A stretch of 63,619 nucleotides of DNA, the filler included. It is 4 parts of 4 records of this genome, joined end to end, with 100 filler letters (N's around TTAATTAATTAA, not from the genome) between each part and the next. Parts side by side here need not be neighbours in the genome. Positions count along the whole stretch, not along the records: positions 1 to 17,271 come from SRR20825019_2749; 3 more parts are not named here. One strand, written 5' to 3'. The notes below the pieces were generated by a model, which searched no databases, was not told the DNA's origin, and saw nothing but the letters and a program-made list of their open reading frames with translations. Shown piece by piece: positions 1-63,619 of this stretch. The position numbers and the translations under genes are program-made. Position 1 is the first letter of the stretch; each line of letters opens with the position of its first letter.

Positions 1-29
1 GGTGGACGCGCACGTCCCTGTGCGCGTTG

Positions 30-767
30 TCAGAGCGGTTCGACGGGTTGAATCGTCGGCCAGAGGATCATTTCCTGCATGAAGAGATGCGAGGGAAGGG
101 CGCAGACATCGGCGACGATCTTGCCGAGCTCCCCGGGTTGAATACACCGCTTGCGGATCTCCTTCTCATGCTTACCAAGATCGGCGGCTTCGGAAAAGGA
201 GGTCGCACCCCACGAAGGTGCGATCGAAGTGACCCGCAAGCCCTGTTCACGGTGTTCGAGATAGAGACATTTGGAGAACTGTTCGAGCCCGGCCTTGGCG
301 GCCGAATAGGTGCTCCAGCCGGGCCACGCCTGATGCGCGCACGAACTCGTAATATTCACAATCGTGCCGCCACCGGATTTGACGATTAACGGTGCCGCGC
401 GGCGGCAGCCATAGAGCGCGCCCGTGAGATTGATCGCGATGGAAACGGCGATTTCGTCGTCGGTCTGCTCGGATGCCGGGGCGATCTTCACACCTGCTCC
501 GGCATTATTCACGAGAACCTCGAACGTGCCGGGAGCGCGATTCACTTCAGCGAAGAGGCGATCCCAGTCTTCGGGGGAGGAGACATCGGCCTGGAAAGGG
601 AGGGCGCCGGTTTTTTTGGCCGTGCGATCCAGAGCACGTTGGTCGCGACCGGTGATCCAGACGCGATAACCTGCGTCGATCAACGATTGGGCGATGCCAA
701 CGCCGAAGCCTTTGGCGCCACCGGTGACGATGGCCTTGCGGATTTTGGATTTTTTTGGGGAGGGCAT
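30..767 (-). CDS. Short-chain dehydrogenase/reductase (SDR)
   Basis: TGGAKGFG Rossmann motif, NNAG, catalytic YSAAK; ATG at 767 chosen over upstream non-ATG start. Confidence 0.9.
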   Translation of the reverse strand: MPSPKKSKIRKAIVTGGAKGFGVGIAQSLIDAGYRVWITGRDQRALDRTAKKTGALPFQADVSSPEDWDRLFAEVNRAPGTFEVLVNNAGAGVKIAPASEQTDDEIAVSIAINLTGALYGCRRAAPLIVKSGGGTIVNITSSCAHQAWPGWSTYSAAKAGLEQFSKCLYLEHREQGLRVTSIAPSWGATSFSEAADLGKHEKEIRKRCIQPGELGKIVADVCALPSHLFMQEMILWPTIQPVEPL

Positions 768-1029
768 GATGAAGAGAGGGGCGGCATTGTGGCCGGAAAT
801 CAAGTCTGCAACGTCTTAAGAAGTATGATGACCACTGATTGGGTTGAGGTAGGGCGAACCGTTCCGGTGAGCCGCGGTTCCGGCTTCGCCAAAGTCATGA
901 TGGACAAATAGGCGAGGATGACTCGCCCAACCTTTGAAACGACATTTCATTGAAACCACCCGATGCTGTTACTTCGATCCCTTCTGTTTTGCGATTTGCG
1001 AAATCCGCTCCCATGCGCACGCTACCACC

Positions 1030-1449
1030 ATGGTTAAAAGCACGGGACTCTATCGCGGTGGATTGAATTGTGAACTGACCCACGGCCCTTCCGGTCAGGT
1101 GATTTCGACGGATGCTCCGGTCGACAACGAGGGTAAGGGGGAAGCCTTTTCGCCCACTGACCTGACGGCGGCCTCGCTCGGTTCCTGTGTAGTGACGACG
1201 ATGGCGATCGCGGCCCGTAAGCGACTGGGGATCGAATTGGACGGAACCCGTTGGGAAGTGACCAAGGAGATGTCCGCCGATGCTCCCCGACGGATCGTTC
1301 GTCTGAGCACGACAGTGTGGCTGTCGATTCCCCGATCAAAGGATGCCGATGGCGTCTTGGAACGCGTGGCGCTGGGCTGTCCCGTTCACCGCAGCCTGCA
1401 TCCCGACATAGCGAAGCCCATGGTGTTTCACTGGACGGACGAGGCCTGA
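1030..1449 (+). CDS. OsmC/YhfA-like protein
   Basis: TDAP..GKGEAFSPTDL, two conserved Cys (LGSC, GCPVHRSL). Confidence 0.9.
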   Translation: MVKSTGLYRGGLNCELTHGPSGQVISTDAPVDNEGKGEAFSPTDLTAASLGSCVVTTMAIAARKRLGIELDGTRWEVTKEMSADAPRRIVRLSTTVWLSIPRSKDADGVLERVALGCPVHRSLHPDIAKPMVFHWTDEA

Positions 1450-1904
1450 TTTTCCGGAGCGGTGCTCAGGGTATAGGTGCCGTTGAAAATCAATTCCACG
1501 TCATCCACCCCGATACGGACCTTGATCTTGCCGTGGTTCTCATCGGCGGGATCGGCATAGCCGGTGATATGACGCGGTTTATTTTTGTGATTAAGGGCTT
1601 GGCCGGTGAACTCGCAGCGCTCTCCCCGGCGAAGTTTTGCCCGGTGTTCATCGGTGAGGGTGATGAGAATACTGCCGGTTTCGCCCCAGAATACCCAGGG
1701 AAAGACCTTCGCCTGATAGGTCGCGCGGTATTCATCTGTTTCGCGCTCAAATTGGGTGGTGATGAGCTTCACGCTGCCCACATAGATGGAGGTCTTCATC
1801 GGACCGACTTCGACACGATTCCATTCGGAGGGTGCGGTGGAGGCAGGAGTAGCCGAGACCGCACCGGCGAGGAGAAACAATATCCAAAGGTAACAGGGGC
1901 GCAT
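1428..1904 (-). CDS. Secreted hypothetical protein
   Basis: Signal-peptide-like N-terminus (MRPCYLWILFLLAGAVSA), beta-rich body; 22-nt tail-to-tail overlap with the OsmC gene. Confidence 0.7.
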   Translation of the reverse strand: MRPCYLWILFLLAGAVSATPASTAPSEWNRVEVGPMKTSIYVGSVKLITTQFERETDEYRATYQAKVFPWVFWGETGSILITLTDEHRAKLRRGERCEFTGQALNHKNKPRHITGYADPADENHGKIKVRIGVDDVELIFNGTYTLSTAPENQASSVQ

Positions 1905-2003
1905 GACTGAGGGACACCATGCGGCCCACGTAGTTCGGTGCAATTGGGAATTGGTTGATAGTTTCTCATTGCGCGGCGGCTCGCCCGAGCGTGAAGTTGC
2001 GCC

Positions 2004-3410
2004 ATGGCCAAGAAGAATTCACAAGCCACTTGGGGCGGACGCTTCACGGCGGGCCCTGCCAAGCTGATGCTCAAGTTTAGCGAATCGGTATCATTCGATA
2101 ACCGTCTCGCGTTGTTTGATATTGCGGGCAGCAAAGCTCATTCTGCGATGCTGGCCAAGGTAGGCCTGATCTCGGCCAAGGAGCGCAACGCGATCCACAA
2201 GGGGCTCGATGTGATTCAAAAGGAGATCGTCGCTGGTAAGTTTGCATGGGACGAACGCTTTGAAGATGTGCATATGAACATCGAGCAGGCCCTGACGGCC
2301 CGCGTGCCGGCGGCGGCGAAATTGCACACCGCCCGGAGCCGCAACGATCAAGTGGCCACGGATATGCGGTTGTGGTTCAAGGCCGCCTCCCAGGATTTGG
2401 TCGATCTGTTCTTCGAAGCCCAACGCGCCTTGCTGGCGATCGCCCGGGCCAACCCTGAAGTGCTGATCCCCGGTTACACCCATTTGCAACGCGCCCAACC
2501 CGTCTACCTTGCGCATCATCTGTTCGCGTGGATGGAAATGCTGGACCGTGATCGGGAGCGGTTTGAACGGCTGCAATCTCTCGCCAACTGGTGTCCGTTG
2601 GGCTCCGGTGCGATTGCTGGCACGACGTTGCCAATCGACCGCGAGTTCACCGCGAAAGAGTTGGGTTTTGTCGACGCGAAGGGCCGTCCTCAGGTGTCAC
2701 AGAACTCCATGGATACGGTCGCGGATCGCGATCTCTTCATCGAATTTGCCAACGCCTGTGCGATGGCGGGCGTGCATTTTTCCCGGATCGCCGAGGATCT
2801 GATTTTGTGGAGCAGCACGGAGTTTAATTTCGTGGAATTACCCGATGCGTTCTGCACCGGCTCCTCGTTGATGCCGCAAAAGAAGAACCCCGATTCCTGC
2901 GAATTGCTGCGTGGTAAATCCGCCCGCCTGCAGGGGAATCTCCATACTTTGCTCACCTTGGCGAAGGGACTTCCACTGACCTACAACCGTGATTTGCAGG
3001 AGGATAAACCTCCGGTGTTTGACAGCTACGATCAGATGGTGATGTGCGTGGAAGTGCTCACCGGCACGATTGGCGGGATGACGATCAAGGAAAGTTCCTG
3101 TGCGGCCGCCGTCGCCGATCCGGCATTGCTGGCGACCGATCTCGCCGACTATCTGGTGGAAAACGGCGTGCCGTTTCGTGAAGCGCACCACGTGGTGGGC
3201 GCGGTCGTGCAACTTGCGGAGAAGAATTCCGTGCAGCTCGATCAGATACCGACCGAGGAAGTGCAGAAACTGCACCAGGCGTTCAAGGCGGACTGGGTGG
3301 AGGTTTTCGATTTGAAACGTGCGATGTCGAAACGTGCGGGCACCGGCATGCCCGGCCCGACGCAGTTGCGTAAGCAGTTTACCCGTTGGGGACGACGGTT
3401 GCGAGACTGA
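2004..3410 (+). CDS. argH: Argininosuccinate lyase
   Basis: [44 protein letters not shown] signature. Confidence 0.98.
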
Positions 3411-4819
3411 TGGCGACGCTGTTTCCCACGCAAAAATCTGATCCTGAATTATACCCCTATCGATCAGGCCTGGTCTTCGGCTTTTTCAACGCGCTGGTTT
3501 GGCAGATTGCGATTGGCACGCCGATGGTGCTGTTTGCCGAGCAACTCGGCGCGAGCTCGTTCCAAGTGGGGCTGGCCTATTCGTTCGTGTTTCTGCAGAC
3601 GCCGTTGCAAATCTTCGCAACGGCGTTGCTGCCGCGCTACGGTTTCAAGAAACTGGCGATGCGCGGGTGGGCGGCCCGGAGTGTCTTTTTGCTGATTCCG
3701 CTCGCGCTGGCGATCATCGCTCCCGAATCGGGCAACCTCTGGATGATCAATACCTTCATCGCGAGCGTCTTCTTCTTTTGTATTTTTCGGACGATCGGGG
3801 CATCGGCCCTGACGGCGTGGATTTTCGGATTTCTACCGCCGGAAATTCGCGGTCGTTATTTCGGGAGCGATCAGATGATCGCCGGCATCGCCGGGGTGGG
3901 CACGCTGGTGGCCTGCGCTGCGCTGTTTGCATTTTTACCGATCTACACGGCGTTGCTCGTTCAATACGGGATCACGATCATCGGTTCGGTGTTGAGCTAT
4001 ATTTCGATGGCGAAGCTGCCGGATATCGAGCGGCCCACCTCGATCAGTTTGTGGTCGGTGCTGCGGGATACGCCCCGTCATCTTTTCCATCCATCTCCGT
4101 TTCGTAGGTTCATGTGGCTGTCTGCCTGGTTTATGATTTCGACCACCTCGATCCCACCGTTTGCGGCCTATTATCTGAAGACGGCGGCGCATCAGTCGGC
4201 CGGACATATCATGCTCTTTGAAGTGATGCGTTATCTGGGGGTCATTGCGGGGGCCTGGTTGATTCGACGTCGCGTGGACGCGACCGGGGCGAAACCGTTT
4301 TTCCTGCTCGGACTGATACTCTACGTGGGAGTGGCTGTTTTCTGGTTGTTGTTTCTGCAAGGGTTTCTCGGGAGTGGCAGCGTGTTTTTCGGGCTTTACC
4401 TCCTGCTCGGTTTGAGCGCGGTCACATGGAATATCGCGAATCTGAACTACCTACCGCAGGTGGTCGCGGGTGAACATCGTGCATTGGTTATCTCGATTCA
4501 CGGCGCCGTGACCGCCTGCTTGGGTGGTTGTTCGCCGATCTTGCTGGGCTTGGTGCTGCGCGGCCAGACCCCGACGGGTGAACCCACGATGAATACGGAG
4601 GCGTTTCAGTGGTTCTTCGTGACGCTGATCCTGAGCCTGAGCGTGCTCTCAATCTTTATGGCGCGGTTGAAAGAAGATCGTTCGATTGAGGTGGAGCCTC
4701 TCGTGATCGGTAATGCTCTGTTCCGGCCGTTCCGCGCCGTGAGCTACCTGGTCAATTTGATGGATCTGCTGAATTTGGCCAAAGGTCGGGAAAAACCCTC
4801 AAAACCGGCGGAAGACTAA
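3410..4819 (+). CDS. MFS-type transporter
   Basis: About 12 hydrophobic segments, PPEIRGRYFG loop; ATG overlaps the argH stop (TGATG). Confidence 0.8.
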   Translation: MATLFPTQKSDPELYPYRSGLVFGFFNALVWQIAIGTPMVLFAEQLGASSFQVGLAYSFVFLQTPLQIFATALLPRYGFKKLAMRGWAARSVFLLIPLALAIIAPESGNLWMINTFIASVFFFCIFRTIGASALTAWIFGFLPPEIRGRYFGSDQMIAGIAGVGTLVACAALFAFLPIYTALLVQYGITIIGSVLSYISMAKLPDIERPTSISLWSVLRDTPRHLFHPSPFRRFMWLSAWFMISTTSIPPFAAYYLKTAAHQSAGHIMLFEVMRYLGVIAGAWLIRRRVDATGAKPFFLLGLILYVGVAVFWLLFLQGFLGSGSVFFGLYLLLGLSAVTWNIANLNYLPQVVAGEHRALVISIHGAVTACLGGCSPILLGLVLRGQTPTGEPTMNTEAFQWFFVTLILSLSVLSIFMARLKEDRSIEVEPLVIGNALFRPFRAVSYLVNLMDLLNLAKGREKPSKPAED

Positions 4820-4867
4820 TTCCACGCTTCCGTCTTCACGGGTTTCCGTGATTGGGTGCTGGTTCCT

Positions 4868-6667
4868 ATGGCTACAGTTCGCATCTTACCCGACCGGGTC
4901 GCCAATCAAATCGCTGCTGGCGAGGTGATCGAGCGCCCGGCAGCCGTGGTTAAGGAACTGGTGGAAAACGCGCTCGATGCCGGGGCGACCCGGATCGAAG
5001 TCGAGTTCCGCCATGGCGGGCGTTCGCTGATGCGGGTGGAGGATAACGGTCAGGGAATGAGTCAGGACAACGCCCTGTTGTCGCTCGAGCGACACGCGAC
5101 GAGTAAGATCGCGGAGGCCGCCGATCTGGATGTTCTGGGCAGTTACGGGTTTCGCGGCGAGGCACTCCCATCGATCGCGAGTGTGTCGCGTTTCGAAATG
5201 CAGACCCGTGAGGAGGGGCATGATGTGGGCACGGAGATTCTGGTGAATGGTGGCAAGCTCGTGCACGTGCGTGAATGTGGTCGTCCGGTCGGCACGAGTA
5301 TCGCGGTCACGCATTTGTTCAATTCGGTGCCCGCGCGACGTAAGTTTCTGAAGACGGATCAGACCGAAGCGGCGCACATAATTCAGTGCGTGCGATTCTA
5401 TGCGTTGGCCAGTCCGCAGGCGGCATTTACGCTGATCGAGAACGGGCGGGTGATTTTCAAATCACCGGAATGTGCGACCCTCCGGGACCGGGTGGCGGAG
5501 ATCTTTGGCCGGCAGACCTCCGAATCGCTCGTCGAAATTTCCAACGAAGAGGGAGGCATGCGTTTGCAGGGGCTGATCGGTCAACCGGGCACCGGCCGGG
5601 GCACGCGCCACGAGATGGTGATCTTTGTGAATCAGCGTCCGGTGGACAGTCGCACGCTGAATTATGCGCTGATCGAGAGTTATCACGAATCGTTGCCGAA
5701 GGGACGCTATCCGGTCGCGTTTCTTTTCTTCGAATGCGATCCGGCGGCGGTGGATGTGAATGTGCATCCGGCAAAACGCGAAGTGCGATTCCGGAGCGAA
5801 CCCGCGGTGCGGGCCTTTGTGATTCGGAGCGTGCTGGGCCGCTTGCGCGAACTCACGGATACGGCCCGACCGGAAGCGGAGCCCGCCACGGAATCGAACA
5901 CGCCGACAGCCGTGGCTCCGACTCCCCAGAGGCCGCCGCTCGCCACGCGGCCTCCGATGACGTTCCAATCAAAGCCCCTCGCTCCTCTGTCTCAAGTCGC
6001 TCCGGTGAGGCCCGCGGCGCGCGAGCCGACAACTCCAAGGCCGGAATCCGCCGCGCCCACCACCGCCGCGTCTGAATCACCCCGGTCGCCGACGTGGCGC
6101 TATCTTGGGGTCGCGCATACGAATTTCGCGCTCTTTGAAACCTCCGCTGGGGTGGTGATGCTGGATCGGCGGGCGGCCCATGAACGGATCTGGTTCGAGC
6201 GATTACAGGGGCAGTTCAAGGTCGGCAAAGTGCCGAGCCAGCGACTGTTGCTGCCGGTGCCCGTCGAACTCGATCCGATCGCGGCAGCCATGTTACTGGA
6301 TCGACTGACGTTTCTGAACGAGCACGGTTTCGAAGTCTCGGAGTTCGGGCGGAATTTTTTCCGGATTGAGGCGCTCCCGGCGTGGATGGAACCCTCAGTT
6401 GCAGAAAGCTTTATGCGTGATTTCCTCGGGCTGTTGCGCGAGGGCCGTCTGCCGGAAGGTAATGTGGATTTGGCGCGCGACGAACTGGCCCGATTGGCTG
6501 TGTCCAAGGCCGTGAAACTCCCCGGGAATCCCAATGAAACAGAGGTGAGGTCGCTATTAGCGCAGCTATTTGTCACACAGCATCCTTTGACGAGTCCGTC
6601 CGGACGCCCCACATATATTGAACTTAACCACTCCGAGCTGGCCCGGCGCTTTCAGAAAACTTCTTGA
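4868..6667 (+). CDS. mutL: DNA mismatch repair protein MutL
   Basis: NQIAAGEVIERP, GFRGEAL, DVNVHPAKREV, Pro/Ala linker, C-terminal DRRAAHER and SPSGRP. Confidence 0.97.
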   Translation: MATVRILPDRVANQIAAGEVIERPAAVVKELVENALDAGATRIEVEFRHGGRSLMRVEDNGQGMSQDNALLSLERHATSKIAEAADLDVLGSYGFRGEALPSIASVSRFEMQTREEGHDVGTEILVNGGKLVHVRECGRPVGTSIAVTHLFNSVPARRKFLKTDQTEAAHIIQCVRFYALASPQAAFTLIENGRVIFKSPECATLRDRVAEIFGRQTSESLVEISNEEGGMRLQGLIGQPGTGRGTRHEMVIFVNQRPVDSRTLNYALIESYHESLPKGRYPVAFLFFECDPAAVDVNVHPAKREVRFRSEPAVRAFVIRSVLGRLRELTDTARPEAEPATESNTPTAVAPTPQRPPLATRPPMTFQSKPLAPLSQVAPVRPAAREPTTPRPESAAPTTAASESPRSPTWRYLGVAHTNFALFETSAGVVMLDRRAAHERIWFERLQGQFKVGKVPSQRLLLPVPVELDPIAAAMLLDRLTFLNEHGFEVSEFGRNFFRIEALPAWMEPSVAESFMRDFLGLLREGRLPEGNVDLARDELARLAVSKAVKLPGNPNETEVRSLLAQLFVTQHPLTSPSGRPTYIELNHSELARRFQKTS

Positions 6668-6710
6668 ACGTTGACGCGACTGGCACGAATCCTGTTTCCC
6701 TCTCTCATCC

Positions 6711-9209
6711 ATGCCTGCTAACAAAAAGACTGCCAAGACAGCGACCACCGCCAAACGAATCCCCCAGGATCCGCCCGAAGTTGTGCTGCGTTCACTGATT
6801 TTGCGTCACCTCACATCCACGCTGGCCCGGCATCAGGCAGGTGCGACGCCCCGTGATTGGTGGGTGGCTACGGCGCTCGCCGTGCGCGATACGATTCATC
6901 AGCGGATGATGAAAACGCAGGCGGCCCATGCGAAAGGCAATGTGCGTCGGCTCTACTACTTTTCGATGGAGTATCTGATGGGCCGTTTGTTTGAGAGCAA
7001 TCTGCACGCGACCGGCATGGAGGAAACGGCGCGTCTGGCCTTGGCCGATCTGGGAGTTGACTTCGAAGCGGCGCGGGAATCGGAACTCGATATGGGCCTC
7101 GGCAACGGGGGCCTGGGTCGTCTCGCTGCCTGCTTTCTCGATTCGCTTTCCACGCAGGATTATCCGGCGTTGGGCTACGGCATCTACTATGAGTTTGGCC
7201 TCTTCAAACAGGAGTTTGTGAACGGCAAACAAATCGAGCACCCCGATCGCTGGCGGGTGTTTGGCAGTCCGTGGGAAGTGGTGCACTCGGATTACTCGCA
7301 GGTCATACCTTACGGCGGTCGCGTGGACCATGTCTTTGATGATCGCGGCAATTCGAAACCCCGCTGGGTGGATACGGAGACGATTCTCGGAGTGCCGCAC
7401 GACATCCCCATCGCGGGATACGGCACCGGCACCGTGAATCTGTTGCGCCTCTGGTCTTCCCACGCGACGGAGGATTTCGATTTGGCGGCGTTCAACTCCG
7501 GTGGATACGAGGAAGCTGTGCGGGAGAAGGCCGCCGGTGAGACGATTTCGAAGGTGCTTTACCCGAATGATACGACGGAAAACGGCAAGGAACTGCGGCT
7601 TGTGCAGCAGTATTTCTTTGTGGCGTGTTCGCTGCGCGATTTGATCCGCCGGCACTTCCGCGATGATGCGAATACTTGGGATAACTTTTCCGATAAGGTC
7701 GCGATTCAACTCAACGATACCCATCCGGCCATTGCGGTGGTGGAGTTGATGCGGATTCTCCTCGATGATCATCATCTCGCGTGGGACGACGCATGGGCGA
7801 TTGTGGGGCGCACCTTTGCCTACACGAACCACACGCTTTTGCCGGAAGCGCTCGAGAAGTGGGGCGTGCCGTTGTTTGAGAAGGTCTTGCCACGTCACCT
7901 CGGAATCATCTTCGAGATCAACAGTCACCTGATGGCGTCCTGCGAAAAACAGTGGCCGGGAGACAACGAGAAGAAACGCGTGTGCTCCATTATTGAGGAA
8001 AACGGAGGCAAGATGGTGCGCATGGCCAATCTCGCAGTGGCCGGATCGCATACGGTCAACGGGGTCGCGGCATTGCACACCGTGTTGTTGCGCAAGCATC
8101 TCTTTCCGGAGTTCGACGCCTTGTATCCCGGCAAGTTTCAGAACAAGACCAATGGGATCACCCCGCGTCGCTGGTTGCTGCAGTGCAATCCTCGTTTGTC
8201 GAAGTTTATCACCGGCCATCTCGGCCATGATAAATGGGTCCGGAATCTCGATGAATTGCGCGGCCTGGAAAAACTGGCCAAGGATAAGCAGGCGCAGGAA
8301 GAGTTCATGGCCATCAAGCGGGCCAACAAAGTCGATCTCGCGGCGATTATCAAAGCGGACTGTGGTCTCGACGTATCGCCCGAGGCGATCTTCGACGTGC
8401 AGATTAAACGTCTGCATGAATACAAGCGTCAGCATCTGAATCTGCTGCACATTCTCGGGCTGTATCGCCGACTCCTGCAGGATCCCGGTCTCGATATCGT
8501 GCCCCGCGTGTTTGTCTTCGCGGCGAAGGCCGCTCCCGGTTACGACCTCGCGAAAAACATTATCCGCGCAATCAATGTGATCGGCAACAAGATCAACAAC
8601 GACGAGCGCATCGGGGGGAAACTCAAGATCGCGTTTCTGCCCAACTACCGTGTCTCATTGGCTGAAAGAATCATTCCGGCGGCGGATCTGTCCGAACAGA
8701 TTTCCACTGCCGGGAAGGAAGCTTCCGGCACGGGCAATATGAAACTCTCGCTCAATGGCGCACTGACCATCGGCACGCTCGATGGGGCCAACGTTGAAAT
8801 CGGCGAAGAAGTCGGCGACGACAATATCTTCATCTTCGGTCTCACGGTGGAAGAGGTCGAAGCGCTCCGCGAAAAGGGTTATCACTCGCGTAAGGTTTAC
8901 GAACAGGACGAAGAAATCCGTCATCTGGTGGATTGGCTCGGTAGCGACTATTTCACTCCGGGAGAGCATGGTGCTTTTGCTCGGTTGCATCACAGTTTGC
9001 TGGACGGGAATGATCCCTATCTGGTTTTGGCCGACTACCGTTCCTATGCCGAATGTCAGGCCCGGGTGGATGAAGCGTATCGCGACCAAAGCAAGTGGGC
9101 CGAGATGGCGATCCTCAACACGGCGCGCGTCGGCAAATTCTCCAGCGATCGCACGATTCGGGAATACGCGGAACAGATCTGGAATCTACCAGCCGTTCCA
9201 GTGGAGTAG
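6711..9209 (+). CDS. glgP: Glycogen/maltodextrin phosphorylase
   Basis: [34 protein letters not shown] site EASGTGNMK. Confidence 0.97.
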
Positions 9210-9485
9210 CCTCGGGATCGATTTTGTGACGTTTCTTTAATGCCGTGGACACAGGGCCCATCATCACGCCCCTGCATACTGTCATGGCGGGGAGCGTGGC
9301 CTCGTGACCCTCGACGATTACTCTTCCGTTGACGCCTGCCTACCGGTGGATTGCCGCTGCCGTCCCACCGCGTGGGACCAAAAATGACACATTGGAGAGT
9401 TCATTGGCGGGAGTCTGGCGATGGACGACGTCATCCACGACCGCTTGCTTAACCAGTTCCAATAGATGCCTCCATGTGATCTTCG

Positions 9486-9557
9486 AGTGAATGTCACTTA
9501 ATAAGTGACATTCACTGGGTGAGGGAGGGGGTAAAGATGTCACCTATTAAGTGACAT
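9486..9557. repeat. Pair of related palindromes (ATGTCAC-N7-GTGACAT), REP-like or operator-like
   Basis: 9486-9516 is a perfect 15-bp inverted repeat AGTGAATGTCACTTA-A-TAAGTGACATTCACT; the reverse complement of 9537-9557 matches its 21-bp core at 20/21. Confidence 0.75.
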
Positions 9558-9571
9558 GTTGGATTGGGGAC

Positions 9572-10834
9572 TCAGGTTTGTCGGAAAATCAGTCCGACAT
9601 TGCTGCCGCCGAAACCGCTGCTGGTGCTCAGAATCGTGCGCGGGGCTTCGTCGAGCGTGGTCCGGGGGAGGTCGAGTCCTTCGCAGGCTTCATCCGGCGT
9701 TTTCAGATGGTGATTACCGGGAATGAATTTCTCCTTGATCGCGAGGGCACAAAACGCGCCCTCCATGACACCGGCCATGGAAAGCGGATGGCCGGTCAGG
9801 CCTTTGGTGCTGCTCACACGAGGCGTGGCTCCTGCCTCCGTAAATATTTTCCGAAGGGCCCGGGCTTCGGATTGATCACCGGCGGGCGTAGAAGTGGCAT
9901 GCGCGTTGATGTAATCGATATCACCGGCGTGGAGATTACAATCGGTCAGGGTTCGATTGATGGCATCGGTCAAACCGGTGCCTTCGGGATGAGAGACGGC
10001 GATGTTGTAACCATCGGCGGCCTGACCCCAGCCCGCCAATTCAGCATAGATTGGTGCGCCGCGTTGCTGCGCAAATTCGGCTTCCTCGACGATCATCGCC
10101 ACGGCGCCACAGGAGCCGACAAAGCCATCGCGATCGACATCGAAGGGACGCGAGGCAGTATCGGGATCCGCATTGGCGGAGAGGGCGCGCATCGCGGCAA
10201 ATGGTAAAATGCTCTCCACGGTGGCTTCTTCGGCGCCAACGACAATCATGCGCTTCTGGCGGCCCAGACGAATATCATCCAACGCGCAGCCGAGAGCGTG
10301 GCTGGATGAGGCGCAGGCGGCCGCAAATCCGCCGACCGCACCGCGGATGCCGTAGAAGGCGGCGAGATTGAAATTCAGTGTGCCGGCGATTGAGGAGACG
10401 ACGCTCAGAGGACTGCAACGTTCACCTCGGGTTTCAAACATCCGGTTCAGATGATGATACGTCATCATCGTGGATCCGGCCGAAGCGCAATACAGCCCCG
10501 TTTCCCCGTCCCGCACGGATTGACTGGTGAGACCGGCATCGGCAAGGGCCTGCTCAATCGCACAGATCGAGAAGAGACCGTGAGGTGAAAACCCGCGCAA
10601 CGCTTCGCGGGGGATCGAATAGTTTTCCGGATAGCGCCAATCGCGCCAATTTGCGGCGGTGGCATCGAACCCCTTTAAAGTGCCGATGACTTTGACGGAC
10701 ACATTGGGATTTTCGAAATACTCGACGGGAGCGATACCGTGTCGCCCCTGCCGCAGACTTTCAACCACGGTAAGACGGTCGTTGCCAATGGGGGTAATCA
10801 GACCGAGACCGGTAACAAGGGCTTGGCGGGGCAT
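9572..10834 (-). CDS. Beta-ketoacyl-ACP synthase (FabB/FabF family)
   Basis: VTGLG, catalytic AACASS, INAHATST, STKGLTGH, SGFGGSN. Confidence 0.95.
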   Translation of the reverse strand: MPRQALVTGLGLITPIGNDRLTVVESLRQGRHGIAPVEYFENPNVSVKVIGTLKGFDATAANWRDWRYPENYSIPREALRGFSPHGLFSICAIEQALADAGLTSQSVRDGETGLYCASAGSTMMTYHHLNRMFETRGERCSPLSVVSSIAGTLNFNLAAFYGIRGAVGGFAAACASSSHALGCALDDIRLGRQKRMIVVGAEEATVESILPFAAMRALSANADPDTASRPFDVDRDGFVGSCGAVAMIVEEAEFAQQRGAPIYAELAGWGQAADGYNIAVSHPEGTGLTDAINRTLTDCNLHAGDIDYINAHATSTPAGDQSEARALRKIFTEAGATPRVSSTKGLTGHPLSMAGVMEGAFCALAIKEKFIPGNHHLKTPDEACEGLDLPRTTLDEAPRTILSTSSGFGGSNVGLIFRQT

Positions 10835-10849
10835 TCAGACGAAAGAAAT

Positions 10850-11236
10850 TTAGGAGTCGCTCGCCGCGGTGAGTTTATTGCGGAGGAAATATCGCAGATC
10901 GCCGATGGTGCGCAGGTTCATCAAATCCTTGTTGCTGATGGAAACATCGAAGACTTCCTCAATGACAAAGACGGCATCGGAAATGGATACGGAATCGATC
11001 CCGAGATCGCCAACCAAGGTGGATTCATCGGTGAGAGTGGCCGGAATTTGCCCCACTTTGCGTGAAGGCACGTGATCCCTGATGATCGCAATGACCACCT
11101 CATCTGCCGCCGCCATATCCCTGTGCTTGAGGAAACGCTGAAATGCATTGCGAACCTGAACAGGGAAAGGGGCCAGTGCTTCGGCGGCTTGTTCACTGGG
11201 CTCGGTGTTCAAAGAAGGTGATACGGATGAATCCAT
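10850..11236 (-). CDS. Acyl carrier protein with N-terminal extension
   Basis: GDLGIDSV phosphopantetheine-site motif, IEEVFDV, TIGDL; 15 bp upstream of the KAS gene. Confidence 0.8.
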   Translation of the reverse strand: MDSSVSPSLNTEPSEQAAEALAPFPVQVRNAFQRFLKHRDMAAADEVVIAIIRDHVPSRKVGQIPATLTDESTLVGDLGIDSVSISDAVFVIEEVFDVSISNKDLMNLRTIGDLRYFLRNKLTAASDS

Positions 11237-11311
11237 GCAATGGAGAGGCATGCGATGTAAAGCGACAGGCGCAAGATGTCCGGATGAAAACGGGTTAAAT
11301 CCGAGCTGCGA

Positions 11312-11336
11312 TGTTAAATTTGAGAAACTTTTAACA
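11312..11336. promoter_or_regulatory. Candidate operator TGTTAAA-N11-TTTAACA in a divergent intergenic region
   Basis: 7-bp inverted repeat in the AT-rich gap between ACP-KAS and the ydbH-like operon. Confidence 0.3.
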
Positions 11337-11458
11337 AATAGATGCATGCTGATTGCATAAGTAGTCACTCTACGAATACTGTAAAACGATGTCGCCATGC
11401 TATTAGCGGGATGGATTCGAGTCTAGCCACGCCACGGGCTTTGCGAAATCAATGAACT

Positions 11459-12697
11459 ATGCACCGAGTCCTGCTGGTCAGTTTGATCTTTCTTCTGGGA
11501 GGCGCGCGCGCGGTTGCCACGGAATGGCCGCTGCTCGCGGGCGGACTGGAGGGGGATTTTCGGATGCGTGTTTTGTCGGGGGCTCCGCCGATCAAGTGGA
11601 AGTTGGAGGCAAACGATGCCAGACCCTCAGAGAATCGAATGCTCTTCAGTGCTCATGCGAGCGGATTGGATATGCGACTGCTGGTGGTGTTACCCCGGGA
11701 TGGTTCGGAGGGACGCTGGGAACTTGAGGAAGCCCGGTTCGATGTTTCACGGTGGTGGTCGTATCTCGTCAATTCGGGATTCCTGAAAGGCATGCCTGAA
11801 GATTTGAAGCTGACCGGGGAAGTGCTCCTCGCGGGGCAAGGGACATTGCGTGGGATGCAACCCGAGGGAAAAATCACTTTCACACTGCCCGCCGGCTCGC
11901 TCGCCAGTGTCGCGCAGAAATGGAAGGTGCCGCATTTGATCATGAATGGTCGCGTGACGCTGACCGATGCCGTGCCTGTGCTCGATACGCTGTCGTTGAC
12001 GGCCCCTCGCGCCGAAGTGCTGGGGTTTATTCTGGAGAGTATTCAGGCGAGAGCGGGCGGTGAAACGCCAGATCAGTTGCGCGTGTTGGAACTCAGATTC
12101 GGCATGCTTGGCGGCCGGATTGAGGTGCAACCCTTTTCGCTGGATCTGCAACAGCCGGTGATTGCGGCGATCGTGGAGTTGCAGGATGTGGCGCTGTCGG
12201 AACTCGCTGCGTTGGTGCCCGAGGCTTTGAGTTCGGCTGAAGGCCGGCTCAATGGAGCCTTGGAAATCGGCTGGAGTGCCTCGATGGGAGTGCAGGCAGG
12301 GAAGGGGGCGCTGCATTTGTCCCAAGACAGTTCGACATCTTTATATCTCGCCGCGACGCCGGGATTTTTAACGCAACATGCCCCCAAAAAAATTCAGTGG
12401 CTGCCGTCGATGTTGGGAGCACTGGCAGAAAGGCTTGCGCTGGAAAATCCGGCTTTCGAGACGTTGCAAAAAATCGAAATGGGGGAGATGGGATTGACGG
12501 TCGATACGCTGGATGTGGCCCTTTATCCCGATGGACCCGACGGCTCGGTTTCGGCCCGGGTGGCGGTATCGGCGCGACCCAGTGATCGCAGTTTTGTCGA
12601 AGAAGTGAGTTTTGATGTCTCCGTGACCGGGCCACTCAAAGACGTTCTGCTGCTGAGCGCCGATGATCGTGTGAAGATCGGGGTTAAATCAAAGTGA
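11459..12697 (+). CDS. YdbH-like intermembrane lipid transport protein (short form)
   Basis: Signal peptide, amphipathic beta-strand pattern, MLGGRIEVQPF and AEGRLNG motifs; precedes YnbE- and YdbL-like genes. Confidence 0.65.
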   Translation: MHRVLLVSLIFLLGGARAVATEWPLLAGGLEGDFRMRVLSGAPPIKWKLEANDARPSENRMLFSAHASGLDMRLLVVLPRDGSEGRWELEEARFDVSRWWSYLVNSGFLKGMPEDLKLTGEVLLAGQGTLRGMQPEGKITFTLPAGSLASVAQKWKVPHLIMNGRVTLTDAVPVLDTLSLTAPRAEVLGFILESIQARAGGETPDQLRVLELRFGMLGGRIEVQPFSLDLQQPVIAAIVELQDVALSELAALVPEALSSAEGRLNGALEIGWSASMGVQAGKGALHLSQDSSTSLYLAATPGFLTQHAPKKIQWLPSMLGALAERLALENPAFETLQKIEMGEMGLTVDTLDVALYPDGPDGSVSARVAVSARPSDRSFVEEVSFDVSVTGPLKDVLLLSADDRVKIGVKSK

Positions 12698-12727
12698 GAT
12701 GAAACCTGCATTGCGCTTTGTGGTCTA

Positions 12728-12925
12728 ATGTTTCTGATGAATTCCATGCTTCGCCGAATCCCTGTGTTCCTCCTGTTGCCAATCCTGGGTGGTTGTATTC
12801 ATGTGAAGATGGATCCGATCAAAGTGCACGCGACCGTGGATGTGAATGTGAAGGTGGATCGCGCGTTGGATGATTTTTTCGGCGATCTCGATTTGAAATC
12901 CACGACCATTTCCAAGGACTCCTAA
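12728..12925 (+). CDS. YnbE-like small lipoprotein
   Basis: Lipobox LGGC, PIKV..VDVNVKVD pattern, position in operon. Confidence 0.75.
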   Translation: MFLMNSMLRRIPVFLLLPILGGCIHVKMDPIKVHATVDVNVKVDRALDDFFGDLDLKSTTISKDS

Positions 12926-12938
12926 CCCCGTCGTTATC

Positions 12939-13313
12939 ATGAAACTTTCTCTACGTGTATTCAGTCTCTGCTGTCTTTTCCTCGGTGCACTCAGCCCGGC
13001 ACTCTATGCTCAGGATATGGGGGCCCTCCGCGATCGGATGGTCGAGCGCCTCGGCTCCTTGGATTCGCTGAAAGCGTCGGGAGCTATTGGGGAAAACAAC
13101 CAAGGTTTTGTGGAGGTCCGCGAAAATGAAGGCAATGCGGCCTCCGTCGTCGCTGCGGAGAACGCGGACCGTGAAACGGTTTACGCGATGATCGCGAAGC
13201 AGCAAGGTGCCACCGCCTCACAGGTCGGCCAAGCTCGCGCCCGCCAAATTGCCACCGGCAGCGCTTCGGGAGTTTGGCTGCAGAGCGCCAACGGCACTTG
13301 GTATCAAAAGTAG
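12939..13313 (+). CDS. YdbL (DUF1318) family protein
   Basis: GAIGENNQGF, ENADRETVYAMIA, GVWLQ..GTW motifs. Confidence 0.85.
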   Translation: MKLSLRVFSLCCLFLGALSPALYAQDMGALRDRMVERLGSLDSLKASGAIGENNQGFVEVRENEGNAASVVAAENADRETVYAMIAKQQGATASQVGQARARQIATGSASGVWLQSANGTWYQK

Positions 13314-13338
13314 GAATCTCCCAAAGCGGAAGAGGCGG

Positions 13339-13974
13339 CTAGCCTGTGGGTTTGTCGCCGGATTTCGGGCCCGTTGCATTTCGCGTGGGGAGTTCCAGAT
13401 CGTTTCCTGTCATGACGGCAATGGCCAAAGGCAGCCCGAGTGCCATGACGGAGGGAATCAACCACATCGGTTTTACCTCAAGCACAAAGCCGATCAGTGC
13501 TACCGCGCCCATACTCATGATGAAGAAACCCTGAAAATTGCGAAAGGCGAAGAGCCCGGTGAGACCGATGATCAGTCCACCCAGCCCGACTTGCCAAGTG
13601 GTGAGCGCAACTATCAGACCGATGAGGTAGCCAATGGGTGCGAGCATCACTTTCTCATCACGTCGAGTATAGGTCTGTCCCCAGATAGCTACCGTGATCA
13701 GTCCAAGGAAGAGACAATATTCCGGCACCGCCGTGAGGTTCCAATAGATGGAATCCAGGCCGAAAGCCTGTTTAAGCAAGAATCCGCCGAGCAGTCCGCG
13801 CACCGGATCGATCCATAGCACCGGAACCCACCACCAAGGGCGGAAGCGAGAGCTGTTCTCCAGACTTTGAAAACAGTCAAAACTACGCAGTTGCACCGCG
13901 GATGACAGGAGTCGGTCCGCCGGGTAAAACAGCAGTAACATCCCCGGCACGAATAGACTCCAGTAAATTGTCAT
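13339..13974 (-). CDS. Integral membrane protein, possibly a degenerate PlsY-fold protein
   Basis: 211 aa, about 7 hydrophobic segments, IDPVRG at the position of the PlsY D.LKG motif. Confidence 0.6.
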   Translation of the reverse strand: MTIYWSLFVPGMLLLFYPADRLLSSAVQLRSFDCFQSLENSSRFRPWWWVPVLWIDPVRGLLGGFLLKQAFGLDSIYWNLTAVPEYCLFLGLITVAIWGQTYTRRDEKVMLAPIGYLIGLIVALTTWQVGLGGLIIGLTGLFAFRNFQGFFIMSMGAVALIGFVLEVKPMWLIPSVMALGLPLAIAVMTGNDLELPTRNATGPKSGDKPTG

Positions 13975-14145
13975 TGAACTCCTAACAATCCGAGTGGAGG
14001 TGGGAATAGTCCACCGTCATCGGCAATCCGCGCGAGGCACTCTCCTAACCGACTTCCCCGTGAGCCGCTTCCGGCAGTAATAGTCTAGGCGAAGATGACC
14101 TTCCCGTGATTGACGCGCGGGGGTGTGCGGGCCATCACCTTGGCT

Positions 14146-15705
14146 ATGCCTGAATCATCCGCCCCGGTCGCGTCGAAACGCGGCGTGTTCCAGCGTTTAC
14201 TCGATGCGATTGAATGGGTGGGCAATGCCCTGCCGAATCCCGCGACTCTCTTTGCGCTGCTGGCCGGTGTTGTCGTCCTGTTGTCAGGTCTGCTTCACGC
14301 CATGGGCGTCGAGGTCGTCAATCCCGCCACAAAGGAAACGGTGGGCGTGGTCAGTTTGATGACGGTGGAAGGGCTGCACCGGATGCTCATGAATGCAGTC
14401 ACGAATTTTTCCGGATTCGCACCCATCGGCACGGTGCTGGTGGCGATCCTCGGGATCGCGGTGGCGGAATCGTCGGGTCTGATTGGAGCGGTCCTGCGGG
14501 TCACCGTGAGCAAGGCGCCTCCGGCGGCCCTCACGGCCGTGATCGTGTTTGCCGGAATCATGTCCAACGTCGGCAGTGATGTCGGTTACGTGCTGCTCAT
14601 TCCGCTGGCTGGAGCGGTCTTCGCCGCAGTGGGACGACATCCGCTCGCTGGAATCGCGGCCGGGTTTGCCGGGGTCTCCGGTGGATTCAGTGCGAACCTG
14701 CTCCCCGGCACCGTCGACGTGTTGCTGGGAGGGATAACTCAGGAATCCGCCCGCTTGCTGGTGGCCGACTACACTGTTTTGCCGACGGCGAACTACTACT
14801 TCATGTTCGTGGCCACCTTTTTTGTGACCATTGCCGGCACCTGGATTACCGAACGCGTCGTCGAGCCGCGCTTACAAGGCAGCGAAGGGATGTCGAAGGA
14901 AGCCTCGCAAGTGCAGACCTTGAATCAGGCGGAAAAGAGAGGACTGCTTTATGCCGGTCTGGCCACCCTCGTCCTCACGGTGATTGTCGTGTGGGGGATC
15001 CTGCCGTTTGGATCAATCAGCGGAGCGGGCTTCCTGCTCGATCCGGCCAATCCGGTCTTCACGTCTTCGATTTTCATGCGGGGTATCGTGGTCTTTATCT
15101 GTATCTCGGGGATTATTCTCGGTGTCGCCTACGGAGTCGGGGCGGGCACCGTGAAGAGCGACCATGATGTCATCGCCGGGATGTCCAGATCGATGGCGAC
15201 GATGGGTTCTTATCTCGTGCTGATGTTCTTCTGTGCCCAGTTTGTGAACTACTTCGCATGGACGAATCTCGGCACGATCACCGCCGTAACAGGAGCGGAA
15301 CTCCTGCAGGCCTCGGGTTTGGGAGCCGCCCCGCTGACCGTTTCGGTGATCTTCTTCACGGCCTTTATTAATATATTCATCGGCAGTGCTTCGGCGAAGT
15401 GGACTCTCCTTGGTCCGGTGCTGGTGCCGATGTTCATGCTGGTAGGCTATTCGCCGGAGTTTGTGCAGGCCGCTTATCGGGTGGGGGACAGTTGCACCAA
15501 TATCATCACTCCGCTGATGGTTTACTTTCCGCTCGTGCTGACCTTTGCCCAGAAATACGCCCCGAAAACCGGGATCGGCACCCTGATCTCCGTGATGATG
15601 CCGTATTCCATCGGCTTCATGATTATCTGGTCGCTGCTTCTCGTGCTGTGGATCTTCACCGGTTGGCCCCTCGGTCCCGACGCTCCGATGTTTATCACGC
15701 TGTGA
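14146..15705 (+). CDS. AbgT family transporter
   Basis: GNALPNP, GRHPLAG, VSGGFSAN, SASAKW, YRVGDSCTNIITP, WPLGP. Confidence 0.95.
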   Translation: MPESSAPVASKRGVFQRLLDAIEWVGNALPNPATLFALLAGVVVLLSGLLHAMGVEVVNPATKETVGVVSLMTVEGLHRMLMNAVTNFSGFAPIGTVLVAILGIAVAESSGLIGAVLRVTVSKAPPAALTAVIVFAGIMSNVGSDVGYVLLIPLAGAVFAAVGRHPLAGIAAGFAGVSGGFSANLLPGTVDVLLGGITQESARLLVADYTVLPTANYYFMFVATFFVTIAGTWITERVVEPRLQGSEGMSKEASQVQTLNQAEKRGLLYAGLATLVLTVIVVWGILPFGSISGAGFLLDPANPVFTSSIFMRGIVVFICISGIILGVAYGVGAGTVKSDHDVIAGMSRSMATMGSYLVLMFFCAQFVNYFAWTNLGTITAVTGAELLQASGLGAAPLTVSVIFFTAFINIFIGSASAKWTLLGPVLVPMFMLVGYSPEFVQAAYRVGDSCTNIITPLMVYFPLVLTFAQKYAPKTGIGTLISVMMPYSIGFMIIWSLLLVLWIFTGWPLGPDAPMFITL

Positions 15706-15722
15706 GGAGGATTCCTTTTCAG

Positions 15723-15788
15723 CTCCATCGATTCAGGTCAGACACGACCGGGCGCAGCCCGGTCGTTGTCTGTGTCGACTGGATGGGC
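15723..15788 (-). other. attC site (terminal), ATC/GAT core
   Basis: Minus strand: GCCCATC-cagtc-GACACAGA-caacgaccggg ctgcg cccggtcgtg-TCTGACC-tgaatc-GATGGAG; canonical box spacing and an extra unpaired base. Confidence 0.85.
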
Positions 15789-15793
15789 CGTCT

Positions 15794-16321
15794 TCATGTG
15801 GGCCAAGCAACGTCCTTTCGGGTCCGAAGCTCAAACTCGAAACGGCTTTCTTGAAAGGCCGACTCGCCTGCAATGCGCCAGCGAACGACTACGACAAGAC
15901 GCTTCGCATGCACAAATTCATCGGCGCGAACCACGCCATGCTCTACGATGCGATCTCGCGCCAGCCAGACATCAGGGGAGAGTGGTTCTGGCGTCAGAAT
16001 GCGCTTCAGGTTTAACTCTTTCTTCTCGTCGGTATCGGGCGCAGACAACACCACCGACTCTATCTCGATCTTCTTTGCGCTGCGGCTACAGATATAGAGA
16101 TGGCCTTCAGGCGAGTAACCAGGCCAGAACTTCGTGAAATCCGGCACTAGCAAGGTTGCTCCATCGAACTGAGTGCCCGATGGCAACTTGGGATCGGGCA
16201 ATTCCCACCTTAGCCCCTCACGGAGGCCATGTGTGGGCGAATGCACGAACGCATGAACATCGACAATCTTGCAGCCGGACAGCATTAGCACACAGGCAAG
16301 TAACGGTAGCGAACTCTTCAT
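15794..16321 (-). CDS. Cassette C: hypothetical lipoprotein
   Basis: MKSSLPLLACVLMLSGC lipobox; ATG 8 nt after R' GATGGGC. Confidence 0.8.
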   Translation of the reverse strand: MKSSLPLLACVLMLSGCKIVDVHAFVHSPTHGLREGLRWELPDPKLPSGTQFDGATLLVPDFTKFWPGYSPEGHLYICSRSAKKIEIESVVLSAPDTDEKKELNLKRILTPEPLSPDVWLARDRIVEHGVVRADEFVHAKRLVVVVRWRIAGESAFQESRFEFELRTRKDVAWPT

Positions 16322-16329
16322 CTTTGTTT

Positions 16330-16437
16330 GCCCATCGTTAAAAGTGAGACACGCCGTCAAGGAGGTGTGAAATGAATCCTGGGCCTCGCGATAAAAAGGA
16401 CAACGCCAACGGCGTTGTCTCTACTGGCTGGTTGGGC
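16330..16437 (-). other. attC site, R'' GCCCAAC / R' GATGGGC
   Basis: GCCCAAC-cagcc-AGTAGAGA-caacgccgt...acggcgtg-TCTCACT-tttaac-GATGGGC; L''/L' pair perfectly except for one extra base. Confidence 0.92.
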
Positions 16438-16461
16438 ACTTCTAATGAATCGACTGCTGAA

Positions 16462-16761
16462 TTACACATCGTCTGTAAGTCCGTGCCTCATTGCGGTAAG
16501 GTGATTGGCATAATCCGCCCTCGTATGGCTATTGATGTCCAATCGCTTTTTCTTAGCCCAAGCGATCAGCATATCTACATCCACGTAAGTCTTATGGACA
16601 GTGTGACCCCTGCTTTCGAGGTCCTTAACAGTCTCTTCGGCTTTCGAAAGCCATTCTGAATAGTGCCCGGCCATAGATGTGCGGTCCTTGCTGTAATTGC
16701 GCAGCTTTTCCCATTGATGCTCATAATACCAAGCCACCCCTAATTCGGAATTATCGTTCAT
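16462..16761 (-). CDS. Cassette B: 99-aa hypothetical cytoplasmic protein
   Basis: ORF MNDNSELGVAWY... starts 13 nt after R' GTTGGGC and stops before the attC; lower GC than host genes. Confidence 0.8.
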   Translation of the reverse strand: MNDNSELGVAWYYEHQWEKLRNYSKDRTSMAGHYSEWLSKAEETVKDLESRGHTVHKTYVDVDMLIAWAKKKRLDINSHTRADYANHLTAMRHGLTDDV

Positions 16762-16774
16762 CGTGAAATTTGAT

Positions 16775-16835
16775 GCCCAACGATTACGATGAGCCACGGC
16801 CGCTTGCGGCCGTTGGCTCGGGCAGCTGGATGGGC
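16775..16835 (-). other. attC site, R'' GCCCATC / R' GTTGGGC
   Basis: GCCCATC-cagct-GCCCGAGC-caacggccgc aa gcggccgtg-GCTCATC-gtaatc-GTTGGGC. Confidence 0.88.
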
Positions 16836-17227
16836 ATCTGGTAGACCTCCCACTCGCTGACGGTCCCGTCAAAATCCCCGCTGCCTGTGCCATCCTTCTT
16901 CATGCCAATCGTCGTGCTCAATGCGCGAACCTGGTAGCCATCGATAGGGTAGCTGACCAAAACAGTTCCGTTCTGGTATTGAATCACTTCCTTATGCCAC
17001 TTGCGAAATGGCGAGAGGTCACTTACGACAAGCGAACCAGTCTGGGGTATTCGATACACCAAGAAACCTTCTTCTCTGGCCGGATGGACACCCACATTGC
17101 GCTGCAACGTAATCGAGAAGCGTCCGACGAAACCATCAGGCAAGACAATCTTGACTGGGGTTCCGCTTCGGTGACAGCCAGCCGTGAAGAGCATGCAAAC
17201 GAGAAGGAGCTTGGTGAGACCGGTCAT
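16784..17227 (-). CDS. Cassette A: hypothetical lipoprotein
   Basis: MTGLTKLLLVCMLFTAGC lipobox, IVLPDGFVG motif; reads through its own attC. Confidence 0.8.
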   Translation of the reverse strand: MTGLTKLLLVCMLFTAGCHRSGTPVKIVLPDGFVGRFSITLQRNVGVHPAREEGFLVYRIPQTGSLVVSDLSPFRKWHKEVIQYQNGTVLVSYPIDGYQVRALSTTIGMKKDGTGSGDFDGTVSEWEVYQMPIQLPEPTAASGRGSS

Positions 17228-17235
17228 CTTTCTTC

Positions 17236-17271
17236 GCCCATCGCTAAAGCTGAGCCGCGACGGCCAGCGAA
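17236..17271 (-). other. Partial attC (3' half), R' GATGGGC
   Basis: ...gtcgcg-GCTCAGC-tttagc-GATGGGC-gaagaaag-ATG; cut by contig end. Confidence 0.75.
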
Positions 17272-17371
17272 NNNNNNNNNNNNNNNNNNNNNNNNNNNNN
17301 NNNNNNNNNNNNNNNTTAATTAATTAANNNNNNNNNNNNNNNNNNNNNNNNNNNNNNNNNNNNNNNNNNNN
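17272..17371. other. Artificial contig linker
   Basis: N44-TTAATTAATTAA-N44, stops in all six frames. Confidence 0.99.
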
Positions 17372-18052
17372 GCTGCCGCCAAGAAGGCTGAGGAGGAGGC
17401 TGAGGCCGCCAAGAAGGCCGAGATTGCTACCGCCACTGCCAAGGCGTCCGAGGATGCAGATTTCAACGCCATCGCCGAGGCCGTGCGTAAGGCACGTGAG
17501 GCCGCGGTGAAGAAGGCAGAGGAGGCACGTGCCGCTGCTGCCAACGTTGTTGTATCCGCCGAGGAGTTTGAGGACCTCTCCAAGTCCTACAACGTAGAGT
17601 ACAAGGCCCGTATGAAGGAATCACTAGATACTAAGGACGCTGATCTGTCCGAAATGGTTGCCTTCAGGCCCTTCATTGGCTTCTCTCTCGCCGAGATGAA
17701 GACTGGGCTTATTGTCGACTCAATCTTTGTTGGTGGACCAGCCCACCAGGTTGGACTTCGACCCAAGGACAAAATCAAGTGGTTCGGTTCCGAGGCCACC
17801 GTCCCCACTACCCTAGTCACCATGCGTGAGGCTATTGCCAAGAACTGTGTGACCGGGCGCCTGACCAAGGTTGCCTTTGAAAAGAACGGGGGTAGCGACA
17901 TCATCGTAGCCAACGTGTGGGTCATGACATCGGAGGCCAAGGCCGCTGGAAAGCCGTATTATTTCGACTCAGCTAAGGGAACTAGGGAGACAGTAGATAA
18001 CGTGGGCTCACCTGTCAAGGCTGCCCCTGGAGGTAAGAAGAATAAGAAGTAG
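17372..18052 (+). CDS. 5'-truncated Ala/Glu/Lys-rich coiled-coil protein with a C-terminal PDZ-like domain
   Basis: Open frame from contig start; FIGFSL..LIVDSIFVGGPAHQVGLRPKDKI. Confidence 0.75.
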   Translation, partial: AAAKKAEEEAEAAKKAEIATATAKASEDADFNAIAEAVRKAREAAVKKAEEARAAAANVVVSAEEFEDLSKSYNVEYKARMKESLDTKDADLSEMVAFRPFIGFSLAEMKTGLIVDSIFVGGPAHQVGLRPKDKIKWFGSEATVPTTLVTMREAIAKNCVTGRLTKVAFEKNGGSDIIVANVWVMTSEAKAAGKPYYFDSAKGTRETVDNVGSPVKAAPGGKKNKK

Positions 18053-18151
18053 AACGTTACACATATGGGCGCAACAATTTGAACTGTATACTTTGATTTA
18101 TTATGTCTATTTGGTTGTTGTGCTTTATTGTTTTTCATATTTAATTAGTCA

Positions 18152-21100
18152 ATGGACTCAGTTCTTAGTATTCTCAACCGGGCATGGAACCCCGAGTTTG
18201 CGAAGGATGTTCAGATCGCCGCCACCGAGGAGATCAAGACCGCCTTGCTCGAGAACCCATGTGGGAGTATTGGTGTGCTGATTGAGCTGTGCATCGCCGA
18301 CTGCACCCCCAACGGTCACCCCATCCCCGATCACCTGGCCTTCGTCGCCGCCTCCCAAGTGCGTAACTACTTTGTGCACATTGCCGAGCCCGACAACATC
18401 AAGCTTCTCCTTGCCTCCCCCGACTTTGCCAATCTGCAGAAGCTCATCATCGACGGTCTTCTAAAGATGCACACCCGTCCCGTCATCAAGCGGCAGGTGC
18501 TCAGCGCCGTGTGGCACCTCATCCAGGACGCTAGGTGGGATCTGTACAACGGTGGTCTGCAGCACTTGTTGAAGGACTGCACCTCCTCCCCCGAGTCGAT
18601 GGCTACCTGCCCCCTGACCTACGCCGAGACCCTCGTCGAGATTCTTGTCGGTATGACCCGTACCTTCCACATCTCCACCGTGCTTGGCTCCAAGGTTATT
18701 ATCCCTATTGCCGTCGATATCCTCACCACCCTCCCTCCCCTCCTCCAGTTGTGCACCGCCCAGGGACGTACCCCCATTAACAGCGACCGCCCCGACTCCC
18801 TCACCAAGGCCCATCTCCACCTAGTCCACCAGGCTTTCAAGGTGTTCGAGGACTGCATGGAGTACCTGCTCAAGGAGAACAACTCTGGACTACTCGCCAA
18901 CACCATCGCCCCCGAGGAGCTGGCCGCCCGTACCGAGCCGTGGTTCGAGTACCTCGTCGAGTTCCCCTCTACCATCCTCGACCAGTTCATGAAGTCGGGA
19001 GACTACTCCTTCCTCGGAACCGACGAGTATGCCGCATTCACCAAGGGCGTCAAGCGTGTTGCTTGCATTGCCTTCAACATGCTGACCCATATCCACCAAA
19101 CTACTCAGTCCGAGCCCACCAAGAAGAAGAAGTCCAAGCTCGCCTCCGCTGCCCCAAAGCAGAAGGCTGGCAGCTTCCTTGCCCACCAGCTATACCTACC
19201 TCGCTTTGCCGAGCGGTTCCATGCCCTCTCCCTCAAGTGGATTGGGTTCTGCACCAACAAGGAGGTTATGGGCAGCAGCGTTGGCGAGTCCATCCTCGCC
19301 GATGCCACCCGCAAAACCCACGGCAAGTCGATGCAGTGGTTCGTCCGCAACATCAAGATGGCCAATATGGTCGAGCCCATGTACAAGTCTTGCATCGCTC
19401 CCAACTTCATGGATCTCATCGGCCTTTTGTTCAACACCCTGTGCTACACCGAGGAGGATGCGGCCCACTACGAGGTTGATCAGTACGAGGACCTCCAAGA
19501 GTTCAGCATGCTCGTCACCGAGGAGACCATGCCCGAGGGAGAATTCTCCCTGCGCCAGAGCGCTACCAAGTGCATTGTGGCCTTCACCATTGCCTCCCGT
19601 CCCTTCCACGACCAGTCCCTGTTCTACAAGTTAATGGAAGTCATGGGTCAGAACATCTCCAGTGGCGTCGACCAGTCCACCGGCCACGAGGTCAGCGGCG
19701 ATCCCCGTCTCATGTTCGGATACCTCCACCTACTTGCCCAGCTCAAGAGGGAGGTCAAGAAGCGTAGTGACGTGTGGTCTGGACAGCACCTTGAGAACCT
19801 CCTTCTCAACTACGTTGTCCCCCGTGTGAACAGTAACTGCTTCTTCCTTCGTATCAAGTCGATCCTTGTCCTGCACTTCTACGCCCGCCTCCCCTGGTCC
19901 AGCGAGGACAACTTCCGCAACATGATCCACGGACTTGGCGGCCTCCTCCAGGATGATGATGCCCGCGTGCGTCTCACTACAATTGACTGCCTGGTCGAGT
20001 ACCTTTCCGTCAAGCGTGCCCGCCCCTACCTCAAGGACATCCTCGTGCCCCTCGTCAACGAGTGCATGGCCATGATGGACCGTGTCGACACCGCCTTCAT
20101 TCCTGCCTGCCTCAACTACCTCGCCGAGCACTTCGGCTACGAGCTCCTCCCCGTACTCTCCAGCATGAACGCCAAGATCTGCAAGGCCTGCATGGCCACC
20201 TTCTTTGATATCAACGCCGCCGAGAACATGATGTCCGAAGGCAACGTCCCCAACGACGACGAGATGCTCAAGCTCGAGCACAAGAGTCTCAGTGCCATCA
20301 GCACCCTCAAGGCCCTGTACGAGATGGTTGTGTGCTGTGAGCATGCCCCCGATGTTCTCCGCACCATGGTCCCCGACCTGCTAGGCCCCGTCAAGGCCAT
20401 CCTCGAGCAGGAGACCCTCCTCCCCTTTATGGAGCATGGGTGCGATGTGCTCATGCACCTGCTGTTCATCCTCAACCCCATCCCCCAGGAGCTTTGGGAG
20501 TTGTACCCCCAGCTGCACTACATCGTCATGAACCACGGCGAGGGTGTTGACCACTTCAAGAACATTGCAAACTGCATTGATAACTTTATCTCCAACGGAA
20601 TTGGTACCTTCCTCACCCACCCCAAGCTGTTGCCCATGACCCTCGAGATGTGTGAGAAGATCCTCATCCACGCCGGATCTAGCGTCCAGAGCGACGAGCT
20701 CCAGCAGGTGCCATACGTTATGAGCGCAATGCTCCACCAGGCCAAGGGCGCATGCCCCGGTGCTTTGATGCCCCACTTCCCATCCCTCCTCGGCTTCACC
20801 GTCCGCGGTCTCCAGAGCAGCACCGTCACCAAGTCCCACCCCCTCCTTGTGAGGATGTTGTCCGTTGTGTGCGATTGCCTATGGTTCGATGCCGAGACCA
20901 CCTGCTCCATCCTCGAGCAGGAGGACATCATTGCCCCCGTCTTTACCCAGCTCATCAACTCCTTCGAGATGCTTGAGGACTTCTCATCCCTCCGCAAGAA
21001 GCAATACATCCTTGGCCTCTCCGCCTTCCTGACCCTCTTCAGCAACCCCGAGGCTGCTCAGAAGTCATGCCCCTCTCTGTGTGCCAACCCCGAGGTATCT

Positions 21101-21589
21101 GCCGTCGCTGTCAACAGCATTATTCGCTTCATTATCACCTGTGTGGACGACAACACCAAGGCCTACCGCAAGCGTACCCTCCGCCTCAAGGAGTCCCTTG
21201 AGAGGGGGTACGTCGAGGAGGACATCGACGAGTGCGAGGACGGTGATATGGACCTCATGGCCAGCGAGGAAATCGACGAGGACTTTGACGAGGATGAGGA
21301 TGACGATGGTGATGACGACGGTGTTGCCGACGAGGATATCGACTACATCAGTCCCCTCGATAATATCAACGAGGTAGATAACTTTATTGCCGCCGTAGGA
21401 GTGGCACAGAACTTTGCTAACGTTGAGACCCATGGAGGTCTAGTACTCGCAGTACTCAACTCTGGGGCAAGCTGGGACGATATCCAGGCCGCCAAGCAGG
21501 TTGGCGACATCTACATGCAGGCCTGCCAGGCCCAGGAAAACATGGACAAGGAGACCGTCGAGAAGCGCTCTCAGACCCTTACTAATTAA
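18152..21589 (+). CDS. Importin-beta family karyopherin (importin-7/8-like)
   Basis: 1145-aa helical HEAT-like protein, IDNFIS motif, acidic C-terminal loop followed by SPLDNINE. Confidence 0.75.
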   Translation: MDSVLSILNRAWNPEFAKDVQIAATEEIKTALLENPCGSIGVLIELCIADCTPNGHPIPDHLAFVAASQVRNYFVHIAEPDNIKLLLASPDFANLQKLIIDGLLKMHTRPVIKRQVLSAVWHLIQDARWDLYNGGLQHLLKDCTSSPESMATCPLTYAETLVEILVGMTRTFHISTVLGSKVIIPIAVDILTTLPPLLQLCTAQGRTPINSDRPDSLTKAHLHLVHQAFKVFEDCMEYLLKENNSGLLANTIAPEELAARTEPWFEYLVEFPSTILDQFMKSGDYSFLGTDEYAAFTKGVKRVACIAFNMLTHIHQTTQSEPTKKKKSKLASAAPKQKAGSFLAHQLYLPRFAERFHALSLKWIGFCTNKEVMGSSVGESILADATRKTHGKSMQWFVRNIKMANMVEPMYKSCIAPNFMDLIGLLFNTLCYTEEDAAHYEVDQYEDLQEFSMLVTEETMPEGEFSLRQSATKCIVAFTIASRPFHDQSLFYKLMEVMGQNISSGVDQSTGHEVSGDPRLMFGYLHLLAQLKREVKKRSDVWSGQHLENLLLNYVVPRVNSNCFFLRIKSILVLHFYARLPWSSEDNFRNMIHGLGGLLQDDDARVRLTTIDCLVEYLSVKRARPYLKDILVPLVNECMAMMDRVDTAFIPACLNYLAEHFGYELLPVLSSMNAKICKACMATFFDINAAENMMSEGNVPNDDEMLKLEHKSLSAISTLKALYEMVVCCEHAPDVLRTMVPDLLGPVKAILEQETLLPFMEHGCDVLMHLLFILNPIPQELWELYPQLHYIVMNHGEGVDHFKNIANCIDNFISNGIGTFLTHPKLLPMTLEMCEKILIHAGSSVQSDELQQVPYVMSAMLHQAKGACPGALMPHFPSLLGFTVRGLQSSTVTKSHPLLVRMLSVVCDCLWFDAETTCSILEQEDIIAPVFTQLINSFEMLEDFSSLRKKQYILGLSAFLTLFSNPEAAQKSCPSLCANPEVSAVAVNSIIRFIITCVDDNTKAYRKRTLRLKESLERGYVEEDIDECEDGDMDLMASEEIDEDFDEDEDDDGDDDGVADEDIDYISPLDNINEVDNFIAAVGVAQNFANVETHGGLVLAVLNSGASWDDIQAAKQVGDIYMQACQAQENMDKETVEKRSQTLTN

Positions 21590-21714
21590 TCCGCTTTAAT
21601 ATGACATTAAATTACCACATTATTAAAGCCCATTTTGAAGTATAGTTGTTACTATGAACATGTTGTACCCCACCCTTTGATATTTACTTTTACCCCACTA
21701 GCGCTAATACAATT

Positions 21715-22041
21715 ATGCCTGCTACGTACGCACTAGAGTACACCGCACTCCCCCTAATTGGCCTGCCCTACTTCCTCATCGCACAGGAGTTTTCCCTCCC
21801 TGCCGCCCTTGTCAATAATGCCGTCCTTACTGCTGCCTGTGGTGGGGCTGCTTACTATTATAGTTGCCTGGTCGCAAAGAGAATAGGTAAGAGGAACTAC
21901 AAGGGGAGGTTGGAGCCTGTATGGCCTGGGTTCATGAGCCTCGTACTTGCATACATGGCCGTCCTCCAAATTATTATCGCCGTCACACATATCTCGTACT
22001 ACCGGGATGGGCCCCTCGTACACGACATTTTCGATGCCTAG
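21715..22041 (+). CDS. Small membrane protein
   Basis: 108 aa, about 3 hydrophobic segments, fits the gene spacing of the cluster. Confidence 0.65.
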   Translation: MPATYALEYTALPLIGLPYFLIAQEFSLPAALVNNAVLTAACGGAAYYYSCLVAKRIGKRNYKGRLEPVWPGFMSLVLAYMAVLQIIIAVTHISYYRDGPLVHDIFDA

Positions 22042-22146
22042 ATACTTTATCCCATTCCCCTTGATATTATTGTGATATGAATACTTTCCATCATGATTAC
22101 CTTTATCGTTGTCACCCCCCTTTATTCTTTTGTATAGCCTTCCACG

Positions 22147-23799
22147 ATGGTACGAGTAGGTGTTAGACGGCGGGCATCTGACCGTGAGCTGCTATCCTTT
22201 ATTACCGAGAGGTGTAAAGCATACGCCCTGAGCGGAAACTACTGTATGGCGGCCGACTACACCCTGCGGTGGCTCGACAAGGAGCCCCGTAACGCGGACG
22301 CTCTTGCCCTGGGCTCTGCCCTGGGACAGGTTGTGGGTCAGCCAACTCTATCAGAGAAGTGTCTGAGCGTGCTGGAGGGCAGTGTAGCAGCAGGGGGATT
22401 GAGGGTGCGCTGTAATGCTGCCCCTGGTGGTGTTGCAAGGAGGGTAACCCATCCCAAGTTCGACGGTAAGACCCTCCCCAATCTTTGGTCTGAAGTATCC
22501 CCCTCCACTGCCAATATTGTGCGGAGTGTGGCGATGTCTTCCGGAAACGATGTGCCCGAGTTTGCCCACATCCAAGCCCGCCCGGGTGATGTTGCGGAGG
22601 TGCCAGTCCAGCTCCCACCTCCCGGTATTGAAACCCTTGCCATCGGTTCCAACCTAGAGATGCCCATCATCCAATCCCTCCTCAGAGAGGCTAGCTGGGC
22701 TACCACTACCGGTGGGAGGCAGGTTCCCATGGATAGTGGATATGAGTGCCCCATTGCCGTTATGGCCCCCGAGGGTAGTACATTTGGTCGCGGCCTCTTT
22801 ACGACATCACCCCTGAAAATGGGGGATACCCTTCTCGACGAGGAGGCTGTGTTGTCGGTCACAAGTCTATCCAGCTCATCCAGCCTACTTCACAATGCCG
22901 AACATACATCCTCCCTGAGTGTGTGCTTCCATTGCGGGGAGCGTATTGGCAAACCGGTGGGGTGTACCCAGAAGTGTGCGGCCGTCAAGTACTGCACTGC
23001 AGCTTGTGAGGAGCAAGCATTCGAGGCATTCCACGCCTCAACCTGCGAGGCCAAGAACCCATCCTACAGCCACTGGGAGGGACAGATCATCGAGGACTGC
23101 CGCCGGCCTCTGGAGGAGGCCCACCAAGAGCTGACAACCATCGCCCCTACAGCCATCAAGGGCAGTGGTGTACGGCCCCTGATGAGGATCCCCGAGGTCC
23201 AACGTGAAACAGGGGAGTCCATTCGGGCCCACATCCGACATGCCCACTCAGCCCTCACCATGATGGGTGTTGGACGCCTGTGTGCCATCGCAGCCACCGA
23301 GAGGAAGCATCCCCTCTCCGTACCTGCCCTTGCCATACTTACTGGCAAAACGGAGTACAGCACCGAAGCGACACTAATCCACACCGGTGCCCTTGCAGTG
23401 GGACTCAGCAGCTCTCTCGCCCAGCCCCACCTATATCTAGACGATGTGGTCTCTTTGTATGCCCTACTTCAAACGAATGGGTTCTTCAACGCACTCCTTC
23501 ACCCCAAGGGGATCATGGCGACCCTCCACCTGTTCCCCCTCCTATCCCTGCTCAACCACAGCTGCTTACCTAACTGCCGACTAGAGCGATACAATGTCAA
23601 CACAGTGTCCGCTGGTGCGGCTGACTTCGGGTCGGGGCAGCGACTGGTCACCATTCGGGACGTCAAGCCAGGGGAACAGCTATTTATCAACTACAACGAT
23701 GAGCTCATCACCCCATCCGCACCCTACACCGTGCGGAAAGAGCTACTGGAGCAGCGAGGGTTTGCATGTACATGCGATAGGTGCCTCCTACGGAAGTAA
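22147..23799 (+). CDS. SET and MYND domain (SMYD-like) lysine methyltransferase
   Basis: GRGLF, CxxC..CxxxC..YC..C zinc finger, LNHSCLPN, GEQLFINY, post-SET CTCDRC. Confidence 0.9.
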   Translation: MVRVGVRRRASDRELLSFITERCKAYALSGNYCMAADYTLRWLDKEPRNADALALGSALGQVVGQPTLSEKCLSVLEGSVAAGGLRVRCNAAPGGVARRVTHPKFDGKTLPNLWSEVSPSTANIVRSVAMSSGNDVPEFAHIQARPGDVAEVPVQLPPPGIETLAIGSNLEMPIIQSLLREASWATTTGGRQVPMDSGYECPIAVMAPEGSTFGRGLFTTSPLKMGDTLLDEEAVLSVTSLSSSSSLLHNAEHTSSLSVCFHCGERIGKPVGCTQKCAAVKYCTAACEEQAFEAFHASTCEAKNPSYSHWEGQIIEDCRRPLEEAHQELTTIAPTAIKGSGVRPLMRIPEVQRETGESIRAHIRHAHSALTMMGVGRLCAIAATERKHPLSVPALAILTGKTEYSTEATLIHTGALAVGLSSSLAQPHLYLDDVVSLYALLQTNGFFNALLHPKGIMATLHLFPLLSLLNHSCLPNCRLERYNVNTVSAGAADFGSGQRLVTIRDVKPGEQLFINYNDELITPSAPYTVRKELLEQRGFACTCDRCLLRK

Positions 23800-23906
23800 T
23801 TTAGTAATAATATTATACTGCTTTATCTAATATGTATGATGTGTGTACAACCCCATGTGTTATCTTCTTTTTGTTTATTATCTTTTACCCCCATATAGTT
23901 TAGATT

Positions 23907-25469
23907 ATGTCATCCTTAGATTCATCACCATCCTCCCAGACCAGCAGCGATGACAGCCCCGTCGATCCCCGCCGTGGACTATTTCAGAACGTACCCAGAG
24001 TTGTCGATGAGCAGCGTGTATTACTATCCCAACTGAGAGATGATAATAGCCGCCTTCGTAATCGTGAGGTGGAGATCTCGGCCCTAACTGTCAAGCTTCA
24101 GAAGCAGCTTGTTTCCACCCAGGGCCAAATTGACCACCTCAAGGGCACCATCCGTCTACAGCTCTCCAGCCCCATAACCGAGGGGGAGTACCTACAGCTT
24201 GAGCAAAAGCCTGAGTCCCAGAGGGACCTGCTAGACACTGTCAAGGTGGGTATCTACTGCCAACTCGGTAGTCTCAAGGCGGCTAGGGATGGGGCCATCA
24301 AGAAGGCGTCGGAGCTGTCCCTCGAACTAGAGAATACCATTGCCGAGAAAAGACAGCTCTCCCAGGATGTGGCCGATGTACGCCACTCCAAGGACTCGGA
24401 GATATCTAAGCTTAAGCGTATAGTGTCCGAGAGGGAGGGACAGGCATCGCAGGTGCTGGAGCAAGCAGCACGCATAAAAGATTTGGAGTTCCGTCTGGCG
24501 GCAAGCCTCCAGGACCAGGAGAGTAACATGGGTACCCGCGTGGAGCTACGATCCAAGATCAACGATCTCGCCCGACTAGAGATCCTTGTGAAACAGGCCG
24601 AGGGGGATACCGCACGGTACAAGACCCAGTGTGCATGTGCCGAGCAGAAGTTGGATATCCTCAAGTCGGAGTACTATGAGCTGAAGCTCCAACACAACCA
24701 GCGGGAGCTGCAGCTTGAGAACGCATTACGTGCTGCTGAGGACAAGCTCTCTATGATGGGGGACTTGGAGCTAGAGGCCGATATATTCATTGCCAACATG
24801 GCCTCGAGCGATAGAGCATCTGGGGATGAGGTATCACTCGCAGCCATCCCCCCCTCGAGGAAGATGCAGAACGCCATCACTGTCACCAAGAAGTGCCTAT
24901 CACTCGAAAACAAACTATGCGCCGCCCAGCACGATATTCACACCAAGGATGAGACCATTGCACACCTTCAGAAGGCCCTCGAACTCGCACGGCATACTAT
25001 TGCCAGTAACGGGGGTGGTGATAGCGCTCGTCAGTCCCACTCCATCGTCGAGGACACATTCAACAAGCTACTCCACGAAAAGTCCGTGATGCATTCACAA
25101 AACGGTAACTTGAGAAAGGAGAACGAGCTGCTGGTTAAGCAGGTCGAGGAGCTCCAGGCTGATCTGGCCGTGTTGGCCAAACATCGTAATGAGCTGGGTA
25201 AGATCCGCTCCCAGCTGCAGGTGTATGCCTCCCAACTCCAGCAGGGGCCTTCCCCCATCGCAGCCATCACCACCAACCACCCCAACACCTCCAGCTATAG
25301 TAAGGAGGTTGCGGCCATGACGGCTGGTGCAAGCCTCAATAGATCCATACAAGAGGGGGCTGCCCCCATCGCACTACATGCCGCCCCCGCCCCCTCCACC
25401 AGTGTTCCCCAACCCATGCCCAGGGCCCCACCACATACCCGCTGGGGTGAGTGTATTGAGATTTCATAA
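23907..25469 (+). CDS. Coiled-coil protein, PIBF1/CEP90-like
   Basis: ITEGEYLQLEQKPE..., LELEADIFI and IPPSRKMQNAITVTKKCLSLE resemble conserved PIBF1 blocks (recalled, not searched). Confidence 0.55.
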   Translation: MSSLDSSPSSQTSSDDSPVDPRRGLFQNVPRVVDEQRVLLSQLRDDNSRLRNREVEISALTVKLQKQLVSTQGQIDHLKGTIRLQLSSPITEGEYLQLEQKPESQRDLLDTVKVGIYCQLGSLKAARDGAIKKASELSLELENTIAEKRQLSQDVADVRHSKDSEISKLKRIVSEREGQASQVLEQAARIKDLEFRLAASLQDQESNMGTRVELRSKINDLARLEILVKQAEGDTARYKTQCACAEQKLDILKSEYYELKLQHNQRELQLENALRAAEDKLSMMGDLELEADIFIANMASSDRASGDEVSLAAIPPSRKMQNAITVTKKCLSLENKLCAAQHDIHTKDETIAHLQKALELARHTIASNGGGDSARQSHSIVEDTFNKLLHEKSVMHSQNGNLRKENELLVKQVEELQADLAVLAKHRNELGKIRSQLQVYASQLQQGPSPIAAITTNHPNTSSYSKEVAAMTAGASLNRSIQEGAAPIALHAAPAPSTSVPQPMPRAPPHTRWGECIEIS

Positions 25470-25568
25470 TGACTTAGAGTAGATGTCAGTTGTACAATGT
25501 ATGTTCAATATTTAACGATTTGGTTGTTGTATTTGAATTAAAAATTATTTGACGTTTTAAGAGCCATA

Positions 25569-26381
25569 ATGGACCAACTGTACCTACTGCCCACCTCCGA
25601 TTCCAAGCTGGGTCGTTCATTCCCTTCCCACGGCTTTGCTGGCCGCAATGCTGTCATTGCCAAGAAGTACGGTGAGGTGACATCCGCAACCGCCATCACC
25701 TTCAACCTACTCCTTCCCTTCCTCAACGGCTTCAACACCCGCCTTGAGGCTCACGTCAAGGACGGTAGCGACCTGTCCGCAGAGGAGCTGCGCAATCACG
25801 TCCAGGACTGCTCCCTTGAGGCCGCCAAGTCCTTTAGCATTGTGACCGCCAAGATTGGTATCCAGACTTCCATTGCCGCATACCTCATCGAGGCCAAGAC
25901 TCCCGCCGCCGACGCCACTGTCTACCTGTGGGACTCCTACCCACGCCTCCACCAGAAGTACGTGGGCGACCTGTGCGAGAAGCTCTACATCCCCCGCTTC
26001 CTCGCCTCCCTCCTCGGCCCCAAGAGTCAGGATGCCGATATTGCCTGCTTTGACTCTAAGGTCCCCTTTGCTAACGCCTTCGAGGATTCCCTTAAGAGGC
26101 ACGTAATCATCACTATCGCCGATGTCACCGTATCCAATGTGGTGGTGACACTCGAGGCTGCCCGCTACCCCAAGTACAAGCATAACCGCCCCGTTGCCGT
26201 AGCAAAGCGTATGGTCCGCCTGTCAGCATCAAAGGTCATTGCCCTCGTAGGCCGTGCATGTGGAGGAGCCACCGGTAATCTGTTTGCCGGCGGCGTGGGG
26301 GAGTACTGGGGTGAGTACGTAGGAGCTGTCATTGGCTCAGTCCTCGGTGCCAAGCTGGTGATTGCCGTCCACAACTCCTAG
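25569..26381 (+). CDS. Hypothetical protein with C-terminal Gly-rich hydrophobic segment
   Basis: 270-aa ORF with strong C-ending codon bias. Confidence 0.75.
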   Translation: MDQLYLLPTSDSKLGRSFPSHGFAGRNAVIAKKYGEVTSATAITFNLLLPFLNGFNTRLEAHVKDGSDLSAEELRNHVQDCSLEAAKSFSIVTAKIGIQTSIAAYLIEAKTPAADATVYLWDSYPRLHQKYVGDLCEKLYIPRFLASLLGPKSQDADIACFDSKVPFANAFEDSLKRHVIITIADVTVSNVVVTLEAARYPKYKHNRPVAVAKRMVRLSASKVIALVGRACGGATGNLFAGGVGEYWGEYVGAVIGSVLGAKLVIAVHNS

Positions 26382-26481
26382 AACATTGCTTCAATTGTTA
26401 TCTCATTTTCTCTTGTACTCCTTCATTATTTGTATGTAGTTAACATTGAATGCACTGCTGTTTTCCCTAAATAGAATTTAA

Positions 26482-28926
26482 ATGTCTGCACGCAGTACCA
26501 GTCTCAACCTGAGCAGTGACGACGAGACACCGCGCCAGCCCCGTCGCATCGTCACTCCACACTTCCAGACTGCCCTGAAGAGGGAGGTCTCTGGGTCCGA
26601 TGTGGTATCACCTCGCAATCCCGCAGATACCCCTACAAACCAAAGCCCCCTCCCATCGGGTCGCCTCTCAGGGTCGGAGCGGTCTGCCGTTGTCTCAGCT
26701 CGTCCTGCAGCCAAGGAGGAAAAGGAAAGCTCACAGATCACTACCTCCCAGCAGGAAGCCCCCACCAATACCCAGGAGGGCAACACCACCATCCAAGATG
26801 TCTCAGCGGTAACAGCAGCATCCCCCTCACGCTCTAAGGTTGCCTACTCCCACGAGAAGCCTATGTTCAAGTGTGGTGTAAGTGGAGGTAGTGCGCTAGA
26901 TAGAACAGCCCCATCCCCCATACACATGCGTAAGCGTCCTACCCACCCTAAGACCTTGAACGAGTTGGAGGAGGAGGCCGCAAGGAAGGGTGATGTGATC
27001 AAGGAGGAGGAGTCGGCAATGTGGGCAATGGTCCTGAAGGCCTTGAGGAAGGGCGTCGTGGACATCCAGCTGGCCGAGTCCATCAGGACCAAGGCGGTGT
27101 CATCCCCCCTCTTCAAACGTATGCAGGAAATGGGCCACCACAAACGCTCAGACGTCGAGGACCGAGAGCGGCAACGCGAAGAGCAACTTGTGGCCGATAC
27201 CTCTTTCCACCCCGATATCAGCCTCAGCAATAAACGCGTTGCCAAGGAGGAGGTGCGTAACCCCGACACGTACTACGAGATGCAGATGGAGTGGCAACGT
27301 CGTAAGGAGGACAAGCTAAACCGTGTGCGGGAGGAGAAGGCGGGAGTAAAGGATGTGGAGCTTACCGGCCACCCCACTGTCAGCCCTGTGTCCGAGGCCA
27401 TCATCAAAGCCCTCAGGGAGGAGGCCAAGAATAACACCGACTCCTCCCCTGGACGTATGCTACACGCAAGCTACACCGAGGGGTGGGCAGAGCGGTTGGC
27501 TGAGCGCGATAGGAGGCTCAAGGATGTCCAGGCCCGCTTCCAACCCTCCTTCAAGCCCCAGACCACCCCTTATCGACCCAGTGAGCCCTCCACCAATTCG
27601 ACTGTTGTCGAGGGGGAGACACGTGACCAACGTCTATTCCGTATCGCCCAGGAGCTGCAGATGAAGCGTGTGGTTGCCCAAAAGACTGCCGTACCGGTGA
27701 CGAACTGCACTAAGAAATCTCCCGAGGAAATTGAGGAGTTTATGACCGACATGCTAAAGAGAACCGCCGATTCGCAACGCCGGAAGCACTTCAAAATTAA
27801 GCGCCTTCAACGTGAGGCAGAGAAGATTGAGAACAACGGATCAACTCCCAAGACCAATGTAAACAGTTCCGACCTGGCTGCCAAACACCGTCAGCGTACC
27901 GAAGACAAGGAGGCTGCTAAACAGCTTGAGAAGGCGACGGAGGTTCCAGCCCCAACTACTAACGTTGTCAAGACGGCCACTAACCGGACTGAGAGGTTCC
28001 TTATTCATCAGGAGCTTACCAACCGCCGCAAACAAGATACACTGTCCAAACTGTCTGAGGAGAAGGCGGACCGTTTTGCGGAGGAGTACACATTCGCCCC
28101 AAAAATCACAGCCAAGTCGAGAGTGCTCGCTGCCTCCGCTTCCACCGATGCAGATAAGACCGAAAGGGGCCCTTCCTTCCTTGACCCCACCGAGGCCCAG
28201 CGGTGGAGGCAGTTCCACGTCGAGGGCTGCATGGAGGAGCTGGTCTCTCGAAAGGCCGAGGAGGAGCAGATTGTGGGTATGGGTAAGCCCCGCTTCGTTG
28301 TAGGCACTGCCCAGGGCCCATCTAAGCACATCACCGTTGCCGGGTCACACCAGGCGGCCATAGTGTACAGAGAGAGGGCTAGGAGGTTGGCCGATCGCCA
28401 CTACCAAGACATGGTAGAGGGACGTCCCTTTAAGGACTACAGCAATGCTGAGTTGGAAGAGCTGGAGGCAGCAATGCAGGACGGTTTCCTCGACGGTAAT
28501 ATTCAGGTGGATGAGAACGGTCAGGCCTTCTATGTTGACAACGACGGGGAGGCTGTGGCTATCTCGGCCGAAGAGGAGCAGGCCCTCATGGACGAGCTAA
28601 AGAGGGCAACACCCTCTACCACCCCCGAGCGTTCCCGAAAGCACCAACCCCGTAGTGGGTCCCCATGGGACGATAAGTACGGCAACGGTACCCCCACCAA
28701 GGGCCGTAGTCCCAAGGCGCGAACTGCCCCCAGCAAGGTGGATGCGGTAGGGGGAGAGCTCCAGGAGGAACCAGTCGATGAAGATGAAATGTACACACCC
28801 AAGGAGAGAAAGGAGAAGAAGGCAAAGAAGGAAAAGCGGGAGAAGGCCCCTAAGGAGGACGTCGTTGCCAAGAAGGAGCAGGAGGCCAACGACCTGCTGG
28901 AGAAGTGGCGAGGAATGGCCCAGTAA
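26482..28926 (+). CDS. Hypothetical charged coiled-coil protein, possibly cytoskeletal
   Basis: 814-aa ORF with recurring FxP motifs (SFHPDI, SFKPQT, TFAPKI). Confidence 0.75.
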   Translation: MSARSTSLNLSSDDETPRQPRRIVTPHFQTALKREVSGSDVVSPRNPADTPTNQSPLPSGRLSGSERSAVVSARPAAKEEKESSQITTSQQEAPTNTQEGNTTIQDVSAVTAASPSRSKVAYSHEKPMFKCGVSGGSALDRTAPSPIHMRKRPTHPKTLNELEEEAARKGDVIKEEESAMWAMVLKALRKGVVDIQLAESIRTKAVSSPLFKRMQEMGHHKRSDVEDRERQREEQLVADTSFHPDISLSNKRVAKEEVRNPDTYYEMQMEWQRRKEDKLNRVREEKAGVKDVELTGHPTVSPVSEAIIKALREEAKNNTDSSPGRMLHASYTEGWAERLAERDRRLKDVQARFQPSFKPQTTPYRPSEPSTNSTVVEGETRDQRLFRIAQELQMKRVVAQKTAVPVTNCTKKSPEEIEEFMTDMLKRTADSQRRKHFKIKRLQREAEKIENNGSTPKTNVNSSDLAAKHRQRTEDKEAAKQLEKATEVPAPTTNVVKTATNRTERFLIHQELTNRRKQDTLSKLSEEKADRFAEEYTFAPKITAKSRVLAASASTDADKTERGPSFLDPTEAQRWRQFHVEGCMEELVSRKAEEEQIVGMGKPRFVVGTAQGPSKHITVAGSHQAAIVYRERARRLADRHYQDMVEGRPFKDYSNAELEELEAAMQDGFLDGNIQVDENGQAFYVDNDGEAVAISAEEEQALMDELKRATPSTTPERSRKHQPRSGSPWDDKYGNGTPTKGRSPKARTAPSKVDAVGGELQEEPVDEDEMYTPKERKEKKAKKEKREKAPKEDVVAKKEQEANDLLEKWRGMAQ

Positions 28927-29049
28927 TCACATATCTATCTACCAAGTGTAAAAACGCTGTACCGTCTCAATTTATTAGCCTTTTTATGTAAGTGTTATGA
29001 TGCCCTGTTTCTGTGTTGATCCACAATAACTTTTTATTCCAGTTAGTCG

Positions 29050-29898
29050 ATGCGTGTCGCCGTTATTGTATTCGCACTCCTAGCTCTAGTAGCCGTTGCC
29101 GACCGTCCACAGGGTGCTGTTGTTGACATCGAACAGTTCTCCTCTGCGGCCGTTGTACTCCACACTGTGGGTGGTAAGGGTTTTCACCGCCACCTCAGGG
29201 CCCACATCCCCCTCGTGCCCTCCAAGGAGGCATCCACCAACCACCAAACCGTGGACATTACCATTGGCCTCACCCTTAGGAACACCTTCTTCTTGGATGT
29301 GGCCGAGGTTGAGCAGCTGTGGTCTCACCACCACGATACCCCCCTCGATACAGTATCGGGCTACTCTATCTTCTCCGTCAAGCTTGTCCACCCCGTCCAC
29401 ACCAAGTACCCCTACGACATCGAGGCCCCGGTTATGAAGGTGCCTTACACATTTAACGATGCCAAGGTAACCTTCCGAATTACATACAAGCATACCGGTA
29501 AGGGGTCCGTGGGGGAGGAGTTGGTACTTAGCCTGCCCATCCACGAGCGCTACGAGCGTGTGTCGGTAGACGGGTCTGAGTCACACGTTGAGCGTTGCCT
29601 ATTCGCAGCCTCTGCCGTTGGTGAGCGTATGGGTGGTATTGTGAAAGTGTCCACCAGTGGAGATGGTCTCTCCTTCATTTCCAAGTTACCTGTGCGGTTT
29701 GCCGCCATAGAGGAGGATGCCGAGTGGTCATCCACTACCTTCCCCTCATGGGCCGGATCCCACTCCCAGATCAAGGACTCCTTCTGTTTCAGTGTCCCCC
29801 TCGGCGATCTTACCGACCTGCCACTCTTCTACGGCCTCACCATGGCCCTCATGATAGCCGGTGCTGGTAGCGTGTTCCTAGCCCTCCGTACTATGTAG
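29050..29898 (+). CDS. PIG-X/Pbn1-like GPI mannosyltransferase I subunit
   Basis: Signal peptide, FFLD, DIEAP, LPIHERY, VPLG before a C-terminal TM helix. Confidence 0.75.
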   Translation: MRVAVIVFALLALVAVADRPQGAVVDIEQFSSAAVVLHTVGGKGFHRHLRAHIPLVPSKEASTNHQTVDITIGLTLRNTFFLDVAEVEQLWSHHHDTPLDTVSGYSIFSVKLVHPVHTKYPYDIEAPVMKVPYTFNDAKVTFRITYKHTGKGSVGEELVLSLPIHERYERVSVDGSESHVERCLFAASAVGERMGGIVKVSTSGDGLSFISKLPVRFAAIEEDAEWSSTTFPSWAGSHSQIKDSFCFSVPLGDLTDLPLFYGLTMALMIAGAGSVFLALRTM

Positions 29899-29991
29899 TA
29901 TAACGCTGATACCATTTTAATAATGCCCTCACTAACTTGTTCACTGCATCATTGTTAACGTGTATTTACATTGTAACCTCTAAAGTCTTAG

Positions 29992-32900
29992 ATGTTCAAC
30001 TATGAAACTGAACCGGTGATGCGTCTTAGTCGGCTAATGGTGGATGCCGATGAGGAGGCGGCATCACAGTCCCGATCTTTGGTAACCAACACACTCAAAC
30101 ACCACCAAGATATCGTTGATAATCAACGGCAGCGACAAGCGGCTAATGAGGAGCTGCGCATCCAACGACAAATCCAGGCAGCGGAGGAGGCCGCTGAGGA
30201 AGAGGAGAGACAGCGAAATGAAGAGGAGAAGGCTGTCGAGGAGGATCGGAACAGGCGGCTTCGCCTCTACAGGTACCGCCCTCCCAGTGCCTCCGCCACG
30301 AAGCCCCCCTCTCCACCACGGCGGGACTCCTCCCCGTTCTCTGAGCCCCCCAAGGAGAGGGGCCCAAGGAAGGGGGTAACCTTTGTTGAAGGCAGGAATG
30401 CATCCGTCATCGAGATTGAACGGCCCGCCTCCCCTGAAGCGTTTGCCCCCCGCGGGTCCACATCCTCTGTCTCGGATGCTCCACGTGGTAGTCTAGCCCC
30501 CCGACCCTCCACCGAATTCAATGCGCGAATTGATACCGCCTTCGGGGGAGACAATGATAGGCGGCGCAAGTCAATGTTTGCCTTCCTACCGACGGGTATG
30601 AAGTCCCAACCGGACAAGGTAAAGGATAAGGCCCGCAATACCAGTGCTATACCCATTACACTAGTAACCGTTCATGAAACGATAGCCCTACGTGAGTTGT
30701 ATGAGAAGTGTACTGAGGAGGGGATAGGATATGCTGCATCGGTGGCTGCCAACGAACCTCTAGGATCGACCTTCTCGATGCCCGCGACGCCCGTAAACAG
30801 AGCCCCCACCTCAGCCCCGAACGCAGTTACTGGTTCGTCGGCCTCTATCTTCCGCCCCCTTATGTTTGACGTATTCCACGTGTCCACGATGCTCCACACT
30901 GCCAATGTCTGTGCAGTACCCCCAGGCCCTGAAATTAGTCGTATCATCGCTAAGGTACGCCTGTGCCACCTTGGCCACGGGGAGGTGTCATCCTCACACG
31001 GCCCGGCCTTCAGTACCAATGTCATTGGTGGCAGGGGTCCGGTGGTAGACGACAAAGATAATACCCTACACACCGAGGGGACCACCACCAACGAACCGAT
31101 CCTCACTGGTACCCCCACCCTCTCTTTCCAAATGTTGTTGGAGGTAGTCCAGCTATCCAAGGAATGGACCAAGAAGGTTGATGGGGCCATCGATGCCTGC
31201 AGCGATGCATATATCAACATCACCACCAACAGGTCGGCCATCGAGGAGGGCCGTGCCTTCTCTGCAGGGACCCTCGACGACGATGATAGCTCAGGCAGCG
31301 ATGCTGGCGACGGACTACCCCTAGATGGAGGCCCCGATTCCGAAAGGCGAGAGGCCGAAGAGATGCGACGCCGAGACCAGAACAGAAAACTCATTCGAGT
31401 AAAGGATGTGGAGAAGGTGCTTCGAACCGTAAATGTTGGTTATGACTTCGACACCCTCTTTCATGGTGTAGATACCCACTACGATGGAAAGCATATTACC
31501 CCGAAGCTGTTCCGCTGGTTAGCGGGTACCGAGGACCCAGCCATCGTAAAGAGCTTTGTGGCACTAGGAGGTGAGGAGACCCTCAGTGGTACTATCCCGG
31601 TCGATGTGGTTATCAGTAAGTGTGCCGCAATGAACATGACCCCCCAGTTTATTGCCAATTTCGTTGCTGTCGCCGATGCCAATGATGACGGTGTTGTTGA
31701 CTACAATGAATTCCTGGCAATGGTTATCCGCAATCGTATCGAGACCAAGGGGTCCGAGAATGCCACCACCCGTACCTGGTCCCTACCCAACCTAAGACGG
31801 GATGTGAAGGGGTCGGCTATGATTAAGAGGGTGGGTAGTGGCTTGAAGGACTCTGACGAGACGTGGACCGACGAGGAGCGGGCTGCTGTAGAGAACAACC
31901 TACTGGACTTCTTCAACCTCACAGGGGCCTCTATCAGCGCAGATGCTACCGCCACCAAGACAATGGATATGGCCGATATCAACAAGCCCGACGGCCCCCA
32001 GATTAGGGTGTCCCCCTCATTCTCACCGCCTCCCCAGGATATGAGGACAGATGCTCCTACTGAGGGACGACTGGTGTCTCCACTTCACGATCGTCGTGGT
32101 AGTGATCAATCGGCCACCGGCTCCGATGCACCGTTCCCGAGACGTGCTCGCTTCTCGATCCAACCCGATGGTGGTTTGGGGGAGGCCCCCCGTAGACAGT
32201 CCACAACCGCCCGAGTTGTACCCCCCGCCCCCGAGGTAGGGGATATATTTGAGGAGGATGTGTTTGTGGATCCCGACCAGGCATATGCGGCCACAGCTGC
32301 TGCCAACGTGCTAGCCAGCATTCAACAGACATACTTTGACGACGAAGACCTCGAGTCGGAGGGTGCGTCCTCAGCTGGTGGCCAGCAGTCATCCGATGAG
32401 TTTATCGACAAGGACAGTGTTCCCTTCAACGATGGGCTCTCTCAGAAGGACGACCGGCGCCACAGTAGTAGTGCCTCTCATGCTCGACTTCTTAAGATGG
32501 AGGCCAAGCGGGTACGTAATGACGAGCCATCCGGTAGCACCTCAGCTATGTTACACGATGTTAACATTGCCGCCGCAGCCGTATTCGGAAATGATGCCCG
32601 CAGTCTGTCGAATGCTGAGCAGTCCCGCAGGACTGGCTCAGTTACCGCAGCTCGTGTACCGGGGGGACGTGTTGGGATCCAAGCTGCAAAGATGGCCGAC
32701 AGAGCGACCGAGTTGGTGGCGGCCCAGCGCGCCAAGTGCCGTACCGCTCTAGATCGCCTAACCAAACAGCGGCAGCCTCCCATCATTGCTACCTCAGAGG
32801 GCCCCTTTAAGGTAAGGGATACATGTATAGCTGCCAGGGATCGAGGTAAGATGAAGCTAGAGCACCGCCCCAAGAAGAGAATGCCTGCCACATGCCCCCG

Positions 32901-33873
32901 ACTATTCGCCCTCAACCTCCAGACCATAGAGGACCTAGAGGCTGCTGTCCAGCAGGAACAGGAGGCGTTATCAGGACGACGTGAATCGCCAGTCTTGACC
33001 AGACCACGCCCTGTATCTGCCCCACGACCCAAATCGGTCACATCATCGGGATACGGCCGGGCCACACCAATCAAGACTGTTGGGGTCGAAGATTGCCCAG
33101 TAGAGCCCGTATCCGCTTTGGTAAGGGATAAGCAGTCCGCCCCGCCGTCCAAGGTGCCCAAACCCCCCGTTAAGAAGAAGGCTGTCCAGCAGGATGTAGA
33201 TGATGGTGAGTTAGTAGATTCCGATCTCGAGGAGGCCCATGCCGTCCATATTGAAAAGCATGCACCTCGACGACCCACTGCTCCATTTCCACAGCGACCT
33301 CCAAGTGCTGTCCGCCCTGCTTCGGCTACAGTATCGAGCCGCCCCCCAAGTGGCAGTCCAAGGGCACGTCTGGACCAAAACACCCTCAAGGGGATTAGGG
33401 AGAGAGGTAGGCAGATCGAGTCTCACTTCAAGAAGGTTGGGGCTAGTACTGCTACTGCCAGGCCACAAAGTGCCAAGCATGTGTATGCCGTCTCACGCCC
33501 TCCCAGCACCATCCCCTCCATGGCGGCGGTCGACTCCCCTAGGGACCAACGTCCTATGTTCTCGACGAGCCCCAAGCACCGCCATACAAGGACCGACTCG
33601 ACTACCGCGACTATTACAACCCGCAATGCCCTCAACCGTATTGTAGCCTCCCATCTGTCCTACAGACTGCCCGTAGCCGATGCAGCATTTCTTCGTGCCA
33701 ACGGAACTATCCAGCGGGCAATCGAGGAGGTGCAGAAGATAGTCCACGTGGATGACAAGGTGGCGAAGCGTCCGATGAGCAACACCCGCCCCCAGAGCAA
33801 CACCCGCCGCCCACAAACGTCGATGGAGCTCACCGATGAGGCCTACTACGATATCCGTGAGGATGATGCATAG
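29992..33873 (+). CDS. Large low-complexity protein with EF-hand(s)
   Basis: Canonical EF loop DANDDGVVDYNEF; degenerate partner FVALGGEETLSGTI. Confidence 0.75.
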   Translation: MFNYETEPVMRLSRLMVDADEEAASQSRSLVTNTLKHHQDIVDNQRQRQAANEELRIQRQIQAAEEAAEEEERQRNEEEKAVEEDRNRRLRLYRYRPPSASATKPPSPPRRDSSPFSEPPKERGPRKGVTFVEGRNASVIEIERPASPEAFAPRGSTSSVSDAPRGSLAPRPSTEFNARIDTAFGGDNDRRRKSMFAFLPTGMKSQPDKVKDKARNTSAIPITLVTVHETIALRELYEKCTEEGIGYAASVAANEPLGSTFSMPATPVNRAPTSAPNAVTGSSASIFRPLMFDVFHVSTMLHTANVCAVPPGPEISRIIAKVRLCHLGHGEVSSSHGPAFSTNVIGGRGPVVDDKDNTLHTEGTTTNEPILTGTPTLSFQMLLEVVQLSKEWTKKVDGAIDACSDAYINITTNRSAIEEGRAFSAGTLDDDDSSGSDAGDGLPLDGGPDSERREAEEMRRRDQNRKLIRVKDVEKVLRTVNVGYDFDTLFHGVDTHYDGKHITPKLFRWLAGTEDPAIVKSFVALGGEETLSGTIPVDVVISKCAAMNMTPQFIANFVAVADANDDGVVDYNEFLAMVIRNRIETKGSENATTRTWSLPNLRRDVKGSAMIKRVGSGLKDSDETWTDEERAAVENNLLDFFNLTGASISADATATKTMDMADINKPDGPQIRVSPSFSPPPQDMRTDAPTEGRLVSPLHDRRGSDQSATGSDAPFPRRARFSIQPDGGLGEAPRRQSTTARVVPPAPEVGDIFEEDVFVDPDQAYAATAAANVLASIQQTYFDDEDLESEGASSAGGQQSSDEFIDKDSVPFNDGLSQKDDRRHSSSASHARLLKMEAKRVRNDEPSGSTSAMLHDVNIAAAAVFGNDARSLSNAEQSRRTGSVTAARVPGGRVGIQAAKMADRATELVAAQRAKCRTALDRLTKQRQPPIIATSEGPFKVRDTCIAARDRGKMKLEHRPKKRMPATCPRLFALNLQTIEDLEAAVQQEQEALSGRRESPVLTRPRPVSAPRPKSVTSSGYGRATPIKTVGVEDCPVEPVSALVRDKQSAPPSKVPKPPVKKKAVQQDVDDGELVDSDLEEAHAVHIEKHAPRRPTAPFPQRPPSAVRPASATVSSRPPSGSPRARLDQNTLKGIRERGRQIESHFKKVGASTATARPQSAKHVYAVSRPPSTIPSMAAVDSPRDQRPMFSTSPKHRHTRTDSTTATITTRNALNRIVASHLSYRLPVADAAFLRANGTIQRAIEEVQKIVHVDDKVAKRPMSNTRPQSNTRRPQTSMELTDEAYYDIREDDA

Positions 33874-33979
33874 CCGTGTACACCAAACTGTATTATTATT
33901 TACTCAATTGTTATAGGATTACCGTGTCTGTCTCATTAGTTTTAAAGTGATCTATTATTTTCAATCTTTAGGCCACACC

Positions 33980-34531
33980 ATGAACGCAGAATTACAGGAG
34001 TACGTGGACCGTCACGAGGTGGCCAAGCTACTCAACGACATAGCTGTGGACCTCCTGGTGTGGAAGGCGGCGGACCCAATGGAGAAGATTATACAGTTCC
34101 TCGAGAAGCGACTGAGGAAACAGGGTGTCGGCCAGTCAGAGGGATCCATAGTAGAGCCTAGGCAGGATGGCCACATTGCGGAGGATAATGCCTCAGAAGA
34201 CGCTCCCCAGGCAGAGCCCTCTGCAACTGAGGTTGAGCCGTCCACAGAGGCACCCCAGGGGGGAGAGGCTGAGCGTCCCACAACACCTACCTACATACCC
34301 CTTGAAGGCGGCCTCCATGATGATGTCCAGGAAGAGGTTGCGGCGGAGGTGGACACCAACCCTATCGTTTACATACTGTCCCAGCTCGATACCCGAGAGG
34401 CAGGTGTATTGAAGATTGACACTTCGGATGCGTTAACTAAAACTTCAAGTGAAATTCGGAAGGTGTTCGAAGAATCACAAGCTGTTGCGACCCGCATTGC
34501 TCGACTACAGGCTGAGTTTGATAGTGTCTAA
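33980..34531 (+). CDS. Protein with an RIIa/Dpy-30-like dimerisation-docking domain
   Basis: EYVDRHEVAKLLNDIAVDLLVWKAADPMEKIIQFL N-terminus. Confidence 0.7.
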   Translation: MNAELQEYVDRHEVAKLLNDIAVDLLVWKAADPMEKIIQFLEKRLRKQGVGQSEGSIVEPRQDGHIAEDNASEDAPQAEPSATEVEPSTEAPQGGEAERPTTPTYIPLEGGLHDDVQEEVAAEVDTNPIVYILSQLDTREAGVLKIDTSDALTKTSSEIRKVFEESQAVATRIARLQAEFDSV

Positions 34532-34636
34532 CTTTCAACCCCATCACCATGTACTATTATTTATTCTGTGCGCATTACTTTTATTCGCTGCCTTGATTGT
34601 TCACATGTCTTTATGTTTCTACATTCATCTCTAGCT

Positions 34637-37132
34637 ATGTTCGTCGATCCCACATTACCGTACCTCATTCCCCAATGCCCTGATGACGACGTACCTGTGA
34701 GTCAAACGCCCGATAACAGTATTCCAAGGGCGCCTGTCGTTGTAGCCAAGGTGGGGGCGGGAACAACCGCCCGCAAATCGTCCCTTACTTGCATTGGGGC
34801 TTGCGCAATCGACCTATCCCCGATGTCCGAAGCTGGACACCCTACACCAACACTTCAAGAGCGAGTGTCTAACACACTACGCCAGATGGTAGATGCAGAG
34901 GCATCACGGGTTGCAAGTGGAGAGGTTACCTGCGAGGCAGGTACCTCAGGGGCGGCCCTAGTGGCTATTGCCATTGCCCCCACTGCTGAGAAGAAGCCGG
35001 TCGTGTTACCCAGCACTTATGACGAGATGAGCCCAACACCCTCTAGGGCCGATCAGGAGGATGTAATACTTTACTTATTCAGACTAGTCGTCACAACCCC
35101 AAACCGATCACACACGACGACCGTTGCCGTCGATATTGGGGTGGGTAGGGATGCCAAGGAGTGTACCCTGTTCTTTCCCGCCTACACCCAACTATCCCGA
35201 CGGCACTGTACCATACATCTTCGATTCTCCATCGAGGCAGTCAAGCTAGCACCCATTGTGGGCAATAAGAGGGCAAGAGACGATAAGCCACCCCTTTGGT
35301 CGTGGGCTGTGACATCGGCCACAGCGGGGGTAGTCGACCATGGATCTCTCAATGGCACTTCGGTGTTGGTGGATACGGATGGACAGCCCACCGTACGTGA
35401 TGTGGACCCCCAGTGCCCCGTCGCGGTAACACTACCCCCCGTTTCTCTATCTACATCAGCCCCGCTTCAAGGCCTGTTCGCAACCCTCGCACCGCTATGC
35501 CCAGTAAACTTTGCCGTCTATCACCTTGCAACGGCCGCCACATGTAAAGTATCGACGCGGAAGACCCGCCATGTGGAGGAGGAGGTGCCCCAAAATGTAG
35601 CTGTGTCAAATTCAATTAAGAAGCGTGTTGTCAGCAACCAAAGTCGCAGCCCTCACATTCCCATCTCTATCCAGTCCACAGCGGGCCCCACAGTTAGTGA
35701 CGACGATATGCTATCCGGCATGACTACCTCCGACTCCAAGTTCATTGCCAAGGGGGTACACACCGACCCATTCGATAAGAGGTCAGAGGATGAGTCCCAC
35801 GAGGGGGTGCTATCTCCCGACAACCCCATCACGGTGCTTACCATTAACTGCTGCCTAACAGAGGCGGAGGTGTCTACACTGAGATCACTGGGGGTGGTTG
35901 TAGTTACACCTGCCCGGATGAGGCATGCCCTGGCCACCACCACTACCCCCTCCGATATATTGTTGGAGTGTGACCCAGAGCAGGCCCTGTACAGATCAGT
36001 GAACTACATCGTGGCCGCCCCACCCCTCTACCCATCTGTCCGCCTCCTCGCCTCCATTCCACATGCTCGTGCTGTTGTATCTCACAGGTGGTTGTTGGGA
36101 ATGCTATCCCACCACTCACTTCTAGGGGGTGGTACCCAAGAAAGGCAGGAATCTACACGCCTGCCTACCATGTCGTTCGATACCCTTGACGAGGCCCACT
36201 CCCAGGCTATGGAGTACCAGTACCGATTCTCTCTTCGCCACCTACTTTACGACTTTGGACCACAGGAGCGGCGGCAATTATTCGTCCCTCTCAAGTTCTA
36301 TATCCACCCTAGCTGTGCTCTTCCACTAAGCAGCAAGAGTATAAGCCGTGTAGCCGATGTGCCCCTCCAAGGCGATTCCACCCTCCGGATTATGGACGCC
36401 CCCCTACACCGTCTAAGGAGTATTATTGTATCGTCGGGGGGTATAGTGGTCACCGATCCCATCGAAGAGGATGCCAACGTGTTGATATTCCCATCCATCC
36501 CCCGAACATTGCCGCTGTATGGATGGGGGCACAAACAAGATGAGGACGAGACGGATGACGCCGAAGGGTCGTCAGACGAAAGTGATAGCTCGGGTGACGG
36601 CATTCAGTTTAGACGGCGGCGACGGTCGGAGAGGGACCCGTCGGCAGCTGCCAAGATTGCCCGTCAGAAGAAGCTCCTGAAGGAGAGGGATCTATTAGGC
36701 CTTCCCTGCTCTGGGTCCATACCCCAGCTGTTTAGGACCATGCTGGTATCGTCCATCAAGCGTGTTGTATCCTCGGGGCGGGCATCCCCCCTCCGAAAGA
36801 GGAAGGGGGCTAACGCTTTCAGACTATGGTGTCTTAATAGGTGTTGCATAAGTGAAGGTCGGTCGGTGCCGAAGCCACCAACGCCAACTCGGGGCATTCT
36901 ACACCGCAACCAGGCAAACCAAGAGTTTGTCCATCACGCACGTGCCGCATCAGGCCTGCTGACCCCGATGACAATGGACCACAGTAGCTTCTCGATTGTT
37001 AATCCCCACAACGTAGGGAAAGATGATGCTGCCCGGTGTAGTGTATTTGGAGTGTGTGTGCCTGAGGATATAGTACGTGCCGTACTCCGACAACAACGCC
37101 AACTACCACTTCGAACCTTTGGCAGCGACTAA
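34637..37132 (+). CDS. FHA + BRCT-like domain protein
   Basis: FHA: VGR, LSRRHC, DHGSLNGT; BRCT-like: LLASIPHARAVVSHRWL, LRSIIVSSGGIV. Confidence 0.7.
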   Translation: MFVDPTLPYLIPQCPDDDVPVSQTPDNSIPRAPVVVAKVGAGTTARKSSLTCIGACAIDLSPMSEAGHPTPTLQERVSNTLRQMVDAEASRVASGEVTCEAGTSGAALVAIAIAPTAEKKPVVLPSTYDEMSPTPSRADQEDVILYLFRLVVTTPNRSHTTTVAVDIGVGRDAKECTLFFPAYTQLSRRHCTIHLRFSIEAVKLAPIVGNKRARDDKPPLWSWAVTSATAGVVDHGSLNGTSVLVDTDGQPTVRDVDPQCPVAVTLPPVSLSTSAPLQGLFATLAPLCPVNFAVYHLATAATCKVSTRKTRHVEEEVPQNVAVSNSIKKRVVSNQSRSPHIPISIQSTAGPTVSDDDMLSGMTTSDSKFIAKGVHTDPFDKRSEDESHEGVLSPDNPITVLTINCCLTEAEVSTLRSLGVVVVTPARMRHALATTTTPSDILLECDPEQALYRSVNYIVAAPPLYPSVRLLASIPHARAVVSHRWLLGMLSHHSLLGGGTQERQESTRLPTMSFDTLDEAHSQAMEYQYRFSLRHLLYDFGPQERRQLFVPLKFYIHPSCALPLSSKSISRVADVPLQGDSTLRIMDAPLHRLRSIIVSSGGIVVTDPIEEDANVLIFPSIPRTLPLYGWGHKQDEDETDDAEGSSDESDSSGDGIQFRRRRRSERDPSAAAKIARQKKLLKERDLLGLPCSGSIPQLFRTMLVSSIKRVVSSGRASPLRKRKGANAFRLWCLNRCCISEGRSVPKPPTPTRGILHRNQANQEFVHHARAASGLLTPMTMDHSSFSIVNPHNVGKDDAARCSVFGVCVPEDIVRAVLRQQRQLPLRTFGSD

Positions 37133-37262
37133 CTAACTGTTTATGTTTATAATCTTGATGCCACTGAATGTTGATATTGTATGTACTTGATTGTTTGATT
37201 GATTGTATTATTTATTGCCCCCATTCCAAGTGATAGAAGGTAGCCCTTGTGGCTAGCATTAT

Positions 37263-40200
37263 ATGTCACACCCGGAACGATTCAACCCTCTGATGCCCTA
37301 CCCCCAGTCATTAGAGGTGTCTCCCGAAGCCCCCGACATAGAACCCGAATCCACACAGGATGTATTAGACCCCTCCCACCCCAGAAGAGAGGCAAGTGTG
37401 GTCGCCACGACCCTTTCCTCCTCCGGCCGCACCTCACCCGACCCTTATAGTAATCACTTTGGAATTTGTGAGGAGATACGCGTGGATAACGATGTAAAGG
37501 ATGATGATGATCGATATTCAGCACGTGTAGAAAGCCACCACTCTGAGGGATCTCACCGCAAGGATGCAGCCCTCGAGGTGGAGGACGACGGATGCTGTGG
37601 GCTGGGCTCCATGCGTCGAAAGGCAAACAGGAGGGCCATCAAGGTGTGGCAGGTAGTCACGGACTTCTTTACCTTTACACCCCTGTACCGCACAGTGGAG
37701 GAGATCGAGGCTATGGACGTCCCCACTAGTTGCTTCGTATTCAGTAGTACCAACCCCATTAGATTATATTGCCTGAGGGTTATACAGTACAGCGCCTTCC
37801 AGGGGTTTATCCTCCTATGTATATTAGTCAACTCCATTATCCTCGCCCTGGATGAACCCCTTGTCGACCGCACCGACACCACCAACAGCTTTATGTCCGT
37901 CATGGACTATATTCTGACGGCAGTGTTCGTAATCGAGATGGTTGTTAAGGTGATAGCCCTGGGGTTCGTTCTTCACCGAGGGGCCTACCTACGGAATGCC
38001 TGGAACGTATTAGACTTTATCATCGTCGCCACCTCAGTACTAGTAACCTTCGTGGATGTAGGAGGGAACCTTTCCGCACTCCGAGTTGTGCGAGTCTTGC
38101 GCCCCCTACGATCCATCAACCGCATCAAAAAGCTAAAAAGACTCATATCCGGTATCTTCAACGCCCTCCCAGCGGTCACCGATAACTTCTTCCTTTTCGT
38201 ATTTATCCTCTTCATATTCGCGGTCGGTGGATTGCAGATCTTCCTAAATAGCCTGTCCAATAGGTGCTACCTCGTGCCACCAACGGAAGACCTATCCGCT
38301 ATAGTACCCCCTGTTAACTTGACAATGTTCGCAAACGTTACCTACCCCCAACTAGTCGCCACCGAGAATCGCTATTGTGGGGGTGAGAGAGTGTGCGAGG
38401 GTGCCGAAGTGAAGACGTCCGAAAGCTCTGGCGTCGTTGCCTTTAACTCTACCTGCGAGATCCATCGAGATGTCTTCTACACCAGGAACTTGGACTTTGA
38501 CAATTTCTTTGGAGCCATGCTGCTGACCACCAAGATTATGACGGGCGATAATTGGCCCGACAACATGCAGGAGCTCATCGATAGTGCGGGGTACTACAAG
38601 GCCGTCATCTACTTAGTTTTATTGATTACCGCCGGATCATTCTTCTGTGTAAACCTGTTCCTTGCCATTTTGACATCCAGCTACGGTGACACGGATGGGG
38701 ATGAGGATGATGACAATACTGATACTGATGGACGAGAGCAGGAGCCCGACCCCTACTCCCCACGGGAAATTGTAGTCGAGGGTGAGTCCTCTATGTTGAA
38801 CAGCCACGCCCCACAACCAGGAAGGTTGAAGGACACAGCCACCCAATGTGAAGTAGAATACGAGGGTGCCTTTTTGGAAAAGCAACTAGATGCCATCGAG
38901 AGGGAGTTTTGTAACGTCGATGAGGAGGAGACGAGAAAGCGTGTCCACATGATGCTGGAAACGAGGCGGAGATCCTTTTCCAGAAGTCCCCGAGGTGCTC
39001 CCGTGGTTTCCTTACCTGAATCGAGTGAAATGCCCCGCATCACCTCCCCGCCATCGGCACTCAAGAAGGACCTCCCCCTCAACAGCGAATCCCAACACCC
39101 CGAGCGCGTTAGTAGACAAAGTTTTATGCTTGCCTCAAGTAAAAATGGTGTCAACGCCTCCGAGTCGGTAAGTGTGGAGATGCTTGACGGAAACATACCC
39201 CTTCGGCGACAGCGCAGTGGGAACCACTCTAACCACTCTAACCGGTCGTTTCCCAATGTGGTGGGCGAGGACTCCTTTATGGGGTCGGCAGCCAACCTTG
39301 AGCCCTCCCAATCCCTCACCGACCACCCCATGTCAGTTCATATGCTAGAGCTACCAAATCTAAGGGAGCCATACACCAACCTATTCACAGAGGATCTAAA
39401 GCTTTCCCTGATTAAAGCCTTCCATCGCCAGAAACGGAATGAACTACAACAACAGCGGGCTATCCAGGGCGGCCCATCTGTCCAGGCCCAACAGGAAGCT
39501 ATCGCCGAAGCAGAAGACGAACTGATTGATACAAGCGATGAGGGGTCGGATGGCGATTCGGCCACAACCCATGTCACCGGCTATACCGACGGTGCTAGCC
39601 ACTCCAGCACCTCCAAGACCAAGTCCTCTAGCATCAGCACCAAGGCATCATTGAAGCGACGGATACGAAGGGAAAGACAGAACCAGGATGATAGGGCACA
39701 GTGGCGTAAAAACCTAGGCTCCTTTGTCGATTCCACCCCAACCCTCGTATTCATGACCTTTATCACCGTGCTAAACATTACCCTCCTTATGGCCGACTAC
39801 TACGGTATCCACGAAGATGTTAGTGATGCGTTCGATATCATCGGTATTGTATGCACCTGCCTATTCGGGGTAGAGGTGTCACTGAAGATAATAGCCCAGG
39901 GGTTCTACAAGACAGTCCGCAACAAGCTCAACTTATTGGATATATTGTTGGTGTTTATGTCCATCCCCGATATGATTGTTAGCGGTGGTAGCTCCGCCTT
40001 CTCTGCTCTCCGTGTTATCCGGTTGCTGCGACTCCTACGCCTATTGAAGGCCTTCCCCTCCATGCAAGCCGTGTTCGCCTCGGCTGCACGGTCCGTAGTT
40101 GGGTCTGGCTATCTGGTGATGCTCATTGGGCTGTTCCTATTCGTCTACGCCATCCTGGGCATGCAGCTATTCGGCTCCTTCTACGGTGTTACCGACGCCG

Positions 40201-43200
40201 ATGTACGTGACTCGTACGGGTCCTTCACAGCCGCCCTTCTCACCTCCTTTATTGTTGTCAGCGGCGATGATTGGACGGACAAGATGCGGGCTGCAATGAG
40301 GCATTCCACAACTATATTCGACGACTTTGTGGCTGTTATATATTTCGTATCCCTTTTTATGATTGGCAACTACATCCTCATCAACCTCTTCGTCGCTATC
40401 ATTATGGACAAGCTAGAGGAGGAATACGAAAACATGAGACAGCGACGAGAGCGGTCTAAGAGGCACAAGACATCGGATGTGCTCATCCTCCCCACCCTTA
40501 TACTGCCCAATTTGGCCCAGTCCCAGGATGGCCGTTCGACCACCATTCGAAGGGACGTGTCCTCATTGGAGGACGGACCGAAGCAAGGCAAGAAGTTCTC
40601 AAACGAGGCGGTAGAGGATTACAACAAGTGGGACCAACGACTGCTGAGGTTTATCCACTGGTTGCTAGAGTACGAACTCGTCCCATGTGGGGAGAGTAAG
40701 AGTCTCTTCATCTTTGCGCCCGATAACATTATCCGCAAGGGTTGTAGGATTATACTAGGATCTAGGCTATTCAGCATAGGGCTGATCGCGCTACTGGTGG
40801 CCAACGTAGTATTCATTGCCTTTGAAGGCCAGCCCCCACCCCTTAGTACAGCAGTAGACAACAGTGAAGAGGTGTTCTGTGGTATCTTCATTGCCGAGAT
40901 GGTAATCAATATTATAGCTTACGGCCTCCTCCTACCGGGGGGTGTCAGTAAGGCGGAGGCTATTCTCGAACTACACAATGAAAGGAAGATAAAGGCCGAG
41001 GAGGAGGACCGCCTACGTGGGGAGGAGATGCGCGAGATCACACTTACCAATGAAGCCCTGAAGAGGGCCACAGATAGCACAACGAGTCCACTCGAAGGGG
41101 GAGACGATGGAAAAGATGCTGTCACCATTCCCCAGCTCGAGTCACCCCAACCTCCTACCCTATCTCAAGTAACCTCCGGTGCTGAGTCGGCATACATTGC
41201 TACAATCGAATCGGGGGACTATAAGATGATCGACACGGCCGAGTACAGCGGTAACTGGGTTACCGGTCCCGCCTACCTACGAGACTGGTTCAACATCGTC
41301 GATGCTGTAGTAACAATCACTGCACTTATCGGTTTGTTCGTGCCAACATTCAAGATCTTCCGCTCACTCCGAACTATCCGTCTGTTGAACAATATCGAGT
41401 CCACCCGAGTGGTCACCATTGCGCTCATCAAGGCGGTTTCCAACGTGCTGCATGGTCTCATCGTCGTGCTGTTCCTGTTTATTGTATTCGGAGTGATGGG
41501 GGTACAGTTCTTTAAGGGGAAGTTTTACCAGTGTAACGACCCCAACGTGTACCTCCGAGCCGACTGTGTTGGAAACTACACGTCCTTGGTAGAGGGACCC
41601 CTTTTCAGCTACCCCGAAGTTACAGAGCGTCAATTCGACCGTCTTAGTCTCAACTTTGATAATATCGGCTACTCCTTCGTTTCTATATTTGTAGTGGCCG
41701 TTGGGGATGGCTGGTCGCACATCATGTACAACGGTATGGATACCACCAGTGAGGGGGATGGGCTACGGTTTGGGGCCTCCAACTTCTACGCCGTCTTCTT
41801 CGTTGTTGCATTCATGTGTACAAACTTCTTTGCACTAAATATGATAGTAGGTATTCTTATTAGCTACTTCTCAAAGATGAAAGCAGAGAATGACGGATCC
41901 CTCGTCCTTACACCCAAACAACGCCTATTCCTCAAGGCCCGCTCAGCCATCGAAGCGTCGATGCACGACGTAGACATTGACCCTGCCAACAACCCTGTAT
42001 CCAAGGCTGTGTTCTGGTTCATCAACTACACACTCCCACAGCCCGAGTCTTGCATCTCCGACACAAATGAAGAGGGTCGTAGTGACGGCTATAGGAAGTG
42101 TAGAGACGTTTCCTTTGCCGTTCTTCGATTCTTCTCCCGCCAATCGGTATTTGACTACTGCATAATTCTGGTGGTTATCATCAACACCGTCTTCATTGCC
42201 ACCGTCAATACCGATATGTCCAAATCTCATATGGACCTACTAGAGACGATTAACTTTATAGCCCTCATCATCTACTCTCTAGAGGCATTGGTAAAGATGA
42301 TCGCCTACTTCCCTGCCCAATACTTCCTTGTCGCCTGGAATGTGTTCGATTTCCTCATCGTCGCCATCGGGTGGGTTGACTATGCCCTCCCCGGCATCCC
42401 CACGGTGGGGTTCCTACGTGTTCTTAGAATTACCAAACTACTTAGGGGTACAGGTGTGCAGCGCCTCCTGACCACCATCCTACTATCCGCTCGATCATTC
42501 GTCAATGTTACCCTCCTGTTCGTCTTAAATCTGTTCATCTTTGCAGCCGCCGGCGTTGTGCTATTCAAGGATGTAAAACTTAATGGCGTTTTGACAGAGA
42601 GCAACAACTTTCGTACCGTGCCCAATGCTCTCCTCTTACTATTCCAGATCGTCACCACTGAGAGTTGGGCAGATGTTATGCTCGCTACCGACCTTAGCCC
42701 CCCACAGTGCAGCCCAACAGGAGAGGACTGTGGGATGGGCGGGGCTAACGTTGCATTCTTCCTTCTTTTTATGGTGTTCGGTAACTTCGTCACCCTACAG
42801 CTATTCGTGGCTGTTATTGTCGAGACCTTTGAGGAGGCCACTGAGGATGATGCCGAGTCGGCTGTCAATGAGGACGATTCCGACGACATGGGATTCGGCC
42901 AGGACTCCCCAGCTGAGATATTGAAGGCCTTCAAAGAGCTGCGCGGCATTTGGGTAGAGAGGTTTGGAAAGAACCAACACCGTGTTACCGTTGCCGAGTT
43001 TGTGGCACTCCTGCCCTACTTACCAGTCGCCCTCACGATGAGCGCCGAGGAGATGAAGGCTCCCCACGAGCAACAGCAAGAGTCCGACCACGACGACTTG
43101 GATAATGCAATGCGACTCAGCGGTGCACAGCGATTAAAGTTCTCCCAGAATCTACTCAAGGAAACCCCATTCCTAATCCGATTCCTGGCATCTCTAGCAC

Positions 43201-43454
43201 TCCCAGTGGATTCGGAGGGTATGGTGCTGTACCGCGATGTGGTCTACTCGTTGGCGTACCGCAAGTTTAACATAGATGTACGTACCTATGCTAATATGCT
43301 ACATACAGCCATTTTCGTATTCCAAGCCTCCTTCACTGCAGCAGAGGAGTACTGCACACACATGATCCAAAAACGATGGAGGTTGTACCTCCTTTCCAAA
43401 AACAAATCTCGCCCAACTACCCCAAGGGAAGAGGTGCAGCAAATATGTAACTAA
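37263..43454 (+). CDS. Four-domain voltage-gated Ca2+/Na+ channel alpha subunit
   Basis: Four 6-TM repeats with Arg-periodic S4 segments, YLRNAWNVLDF, QFFKGKFYQC, four pore loops, IQ-like IQKRWR. Confidence 0.95.
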   Translation: MSHPERFNPLMPYPQSLEVSPEAPDIEPESTQDVLDPSHPRREASVVATTLSSSGRTSPDPYSNHFGICEEIRVDNDVKDDDDRYSARVESHHSEGSHRKDAALEVEDDGCCGLGSMRRKANRRAIKVWQVVTDFFTFTPLYRTVEEIEAMDVPTSCFVFSSTNPIRLYCLRVIQYSAFQGFILLCILVNSIILALDEPLVDRTDTTNSFMSVMDYILTAVFVIEMVVKVIALGFVLHRGAYLRNAWNVLDFIIVATSVLVTFVDVGGNLSALRVVRVLRPLRSINRIKKLKRLISGIFNALPAVTDNFFLFVFILFIFAVGGLQIFLNSLSNRCYLVPPTEDLSAIVPPVNLTMFANVTYPQLVATENRYCGGERVCEGAEVKTSESSGVVAFNSTCEIHRDVFYTRNLDFDNFFGAMLLTTKIMTGDNWPDNMQELIDSAGYYKAVIYLVLLITAGSFFCVNLFLAILTSSYGDTDGDEDDDNTDTDGREQEPDPYSPREIVVEGESSMLNSHAPQPGRLKDTATQCEVEYEGAFLEKQLDAIEREFCNVDEEETRKRVHMMLETRRRSFSRSPRGAPVVSLPESSEMPRITSPPSALKKDLPLNSESQHPERVSRQSFMLASSKNGVNASESVSVEMLDGNIPLRRQRSGNHSNHSNRSFPNVVGEDSFMGSAANLEPSQSLTDHPMSVHMLELPNLREPYTNLFTEDLKLSLIKAFHRQKRNELQQQRAIQGGPSVQAQQEAIAEAEDELIDTSDEGSDGDSATTHVTGYTDGASHSSTSKTKSSSISTKASLKRRIRRERQNQDDRAQWRKNLGSFVDSTPTLVFMTFITVLNITLLMADYYGIHEDVSDAFDIIGIVCTCLFGVEVSLKIIAQGFYKTVRNKLNLLDILLVFMSIPDMIVSGGSSAFSALRVIRLLRLLRLLKAFPSMQAVFASAARSVVGSGYLVMLIGLFLFVYAILGMQLFGSFYGVTDADVRDSYGSFTAALLTSFIVVSGDDWTDKMRAAMRHSTTIFDDFVAVIYFVSLFMIGNYILINLFVAIIMDKLEEEYENMRQRRERSKRHKTSDVLILPTLILPNLAQSQDGRSTTIRRDVSSLEDGPKQGKKFSNEAVEDYNKWDQRLLRFIHWLLEYELVPCGESKSLFIFAPDNIIRKGCRIILGSRLFSIGLIALLVANVVFIAFEGQPPPLSTAVDNSEEVFCGIFIAEMVINIIAYGLLLPGGVSKAEAILELHNERKIKAEEEDRLRGEEMREITLTNEALKRATDSTTSPLEGGDDGKDAVTIPQLESPQPPTLSQVTSGAESAYIATIESGDYKMIDTAEYSGNWVTGPAYLRDWFNIVDAVVTITALIGLFVPTFKIFRSLRTIRLLNNIESTRVVTIALIKAVSNVLHGLIVVLFLFIVFGVMGVQFFKGKFYQCNDPNVYLRADCVGNYTSLVEGPLFSYPEVTERQFDRLSLNFDNIGYSFVSIFVVAVGDGWSHIMYNGMDTTSEGDGLRFGASNFYAVFFVVAFMCTNFFALNMIVGILISYFSKMKAENDGSLVLTPKQRLFLKARSAIEASMHDVDIDPANNPVSKAVFWFINYTLPQPESCISDTNEEGRSDGYRKCRDVSFAVLRFFSRQSVFDYCIILVVIINTVFIATVNTDMSKSHMDLLETINFIALIIYSLEALVKMIAYFPAQYFLVAWNVFDFLIVAIGWVDYALPGIPTVGFLRVLRITKLLRGTGVQRLLTTILLSARSFVNVTLLFVLNLFIFAAAGVVLFKDVKLNGVLTESNNFRTVPNALLLLFQIVTTESWADVMLATDLSPPQCSPTGEDCGMGGANVAFFLLFMVFGNFVTLQLFVAVIVETFEEATEDDAESAVNEDDSDDMGFGQDSPAEILKAFKELRGIWVERFGKNQHRVTVAEFVALLPYLPVALTMSAEEMKAPHEQQQESDHDDLDNAMRLSGAQRLKFSQNLLKETPFLIRFLASLALPVDSEGMVLYRDVVYSLAYRKFNIDVRTYANMLHTAIFVFQASFTAAEEYCTHMIQKRWRLYLLSKNKSRPTTPREEVQQICN

Positions 43455-43618
43455 ATGCTCAACCCCCCGTATACTGACCATTACACTCCATGGTGGAAGG
43501 AGTCATTCACAATTATGTATGAATTAAGCTGATATCCCATCTATAATTTTTTTCGATGTTTTCGTTGTTGTTGTTGTTATTGTTTTATGATAGTATAAAC
43601 GTTGATATTTAAAAGCAG

Positions 43619-44302
43619 ATGTTGAGCGAAACTCAAAAACAAGCGGTAGAATTGAGGCTACTATCACTGGGGCTCCCAGCGGATTTAGCCAAGGTATCAG
43701 ATCGAGATGTGAGGGACGCACACAGGAGGATAGCCAAGTCCGACTATACAGCGGCCCCTGTATATCTTCGTCAGACTTCCCCGGATCCCGAGCCGAGACC
43801 AACACCCATCACACCTGGCCCCTCTCAATCTCCCCCACCATCCCATTCATATGTGAAGGGGGGAGGTAAGGTGCCCCCTCATGCCCAAGCGGAAGGCGTG
43901 CCGCGTTACATGTCCGATAGACCCTGTAATCGTCATGCCCTCAAATTAAGTGAGGATAAGGCCAACCAGCAACGCGAGGCAGAAAAGGCCGAGATAGCGG
44001 CCCATACCGAGGTGTTGGAGCGACGCCAAGCTGCCTACGAACGTGCGCATTCCCAACGAAAGAAGGAGCTGGAAGCCCTCAAGCCTGCCTTGGCGAAGTC
44101 GTCGTATGCCCAGGTATATTCGGCCCGCAGTGCCCTGTTTAGTGTTGCTCCTACCCCTAACGGACGTCGGCAGTCCGCAGCTACATCCAAAGCTACGGAT
44201 GCATCCAGGCCTCGATTCGGTTTCAACGAGGCATCGCCTACTGAGTGGAAGGCACACGAACATACTGGTGTGTCTAGGAAGCGGGGATCAATGAACTTGT
44301 AA
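43619..44302 (+). CDS. Hypothetical protein
   Basis: 227-aa ORF, AG directly before the ATG, fits cluster spacing. Confidence 0.7.
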   Translation: MLSETQKQAVELRLLSLGLPADLAKVSDRDVRDAHRRIAKSDYTAAPVYLRQTSPDPEPRPTPITPGPSQSPPPSHSYVKGGGKVPPHAQAEGVPRYMSDRPCNRHALKLSEDKANQQREAEKAEIAAHTEVLERRQAAYERAHSQRKKELEALKPALAKSSYAQVYSARSALFSVAPTPNGRRQSAATSKATDASRPRFGFNEASPTEWKAHEHTGVSRKRGSMNL

Positions 44303-44407
44303 ATGTAGATTCTACCATATTGTCATCCTTTAACTTTAAAATGCCATTTGCATCTAAAATGTCAATGTCACATGAATTCACTCTCAAAATTAATTTAGGA
44401 TTCTAAA

Positions 44408-45130
44408 ATGAAGCGTGCTCGTTCTGACCCCGTGGCTATCCCCGCCGCCATCATCACCAGCCTGGCCCGTATGCAGGATGGTCTTAATTGTTTTATCGAC
44501 AAGGATTGGCGCTCCAAGCGTTGCTGCCGTGATTGGACCCTGGCCTGTACCATCGAGGCCACCGAGCTGATGGACTCCTACCCCTGGAAGTGGTGGAAGA
44601 ACACCAAGGCCCAACCCGACTTTAACAACGTTAAGATCGAGTTAGTGGATATTCTTCACTTTGCCCTGTCAGGTACCATGCAGAAGGCAGGCCTCCCCAC
44701 CGATGACTCTGTGCTGCCCGTTGATGTCTCCACCACCATCCACGCCCCCCTCTCCGACACCAATAATGCTGTTACAACGTTCCTCAACGTTATCTACTTG
44801 GCCAAGCATAGCCGATTCGAGACCATCACTGAGATGGTCATTGCATCCGCCGACGACCTGTCCTTCAACTTGGTTGGGTACTACGTTGCCAAGCACACCC
44901 TCAACTACATCCGTCAGCTAGGCGGCTACAAGGACGGCACCTACGCCAAGGTCCAGCAGGGTAAGGAGGACAATGAGCTGCTCCACGATTGTATCGCCGA
45001 GGTGACCACTGAGGCCGTGTTGAACACCGAGAGCTACACTGCCGCATGGGACAAGATTATGGTGCTTGTCTACAATGCCTTCAAGGTTGGTGCCGAGGAG
45101 CGCCGTACTACCGCCTCCTGGGTAGAGTAA
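44408..45130 (+). CDS. Dimeric all-alpha dUTPase (trypanosomatid/Campylobacter type)
   Basis: MQDGLN, EATELMDSYPWKWWK, KIELVDILHF, KHTLNYIRQLGGYKDGTY, EDNE. Confidence 0.95.
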   Translation: MKRARSDPVAIPAAIITSLARMQDGLNCFIDKDWRSKRCCRDWTLACTIEATELMDSYPWKWWKNTKAQPDFNNVKIELVDILHFALSGTMQKAGLPTDDSVLPVDVSTTIHAPLSDTNNAVTTFLNVIYLAKHSRFETITEMVIASADDLSFNLVGYYVAKHTLNYIRQLGGYKDGTYAKVQQGKEDNELLHDCIAEVTTEAVLNTESYTAAWDKIMVLVYNAFKVGAEERRTTASWVE

Positions 45131-45274
45131 TAGAGTGCCCACGATAGAGGGACGATATACACCCAATATATATAATACTAAAGATTGATTGTTGTTGCTT
45201 TGATTGTGATTTAATGTTTTTGAACTTTCCCCGTCATATATTTTATAAAAAGCGCCTGTACGTACAAACAAGCA

Positions 45275-45322
45275 ATGGCTCCCCAGAAGTCTAACTCCGG
45301 CAAGCAGGTCGTCAAGTCCGCC
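45275..45322 (+). CDS. 5' fragment of the next gene (MAPQKSNSGKQVVKSA)
   Basis: ATG after an AT-rich spacer and AG; GC3-rich codons; cut by contig end. Confidence 0.5.
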
Positions 45323-45422
45323 NNNNNNNNNNNNNNNNNNNNNNNNNNNNNNNNNNNNNNNNNNNNTTAATTAATTAANNNNNNNNNNNNNNNNNNNNNN
45401 NNNNNNNNNNNNNNNNNNNNNN
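45323..45422. other. Artificial contig linker
   Basis: N44-TTAATTAATTAA-N44. Confidence 0.99.
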
Positions 45423-46029
45423 TATCCAGGCGCCTGAGGCCGGCGAGCGGCTCAAGTGTTCCTGACAGCTTGTTGTTGTCGAGAGTTAGGTAAAAAAGTG
45501 ACGTCATCCCACTAAGGCCACTGAGGTCCCCGGTCAGCCTGTTATTGTCGGCATAGAGCCAAATGATCTCGGTGCAATCCGCAAGATGGTCCAATGATCC
45601 AGTGATATCGTTGTAAGACAACCACACCTGCAGAAGCTTCTTTAGTTGCCCGACCCCCCTCAGTGTGCCTGTGAGCTTGTTGTTCCCGACTCCCAGCTGC
45701 GTAAGCTCCGTCAATGCCCCGATCTTGTCAAGATTACCAACGAGCCCATTATCCTCCAAGTTGATAGAGTACACCCGGCGGTCCTCGTCGTCCGTACAGG
45801 ATACGTTGTACCAGTCACAGTGGTCGCTGCCGTCAAGGGGCCACTTGGAGCGCCAGTTGGTGCAGCCAGTCGCCTCAGCAAACGCAATGAGCGCCGCGTG
45901 GTCAGCCGCGTACCCAGCCCCGCCAGTTCGCACGGACTCCGTCGGCACCGGAGCCGAGACGCCGCCGAGTACCACAGCGGCTAGTGACAACAGACTCCAT
46001 ACTAAGAACAGCATACGATCGTGGCCCAT
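45423..46029 (-). CDS. Secreted or surface leucine-rich-repeat protein (3'-truncated)
   Basis: Signal peptide, LRRNT cap HCDWYNVSC, plant-type repeats LxxNxLxG. Confidence 0.88.
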
Positions 46030-47037
46030 CTCGCCCGCGAGTAATGTGTGTTGTGGCAACGTCGGGTGCTGGGTGGTTGAAGTTCCATGATCACATCAAG
46101 AAATCAATATAGTACAGGTATCAAGGGGCCAGAGTCACCAGCTCTCTCTGCTGAGGCGCAGGGGCCCCGGGCCACCGCAGGTTCGGGGGCGTGGCGCCGG
46201 GGCCGCTAGGCGCGTCAGAGGCGTGTCCTCCTCGCCTTCTGATCTCTCGGCCATGCAGTGTCGCGCGCTGACAGCACACCCTGGCCGGGGCCGCGACTCA
46301 CTGGCCACCGGTGACGACCGAGTCGGCCGGCGGCTGCCGCCGCGGCGGGAGTCACTGTCATGGGCAGGCCGTTTCACTATCACTTCTGGTTCCGACACTG
46401 GAACCCGCCGCGACACGACGGGCCCGGCCCCGGCCGGCGGATCAGGGATCTCCGTCCCGCCGGGCGCCGTCGGGCAGGAAGGTGACCAAGTGACTGCCAG
46501 TGACGGGCGTGTGCCAGCATGGGCCGCGGGACTCAACGGTGGCCCGCGACGGATGTTTGTTGAGTCAGGTTAAGATCGTATTTCCAGAATCCGGTCAATC
46601 TGACTGAACTGAGGAGTCCTGCCGCTCCTCGCCGGGGGCGGCCTGCCAGTGCCCCCCGGTCCGTGCGCCCAACCAACCACTCACCCAAGCGGCCCCCCCG
46701 CCCGGGCCCGGCCGGTCGCGGCTCCCCGGGGCTCCCCGTGCCTGCTCAGTGCGAGGCCCGCGGCCGGCGACCGGACCCGGGCTCGCCCCCGCCCGCCCGT
46801 GCGCGTGAGCCCACCCGGTCCGGTCCCGCCGGCCCAGGGCACGGGCACCGCGCCCGGCGGGCCGCGCCGTCGGCCGCGGCCCGGGCTACGCGTGGCGCCC
46901 CACCGGGGCGTCTATCTAGCGACTCCTACCGCACAACAGCAGGTGAGGTGACTATCGAGCCTTTGAAACCGACGATACAATAAGTACTACTGCAGCGCAC
47001 GATTGAACTCAAAATACGCAGCAGACCGGTGGGTGCT

Positions 47038-49223
47038 ATGAACGGTACGTGACCGTAACTTTCGTTCCGTGGGTTCCACTCCAGTTGTGGAGCTTCTTTG
47101 GAGTTTTGACACGGTTGGGAAATTTCACTTTGGTCTAACTTGGACGTCCAGACGCTCCCGCCACAAGCGAATTGCCTGCAGCTCAAGAACAGGGCACTGC
47201 CCCCAAGGTTGAGAGCAGCGACCCCCTCGCCGGAGACAAGACCAAAGGCCTTACCGCGCGGCAATTGAAGCGGAAAGGACTCGATGCTGACGGGAACAAG
47301 CGCCAAACAGCCCGCCAGCGCCGCTCTGCCGAGTTGAATTCGTTTAAGGGTGAGCCCTGTTCCTTCTCCGGTCGTGAGGGGAAGATTTGTGTTTCTGTTG
47401 CTTTGTCTCGTCTTGGTTCCACTTGAAATATTTTCGCTCTTTTTGTTTTTCAATCCCGTAGGGGTTCCCGACGAGTTATCGCCATGGGCCATGCGCCGTA
47501 TCCCGTAACTCGCTTTGAAACGAGAAGTTCCACTCCTTTAAATCCTCTTGTCGTAGGCGCTCCCAAGAGATGTTGGTGCTGATTGTGGCTCAGACAGGGA
47601 CGTGGGACCCGTGGAAGGGTACAGCGATTGCTCATACGTCTTTACACTACCAACGGGTGAGTGTGTCATGGGGTTTCCTCCTTTGTATATCTATGTTCTC
47701 GTGCACTGACGATGTGTCTAATTCTCTACTAGGTCTTGAGAAGGTGGCACAATCAGAGGCGACTGAAGTCCTGGGGTCGCTGGGTGACAATGTACGAACC
47801 GAGTTGATGGATGGACGGCTTTTCCTGTCGGTTCAGGGAGATCTGACCCCATCAGATCCCCGTGTCGTGGGAGGAATACGAAAGATGAGGACTGTGGAGC
47901 GCGGCATGGGCAATATAGGGTAAGCTTTGGGATCCTTTTCATGGTGGTAACAATCCTTAGACCGACCGTTCGCCAGGGTCTCGGCAGGAATCAAGACGGA
48001 CTCTACTGATGTTGCACCGTTTCGGGCCATGGCTTCCTGCTTCAAAAAAGAGACGTGGGAAAAGGCACTCGCTGTCTTTGACGCTTACAGAGAGTGCGCT
48101 GAAGGAGGGTCGGGCGAGCCGGGCAAAGGGGACAAGGACAGGGTCGTGAAATTCAGAGTAACCGCCAAGAAAGGGAAGCATTCCTATGACAAGACGGCGG
48201 TGGCCAGTGCCTTTGCGGATGGTCTGATGCAGACGATGGGCGGGGTGTGGATCCCTTCGGTGCGTTTCAATTCACTTTTGCTAGAGGGTGGCCAGGTGCT
48301 GACCGTGGTATCTCCAGCTGCGTGATTACGACGTGGAGATATTGTTGCATCTGCAGCTGTACCTGTGCCATGTGTCAATATCGCTTGATAGCCGCTCACG
48401 CATGATGGCACACAATGATGAGGTACGTAATGCCCTTAGTCAGCAGATGTTCGTGCGGTTGGGGTTGAACGGGCATTTCAATGCAGAATGTGGACCGACA
48501 GCTTTCTTTCACGACACTGCGCCCTTCCGTGGTCCACAGCATGCTGCGCCTGGCGAGACATTGCCCCATTCCTGGCGCAACTATAGTCGACCCGATGTGC
48601 GGCAGTGGAACTCTGATGGAAGCTGCCGCTCTGGCGTACCCCGAAGCGTCTTGTATATCGGGCGATTTTGCGGATGTTGCCGGTGAGTCGGCTGTGCTGA
48701 TTGCACAGACGGGATCTGTCTTTCGAATGCTCAACTCCGTGGATACAGTTGAAAAGGCCAGGCACAACCTTGCGCAGCTTCCTTCGTCTGCAAGAGGACG
48801 TTACACCGTGGTGAAGTGGGATGCGACCATGCTGCCCCTGCGGGACGGCTCTGTTGACTCCATCATCACCGACATGCCCTTCGGGAAGCGGATGGGCCAC
48901 GCCAAGTCCAACAATGATATTTGTAAGGCTTCCATGCATATAGTTAGATCCCTAGTCACTGGCGGATTGACCATATTCTCACAGACCCCTTGGCGTTGGA
49001 GGAGTTCTATCGGGTGCTGCGACCGGGCGGGACTGCCATTCTGTTGACTACTGAAAAGGCACTTGTGCAGCGGTGCATGTCCAAGAATCGTTGGAAGACA
49101 CACAGCATCACGGCGGTGAACTTTGGCGGGATGGTGACATCGCTCTTCTGCCTCGGCAAGCCCAAGACCCACCCCAGAGCCGCAGCCCTTGCGGAGCAGG
49201 CGTCTGCTGGAGGGGATGGGTGA
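47038..49223 (+). CDS. THUMP-domain RNA m2G methyltransferase (THUMPD2/3, Trm14-like), multi-exon
   Basis: Spliced GT-AG exons give FTLPTG|LEKVA, TTLRPSV, DPMCGSGT, WDA, TDMPFGKR, EFYRVLRPGG; the junction near 47500-47570 is unresolved. Confidence 0.85.
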
Positions 49224-49500
49224 TGCGGCGGCTGAGTAGCAGACCGAGGAGTGGATTGAAGGGCCCGGCATGGCTGGTGTGAATTGTGAGATGGAGAGCG
49301 AGGAAATGATTCATGATGCGTGGCGTCTGACGGGTTGCAGGCACGCTCCTTGGTCGTGATGGGGCATCGTTATGGCCGCCCCGGAGACCCTCAGCCACGC
49401 GGGAGGGCCGCAGTGGTTTCCCCGGCGAGTCGCAAGGCGAGAACGATCGCTCACGTGAAGAATCAATGAAAAAAAAAGTGAAAAAAAAAAATAGAAATGC

Positions 49501-49506
49501 TTTATT
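49501..49506 (-). promoter_or_regulatory. Candidate AATAAA polyadenylation signal of the kintoun gene
   Basis: AATAAA about 120 nt after the stop, followed by T-rich tracts on the minus strand. Confidence 0.4.
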
Positions 49507-49623
49507 GAGCGCATGGTGCCGGCAGTCGATTCCGCCCAGCCCCAGCAGGACAAGCCCACACCGCCCATCAGGGTAATCATATAAAAATAACAGCCGTGAA
49601 ACGGCACGCAGACCGGCAGAACC

Positions 49624-52152
49624 TTAGGCCAGCTCAAGCAGGATGTCATTGTCCAGTACCATGACCTCCTTTTTTGTGTTCTCGTCCTCATGGAGCTTGC
49701 GGAACTTGTTCATACCAAAGTCGATCCCGCCGGTCACGAAGGAGTGGTATGACGCTTCAAGGAAATCAAACGCGTTCTCAAACACCTTAACCTTGGCGAT
49801 ATCATTCACCACACAGCTCTTGTCATAGATAAGAGACCCCATATCAGTCTTGCCGCTCACTAGTCGGGTGAAGTTGTCCTTGGACAGGGACATGACAAAC
49901 GTGGGCGCGACGGTAGTGAGTCCGGCAATGATCTCGGGCTCATCTCTAGTCGTGCCGATGCGAAGAGTGAACGAATCCGCGGCGCTGTCGGTCAACCGGA
50001 ACTGCACATCCCCGTAAAGGTTGCTCGCCGTGTAGTAGGCCAGAGGAACATACTGCATCGCAATCTCAAAGTCGGTTCCGGTGCGAGGATGGTTCGGGAT
50101 GAGGGGTTTGGGGGCCGCTGTGAACATCTCATCACGGATCTTGTCCTGCCTGCGCTCCTCCTCCCTCTCCCGCTCCTTGTCGCTCATCTTCTTCGCATCC
50201 TTAGCCTTCTCCATCACCTCCTTGGTCTTCTCCTCCGCCTCTCTGGTCTTCTCCTCAAGCTCCTTCTTAGCCTTCAGCTCGGACGCCTCCTGGGCCAACC
50301 GCCGTTTCTCTGCCTCTTTCGCCTCGGCCTCCTCCTTCTCGCGCTTCAGCTTCTCTACGTACTCATCCTTGACAGCATCGAGCTCGCGCTCGGATTCCTC
50401 CCACTTTTTCTTGAATTCCTGCCGCTTACGCTCGGCCTCAGCCTCTTCTGCCTCGCGCTCCTGGCGAGCGGCCTCTTCTTGTTCACGTGCGACCCTTTCC
50501 TCCTCCTCAACCCTGGCGCGCTCAATAGCCTCGGCGGCCTCACGCTCGGCACGGGCGGCGGCCTCCTCGGCGAGTCGCTTCTCCTCCTCCTCCTTCTCCT
50601 TCTGCTCCATCACCGCACGGCGCCTGGCATCTTTCTCGGCGCGGGCCTGCTGGCGCTTAAGCTCTTGTTCGGAGGTGCGACGGGTGGAGAACTCTGCGCT
50701 CTGAGAAAGCTCGCGCTCCTTGGCGGCCAGCGCCTCCTCACGCCGCTTCATCTCGGCGGCTTCCTGCTCTTTGATCTTCTTCTCCTCCATCGCCTGGCGT
50801 TCCTCGGGGGTAATTTCCTGCACAAGCGAAGATGTCTGAGGGAGTGGAGCCTCCTCCTCCTCCGCCGCCGCCGTCGAGTCCACGGCTTCTTCAGACGGCT
50901 TCAGCATGATCGAGCCCTGCTCCTCGACGGGGATTGTCACGGTCAAAAGCTTACGCGTCTTGTCAAACTTCGCCTTGGCATCATCTCCCTTCACGGGGTA
51001 CTTGAGCTGTACTGAAAGCTTATACTTCTTAGGAACCTCGAGCTTGAACACATTGTCCACCACATCAACGTCCAGGTCGCGCGCCGAGTCGATCTTCGGA
51101 AGCTCCACCTTCACAAGGAGATTCTTGGGGCGGGTGGAGACGGCGTCCGGCTGCAGTTTCATGTGTTCGTGCATCTCAAACGAGCCGCTCTCAACTACCT
51201 TGTGGCTTGGCACTTCCACCCCGCTCTTTAGGAACCCCTTCTTCATCCCGGTGATGTCATAGTTGGGTAAGGGCTTGTTCTCCGCCAGGCCGTGCTTCTC
51301 CTTGAGCTTGTCCTTCATAAACTGCTCCGCAAACTCAGACTTGCTCATGGGCGCGTCACCCCCCATATGGGATTTGTACAGCTCCTCGCCGAGGCCCTTC
51401 AGGTCCACAGTCTCGTCACCGGGCTTGTTAGGGTTGAGAATGTTCCCGCTGGAGTTGGGGTCGGAGTTCTCAGCGTTCACTACGGGCTTCTTGCGCCCGC
51501 TCGCACTGGCGCTCTTCTTAGGGATCATGATCGCCTCTGGCTGTGACCCCCCTTTGTAGTGGTTACGCTTCACTTTGGCTCCGGCAACATCCGTGAGAGT
51601 GATGTTGAAGTTCTTCTTAAGAGCCTCGCTCGCAATGTTGTTGATGAAAGCAAGGAACTTGTTGTTGCTGGTGGCTCGCTCGTACACCCGTGTGTTGACG
51701 GCGACATCAATCACCTTGCACTTCTCGCCTTCGTCCTTCCAGTCCTTGGGCTGGGTCAGTCCATGCGGCACCTGGTAGGAGGTTCCAGCGGCCTGGTTAC
51801 CACTCGGGTCGCGCCCGTGCACCTCAGTCATCTCAGCCATGTCCTCCGAATGAGTGATATTCACGTGCACACGGAGACCAGTCGTGTCCTTGCTGGTGAA
51901 GCAATATCCAATCTTGGGGTCCACGTAGACTTGGTTTTGCAACTCCCCCTCTTCCTCAAGCTGCTTAAAATACTGCGCGGTCTCCTCACGGTTCTTAGGA
52001 TCGTTCATTTCCTCCATGTATGCGTTAAACATCTCCCGGAACTCCGGCTTTGCGAAGGCGCTCTTGAGCTGCTCGGCTTCCTTGGGGGTGATCTTAAAGT
52101 CTTTGTCTTTCTCCCCTGTGGGAAACGCGGACACCGGCTTGAGCTTGTCCAT
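49624..52152 (-). CDS. DNAAF2: Kintoun/PF13-like dynein assembly factor (PIH1 + CS domains, E/K/R-rich helix, SCP2-like segment)
   Basis: AFAKPEFREMFNAYMEEMNDPKNR, AKAKFDKTRKLLTVTIPV, terminal LDNDILLEL. Confidence 0.8.
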   Translation of the reverse strand: MDKLKPVSAFPTGEKDKDFKITPKEAEQLKSAFAKPEFREMFNAYMEEMNDPKNREETAQYFKQLEEEGELQNQVYVDPKIGYCFTSKDTTGLRVHVNITHSEDMAEMTEVHGRDPSGNQAAGTSYQVPHGLTQPKDWKDEGEKCKVIDVAVNTRVYERATSNNKFLAFINNIASEALKKNFNITLTDVAGAKVKRNHYKGGSQPEAIMIPKKSASASGRKKPVVNAENSDPNSSGNILNPNKPGDETVDLKGLGEELYKSHMGGDAPMSKSEFAEQFMKDKLKEKHGLAENKPLPNYDITGMKKGFLKSGVEVPSHKVVESGSFEMHEHMKLQPDAVSTRPKNLLVKVELPKIDSARDLDVDVVDNVFKLEVPKKYKLSVQLKYPVKGDDAKAKFDKTRKLLTVTIPVEEQGSIMLKPSEEAVDSTAAAEEEEAPLPQTSSLVQEITPEERQAMEEKKIKEQEAAEMKRREEALAAKERELSQSAEFSTRRTSEQELKRQQARAEKDARRRAVMEQKEKEEEEKRLAEEAAARAEREAAEAIERARVEEEERVAREQEEAARQEREAEEAEAERKRQEFKKKWEESERELDAVKDEYVEKLKREKEEAEAKEAEKRRLAQEASELKAKKELEEKTREAEEKTKEVMEKAKDAKKMSDKEREREEERRQDKIRDEMFTAAPKPLIPNHPRTGTDFEIAMQYVPLAYYTASNLYGDVQFRLTDSAADSFTLRIGTTRDEPEIIAGLTTVAPTFVMSLSKDNFTRLVSGKTDMGSLIYDKSCVVNDIAKVKVFENAFDFLEASYHSFVTGGIDFGMNKFRKLHEDENTKKEVMVLDNDILLELA

Positions 52153-53243
52153 CTTGCCTGCTTAGAACCGCTGTTGCAGTAACTGGTAGGCAGGAGGGAT
52201 GCTTATATGGGGACTACAAGCCGTCACAGCGTGTGAACCACAACTGGGCGTCTTCCTGCACCGGCCAAAGGTATTGACGGACGTGGCAGGACCCGGGGTG
52301 TGGATTCAACGACGACTGGCATCAACGGCTTGGCAGGCCGGAGGCAGGTCCGGCGATAAGCGATGGAGGAGGGACTGCAGCGCCAGTGGCGGTGGCATTG
52401 CGGCTTGACTGGGACGGCCGGGCCCGGGGCGGGCGGTGAAGGGCTTGTGACCCAAGGACTGCAGCCGCCCCGGAGGATGCGCGGGTGGCGCGCACCAGTC
52501 ATCAGTGGGCCGCCGGTGCCGCGGGCTCGACCCCGGTCGCTCGTTCGGCTCGGCGTTGGCTTAGATTAGTTTGGAAGGTGGGAGGGTACAGCCAAGGATG
52601 CTTTCTTGCCAAACCACCACCCGATTTGAATTTGGCGTCGCAGCGGATGGGCTCCCCTCGACTAGTTGAACTCTATAGCGGTTGGCCTCCTCGACGTCCG
52701 GCCGTCCCTGCCCCCGCCCAACCACTGAGTACCTCATCAGTGGCGGCCCCGGCGTGGGGGGCCGCGCCCGGGGCAGGGCCCCCGCCGGCCCCGCCGCGGC
52801 ACCGGACCGGGAGCCGGGCCGAGCCCGCGCCCGCCGACTGCGGGGGCAGGGTTTGCACCCCCCGGCCCGGCCCCGGGCCTGCCGCGTGCCTGCACTGCCG
52901 GCCGTGCCCCGCCGCCGGGCGGCCCCGTGGGCCGGTGAACGGAAGCCGGAGCTCGCAAGAGACCCGCCGGCGGCGCCGGACGGTGACGTCCGGACTCGGA
53001 GTGACCGGTACGGCCGGTCGCCGCCGGTGCCGGCGCGGGCCGCACCCGAACCGGCCCGCGGGGGCCCTACCGTAGGCGGCACCGGTGTGCCCTGGCCGAC
53101 CCGGTCGCCGGCTGCCGGCGAGTAGGGGCGGAGGGTGCACGCCACGCCGACTTCATATATTCTACACGTGAATAGGTCGTAGCAGACACCACACTCTCCG
53201 TCCTGCACACGCGGGTGTCACTGCGGTTGCGACTGGTGCCCCC

Positions 53244-54162
53244 ATGGAAACGAAGGCCTCAGCTTGCCGGGTCCTGCTGCTCATCGTGGGCGGTGTCGCC
53301 ACGGCCGCAGCGGTGTGCTCGCAGGACTCGGACTGCGGCGGCGGGTCGATGGGGTCGTGCCACGACGGTGGGTGCGAGTGCCGGCCGCCATGGACTGGGG
53401 ACGACTGCTCGACGTCGTTTGCGACGGCGCTTGGAGGTCTGTTCTGGGCATATGCGTTCATGATGCTTTCCGTGTTCATGATAACGGGGATCATGCTGGT
53501 GGTGCTATTGGGTATGATTTTCTGGGCGAACGGCGTGGGCGCCACCGTGCAGACCACCGCCCAGTCTTGTCTGCTGGCTGTGTGCACAGGTAGGGAGAAG
53601 TGAAATTGTGGAAAAATACATTCGCGAGTTAGGGTTCGAACCTGGGCTGACTGACGTCCTGCTTGGTGCAGCACGGGTGTTGTACTTTTCGCTGGACCCC
53701 TGGCAGAGCAGGGGTTTTATCAGTATCCAAGTGAACAATATGATATTTGGCATTGCGTTTCCGTTCCTCTTGGCTGCGTTCTCCTTGATTGCGCTCAAGT
53801 TGTAAGTCATTCTCTCCCGCCATTGGATCTCGAATGTGCCGCTTTTGTCTGACCGCATCTCCTTGCCTTTTAGCTGCTACGTCGTGCTCTCCAATAACGT
53901 GAAACAAAAGCCCTTTCCACGGGCGGTCAAGATCTTTTGGATAATGACAGTGGTGCCACTCTTTTTGGTTGAGGGGCTCGTGAGAATCCTGTGGTTCAGC
54001 AACGACACATTCGGCGCGGTTGCCTACCGAGTGTACATCGTGTACGTCTGCCTTTTCCTTTTTCTTCTCGCTTTGGGCTTCATCGTGTCTGGGGGTTCGC
54101 TAGCCATCAAGCTGTACCGCGGGTCTAAATCCAATGCAGTGACTCGCAAATATTTCATCAAG
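53244..54162 (+). CDS. EGF-like domain + multipass membrane protein, multi-exon, 3'-truncated
   Basis: Signal peptide, CSQDSDC..GSC..CECRPPWTGDDC, then TM exons (RVLYFSLDP) separated by GT-AG introns. Confidence 0.7.
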
Positions 54163-54259
54163 GTGTGTATCCTGCTGGTTCGCCTCCTTGCTGTACTGTT
54201 GGGAGAGGGGGTTGGGGGTTGGGGGGGGGGTTGGTGGTGGGGGGGGGGGGGGGGGGGGG

Positions 54260-54359
54260 NNNNNNNNNNNNNNNNNNNNNNNNNNNNNNNNNNNNNNNNN
54301 NNNTTAATTAATTAANNNNNNNNNNNNNNNNNNNNNNNNNNNNNNNNNNNNNNNNNNNN
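54260..54359. other. Artificial contig linker
   Basis: N44-TTAATTAATTAA-N44. Confidence 0.99.
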
Positions 54360-55466
54360 ACCACCGAGAAGATCATGCCCGCGACCTGGCAGGGGCTTTA
54401 TATCGCAGCCGGCGGCACGGTGATCATGATCCTGCTGCTGACCAACGTGCACCCGGTGCTGGATGCCCTGAATCTGGAAACCAACACCGCCCGCATCACC
54501 CAGGGCTACCTGGACGCCTTCGCCTGGGGCATTCCTGCGATGTTGATGATCATGGCACTGCGAGGGCTGACGGACGGGCTGGGCCATACCCGGGTGATTA
54601 TGGCCTTCTCGGTGCTGGGAACCCTGATCAACCTGCCTCTGAACTACATCTTCATTTACGGCAAACTCGGCCTCCCGGCCATGGGCGGCATCGGCTGTGG
54701 GTGGGCCACCTCCATCTCCAACGGCGTTGCGGCCCTGGCGTTGCTGATCTACCTGAACCGCAGTGCGGTGTATCGCCGTTTTCACCTGCTGGCAGACTGG
54801 GCCAAACCGGACGCAGCGGGCATCCGCTATATCCTGCGCCTGGGCATCCCCATTGGTTTTACCATCTTTGTGGAAGCCAGCATGTTCTCGGTCATAGCCC
54901 TGTTCCTGGCACCGCTGGGGCCAGTGATTGTGGCGGGGCACCAGATCGCGCTGAACGTGGTATCGCTGGTGTTCATGCTGCCGCTGAGTATCGGAATGGC
55001 GCTGACCCTGCGGGTGAGTTTCCTGGTGGGTGCCAAGGCGCCGGATACTGCCCGGCTCATCGCCCGCAGTTCGCTGATTCTGGCGTCAGCGGTGGCGCTG
55101 GTATTTGCCGTGCTGCTGTTTGTGTTCGCAGAAGGAATTGCAGCGCTCTACACCGGTGAGCAGGACGTTCAGGCCGTGACGGTGACACTGCTGGTGTATG
55201 CGGCCTTCTTCCAGATTGCCGATGTGATTCAGGTGACCTGCATCAGCGCCTTGCGGGGCTACAAAGACACCAGCATTCCCATGCTCATCATGCTGTTTTC
55301 GTTCTGGGGCGTTGGATTGCCGCTGGGGTGGGTGCTGACCTTTACCGACTGGTTGCTGCCTGCCATGGGGGCCGCTGGTTTTTGGGTGGGGCTTACCTGT
55401 GGGCTGGCGTCCGCCAGTATCCTGTTGGGGCTGCGATTATTTCTGTACTCGCCAAAACCAGAGTAG
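54360..55466 (+). CDS. norM: MATE family efflux pump (NorM-like), 5'-truncated
   Basis: NLPLNYIFIYGKLGLPAMGGIGCGWAT, AGHQIALN, LRGYKDT, GFWVGL. Confidence 0.9.
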   Translation, partial: TTEKIMPATWQGLYIAAGGTVIMILLLTNVHPVLDALNLETNTARITQGYLDAFAWGIPAMLMIMALRGLTDGLGHTRVIMAFSVLGTLINLPLNYIFIYGKLGLPAMGGIGCGWATSISNGVAALALLIYLNRSAVYRRFHLLADWAKPDAAGIRYILRLGIPIGFTIFVEASMFSVIALFLAPLGPVIVAGHQIALNVVSLVFMLPLSIGMALTLRVSFLVGAKAPDTARLIARSSLILASAVALVFAVLLFVFAEGIAALYTGEQDVQAVTVTLLVYAAFFQIADVIQVTCISALRGYKDTSIPMLIMLFSFWGVGLPLGWVLTFTDWLLPAMGAAGFWVGLTCGLASASILLGLRLFLYSPKPE

Positions 55467-55480
55467 TCTTGCCGGGGCGA

Positions 55481-56476
55481 TCACGCAGGGCTGGCGACCA
55501 TGTCGTCCGCGTAGACAATACGGTCGCGCCCGGTGTCCTTTGCTTCATAAAGTGCTTCATCCGCCCGCGCCAGCCAATCATCAGGTTTTTCGCCAGCCTG
55601 GAGCAGGGCAACGCCAAAGGAGGCGGTAACCTGCCCCCCGGGGTGACGCAGAAACTTGTGCATGATGTGCTGCAGGTTGTGCATGACCGCCTTCAACCCG
55701 GTTGAATCCACCCCGGGCATCAGCAATACAAACTCTTCACCGCCAAAGCGGAACAGTTGATCGGACTTGCGGATGTTCTGTTCGATCAACGCCACCATTT
55801 CCACCAGCACGTCATCCCCTACGTTGTGCCCATACTCGTCGTTGATCTTCTTGAAGTAGTCGATATCCAGCAACACCAGGGCGTAGGAGATGCCGTTTCT
55901 GGAGGCGCTGGCAACGGCCATTGCCAGCTCCTGATCCATGGAGCGGCGGTTTTTGACGCCCGTCAGGGGGTCGATTGTGGCCAGGTGTTCCAAGCGCTCC
56001 CGCTGGTTCTCGTTGCGATGGGCAAACACATAGGCGCAGCAGCTGACGACCATAGCCGTGGCGGCGAAGGTCCACATCTGGACAAGAGAACTGAAGGCCA
56101 CGCCATGCACCATCAAGGCAACAACGGCGGCCAGATTGATAAAAATTGCGTAGCGGGGTTCCGTCAGGAAGAAGCTTGTCACCAGGCACGGATATAACCA
56201 GAACAGCCCAGGCTCTCCGACCAACGCTCCGACTGTCACCGCCCCGCCGCAGGCCACCAGGGCCATTGCAAAACCACTGCGAGCGGTATCGCCTGTTATC
56301 CAGGCGTAAATCATTCCGGCGGTGATCGCCAGCATAATACCCAGATCGACCACCCCGGCCAGCACGTTGCCCTGGACAAACCGCATCACCGCAAAGGGGG
56401 TTATCCCCAGAATGGCACTGATGGCCAACAACGTGATGATAGACAGCCTGAAATCTGTTTTCAGACGATAGAGCAT
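55481..56476 (-). CDS. Membrane-anchored diguanylate cyclase
   Basis: N-terminal TM helices, DPLTG, DIDYFKKIND, RKSD I-site, intact GGEEF. Confidence 0.95.
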   Translation of the reverse strand: MLYRLKTDFRLSIITLLAISAILGITPFAVMRFVQGNVLAGVVDLGIMLAITAGMIYAWITGDTARSGFAMALVACGGAVTVGALVGEPGLFWLYPCLVTSFFLTEPRYAIFINLAAVVALMVHGVAFSSLVQMWTFAATAMVVSCCAYVFAHRNENQRERLEHLATIDPLTGVKNRRSMDQELAMAVASASRNGISYALVLLDIDYFKKINDEYGHNVGDDVLVEMVALIEQNIRKSDQLFRFGGEEFVLLMPGVDSTGLKAVMHNLQHIMHKFLRHPGGQVTASFGVALLQAGEKPDDWLARADEALYEAKDTGRDRIVYADDMVASPA

Positions 56477-56716
56477 AGTGACAGTACATTCCTACCAAGG
56501 TCTTATTAGCAAACTATCATAGCGCAAGATCCGATTACGGAAGCTGAACGCAACGAAATTTAACAAACGCACAAATGAAATACTTTGTTAAATCAAAGGA
56601 CGCAGATTCCCATATCACCGCAAACGTCCCATTCCCGACCGTTCAACAACTGGAGTTGGTATCAGCTTAAGGGGTAAACTTAAGCATTATTATAATAAGC
56701 ACCAGGAAGCCATTGA

Positions 56717-57838
56717 GTGCAGAACCTTCTTCGTATCGCACCCGGCGCATTGACCATTGGAAAGCCTTTGCCCTGGACGGTCTATGACGCCGATGGCAAT
56801 GTTCTGCTGCGACAGGGCTACGTCATACAGAATGACATTCAGCTGGAGCAGTTGTTCGAGCGTGGCCTGTTCCAGCCCCGGGTGATTGAGCGCCCCGACG
56901 AGGATATTCAGGAAGATATCCGTCTTCGCAACCCATTTGCGGATTATCCCGTATTACTGCAAACCCTGGAATCCTCGCTGAACGCCATTACCAACCAGGA
57001 TGACAGTGCCCGCCAACGGGTACTTGGCCTGTCACGAATGATTGACCAGATGTGCCAGGAATCCCCGGAGGCCAGCCTGGCACTGGTGCACCTGTACTCG
57101 ATCGAGCCCACCATCCATGAACAGATACTGTTCTATGCCGTTCTCTGTCAGTTTACTGCACGGCGGTTCGGTCTCGATGACAAGCGGATCGCCGTACTGA
57201 TCAGTGCTGCGCTAATGGCAAACCTGGCTCTGGTGCCGGTGGCCGACAAACTCAATGCTTCCAACCGGGTATTGACCGACGAGCAGCGCGCGGTGATACG
57301 CAAACACCCCGAACGCAGCGTTCAGGCACTCAAAGAGGCCGACATCACCAGCCCACTGCTACTCAAAATCATTGCGCAGCACCACGAACAGGCGGACGGT
57401 TCGGGCTATCCCAATGGGTTGAGTGGTACCGACATACGGGGTGAGGCGGAAATCCTGGCGCTGGCGGAACGCTATGTGGCAATGATAACGAAGCGGGCTT
57501 ATCGCGAACGAATGAACATAACCGAGGCCCGCAAACTGATCGCTTCGCTGGCCGACGGCAAACTACGCCCTGCCATTCCGCGGGCTCTGCTGGCCATTCT
57601 GACCGATCATCCGCCAGGAACTCTGGTGAGGCTCGCCAACAACGAAGTGGCGGTGATTGTCCGGCGCCCGCACCGTCACCGTGGCCCGTTTGCCAAAGCC
57701 ATCATTGGTCCCAGGGGCAACCGTTACAGCGGCACCTTTGAGCGGGATTGCAGCCAGCCGGATTTCAATATTATCGACGTTGAACAGCCCGAAGTGATGC
57801 CCTCCATGGACTTCGGGCTACTCTGGGGTTTCCACTAA
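56717..57838 (+). CDS. Degenerate HD-GYP domain protein
   Basis: IRKHP, QHHEQADGSGYPNGL present; HD dyad replaced (ALMANL); GTG start. Confidence 0.85.
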   Translation: MQNLLRIAPGALTIGKPLPWTVYDADGNVLLRQGYVIQNDIQLEQLFERGLFQPRVIERPDEDIQEDIRLRNPFADYPVLLQTLESSLNAITNQDDSARQRVLGLSRMIDQMCQESPEASLALVHLYSIEPTIHEQILFYAVLCQFTARRFGLDDKRIAVLISAALMANLALVPVADKLNASNRVLTDEQRAVIRKHPERSVQALKEADITSPLLLKIIAQHHEQADGSGYPNGLSGTDIRGEAEILALAERYVAMITKRAYRERMNITEARKLIASLADGKLRPAIPRALLAILTDHPPGTLVRLANNEVAVIVRRPHRHRGPFAKAIIGPRGNRYSGTFERDCSQPDFNIIDVEQPEVMPSMDFGLLWGFH

Positions 57839-57856
57839 CGCTCTACGCGCTCTGTA

Positions 57857-58702
57857 TTATCTCAAGCCCAACGCCTGGGCGTGATGCTCAAGATGGTCAT
57901 CGATGAACGAGGCGATGAAGAAGTAGCTGTGATCATAACCCCGGTGCATTCTCAGATTGATGTGGTGATGCACCTTCTCACATGCCTCGACCAGCGCCTC
58001 GGGATTGAGCTGACTTTCAAGGAAGTCATCCGCTGTACCCTGGTCCACCAGCAGCGGTAAGCGTTCGCTGGCGCCGGGAATCAACAGCGTCGCATCCCAC
58101 TCTTCCCAGGTTTTCGGGTCGTCCCCCAGATAACCGCTGAAGGCTTTTTGACCCCAGGGGCACTCGCTGGGGTTGGCAATCGGCGCAAAAGCAGACACGG
58201 ATCTGTACTGCCCGGGATTCTTCAGCGCCGCGATCAGTGCCCCGTGACCACCCATGGAATGACCACTGATACTGCGATCCTCTGTCACCGGCAAGTGGCC
58301 TTCCACCAGTTGCGGCAATTCCTTCACCACATAATCGTACATTCGATAGTGAGGGGCCCAGGGTTGGCGTGTGGCGTTCAGGTAAAAACCGGCACCACTA
58401 CCGAAATCGTAACTGTCATGTTCACCGGGCAGGTCCAGACCACGGGGGCTGGTGTCAGGGCACACAATGGCGATGCCCAACTGCGCCGCTTTTTTCTGGG
58501 CCCCGGCCTTCTGCATGAAATTCTGGTCGGTACAGGTCAGTCCCGACAGCCAGTAAAGAACCGGCACTTTTTGAGGGTTGCTGCCCACGGCAACAGGAGG
58601 AAGGTACACCGCAAACTCCATATCGCAGTCCAGGGCTGCCGAGTGGTGCTGGTAGCGCCGGTGTTCGCCGCCAAAACAGACGTTGGTGGAGAGCAGTTGC
58701 AT
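57857..58702 (-). CDS. fghA: S-formylglutathione hydrolase
   Basis: WLSGLTCT, PDTSPRG, GHSMGGHGA, GYDHSYFF. Confidence 0.96.
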   Translation of the reverse strand: MQLLSTNVCFGGEHRRYQHHSAALDCDMEFAVYLPPVAVGSNPQKVPVLYWLSGLTCTDQNFMQKAGAQKKAAQLGIAIVCPDTSPRGLDLPGEHDSYDFGSGAGFYLNATRQPWAPHYRMYDYVVKELPQLVEGHLPVTEDRSISGHSMGGHGALIAALKNPGQYRSVSAFAPIANPSECPWGQKAFSGYLGDDPKTWEEWDATLLIPGASERLPLLVDQGTADDFLESQLNPEALVEACEKVHHHINLRMHRGYDHSYFFIASFIDDHLEHHAQALGLR

Positions 58703-58738
58703 GGGTACCTCTCAGTCGGAAAATTCACAGTCTTCTGA

Positions 58739-59158
58739 CTACGCGTATTTCGGTACTTCTATGCCATAACCGGCCTTTGCAAACTCTGCCAGGATGGCAG
58801 TGCGGGTCACAATACCGATCAAACGATCATGGTCAACCACCGGGTAGACCTTGGGCTTGCCTGCGCCCAGGTTCTGGGCCAGATCCACAACAGACATTTC
58901 CGGGGATATGGTGACCGGATTGCGAAACATAACGTCGTCCACGATCGGGTCGCCTTCGTGGTGGTAGTTGCTCACCAGCAGGGCGTGGATGCAGTCCTGT
59001 TCGGAAACAAACCCGATCACCTTGCGGTGGTCATCCACGACCGGCAGCCCAGTGACGTGGTTGTGAAGCAGTGTTTTGACCACTTTGGTTAAGGGCGTTC
59101 CACGACGAATGGGCTCGATGTGGTTCCACATGACATCGGATACTTTTAGCGATTGCAT
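58739..59158 (-). CDS. Tandem CBS domain protein
   Basis: GLPVVD..GFVSEQD and YPVVD..GIVTR. Confidence 0.92.
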   Translation of the reverse strand: MQSLKVSDVMWNHIEPIRRGTPLTKVVKTLLHNHVTGLPVVDDHRKVIGFVSEQDCIHALLVSNYHHEGDPIVDDVMFRNPVTISPEMSVVDLAQNLGAGKPKVYPVVDHDRLIGIVTRTAILAEFAKAGYGIEVPKYA

Positions 59159-59276
59159 TGGCAGACTCCCTGACCAGTCATATTCTGGATTCGTCCCTCT
59201 TTAAACATAGGCAATGGGGACGAAAACTGGAAGTATAAACCCGCAACCGGCCATCTCTTTCTGCGGGCACCGGCCG

Positions 59277-60248
59277 TCAGCCGTTGCCCTGCCTCGGCTG
59301 TTGCACCATGGTTTCAAAGCCGATCTGGGCAAACCGCGACAACAGAGGTTCCGGAAGATCGTGCCCCATGCCGTCAATCATCTCAACGCGGGCATGAGGC
59401 ATCAGGTATCCCAACTGCTCCGCAGCCACCGGCCGCACCAGCGGGTCGGCCTTGCCATGAATCACGGATACCGGCACCCGTATGCGCCGTGTGGCTGATG
59501 ACAGGCTGCCAGTGGCAAGGATGGCACGGGTCTGGCGGAGAATGCCGGCGGGATGATAGCTGCGTCGGAACTCCCGTACGATCCGGTCCCTCACTTCCTG
59601 TTCGCGAGGTGGGTAGCCCGGACTCTGAATCGCCTTCCAGAAGTCCAGGGAGCGTGCGACAACTGCGGCTTCATCATGCCCCTTCGCGCCAATACCTGCC
59701 AGGCGCCAGATCAGCTTTGATTTTGGCATCGGCAGGCGCGGGCTGTTGGTGGAGGTCATGATAAGGGTTGCCGAGCGCACGCGTTCGGGGCGATTCGCAG
59801 CCACCAACTGGCTGATCATGCCGCCCATGGAAACACCCACCAGGTGAGCGCAGGTCAGGCTGAGGGCGTCCATCACCTTACAGACATCGTCCGCCATGTC
59901 ATGCAGGGTATAGGGCGCGGCGATCGGCAGGCCCATCCGGTGCCTTGCCATGACCGCAACCGGATGACCCTCCAGGCGATCCTTCAGGTGCGATGACAGC
60001 CCGATGTCGCGATTATCAAACCGGATTACCCGGAAGCCTTCACGAACATACTGGTCCAGCAACGCCTCCGGCCAGAGCGTCATCTGCGCCCCCAATCCCA
60101 TCACGAAGATCACTGGCTCCCCGGCGGGATCTCCCCGGGTTTCCACACAGAACGACAGCTCGCCTGCCTGGACGTGAAGGGTCTCGGGCATGGCGTTGAC
60201 CGACGTATCGGCAGAACTCCAATCAGAGTGGCTTAGGGTTTCCGGCAT
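59277..60248 (-). CDS. Alpha/beta fold hydrolase
   Basis: FDNRDIGLS, GVSMGG nucleophile elbow, HGKADPL, GMGHD; start could be at 60191. Confidence 0.93.
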   Translation of the reverse strand: MPETLSHSDWSSADTSVNAMPETLHVQAGELSFCVETRGDPAGEPVIFVMGLGAQMTLWPEALLDQYVREGFRVIRFDNRDIGLSSHLKDRLEGHPVAVMARHRMGLPIAAPYTLHDMADDVCKVMDALSLTCAHLVGVSMGGMISQLVAANRPERVRSATLIMTSTNSPRLPMPKSKLIWRLAGIGAKGHDEAAVVARSLDFWKAIQSPGYPPREQEVRDRIVREFRRSYHPAGILRQTRAILATGSLSSATRRIRVPVSVIHGKADPLVRPVAAEQLGYLMPHARVEMIDGMGHDLPEPLLSRFAQIGFETMVQQPRQGNG

Positions 60249-60491
60249 TGAGGGACTCCTGAGATAACCAGTCCACAGCTTAACCCGAGAGGCTACGAAT
60301 CCAATAGCTTTGCAGACCCACGTCGCGTCAGAACAGCGAATTCTTTGCAGCGAATATTTACAGATGGAAATAAGTATATAAACTCAATGAGTTATACGCT
60401 TCCGCCGAGCTCAGATCTGTACTACTCAGATCCATATCGCCGGTGTCGCGGAAGCTCCTCAATACCAAGGCACAAACACAGGGAGATTCCC

Positions 60492-61850
60492 ATGGAAGCC
60501 TTTGAGTCGTTTATTAGCAGCATTAACGCACTGGTCTGGGGCCCGCCCATGCTGGTGATGATTCTTGGTGTCGGCCTGTTTCTGAGCATTGGCCTGAAGC
60601 TGATGCCGGTATTGAAACTGCGAGCCGGTTTCCAACTGATGTGGAAAGGCCGTACCGGGGCCGAATCAGAGGGCGAGATTCCTCCATTCCAGGCCCTGAT
60701 GACCGCGCTGTCGGCTACTGTTGGCACCGGTAATATTGCTGGCGTTGCCACCGCGGTATTCCTGGGCGGCCCCGGAGCGCTGTTCTGGATGTGGCTGACC
60801 GCCCTCGTGGGTATGGCGACCAAATATTCCGAGGCGGTACTGGCGGTACGCTTCCGGGAAGTGGACGAACGCGGCGCCTACACGGGTGGCCCGATGTACT
60901 ACATTCGCAACGGCCTGGGTAAAAAATGGGCCTGGCTGGGCGTGCTGTTTGCCATCTTCGCCGCTGTGGCCGCGTTTGGCATTGGCAACACCGTGCAGGC
61001 CAACTCGGTGGCCGATGTTCTGGAAACCAACTTCAACCTGCCGCACTGGGTGACCGGCCTTGTGTTGATGGTACTGGTAGGCCTTGTGCTGATCGGTGGC
61101 ATCAAACGCATCGGGCAGGTGGCGAGCACGTTGGTGCCCTTTATGGCCATCGCCTATATCCTGGTTGGCCTGATGGTACTGGCCATTAACGCCGAGCAGA
61201 TTCCGAACGCCATCGCCATGGTATTTACACACGCGTTCAGCCCGGTTGCCGCCGAAGGTGGCTTTGCCGGCGCCGCCGTCTGGGCCGCTGTCCGCTTTGG
61301 TGTGGCCCGCGGCATTTTCTCCAATGAGGCAGGTCTCGGTTCCGCCCCTATCGCCCACGCGGCAGCCCAGACCAAGAACCCGATCAACCAGGGCATGGTC
61401 GCCATGCTGGGCACGTTCATCGACACGATCATCGTGTGCAGCATCACCGGCCTTGTCATCATCAGCTCTGGCGCCTGGACGTCAGGTGAGACCGGTGCGG
61501 CACTGACCTCACTGGCCTTTGAAACCGGACTGCCCGGGTTTGGCAATTACGTTGTCGCCATCTCCCTGGCGATTTTTGCCTTTACCACGATTATCGGTTG
61601 GTCGTTTTACGGCGAACGCTGCATTGAGTTCCTGTTCGGCGTCAAAGCCATCGTGCCGTACCGCGTGATCTGGATACTGGCGATACCGGTCGGTGCCACC
61701 ATCAACCTTGGCCTGATCTGGCTGATCGCCGACACGCTCAACGCCATGATGGCGCTGCCAAACCTCGTGGCCTTGCTGCTACTGAGCCCGGTGGTGTTCA
61801 AGCTCACCCGTGAGCATTTCGAGAAAGAGCGGTCAGTCGGCGTTAGCTGA
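60492..61850 (+). CDS. Alanine/glycine:cation symporter (AGCS)
   Basis: GTGNIAGVA, GGPGALFWMW, GGPMYY, FSNEAGLGS; GGAG RBS before the ATG. Confidence 0.95.
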   Translation: MEAFESFISSINALVWGPPMLVMILGVGLFLSIGLKLMPVLKLRAGFQLMWKGRTGAESEGEIPPFQALMTALSATVGTGNIAGVATAVFLGGPGALFWMWLTALVGMATKYSEAVLAVRFREVDERGAYTGGPMYYIRNGLGKKWAWLGVLFAIFAAVAAFGIGNTVQANSVADVLETNFNLPHWVTGLVLMVLVGLVLIGGIKRIGQVASTLVPFMAIAYILVGLMVLAINAEQIPNAIAMVFTHAFSPVAAEGGFAGAAVWAAVRFGVARGIFSNEAGLGSAPIAHAAAQTKNPINQGMVAMLGTFIDTIIVCSITGLVIISSGAWTSGETGAALTSLAFETGLPGFGNYVVAISLAIFAFTTIIGWSFYGERCIEFLFGVKAIVPYRVIWILAIPVGATINLGLIWLIADTLNAMMALPNLVALLLLSPVVFKLTREHFEKERSVGVS

Positions 61851-61988
61851 TACGTAGGTGGAGTCGGATGAGGCAAATCAAGACCCCTTGGTTTTCTCCC
61901 ATCCGCCTCCACTGTTTATCGTATAGACTGAATTTTGTGCCGGCGCTTCGTCTGGCCGGGCTTTCGTATCATCAAAGGAGGAAACGCG

Positions 61989-62642
61989 ATGAGTTTACGT
62001 CTGGGAGATACCGCACCGGATTTTGAGCAGGATTCCAGTGAAGGCAGGATCGACTTTCACCAATGGCTGGGCAACAGCTGGGGCATACTGTTCTCGCACC
62101 CTGCCGATTTTACGCCGGTGTGCACCACCGAGCTCGGCCTGACGGCCAAGCTGAAAGACGAATTCGCCAAGCGTGACGTCAAGGCAATCGCTCTGAGTGT
62201 GGACCCGGTCGATTCCCACAAGGATTGGATCAAGGACATCAACGAAACCCAGGGTTGTGCCGTTAACTTTCCGATCATTGCCGACCACGATCGCAAGGTG
62301 TCTAACCTTTACGACATGATCCACCCCAGCGCCAGTGAGACGCTGACCGTGCGATCGCTGTTCGTGATCGACCCGAATAAGAAAATCCGCTTGATGATCA
62401 CCTACCCGGCCAGCACCGGTCGCAACTTCAACGAAGTGCTGCGGGTTGTAGACTCGCTGCAGATGACCGACATTCACAAAGTGGCAACACCAGGCAACTG
62501 GGAACCCGGCGGCGACGTGGTGATCGTGCCGTCCCTGCAGGATGAGGATGAAATAAAAGAACGTTTCCCGAAAGGCTATCGGGCGGTGAAGTCCTACCTG
62601 CGGATGACGCCGGACCCGGGATCGAACTGGAGTGGCGATTAA
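61989..62642 (+). CDS. 1-Cys peroxiredoxin (Prx6 family)
   Basis: FSHPADFTPVCTTE, YPASTGRNF; AGGAGG RBS. Confidence 0.95.
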   Translation: MSLRLGDTAPDFEQDSSEGRIDFHQWLGNSWGILFSHPADFTPVCTTELGLTAKLKDEFAKRDVKAIALSVDPVDSHKDWIKDINETQGCAVNFPIIADHDRKVSNLYDMIHPSASETLTVRSLFVIDPNKKIRLMITYPASTGRNFNEVLRVVDSLQMTDIHKVATPGNWEPGGDVVIVPSLQDEDEIKERFPKGYRAVKSYLRMTPDPGSNWSGD

Positions 62643-62669
62643 GCGCTGAACGCGCAATCCGCTGAAACG

Positions 62670-62698
62670 AAAAAGCCGGGCTGATGCCCGGCTTTTTT
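62670..62698. terminator. Bidirectional rho-independent terminator
   Basis: AAAAA-GCCGGGC-tgat-GCCCGGC-TTTTTT between convergent genes. Confidence 0.9.
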
Positions 62699-62717
62699 AT
62701 GCCTATTGTTCCTGGCC

Positions 62718-63500
62718 TCAGAATGCCGGAACCACGGCTCCCTCGTACTGCTTCTTGATAAACGCCTTGACGTCATCCGTTGTCAGCACCTTCGCCAGCT
62801 TCTGGATTGCCTCATCGTTGGCGCGGCTTTCATGAGCCACCAGAATGTTCACGTACGGCGATTCAGCCCCCTCAATAACCAGCGCATCTTCCGTCGGATT
62901 AAGGCCGGCTTCCAACGCGTAGTTGGTGTTAATGAGCGCCAGATCCACCTGGTTCAGGATACGCGGCAGGGTCGCTGCCTCCAGTTCCTTGAATTCCAGA
63001 TCTTTCGGGTTGTCAGCGATATCACGCGGCGTAGCGGTGATCTTGCTGCCGTCCTTCAGGGTGATCAGACCGGCTTTTTGCAGCAGAAGCAATGCACGGC
63101 CACCGTTGGTGGGATCGTTGGGGATCGCCACTGTGGCCCCGTCTTCAAGCGCTTCCAGAGAGTCGATCCGGCTTGAGTAGGCACCAAACGGCTCAACGTG
63201 GACACCCACTACGCTGACCAGGTTGGTACCACGGCCATCGTTGAATTCGTCGAGGTACGGCTGATGCTGGAAGAAGTTCGCGTCCATCCGCTTCTGATCC
63301 ACCTGCACGTTAGGCTGGACATAATCGGTAAACACCTTCACATCCAGCTCCACACCCTGCTCCGCCAGCTTGGGCTTAACAAATTCCAGGATCTCGGCGT
63401 GAGGTACCGGCGTTGCCGCCACGGAAAGCTTTTCCGCAAGGGCTGCGGAAGAGAATGTCGCAATGGCAGCCACTGCCACCAGGGTCTTTTTGAAGTTCAT
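62718..63500 (-). CDS. metQ: MetQ/NlpA family methionine ABC substrate-binding protein
   Basis: FTDYVQPN, DANFFQHQPYL, IPNDPTNGGRALLLL, INTNY; type-I signal peptide without a lipobox Cys. Confidence 0.9.
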   Translation of the reverse strand: MNFKKTLVAVAAIATFSSAALAEKLSVAATPVPHAEILEFVKPKLAEQGVELDVKVFTDYVQPNVQVDQKRMDANFFQHQPYLDEFNDGRGTNLVSVVGVHVEPFGAYSSRIDSLEALEDGATVAIPNDPTNGGRALLLLQKAGLITLKDGSKITATPRDIADNPKDLEFKELEAATLPRILNQVDLALINTNYALEAGLNPTEDALVIEGAESPYVNILVAHESRANDEAIQKLAKVLTTDDVKAFIKKQYEGAVVPAF

Positions 63501-63619
63501 AAGCACGTTCTCCTGTTGTTTAAAATATCATTCAGACCTCGGAAGCCAGCAAAGACTCCGGGCCCGTGGCGGGAAAGCCCTTCCGAAAACGTGGAGCGCC
63601 AGGGATGGCGCGACCGAGC

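What the first reader, a model, noticed from the sequence alone, without database searches (positions are those of the whole stretch)
15723..17271. Integron cassettes with a non-canonical, co-varying ATC/GAT recombination core
Seen (minus strand): all the sites keep attC architecture (R''-5nt-L''8...L'7-6nt-R', extra unpaired bases), but three of four R' boxes read GAT rather than GTT. Established: attC cores are RYYYAAC/GTTRRRY, with the AAC/GTT triplet treated as essentially invariant, and the bases after the crossover G of R' belong to the next cassette. Applying that rule: cassette A starts G|ATGGGC and ends with R'' GCCCATC; cassette B starts G|TTGGGC and ends with GCCCAAC; cassette C starts G|ATGGGC and ends with GCCCATC. 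Each cassette's two ends are perfectly complementary (3 of 3), so GAT is a compensated property of the cassette, not drift. Inference: a lineage-specific integrase with GWT specificity shuffles GAT- and GTT-type cassettes in one array. Such sites could be under-called by attC models built on GTT.
Basis: partly seen in the sequence, partly recalled or inferred. Interest (0 to 1): 0.85.

Follow-up and report, generated by a model that had tools for sequence, protein, structure and literature searches.

The report
Integron cassettes with GAT/ATC recombination cores
This is a real integron gene-cassette array from an Opitutaceae bacterium in which many cassettes use GAT/ATC where textbooks give an invariant GTT/AAC recombination core, a natural variant shared across the family that fits what laboratory integrases are already known to tolerate.

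Summary
Window 15723-17271 (minus strand) holds three complete attC sites, one truncated attC site and three small cassettes, ending at a contig break. Three of four R' boxes read GAT, and each cassette's first bases are the exact complement of its own R'' (3 of 3).

The pattern generalises to related Opitutaceae genomes:
- An integron integrase scores over cut-off in 159 of 401 genomes.
- GAT/ATC and GTT/AAC cassettes share arrays.
- Cassette-level complementarity of the variable base holds in 141 of 152 neighbouring pairs, and 0 of 10,000 within-array permutations reach that.
- Pairing within a site is near random.
- One GAT-type cassette sits first at a conserved attI junction.
- Identical attC bodies are followed by either type, switching exactly after the G.

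So the crossover is canonical (G|W) and GAT is a compensated cassette property.

IntI1 already accepts GAT (Frumerie 2010; GWT consensus, Loot preprint), and mixed arrays scatter over the family's IntI tree. My searches found no published natural GAT class.

Side finding: in GATG cassettes the boundary ATG usually opens a short leader ending in an ATGA overlap with the main start.

Verdict: new variant of a known kind.

The parts
17236..17271 (-). 3' part of an attC site cut by the contig end; R' box GATGGGC at 17242..17236 (G at 17242)
   Evidence: In one search other unitigs share 17242-17271 and diverge exactly at 17241.
16781..17241 (-). Cassette A, GAT-type: begins ATGGGC at 17241 and ends with the G of the next R' at 16781. 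Its own R'' is GCCCATC.
17224..17241 (-). 5-codon mini-ORF that starts with the cassette's first three bases (ATG). Its TGA overlaps the ATG of ORF A (ATGA).
16784..17227 (-). ORF A, 147 aa, lipoprotein-like N-terminus (…TAGC). Only a weak sub-threshold DUF6843 match. Its last codons run into the attC.
16775..16835 (-). attC A/B, 61 nt: R'' GCCCATC, R' GTTGGGC
   Evidence: 74.4 bits; seed of R1; 68.6 bits with the model that holds no window sequence
16336..16780 (-). Cassette B, GTT-type: begins TTGGGC; own R'' GCCCAAC
   Evidence: Found at 95-99% identity in a run of another study with a different downstream ORF.
16462..16761 (-). ORF B, 99 aa, no Pfam family
16330..16437 (-). attC B/C, 108 nt (long variable loop): R'' GCCCAAC, R' GATGGGC
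   Evidence: 54.3 bits; 57.0 bits
15729..16335 (-). Cassette C, GAT-type: begins ATGGGC; own R'' GCCCATC
16318..16335 (-). 5-codon mini-ORF from the cassette's first base (ATG). Its TGA overlaps the ATG of ORF C.
15794..16321 (-). ORF C, 175 aa, lipoprotein-like N-terminus (…LSGC), no Pfam family
15723..15788 (-). Last attC, 66 nt: R'' GCCCATC, R' GATGGAG. The array ends 17 nt from the stop of the convergent abgT gene.
   Evidence: 75.7 bits; seed of R1; 44.9 bits
14110..15705 (+). AbgT-family transporter gene that flanks the array. Used to find relatives, which carry no array at this position.
17272..17371 (.). Artificial contig joint (N runs around a ttaattaattaa linker). The array's upstream part, with any attI or intI, is not in the window.

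Best explanation
The region is the distal end of a genuine integron cassette array in an Opitutaceae genome. Recombination happens at the canonical point, between the G and the next base of R' (bottom strand ...AW|C). Each cassette therefore carries its own start (WTRRRY) and its own R'' (RYYYAWC), and these pair only when the cassette is excised and its attC folds.

In this family's cassette pool the second base of the triplet is A in roughly 10-25% of cassettes, with the matching T in R''. Partner sites need identity only at the G, and the base next to the cut can be A or T. So GAT- and GTT-type cassettes integrate at the same attI and sit side by side. That leaves an A.A or T.T mismatch in the folded R box of any array site that lies between cassettes of different type.

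Shown here: the architecture, the co-variation, the position of the boundary, linkage to intI and attI in relatives, and spread across genomes.

Inferred: that the co-variation is kept by selection for a paired R box in the excised cassette; that tolerance of A/T is a general integron-integrase property (minor-groove contact by the conserved Lys) and not a new specificity; and that these cassettes are currently mobile.
For: 1. attC identity.
- Folds.
- Model hits.
- On 150 aligned sites, 87.6% of cells are paired against 29-38% with partners slid. 17 of 20 pairs change on both sides. 0 of 500 shuffles reach the observed values.

2. Integron context.
- TIGR02249 scores over its cut-off in 159 of 401 genomes of the family around relative G001.
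- The same attC type lies next to intI in G222, G027, G168, G052, G070, G049 and G165.
- G222's IntI scores 366 bits (cut-off 265) and matches VchIntIA (2A3V) at E 2.5e-74, with the Lys aligned to K160 kept.

3. Co-variation (relatives only).
- Cassette level: 141 of 152 complementary [T-A 110, A-T 31, A-A 4, T-T 3, G-T 3, C-A 1]. The within-array permutation mean is 107 and the maximum 123; 0 of 10,000 reach 141.
- Strict pairs: 27/1/2/92 (p 1.3e-23), and 5/0/1/49 (p 1.7e-6) in the set not chosen by pattern.
- Site level in mixed arrays: ATC followed by GAT 19 and by GTT 22; AAC followed by GAT 19 and by GTT 68 (set 1). Set 2 gives p = 1.

4. Boundary after G.
- L152:15116-15176 and L152:9023-9083 are identical except for T or A right after the G.
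- Unitigs in three runs share window 17242-17271 and then continue with a GTT-type start where the window has ATGGGC.

5. attI. A conserved ...AATAACACT|G junction is followed by the exact complement of the first R'' in 6 of 6 complete integrons examined. In G222 that start is ATCGGC, a GAT-type cassette. A wider look found about 22 such junctions, 1 of them GAT.

6. Literature.
- IntI1: T2->A2 with its complement changed raises attC x attI1 frequency and is cleaved.
- Only G identity is needed between the two partner sites.
- K171/K160 contacts the bases that flank the scissile phosphate (PMC2811028, sections 14 and 18).
- The IntI1 genomic insertion motif is GWT (passages only).
Against: - No intI or attI is seen for the window's own array (contig end; no intI by tblastn in the window). 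Close relatives have no array after abgT. It could therefore be an integrase-less cluster (CALIN).
- Co-variation is not perfect: 11 of 152 pairs are not complementary at the variable base. Some are low-scoring or distant neighbours where a site may have been missed. At least three look real (L154 14920->15308, L163 7767->8212, L150 4229->5135). Three or four R' boxes seem to lack the A altogether.
- Site-level association is weak but not zero in set 1 (odds ratio 3.1, p 0.007).
- Set 1 arrays were chosen with a pattern taken from the window's own sites.
- No recombination was observed directly. The runs laid were contigs, and no joints were reported.
- Tolerance of GAT was shown for IntI1 and VCR-type substrates, not for these integrases.
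Confidence: 0.8

Rival explanations
1. One reading: this lineage has evolved an integrase with a changed GWT specificity, and GAT-type cassettes depend on it.
For: GAT/ATC sites are common in this family (ATC in 45 of 182 sites in set 1 and 9 of 83 in set 2). Frumerie 2010 described the GTT triplet as conserved in all integrons characterised at that time. These IntI ORFs carry a conserved N-terminal extension of about 150 aa, function unknown.
Against: IntI1 already accepts and cleaves GAT, with a raised frequency, and its genomic insertion consensus is GWT. Arrays with ATC sites are scattered over both deep branches of the family's IntI tree. The DNA-contacting Lys is unchanged. Pure GTT arrays occur beside close IntI relatives of those with mixed arrays.
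Confidence: 0.15
2. Driven by translation. The A is selected because G|ATG puts an ATG at the cassette's first base. That ATG starts either the cassette's ORF or a short leader whose stop overlaps the main start (termination-reinitiation). The T in R'' is the compensating change that keeps the R box paired.
For: - GATG-start cassettes: the ATG opens a leader that ends in an ATGA overlap in 17 of 29. Leader lengths are 4, 5, 6, 7 and 8 codons, all in the same frame.
- The ATG opens an ORF of 50 or more codons in 9 of 29. Together that is 26 of 29, against 92 of 150 for classes whose first codon is no start (p 0.0025).
- For the overlap alone: 17 of 29 against 31 of 150 (p 1.2e-4). GTTG (TTG) is intermediate at 19 of 53.
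- Both GAT cassettes in the window show it.
- Translational coupling through short ORFs across the crossover point is known for attI1 (ORF-11, ORF-18; review PMC8876359, passages).
Against: The GATC class (13 cassettes, first codon ATC) has the A without an ATG, and 9 of 13 are simply in frame with the main ORF. The pattern could equally reflect selection that neutralises a harmful upstream ATG. ORF starts were called by a simple rule of mine. Cassettes were de-duplicated only by their first 40 nt. There are no expression data.
Confidence: 0.3
3. Drift in a dead, integrase-less remnant: the A bases are random decay of former GTT sites.
For: No intI is in view in the window. G002, a close relative, has only a truncated intI.
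Against: - The changes are compensated on both ends of the cassette.
- The same GATGGGC/GCCCATC and GATCGGC/GCCGATC boxes recur in many genomes.
- One GAT cassette is first at attI next to an intact intI.
- The same attC body is followed by different cassettes.
- Cassette B occurs in another study's data with a different neighbour.
Confidence: 0.03
4. Assembly or sequencing artefact at the A positions.
For: The array lies at a contig end in a repeat-rich region. Only contigs, not raw reads, could be laid.
Against: No differing letters at these places in the two runs that hold the stretch. An independent run shows GATGGGC. More than 15 other genomes show the same boxes, with complementary partners hundreds of bases away.
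Confidence: 0.01

Closest known systems
Canonical attC sites of integron cassettes (class 1 cassettes, Vibrio VCRs): R'' RYYYAAC ... R' G|TTRRRY
   Same: Imperfect inverted repeat with R and L boxes, an unpaired spacer, bulged bases on one arm and a variable loop. One promoterless ORF per cassette. Crossover after the G of R'. Linked to an IntI (TIGR02249) and an attI in relatives.
   Different: The middle base of the 'conserved triplet' is A (R') and T (R'') in a sizeable minority of cassettes, mixed with canonical ones in the same arrays. In this family the bulged bases on the recombined strand are T.
Engineered attC(aadA7) and VCR sites with GAT (T2->A2), Frumerie et al. 2010 (PMC2811028)
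   Same: The same substitution with the complementary position changed. In the laboratory it is cleaved and recombines with attI1 at a raised frequency, and partner sites need not share the second base. That is what mixed natural arrays require.
   Different: Those were laboratory mutants tested with IntI1. Here the variant is natural, abundant, heritable per cassette and present in chromosomal arrays of a distant phylum. No assay was done here.
attG genomic insertion sites of IntI1 with a 5'-GWT-3' consensus (Loot et al., bioRxiv 10.1101/2022.09.11.507474; passages seen)
   Same: A or T is accepted at the second position of the target triplet.
   Different: attG is a double-stranded target outside integrons. 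Here W varies inside the folded attC partner and co-varies with R''. The last R' of the window's array (GATGGAG, next to abgT) could reflect such an insertion, which I did not test.
ORF-11, ORF-17 and ORF-18 of attI1 (translational coupling to the first cassette; review PMC8876359, passages seen)
   Same: A short ORF that spans or abuts the recombination core and ends at or near the cassette gene's start.
   Different: Here the short ORF would start at the cassette's own first base inside R' and travel with the cassette to any array position. This is a correlation only.

Membership tests
Integron attC site / gene cassette | Imperfect inverted repeat: R''-spacer-L''-variable loop-L'-spacer-R', with unpaired spacer and extrahelical bases | tested here: met
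   Folds z -2.0 to -5.8. Model without window seeds scores 44.9-68.6 bits. Covariation on 150 sites: 87.6% paired, 17 of 20 pairs with changes on both sides. A bulged T on the 3' arm of the + strand in all three window sites.
Integron attC site / gene cassette | Conserved triplet AAC in R'' and GTT in R' | tested here: not met
   Window: R' is GAT in 3 of 4 boxes and R'' is ATC in 2 of 3. Relatives: ATC in 45 of 182 and 9 of 83 sites. G, the final T, the A at position 5 and the C are kept. Only the middle base varies, as A/T.
Integron attC site / gene cassette | Crossover between G and the next base of R', so that the cassette's start is complementary to its own R'' | tested here: met
   3 of 3 in the window. 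141 of 152 in relatives for the variable base. Mean 5.58 of 6 outer positions complementary at cassette level against 4.64 at site level. Identical attC bodies followed by different starts.
Integron attC site / gene cassette | One short, promoterless ORF per cassette, all in one orientation | tested here: met
   ORFs of 147, 99 and 175 aa on the minus strand, starting 14-20 nt after the cassette boundary.
Complete integron (intI + attI + array) | Integron integrase gene and attI next to the array | tested here: inconclusive
   The contig ends at 17271 and the window has no intI. Met in relatives with the same attC type: G222, G027, G168, G052, G070, G049, G165.
CALIN (cluster of attC sites lacking an integrase) | At least two attC sites with no intI nearby | tested here: inconclusive
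   The upstream side is missing. The downstream side is the abgT gene. Relatives lack any array at this position.
Integron integrase IntI (relatives' proteins) | Tyrosine recombinase with the IntI-specific insertion, scoring over the TIGR02249 cut-off | tested here: met
   G222 IntI scores 366.2 bits (cut-off 265). Aligned to 2A3V over chain residues 19-318, insertion included. 159 of 401 family genomes are over the cut-off.
Integron attC site / gene cassette | Integrase-dependent excision and integration | not testable with these tools
   Only contigs of public runs were available and no joints were reported.

The most novel reading that the evidence does not exclude
The recombination core doubles as a translation signal. 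In this cassette pool the switch from G|TTG to G|ATG is selected because it puts a strong start codon at the very first base of the mobile unit. That gives each cassette a portable leader ORF (or its own start) that couples translation to whatever lies upstream. The R'' base then changes to keep the R box paired. On this reading the 'invariant' triplet is free to evolve wherever cassette exchange stays within a lineage, as Frumerie et al. proposed.
Probability: 0.3. Interest if true: 0.7.

Novelty: new variant of a known kind. Interest (0 to 1): 0.6.

Why it matters
- The AAC/GTT triplet is treated as the one fixed sequence feature of attC and attI sites, and site-finding models and hand annotation rely on it.
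- A natural, abundant, compensated GAT/ATC class shows the triplet is not fixed by mechanism. It is the natural counterpart of the 2010 mutagenesis result that GAT works at least as well as GTT.
- The cassette-level co-variation is sequence-only evidence for two points of the integron model in an uncultured lineage: the crossover lies after the G, and the R box must pair in the excised cassette.
- Arrays in Verrucomicrobiota may be somewhat under-called by GTT-trained models. In my proxy test the loss was about 5 bits per non-canonical position.
- The boundary-ATG leader pattern suggests a testable link between the recombination core and cassette translation.

Tried and rejected
- Whole-genome tools: no genome is held for this window.
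- Rfam: no attC family and no meaningful match.
- First ad hoc stem-score caller: recovered 1 of 3 window sites, dropped.
- Synteny: L001-L003 have no array after abgT. G002's intI is a truncated ORF of about 197 aa with no convincing array beside it.
- Beyond the family: 38 of 151 phylum-sample genomes have intI. Model R1 found only 6 sites in 323 kb around 20 of those intI genes.
  - A hairpin-based detector had low recall and picked the opposite strand.
  - A detector based on the cassette signature gave C and G types as often as shuffled sequence, and all four types were at noise level in the phylum sample.
  - So whether GAT cassettes occur outside this family did not complete. The tool also gives no taxon labels for these handles.
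- Read evidence for excision or circles: only Logan contigs could be laid and no joints were reported. Runs with small shares were not interpreted for habitat.
- Earlier notes of this scan: nothing.
- Literature for a natural GAT/ATC class:
  - 0 papers for GATRRRY, RYYYATC, GWTRRRY or RYYYAWC.
  - none describing one, and none on Opitutaceae integrons.
  - Passages in PMC7439510, PMC12901181 and PMC8876359 mention none.
  - Subscription papers and all supplements were not searchable, so attC logos or tables there could already show it.
- GTT-only model test: informative but confounded, because R1's seeds include ATC-type sites related to some of the test sites. IntegronFinder's own model was not available.
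Full report
WHAT IS THERE

The window is four contigs joined by N-linkers. The finding lies at the end of contig 1 (1-17271). On the minus strand three small ORFs are separated by attC-like sites.
- The ORFs are 147, 99 and 175 aa. Two have lipoprotein-like N-termini, and none reaches a Pfam threshold.
- A fourth attC-like site is cut by the contig end.
- The array stops 17 nt from the stop codon of a convergent AbgT-family transporter gene.
R' reads GATGGGC (17242..17236; the G is at 17242), GTTGGGC, GATGGGC and GATGGAG. R'' reads GCCCATC, GCCCAAC and GCCCATC.
- Each cassette's first six bases are the exact complement of its own R'' (3 of 3). Within a site the variable bases pair in 1 of 3.

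ARE THEY attC SITES?

- Both strands of each site fold better than shuffles (z -2.0 to -5.8). All three carry a bulged T on the 3' arm of the + strand.
- Rfam has no matching family.
- I built model R1 from two window sites and eight short sites from relatives, leaving the two variable columns unpaired.
- I built a second model, R2, from 12 GTT/AAC sites of relatives only. R2 contains no window sequence and scores the three window sites 68.6, 57.0 and 44.9 bits.
- On 150 sites aligned to R1, 87.6% of cells pair, against 29-38% with partners slid. 17 of 20 pairs change on both sides, and 0 of 500 shuffles reach the observed measures.
- That alignment is fitted to the model, which favours the structure.

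WHOSE ARE THEY?

- The AbgT protein is 86-89% identical to those of a Cephaloticoccus MAG and two Opitutaceae MAGs.
- None of these has an array after abgT, so the array is a lineage-specific insertion at this spot.
- In 401 genomes of the family around relative G001, TIGR02249 scores over its cut-off in 159. The tool does not name the family; I take it to be Opitutaceae from the record titles.
- A signature shared by the three window sites (GCCCAWC-CAGYY-N8-CAACG) matches 69 times in 41 of 401 genomes. By my count the backwards-read control gives 5 matches.
- 32 of the 69 read GCCCATC, in 16 genomes.
- Several matches lie beside intI.

THE CO-VARIATION TEST

Set 1.
- I fetched 20 regions chosen from the pattern hits. 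R1 found 198 matches at E <= 1 in 347 kb, window included.
- I used relatives only, hits of 25 bits or more, and neighbours at most 1500 nt apart.
- The base after the G of the upstream R' is complementary to base 6 of the downstream R'' in 141 of 152 pairs [T-A 110, A-T 31, A-A 4, T-T 3, G-T 3, C-A 1].
- Shuffling R'' boxes within arrays gives a mean of 107 and a maximum of 123. 0 of 10,000 shuffles reach 141.
- Over the six outer positions, 5.58 are complementary at cassette level and 4.64 at site level.

Strict pairs and set 2.
- I then restricted to pairs whose four outer positions match perfectly, which shows they are the two ends of one cassette.
- Set 1 gives A:T 27, A:A 1, T:T 2, T:A 92 (Fisher 1.3e-23).
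- Set 2 is 20 regions centred on intI and not chosen by pattern (84 hits). It gives 5, 0, 1, 49 (p 1.7e-6).
- Within a site, in mixed arrays, ATC is followed by GAT 19 times and by GTT 22 times; AAC by GAT 19 and by GTT 68 (odds ratio 3.1, p 0.007). In set 2 there is no association (p = 1).

Frequencies.
- ATC makes up 45 of 182 sites in set 1 and 9 of 83 in set 2.
- Both types occur together in 11 of 17 arrays in set 1 and 5 of 17 in set 2.

Against my reading.
- 11 of 152 pairs are not complementary at that base. Some involve weak or distant neighbours, where a site may have been missed.
- Three look real.
- Three or four R' boxes appear to lack the A altogether, reading ...G-TGGGC before an R'' of GCCCATC.

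WHERE IS THE BOUNDARY?

- Two sites in G027 (L152:15116-15176 and L152:9023-9083) are identical except for T or A right after the G.
- In two runs that hold the stretch (probably the source), and in one run of another study, other unitigs share window 17242-17271. They then continue with a GTT-type start (TTCTAC) where the window has ATGGGC, so the switch falls exactly after the G.
- A fourth run, from another study, carries cassette B and its attC, including GATGGGC, at 95-99% identity, followed by a different ORF.
- These are contigs, not reads. No differing letter was reported at the A positions.

attI AND IntI

- In 6 of 6 complete integrons examined, a conserved ...AATAACACT|G (AATAAAACT in G070) is followed by the exact complement of the first cassette's R''.
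- In G222 the junction reads G|ATCGGC and the first R'' is GCCGATC. A GAT-type cassette therefore occupies the first position, where cassettes enter.
- Among about 22 such junctions in the intI loci I held, 1 is GAT.
- G222's IntI is a bona fide integron integrase. It scores 366 bits and matches 2A3V at E 2.5e-74, with the IntI-specific insertion and the Lys aligned to VchIntIA K160.
- In a tree of 27 IntI catalytic regions, arrays with ATC sites are not clustered: 7 changes for 8 rows, and 295 of 500 shuffles are as low. 11 rows had too few called sites to classify.

WHAT IS KNOWN

- Frumerie et al. 2010 (PMC2811028; outline and sections 14 and 18 read) set out to explain the "absolute conservation" of GTT in all integrons characterised at that time.
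- They found that only the G must be identical between partner sites, and that the second position is tolerant.
- T2->A2 with its complement changed raises attC x attI1 frequency and is cleaved in vitro.
- They note that GAT had been reported as a preferred secondary site.
- They proposed that GTT is conserved for cassette exchange between integrons, not for mechanistic reasons.
- K171 (K160 in VchIntIA) contacts N3 of the adenine and O2 of the thymine that flank the scissile phosphate.
- My inference: A.T and T.A look alike in the minor groove, which would explain a W at this position.
- Loot et al. (preprint, passages only) report a 5'-GWT-3' consensus for IntI1 insertion into genomes.
- Cury et al. 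2016 (passages) describe AAC/GTT as the most conserved attC positions and list Verrucomicrobia among the integron-bearing phyla.
- My searches found no description of a natural GAT/ATC class or of Opitutaceae integrons. Subscription papers and supplements were out of reach.

INTERPRETATION

- The array is a normal integron cassette array with the canonical crossover.
- Its unusual feature is a cassette-borne A.T to T.A swap at the middle base pair of the R box.
- The swap is maintained as a pair because the two bases face each other only in the excised, folded cassette.
- Mixing with GTT cassettes needs no new integrase specificity.
- In arrays the swap leaves a mismatch next to the cut site wherever neighbouring cassettes differ in type. 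That applies to roughly a quarter of the sites in mixed arrays.

UNDER-CALLING (PROXY TEST)

- I compared the GTT-only model with R1 on 47 non-seed sites.
- The GTT-only model changes by +2.3, -2.6 and -10.3 bits for sites with 0, 1 and 2 non-canonical positions.
- It recovers 11 of 12, 17 of 23 and 9 of 12 at full length. All the losses are sites longer than 80 nt.
- The test is confounded by seed relatedness, and it does not use IntegronFinder's model.

SIDE FINDING

- In GATG-start cassettes the first three bases are ATG.
- In 17 of 29 that ATG opens a leader of 4-8 codons whose TGA overlaps the main ATG (ATGA).
- In 9 of 29 it opens an ORF of 50 or more codons. Together that is 26 of 29, against 92 of 150 for classes whose first codon is no start codon (p 0.0025).
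- For the overlap alone the figures are 17 of 29 against 31 of 150 (p 1.2e-4). GTTG is intermediate at 19 of 53.
- Both GAT cassettes in the window show the 5-codon form.
- The GATC class (13 cassettes) has no ATG, so this cannot be the only reason for the A.
- The nearest published analogue is ORF-11/ORF-18 of attI1.

NOT ANSWERED

- Whether GAT cassettes exist outside this family (searches failed for lack of a general attC model and of taxon labels).
- Whether the window's array has its own intI.
- Whether these cassettes move today.

VERDICT

This is a new natural variant of a known system. It is of real interest to integron specialists but was anticipated by existing biochemistry.

Noticed in passing
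window 17224-17241 and 16318-16335 (minus strand); relatives in L150-L189: The ATG formed by G|ATG at the cassette boundary opens a short leader ORF that ends in an ATGA overlap with the main start in 17 of 29 GATG cassettes. It opens an ORF of 50 or more codons in 9 of 29. This is clearly more than in classes whose first codon is not a start codon.
   Followed up: partly
L150:1315-2832 (G222 IntI) and most IntI ORFs of the family (open frames of about 440-550 aa): The integron integrases of this family carry an N-terminal extension of about 150 aa. It is conserved among them (tblastn hits from residue ~28) and has no NCBIfam match.
   Followed up: no
L152 4383-4442, L150 13485-13547, L162 8580-8640 (the last is in G001, a close relative): R' boxes that seem one base short (…G-TAGCC, …G-TCGGC, …G-TGGGC) precede cassettes whose R'' is an ATC type. 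In the excised form the T of ATC would be bulged.
   Followed up: no
L157 (G070): intI 1880-2794 (+), attI junction at 2950, array on the + strand: Here intI lies in the same orientation as its cassettes, with attI just after its 3' end. In the other complete integrons examined intI and array are divergent.
   Followed up: no
window 22147-23799 (+), in the second contig (17372-45322, GC 0.54): A 550-aa ORF with a SET domain and a weak MYND zinc finger, an architecture typical of eukaryotes. Neighbouring large ORFs have no Pfam match. This contig may come from another organism than contig 1.
   Followed up: partly
window 15723-15729 and 15706-15722: The array's last R' is GATGGAG, only 17 nt from the abgT stop, and relatives have no array here. 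The array may have entered at a genomic GAT (attG-like) site instead of growing from a local attI.
   Followed up: no
window 16784-16835: ORF A runs through R'' and L'' of its own attC, and its stop codon lies between L' and R'. The last ~17 residues are therefore encoded by the recombination site.
   Followed up: no
L081/L089 9278-9871 (G002): A close relative keeps only a truncated integron-integrase ORF of about 197 aa (two model pieces, 186.7 + 65.8 bits) with no convincing array beside it. It looks like a decayed integron.
   Followed up: partly
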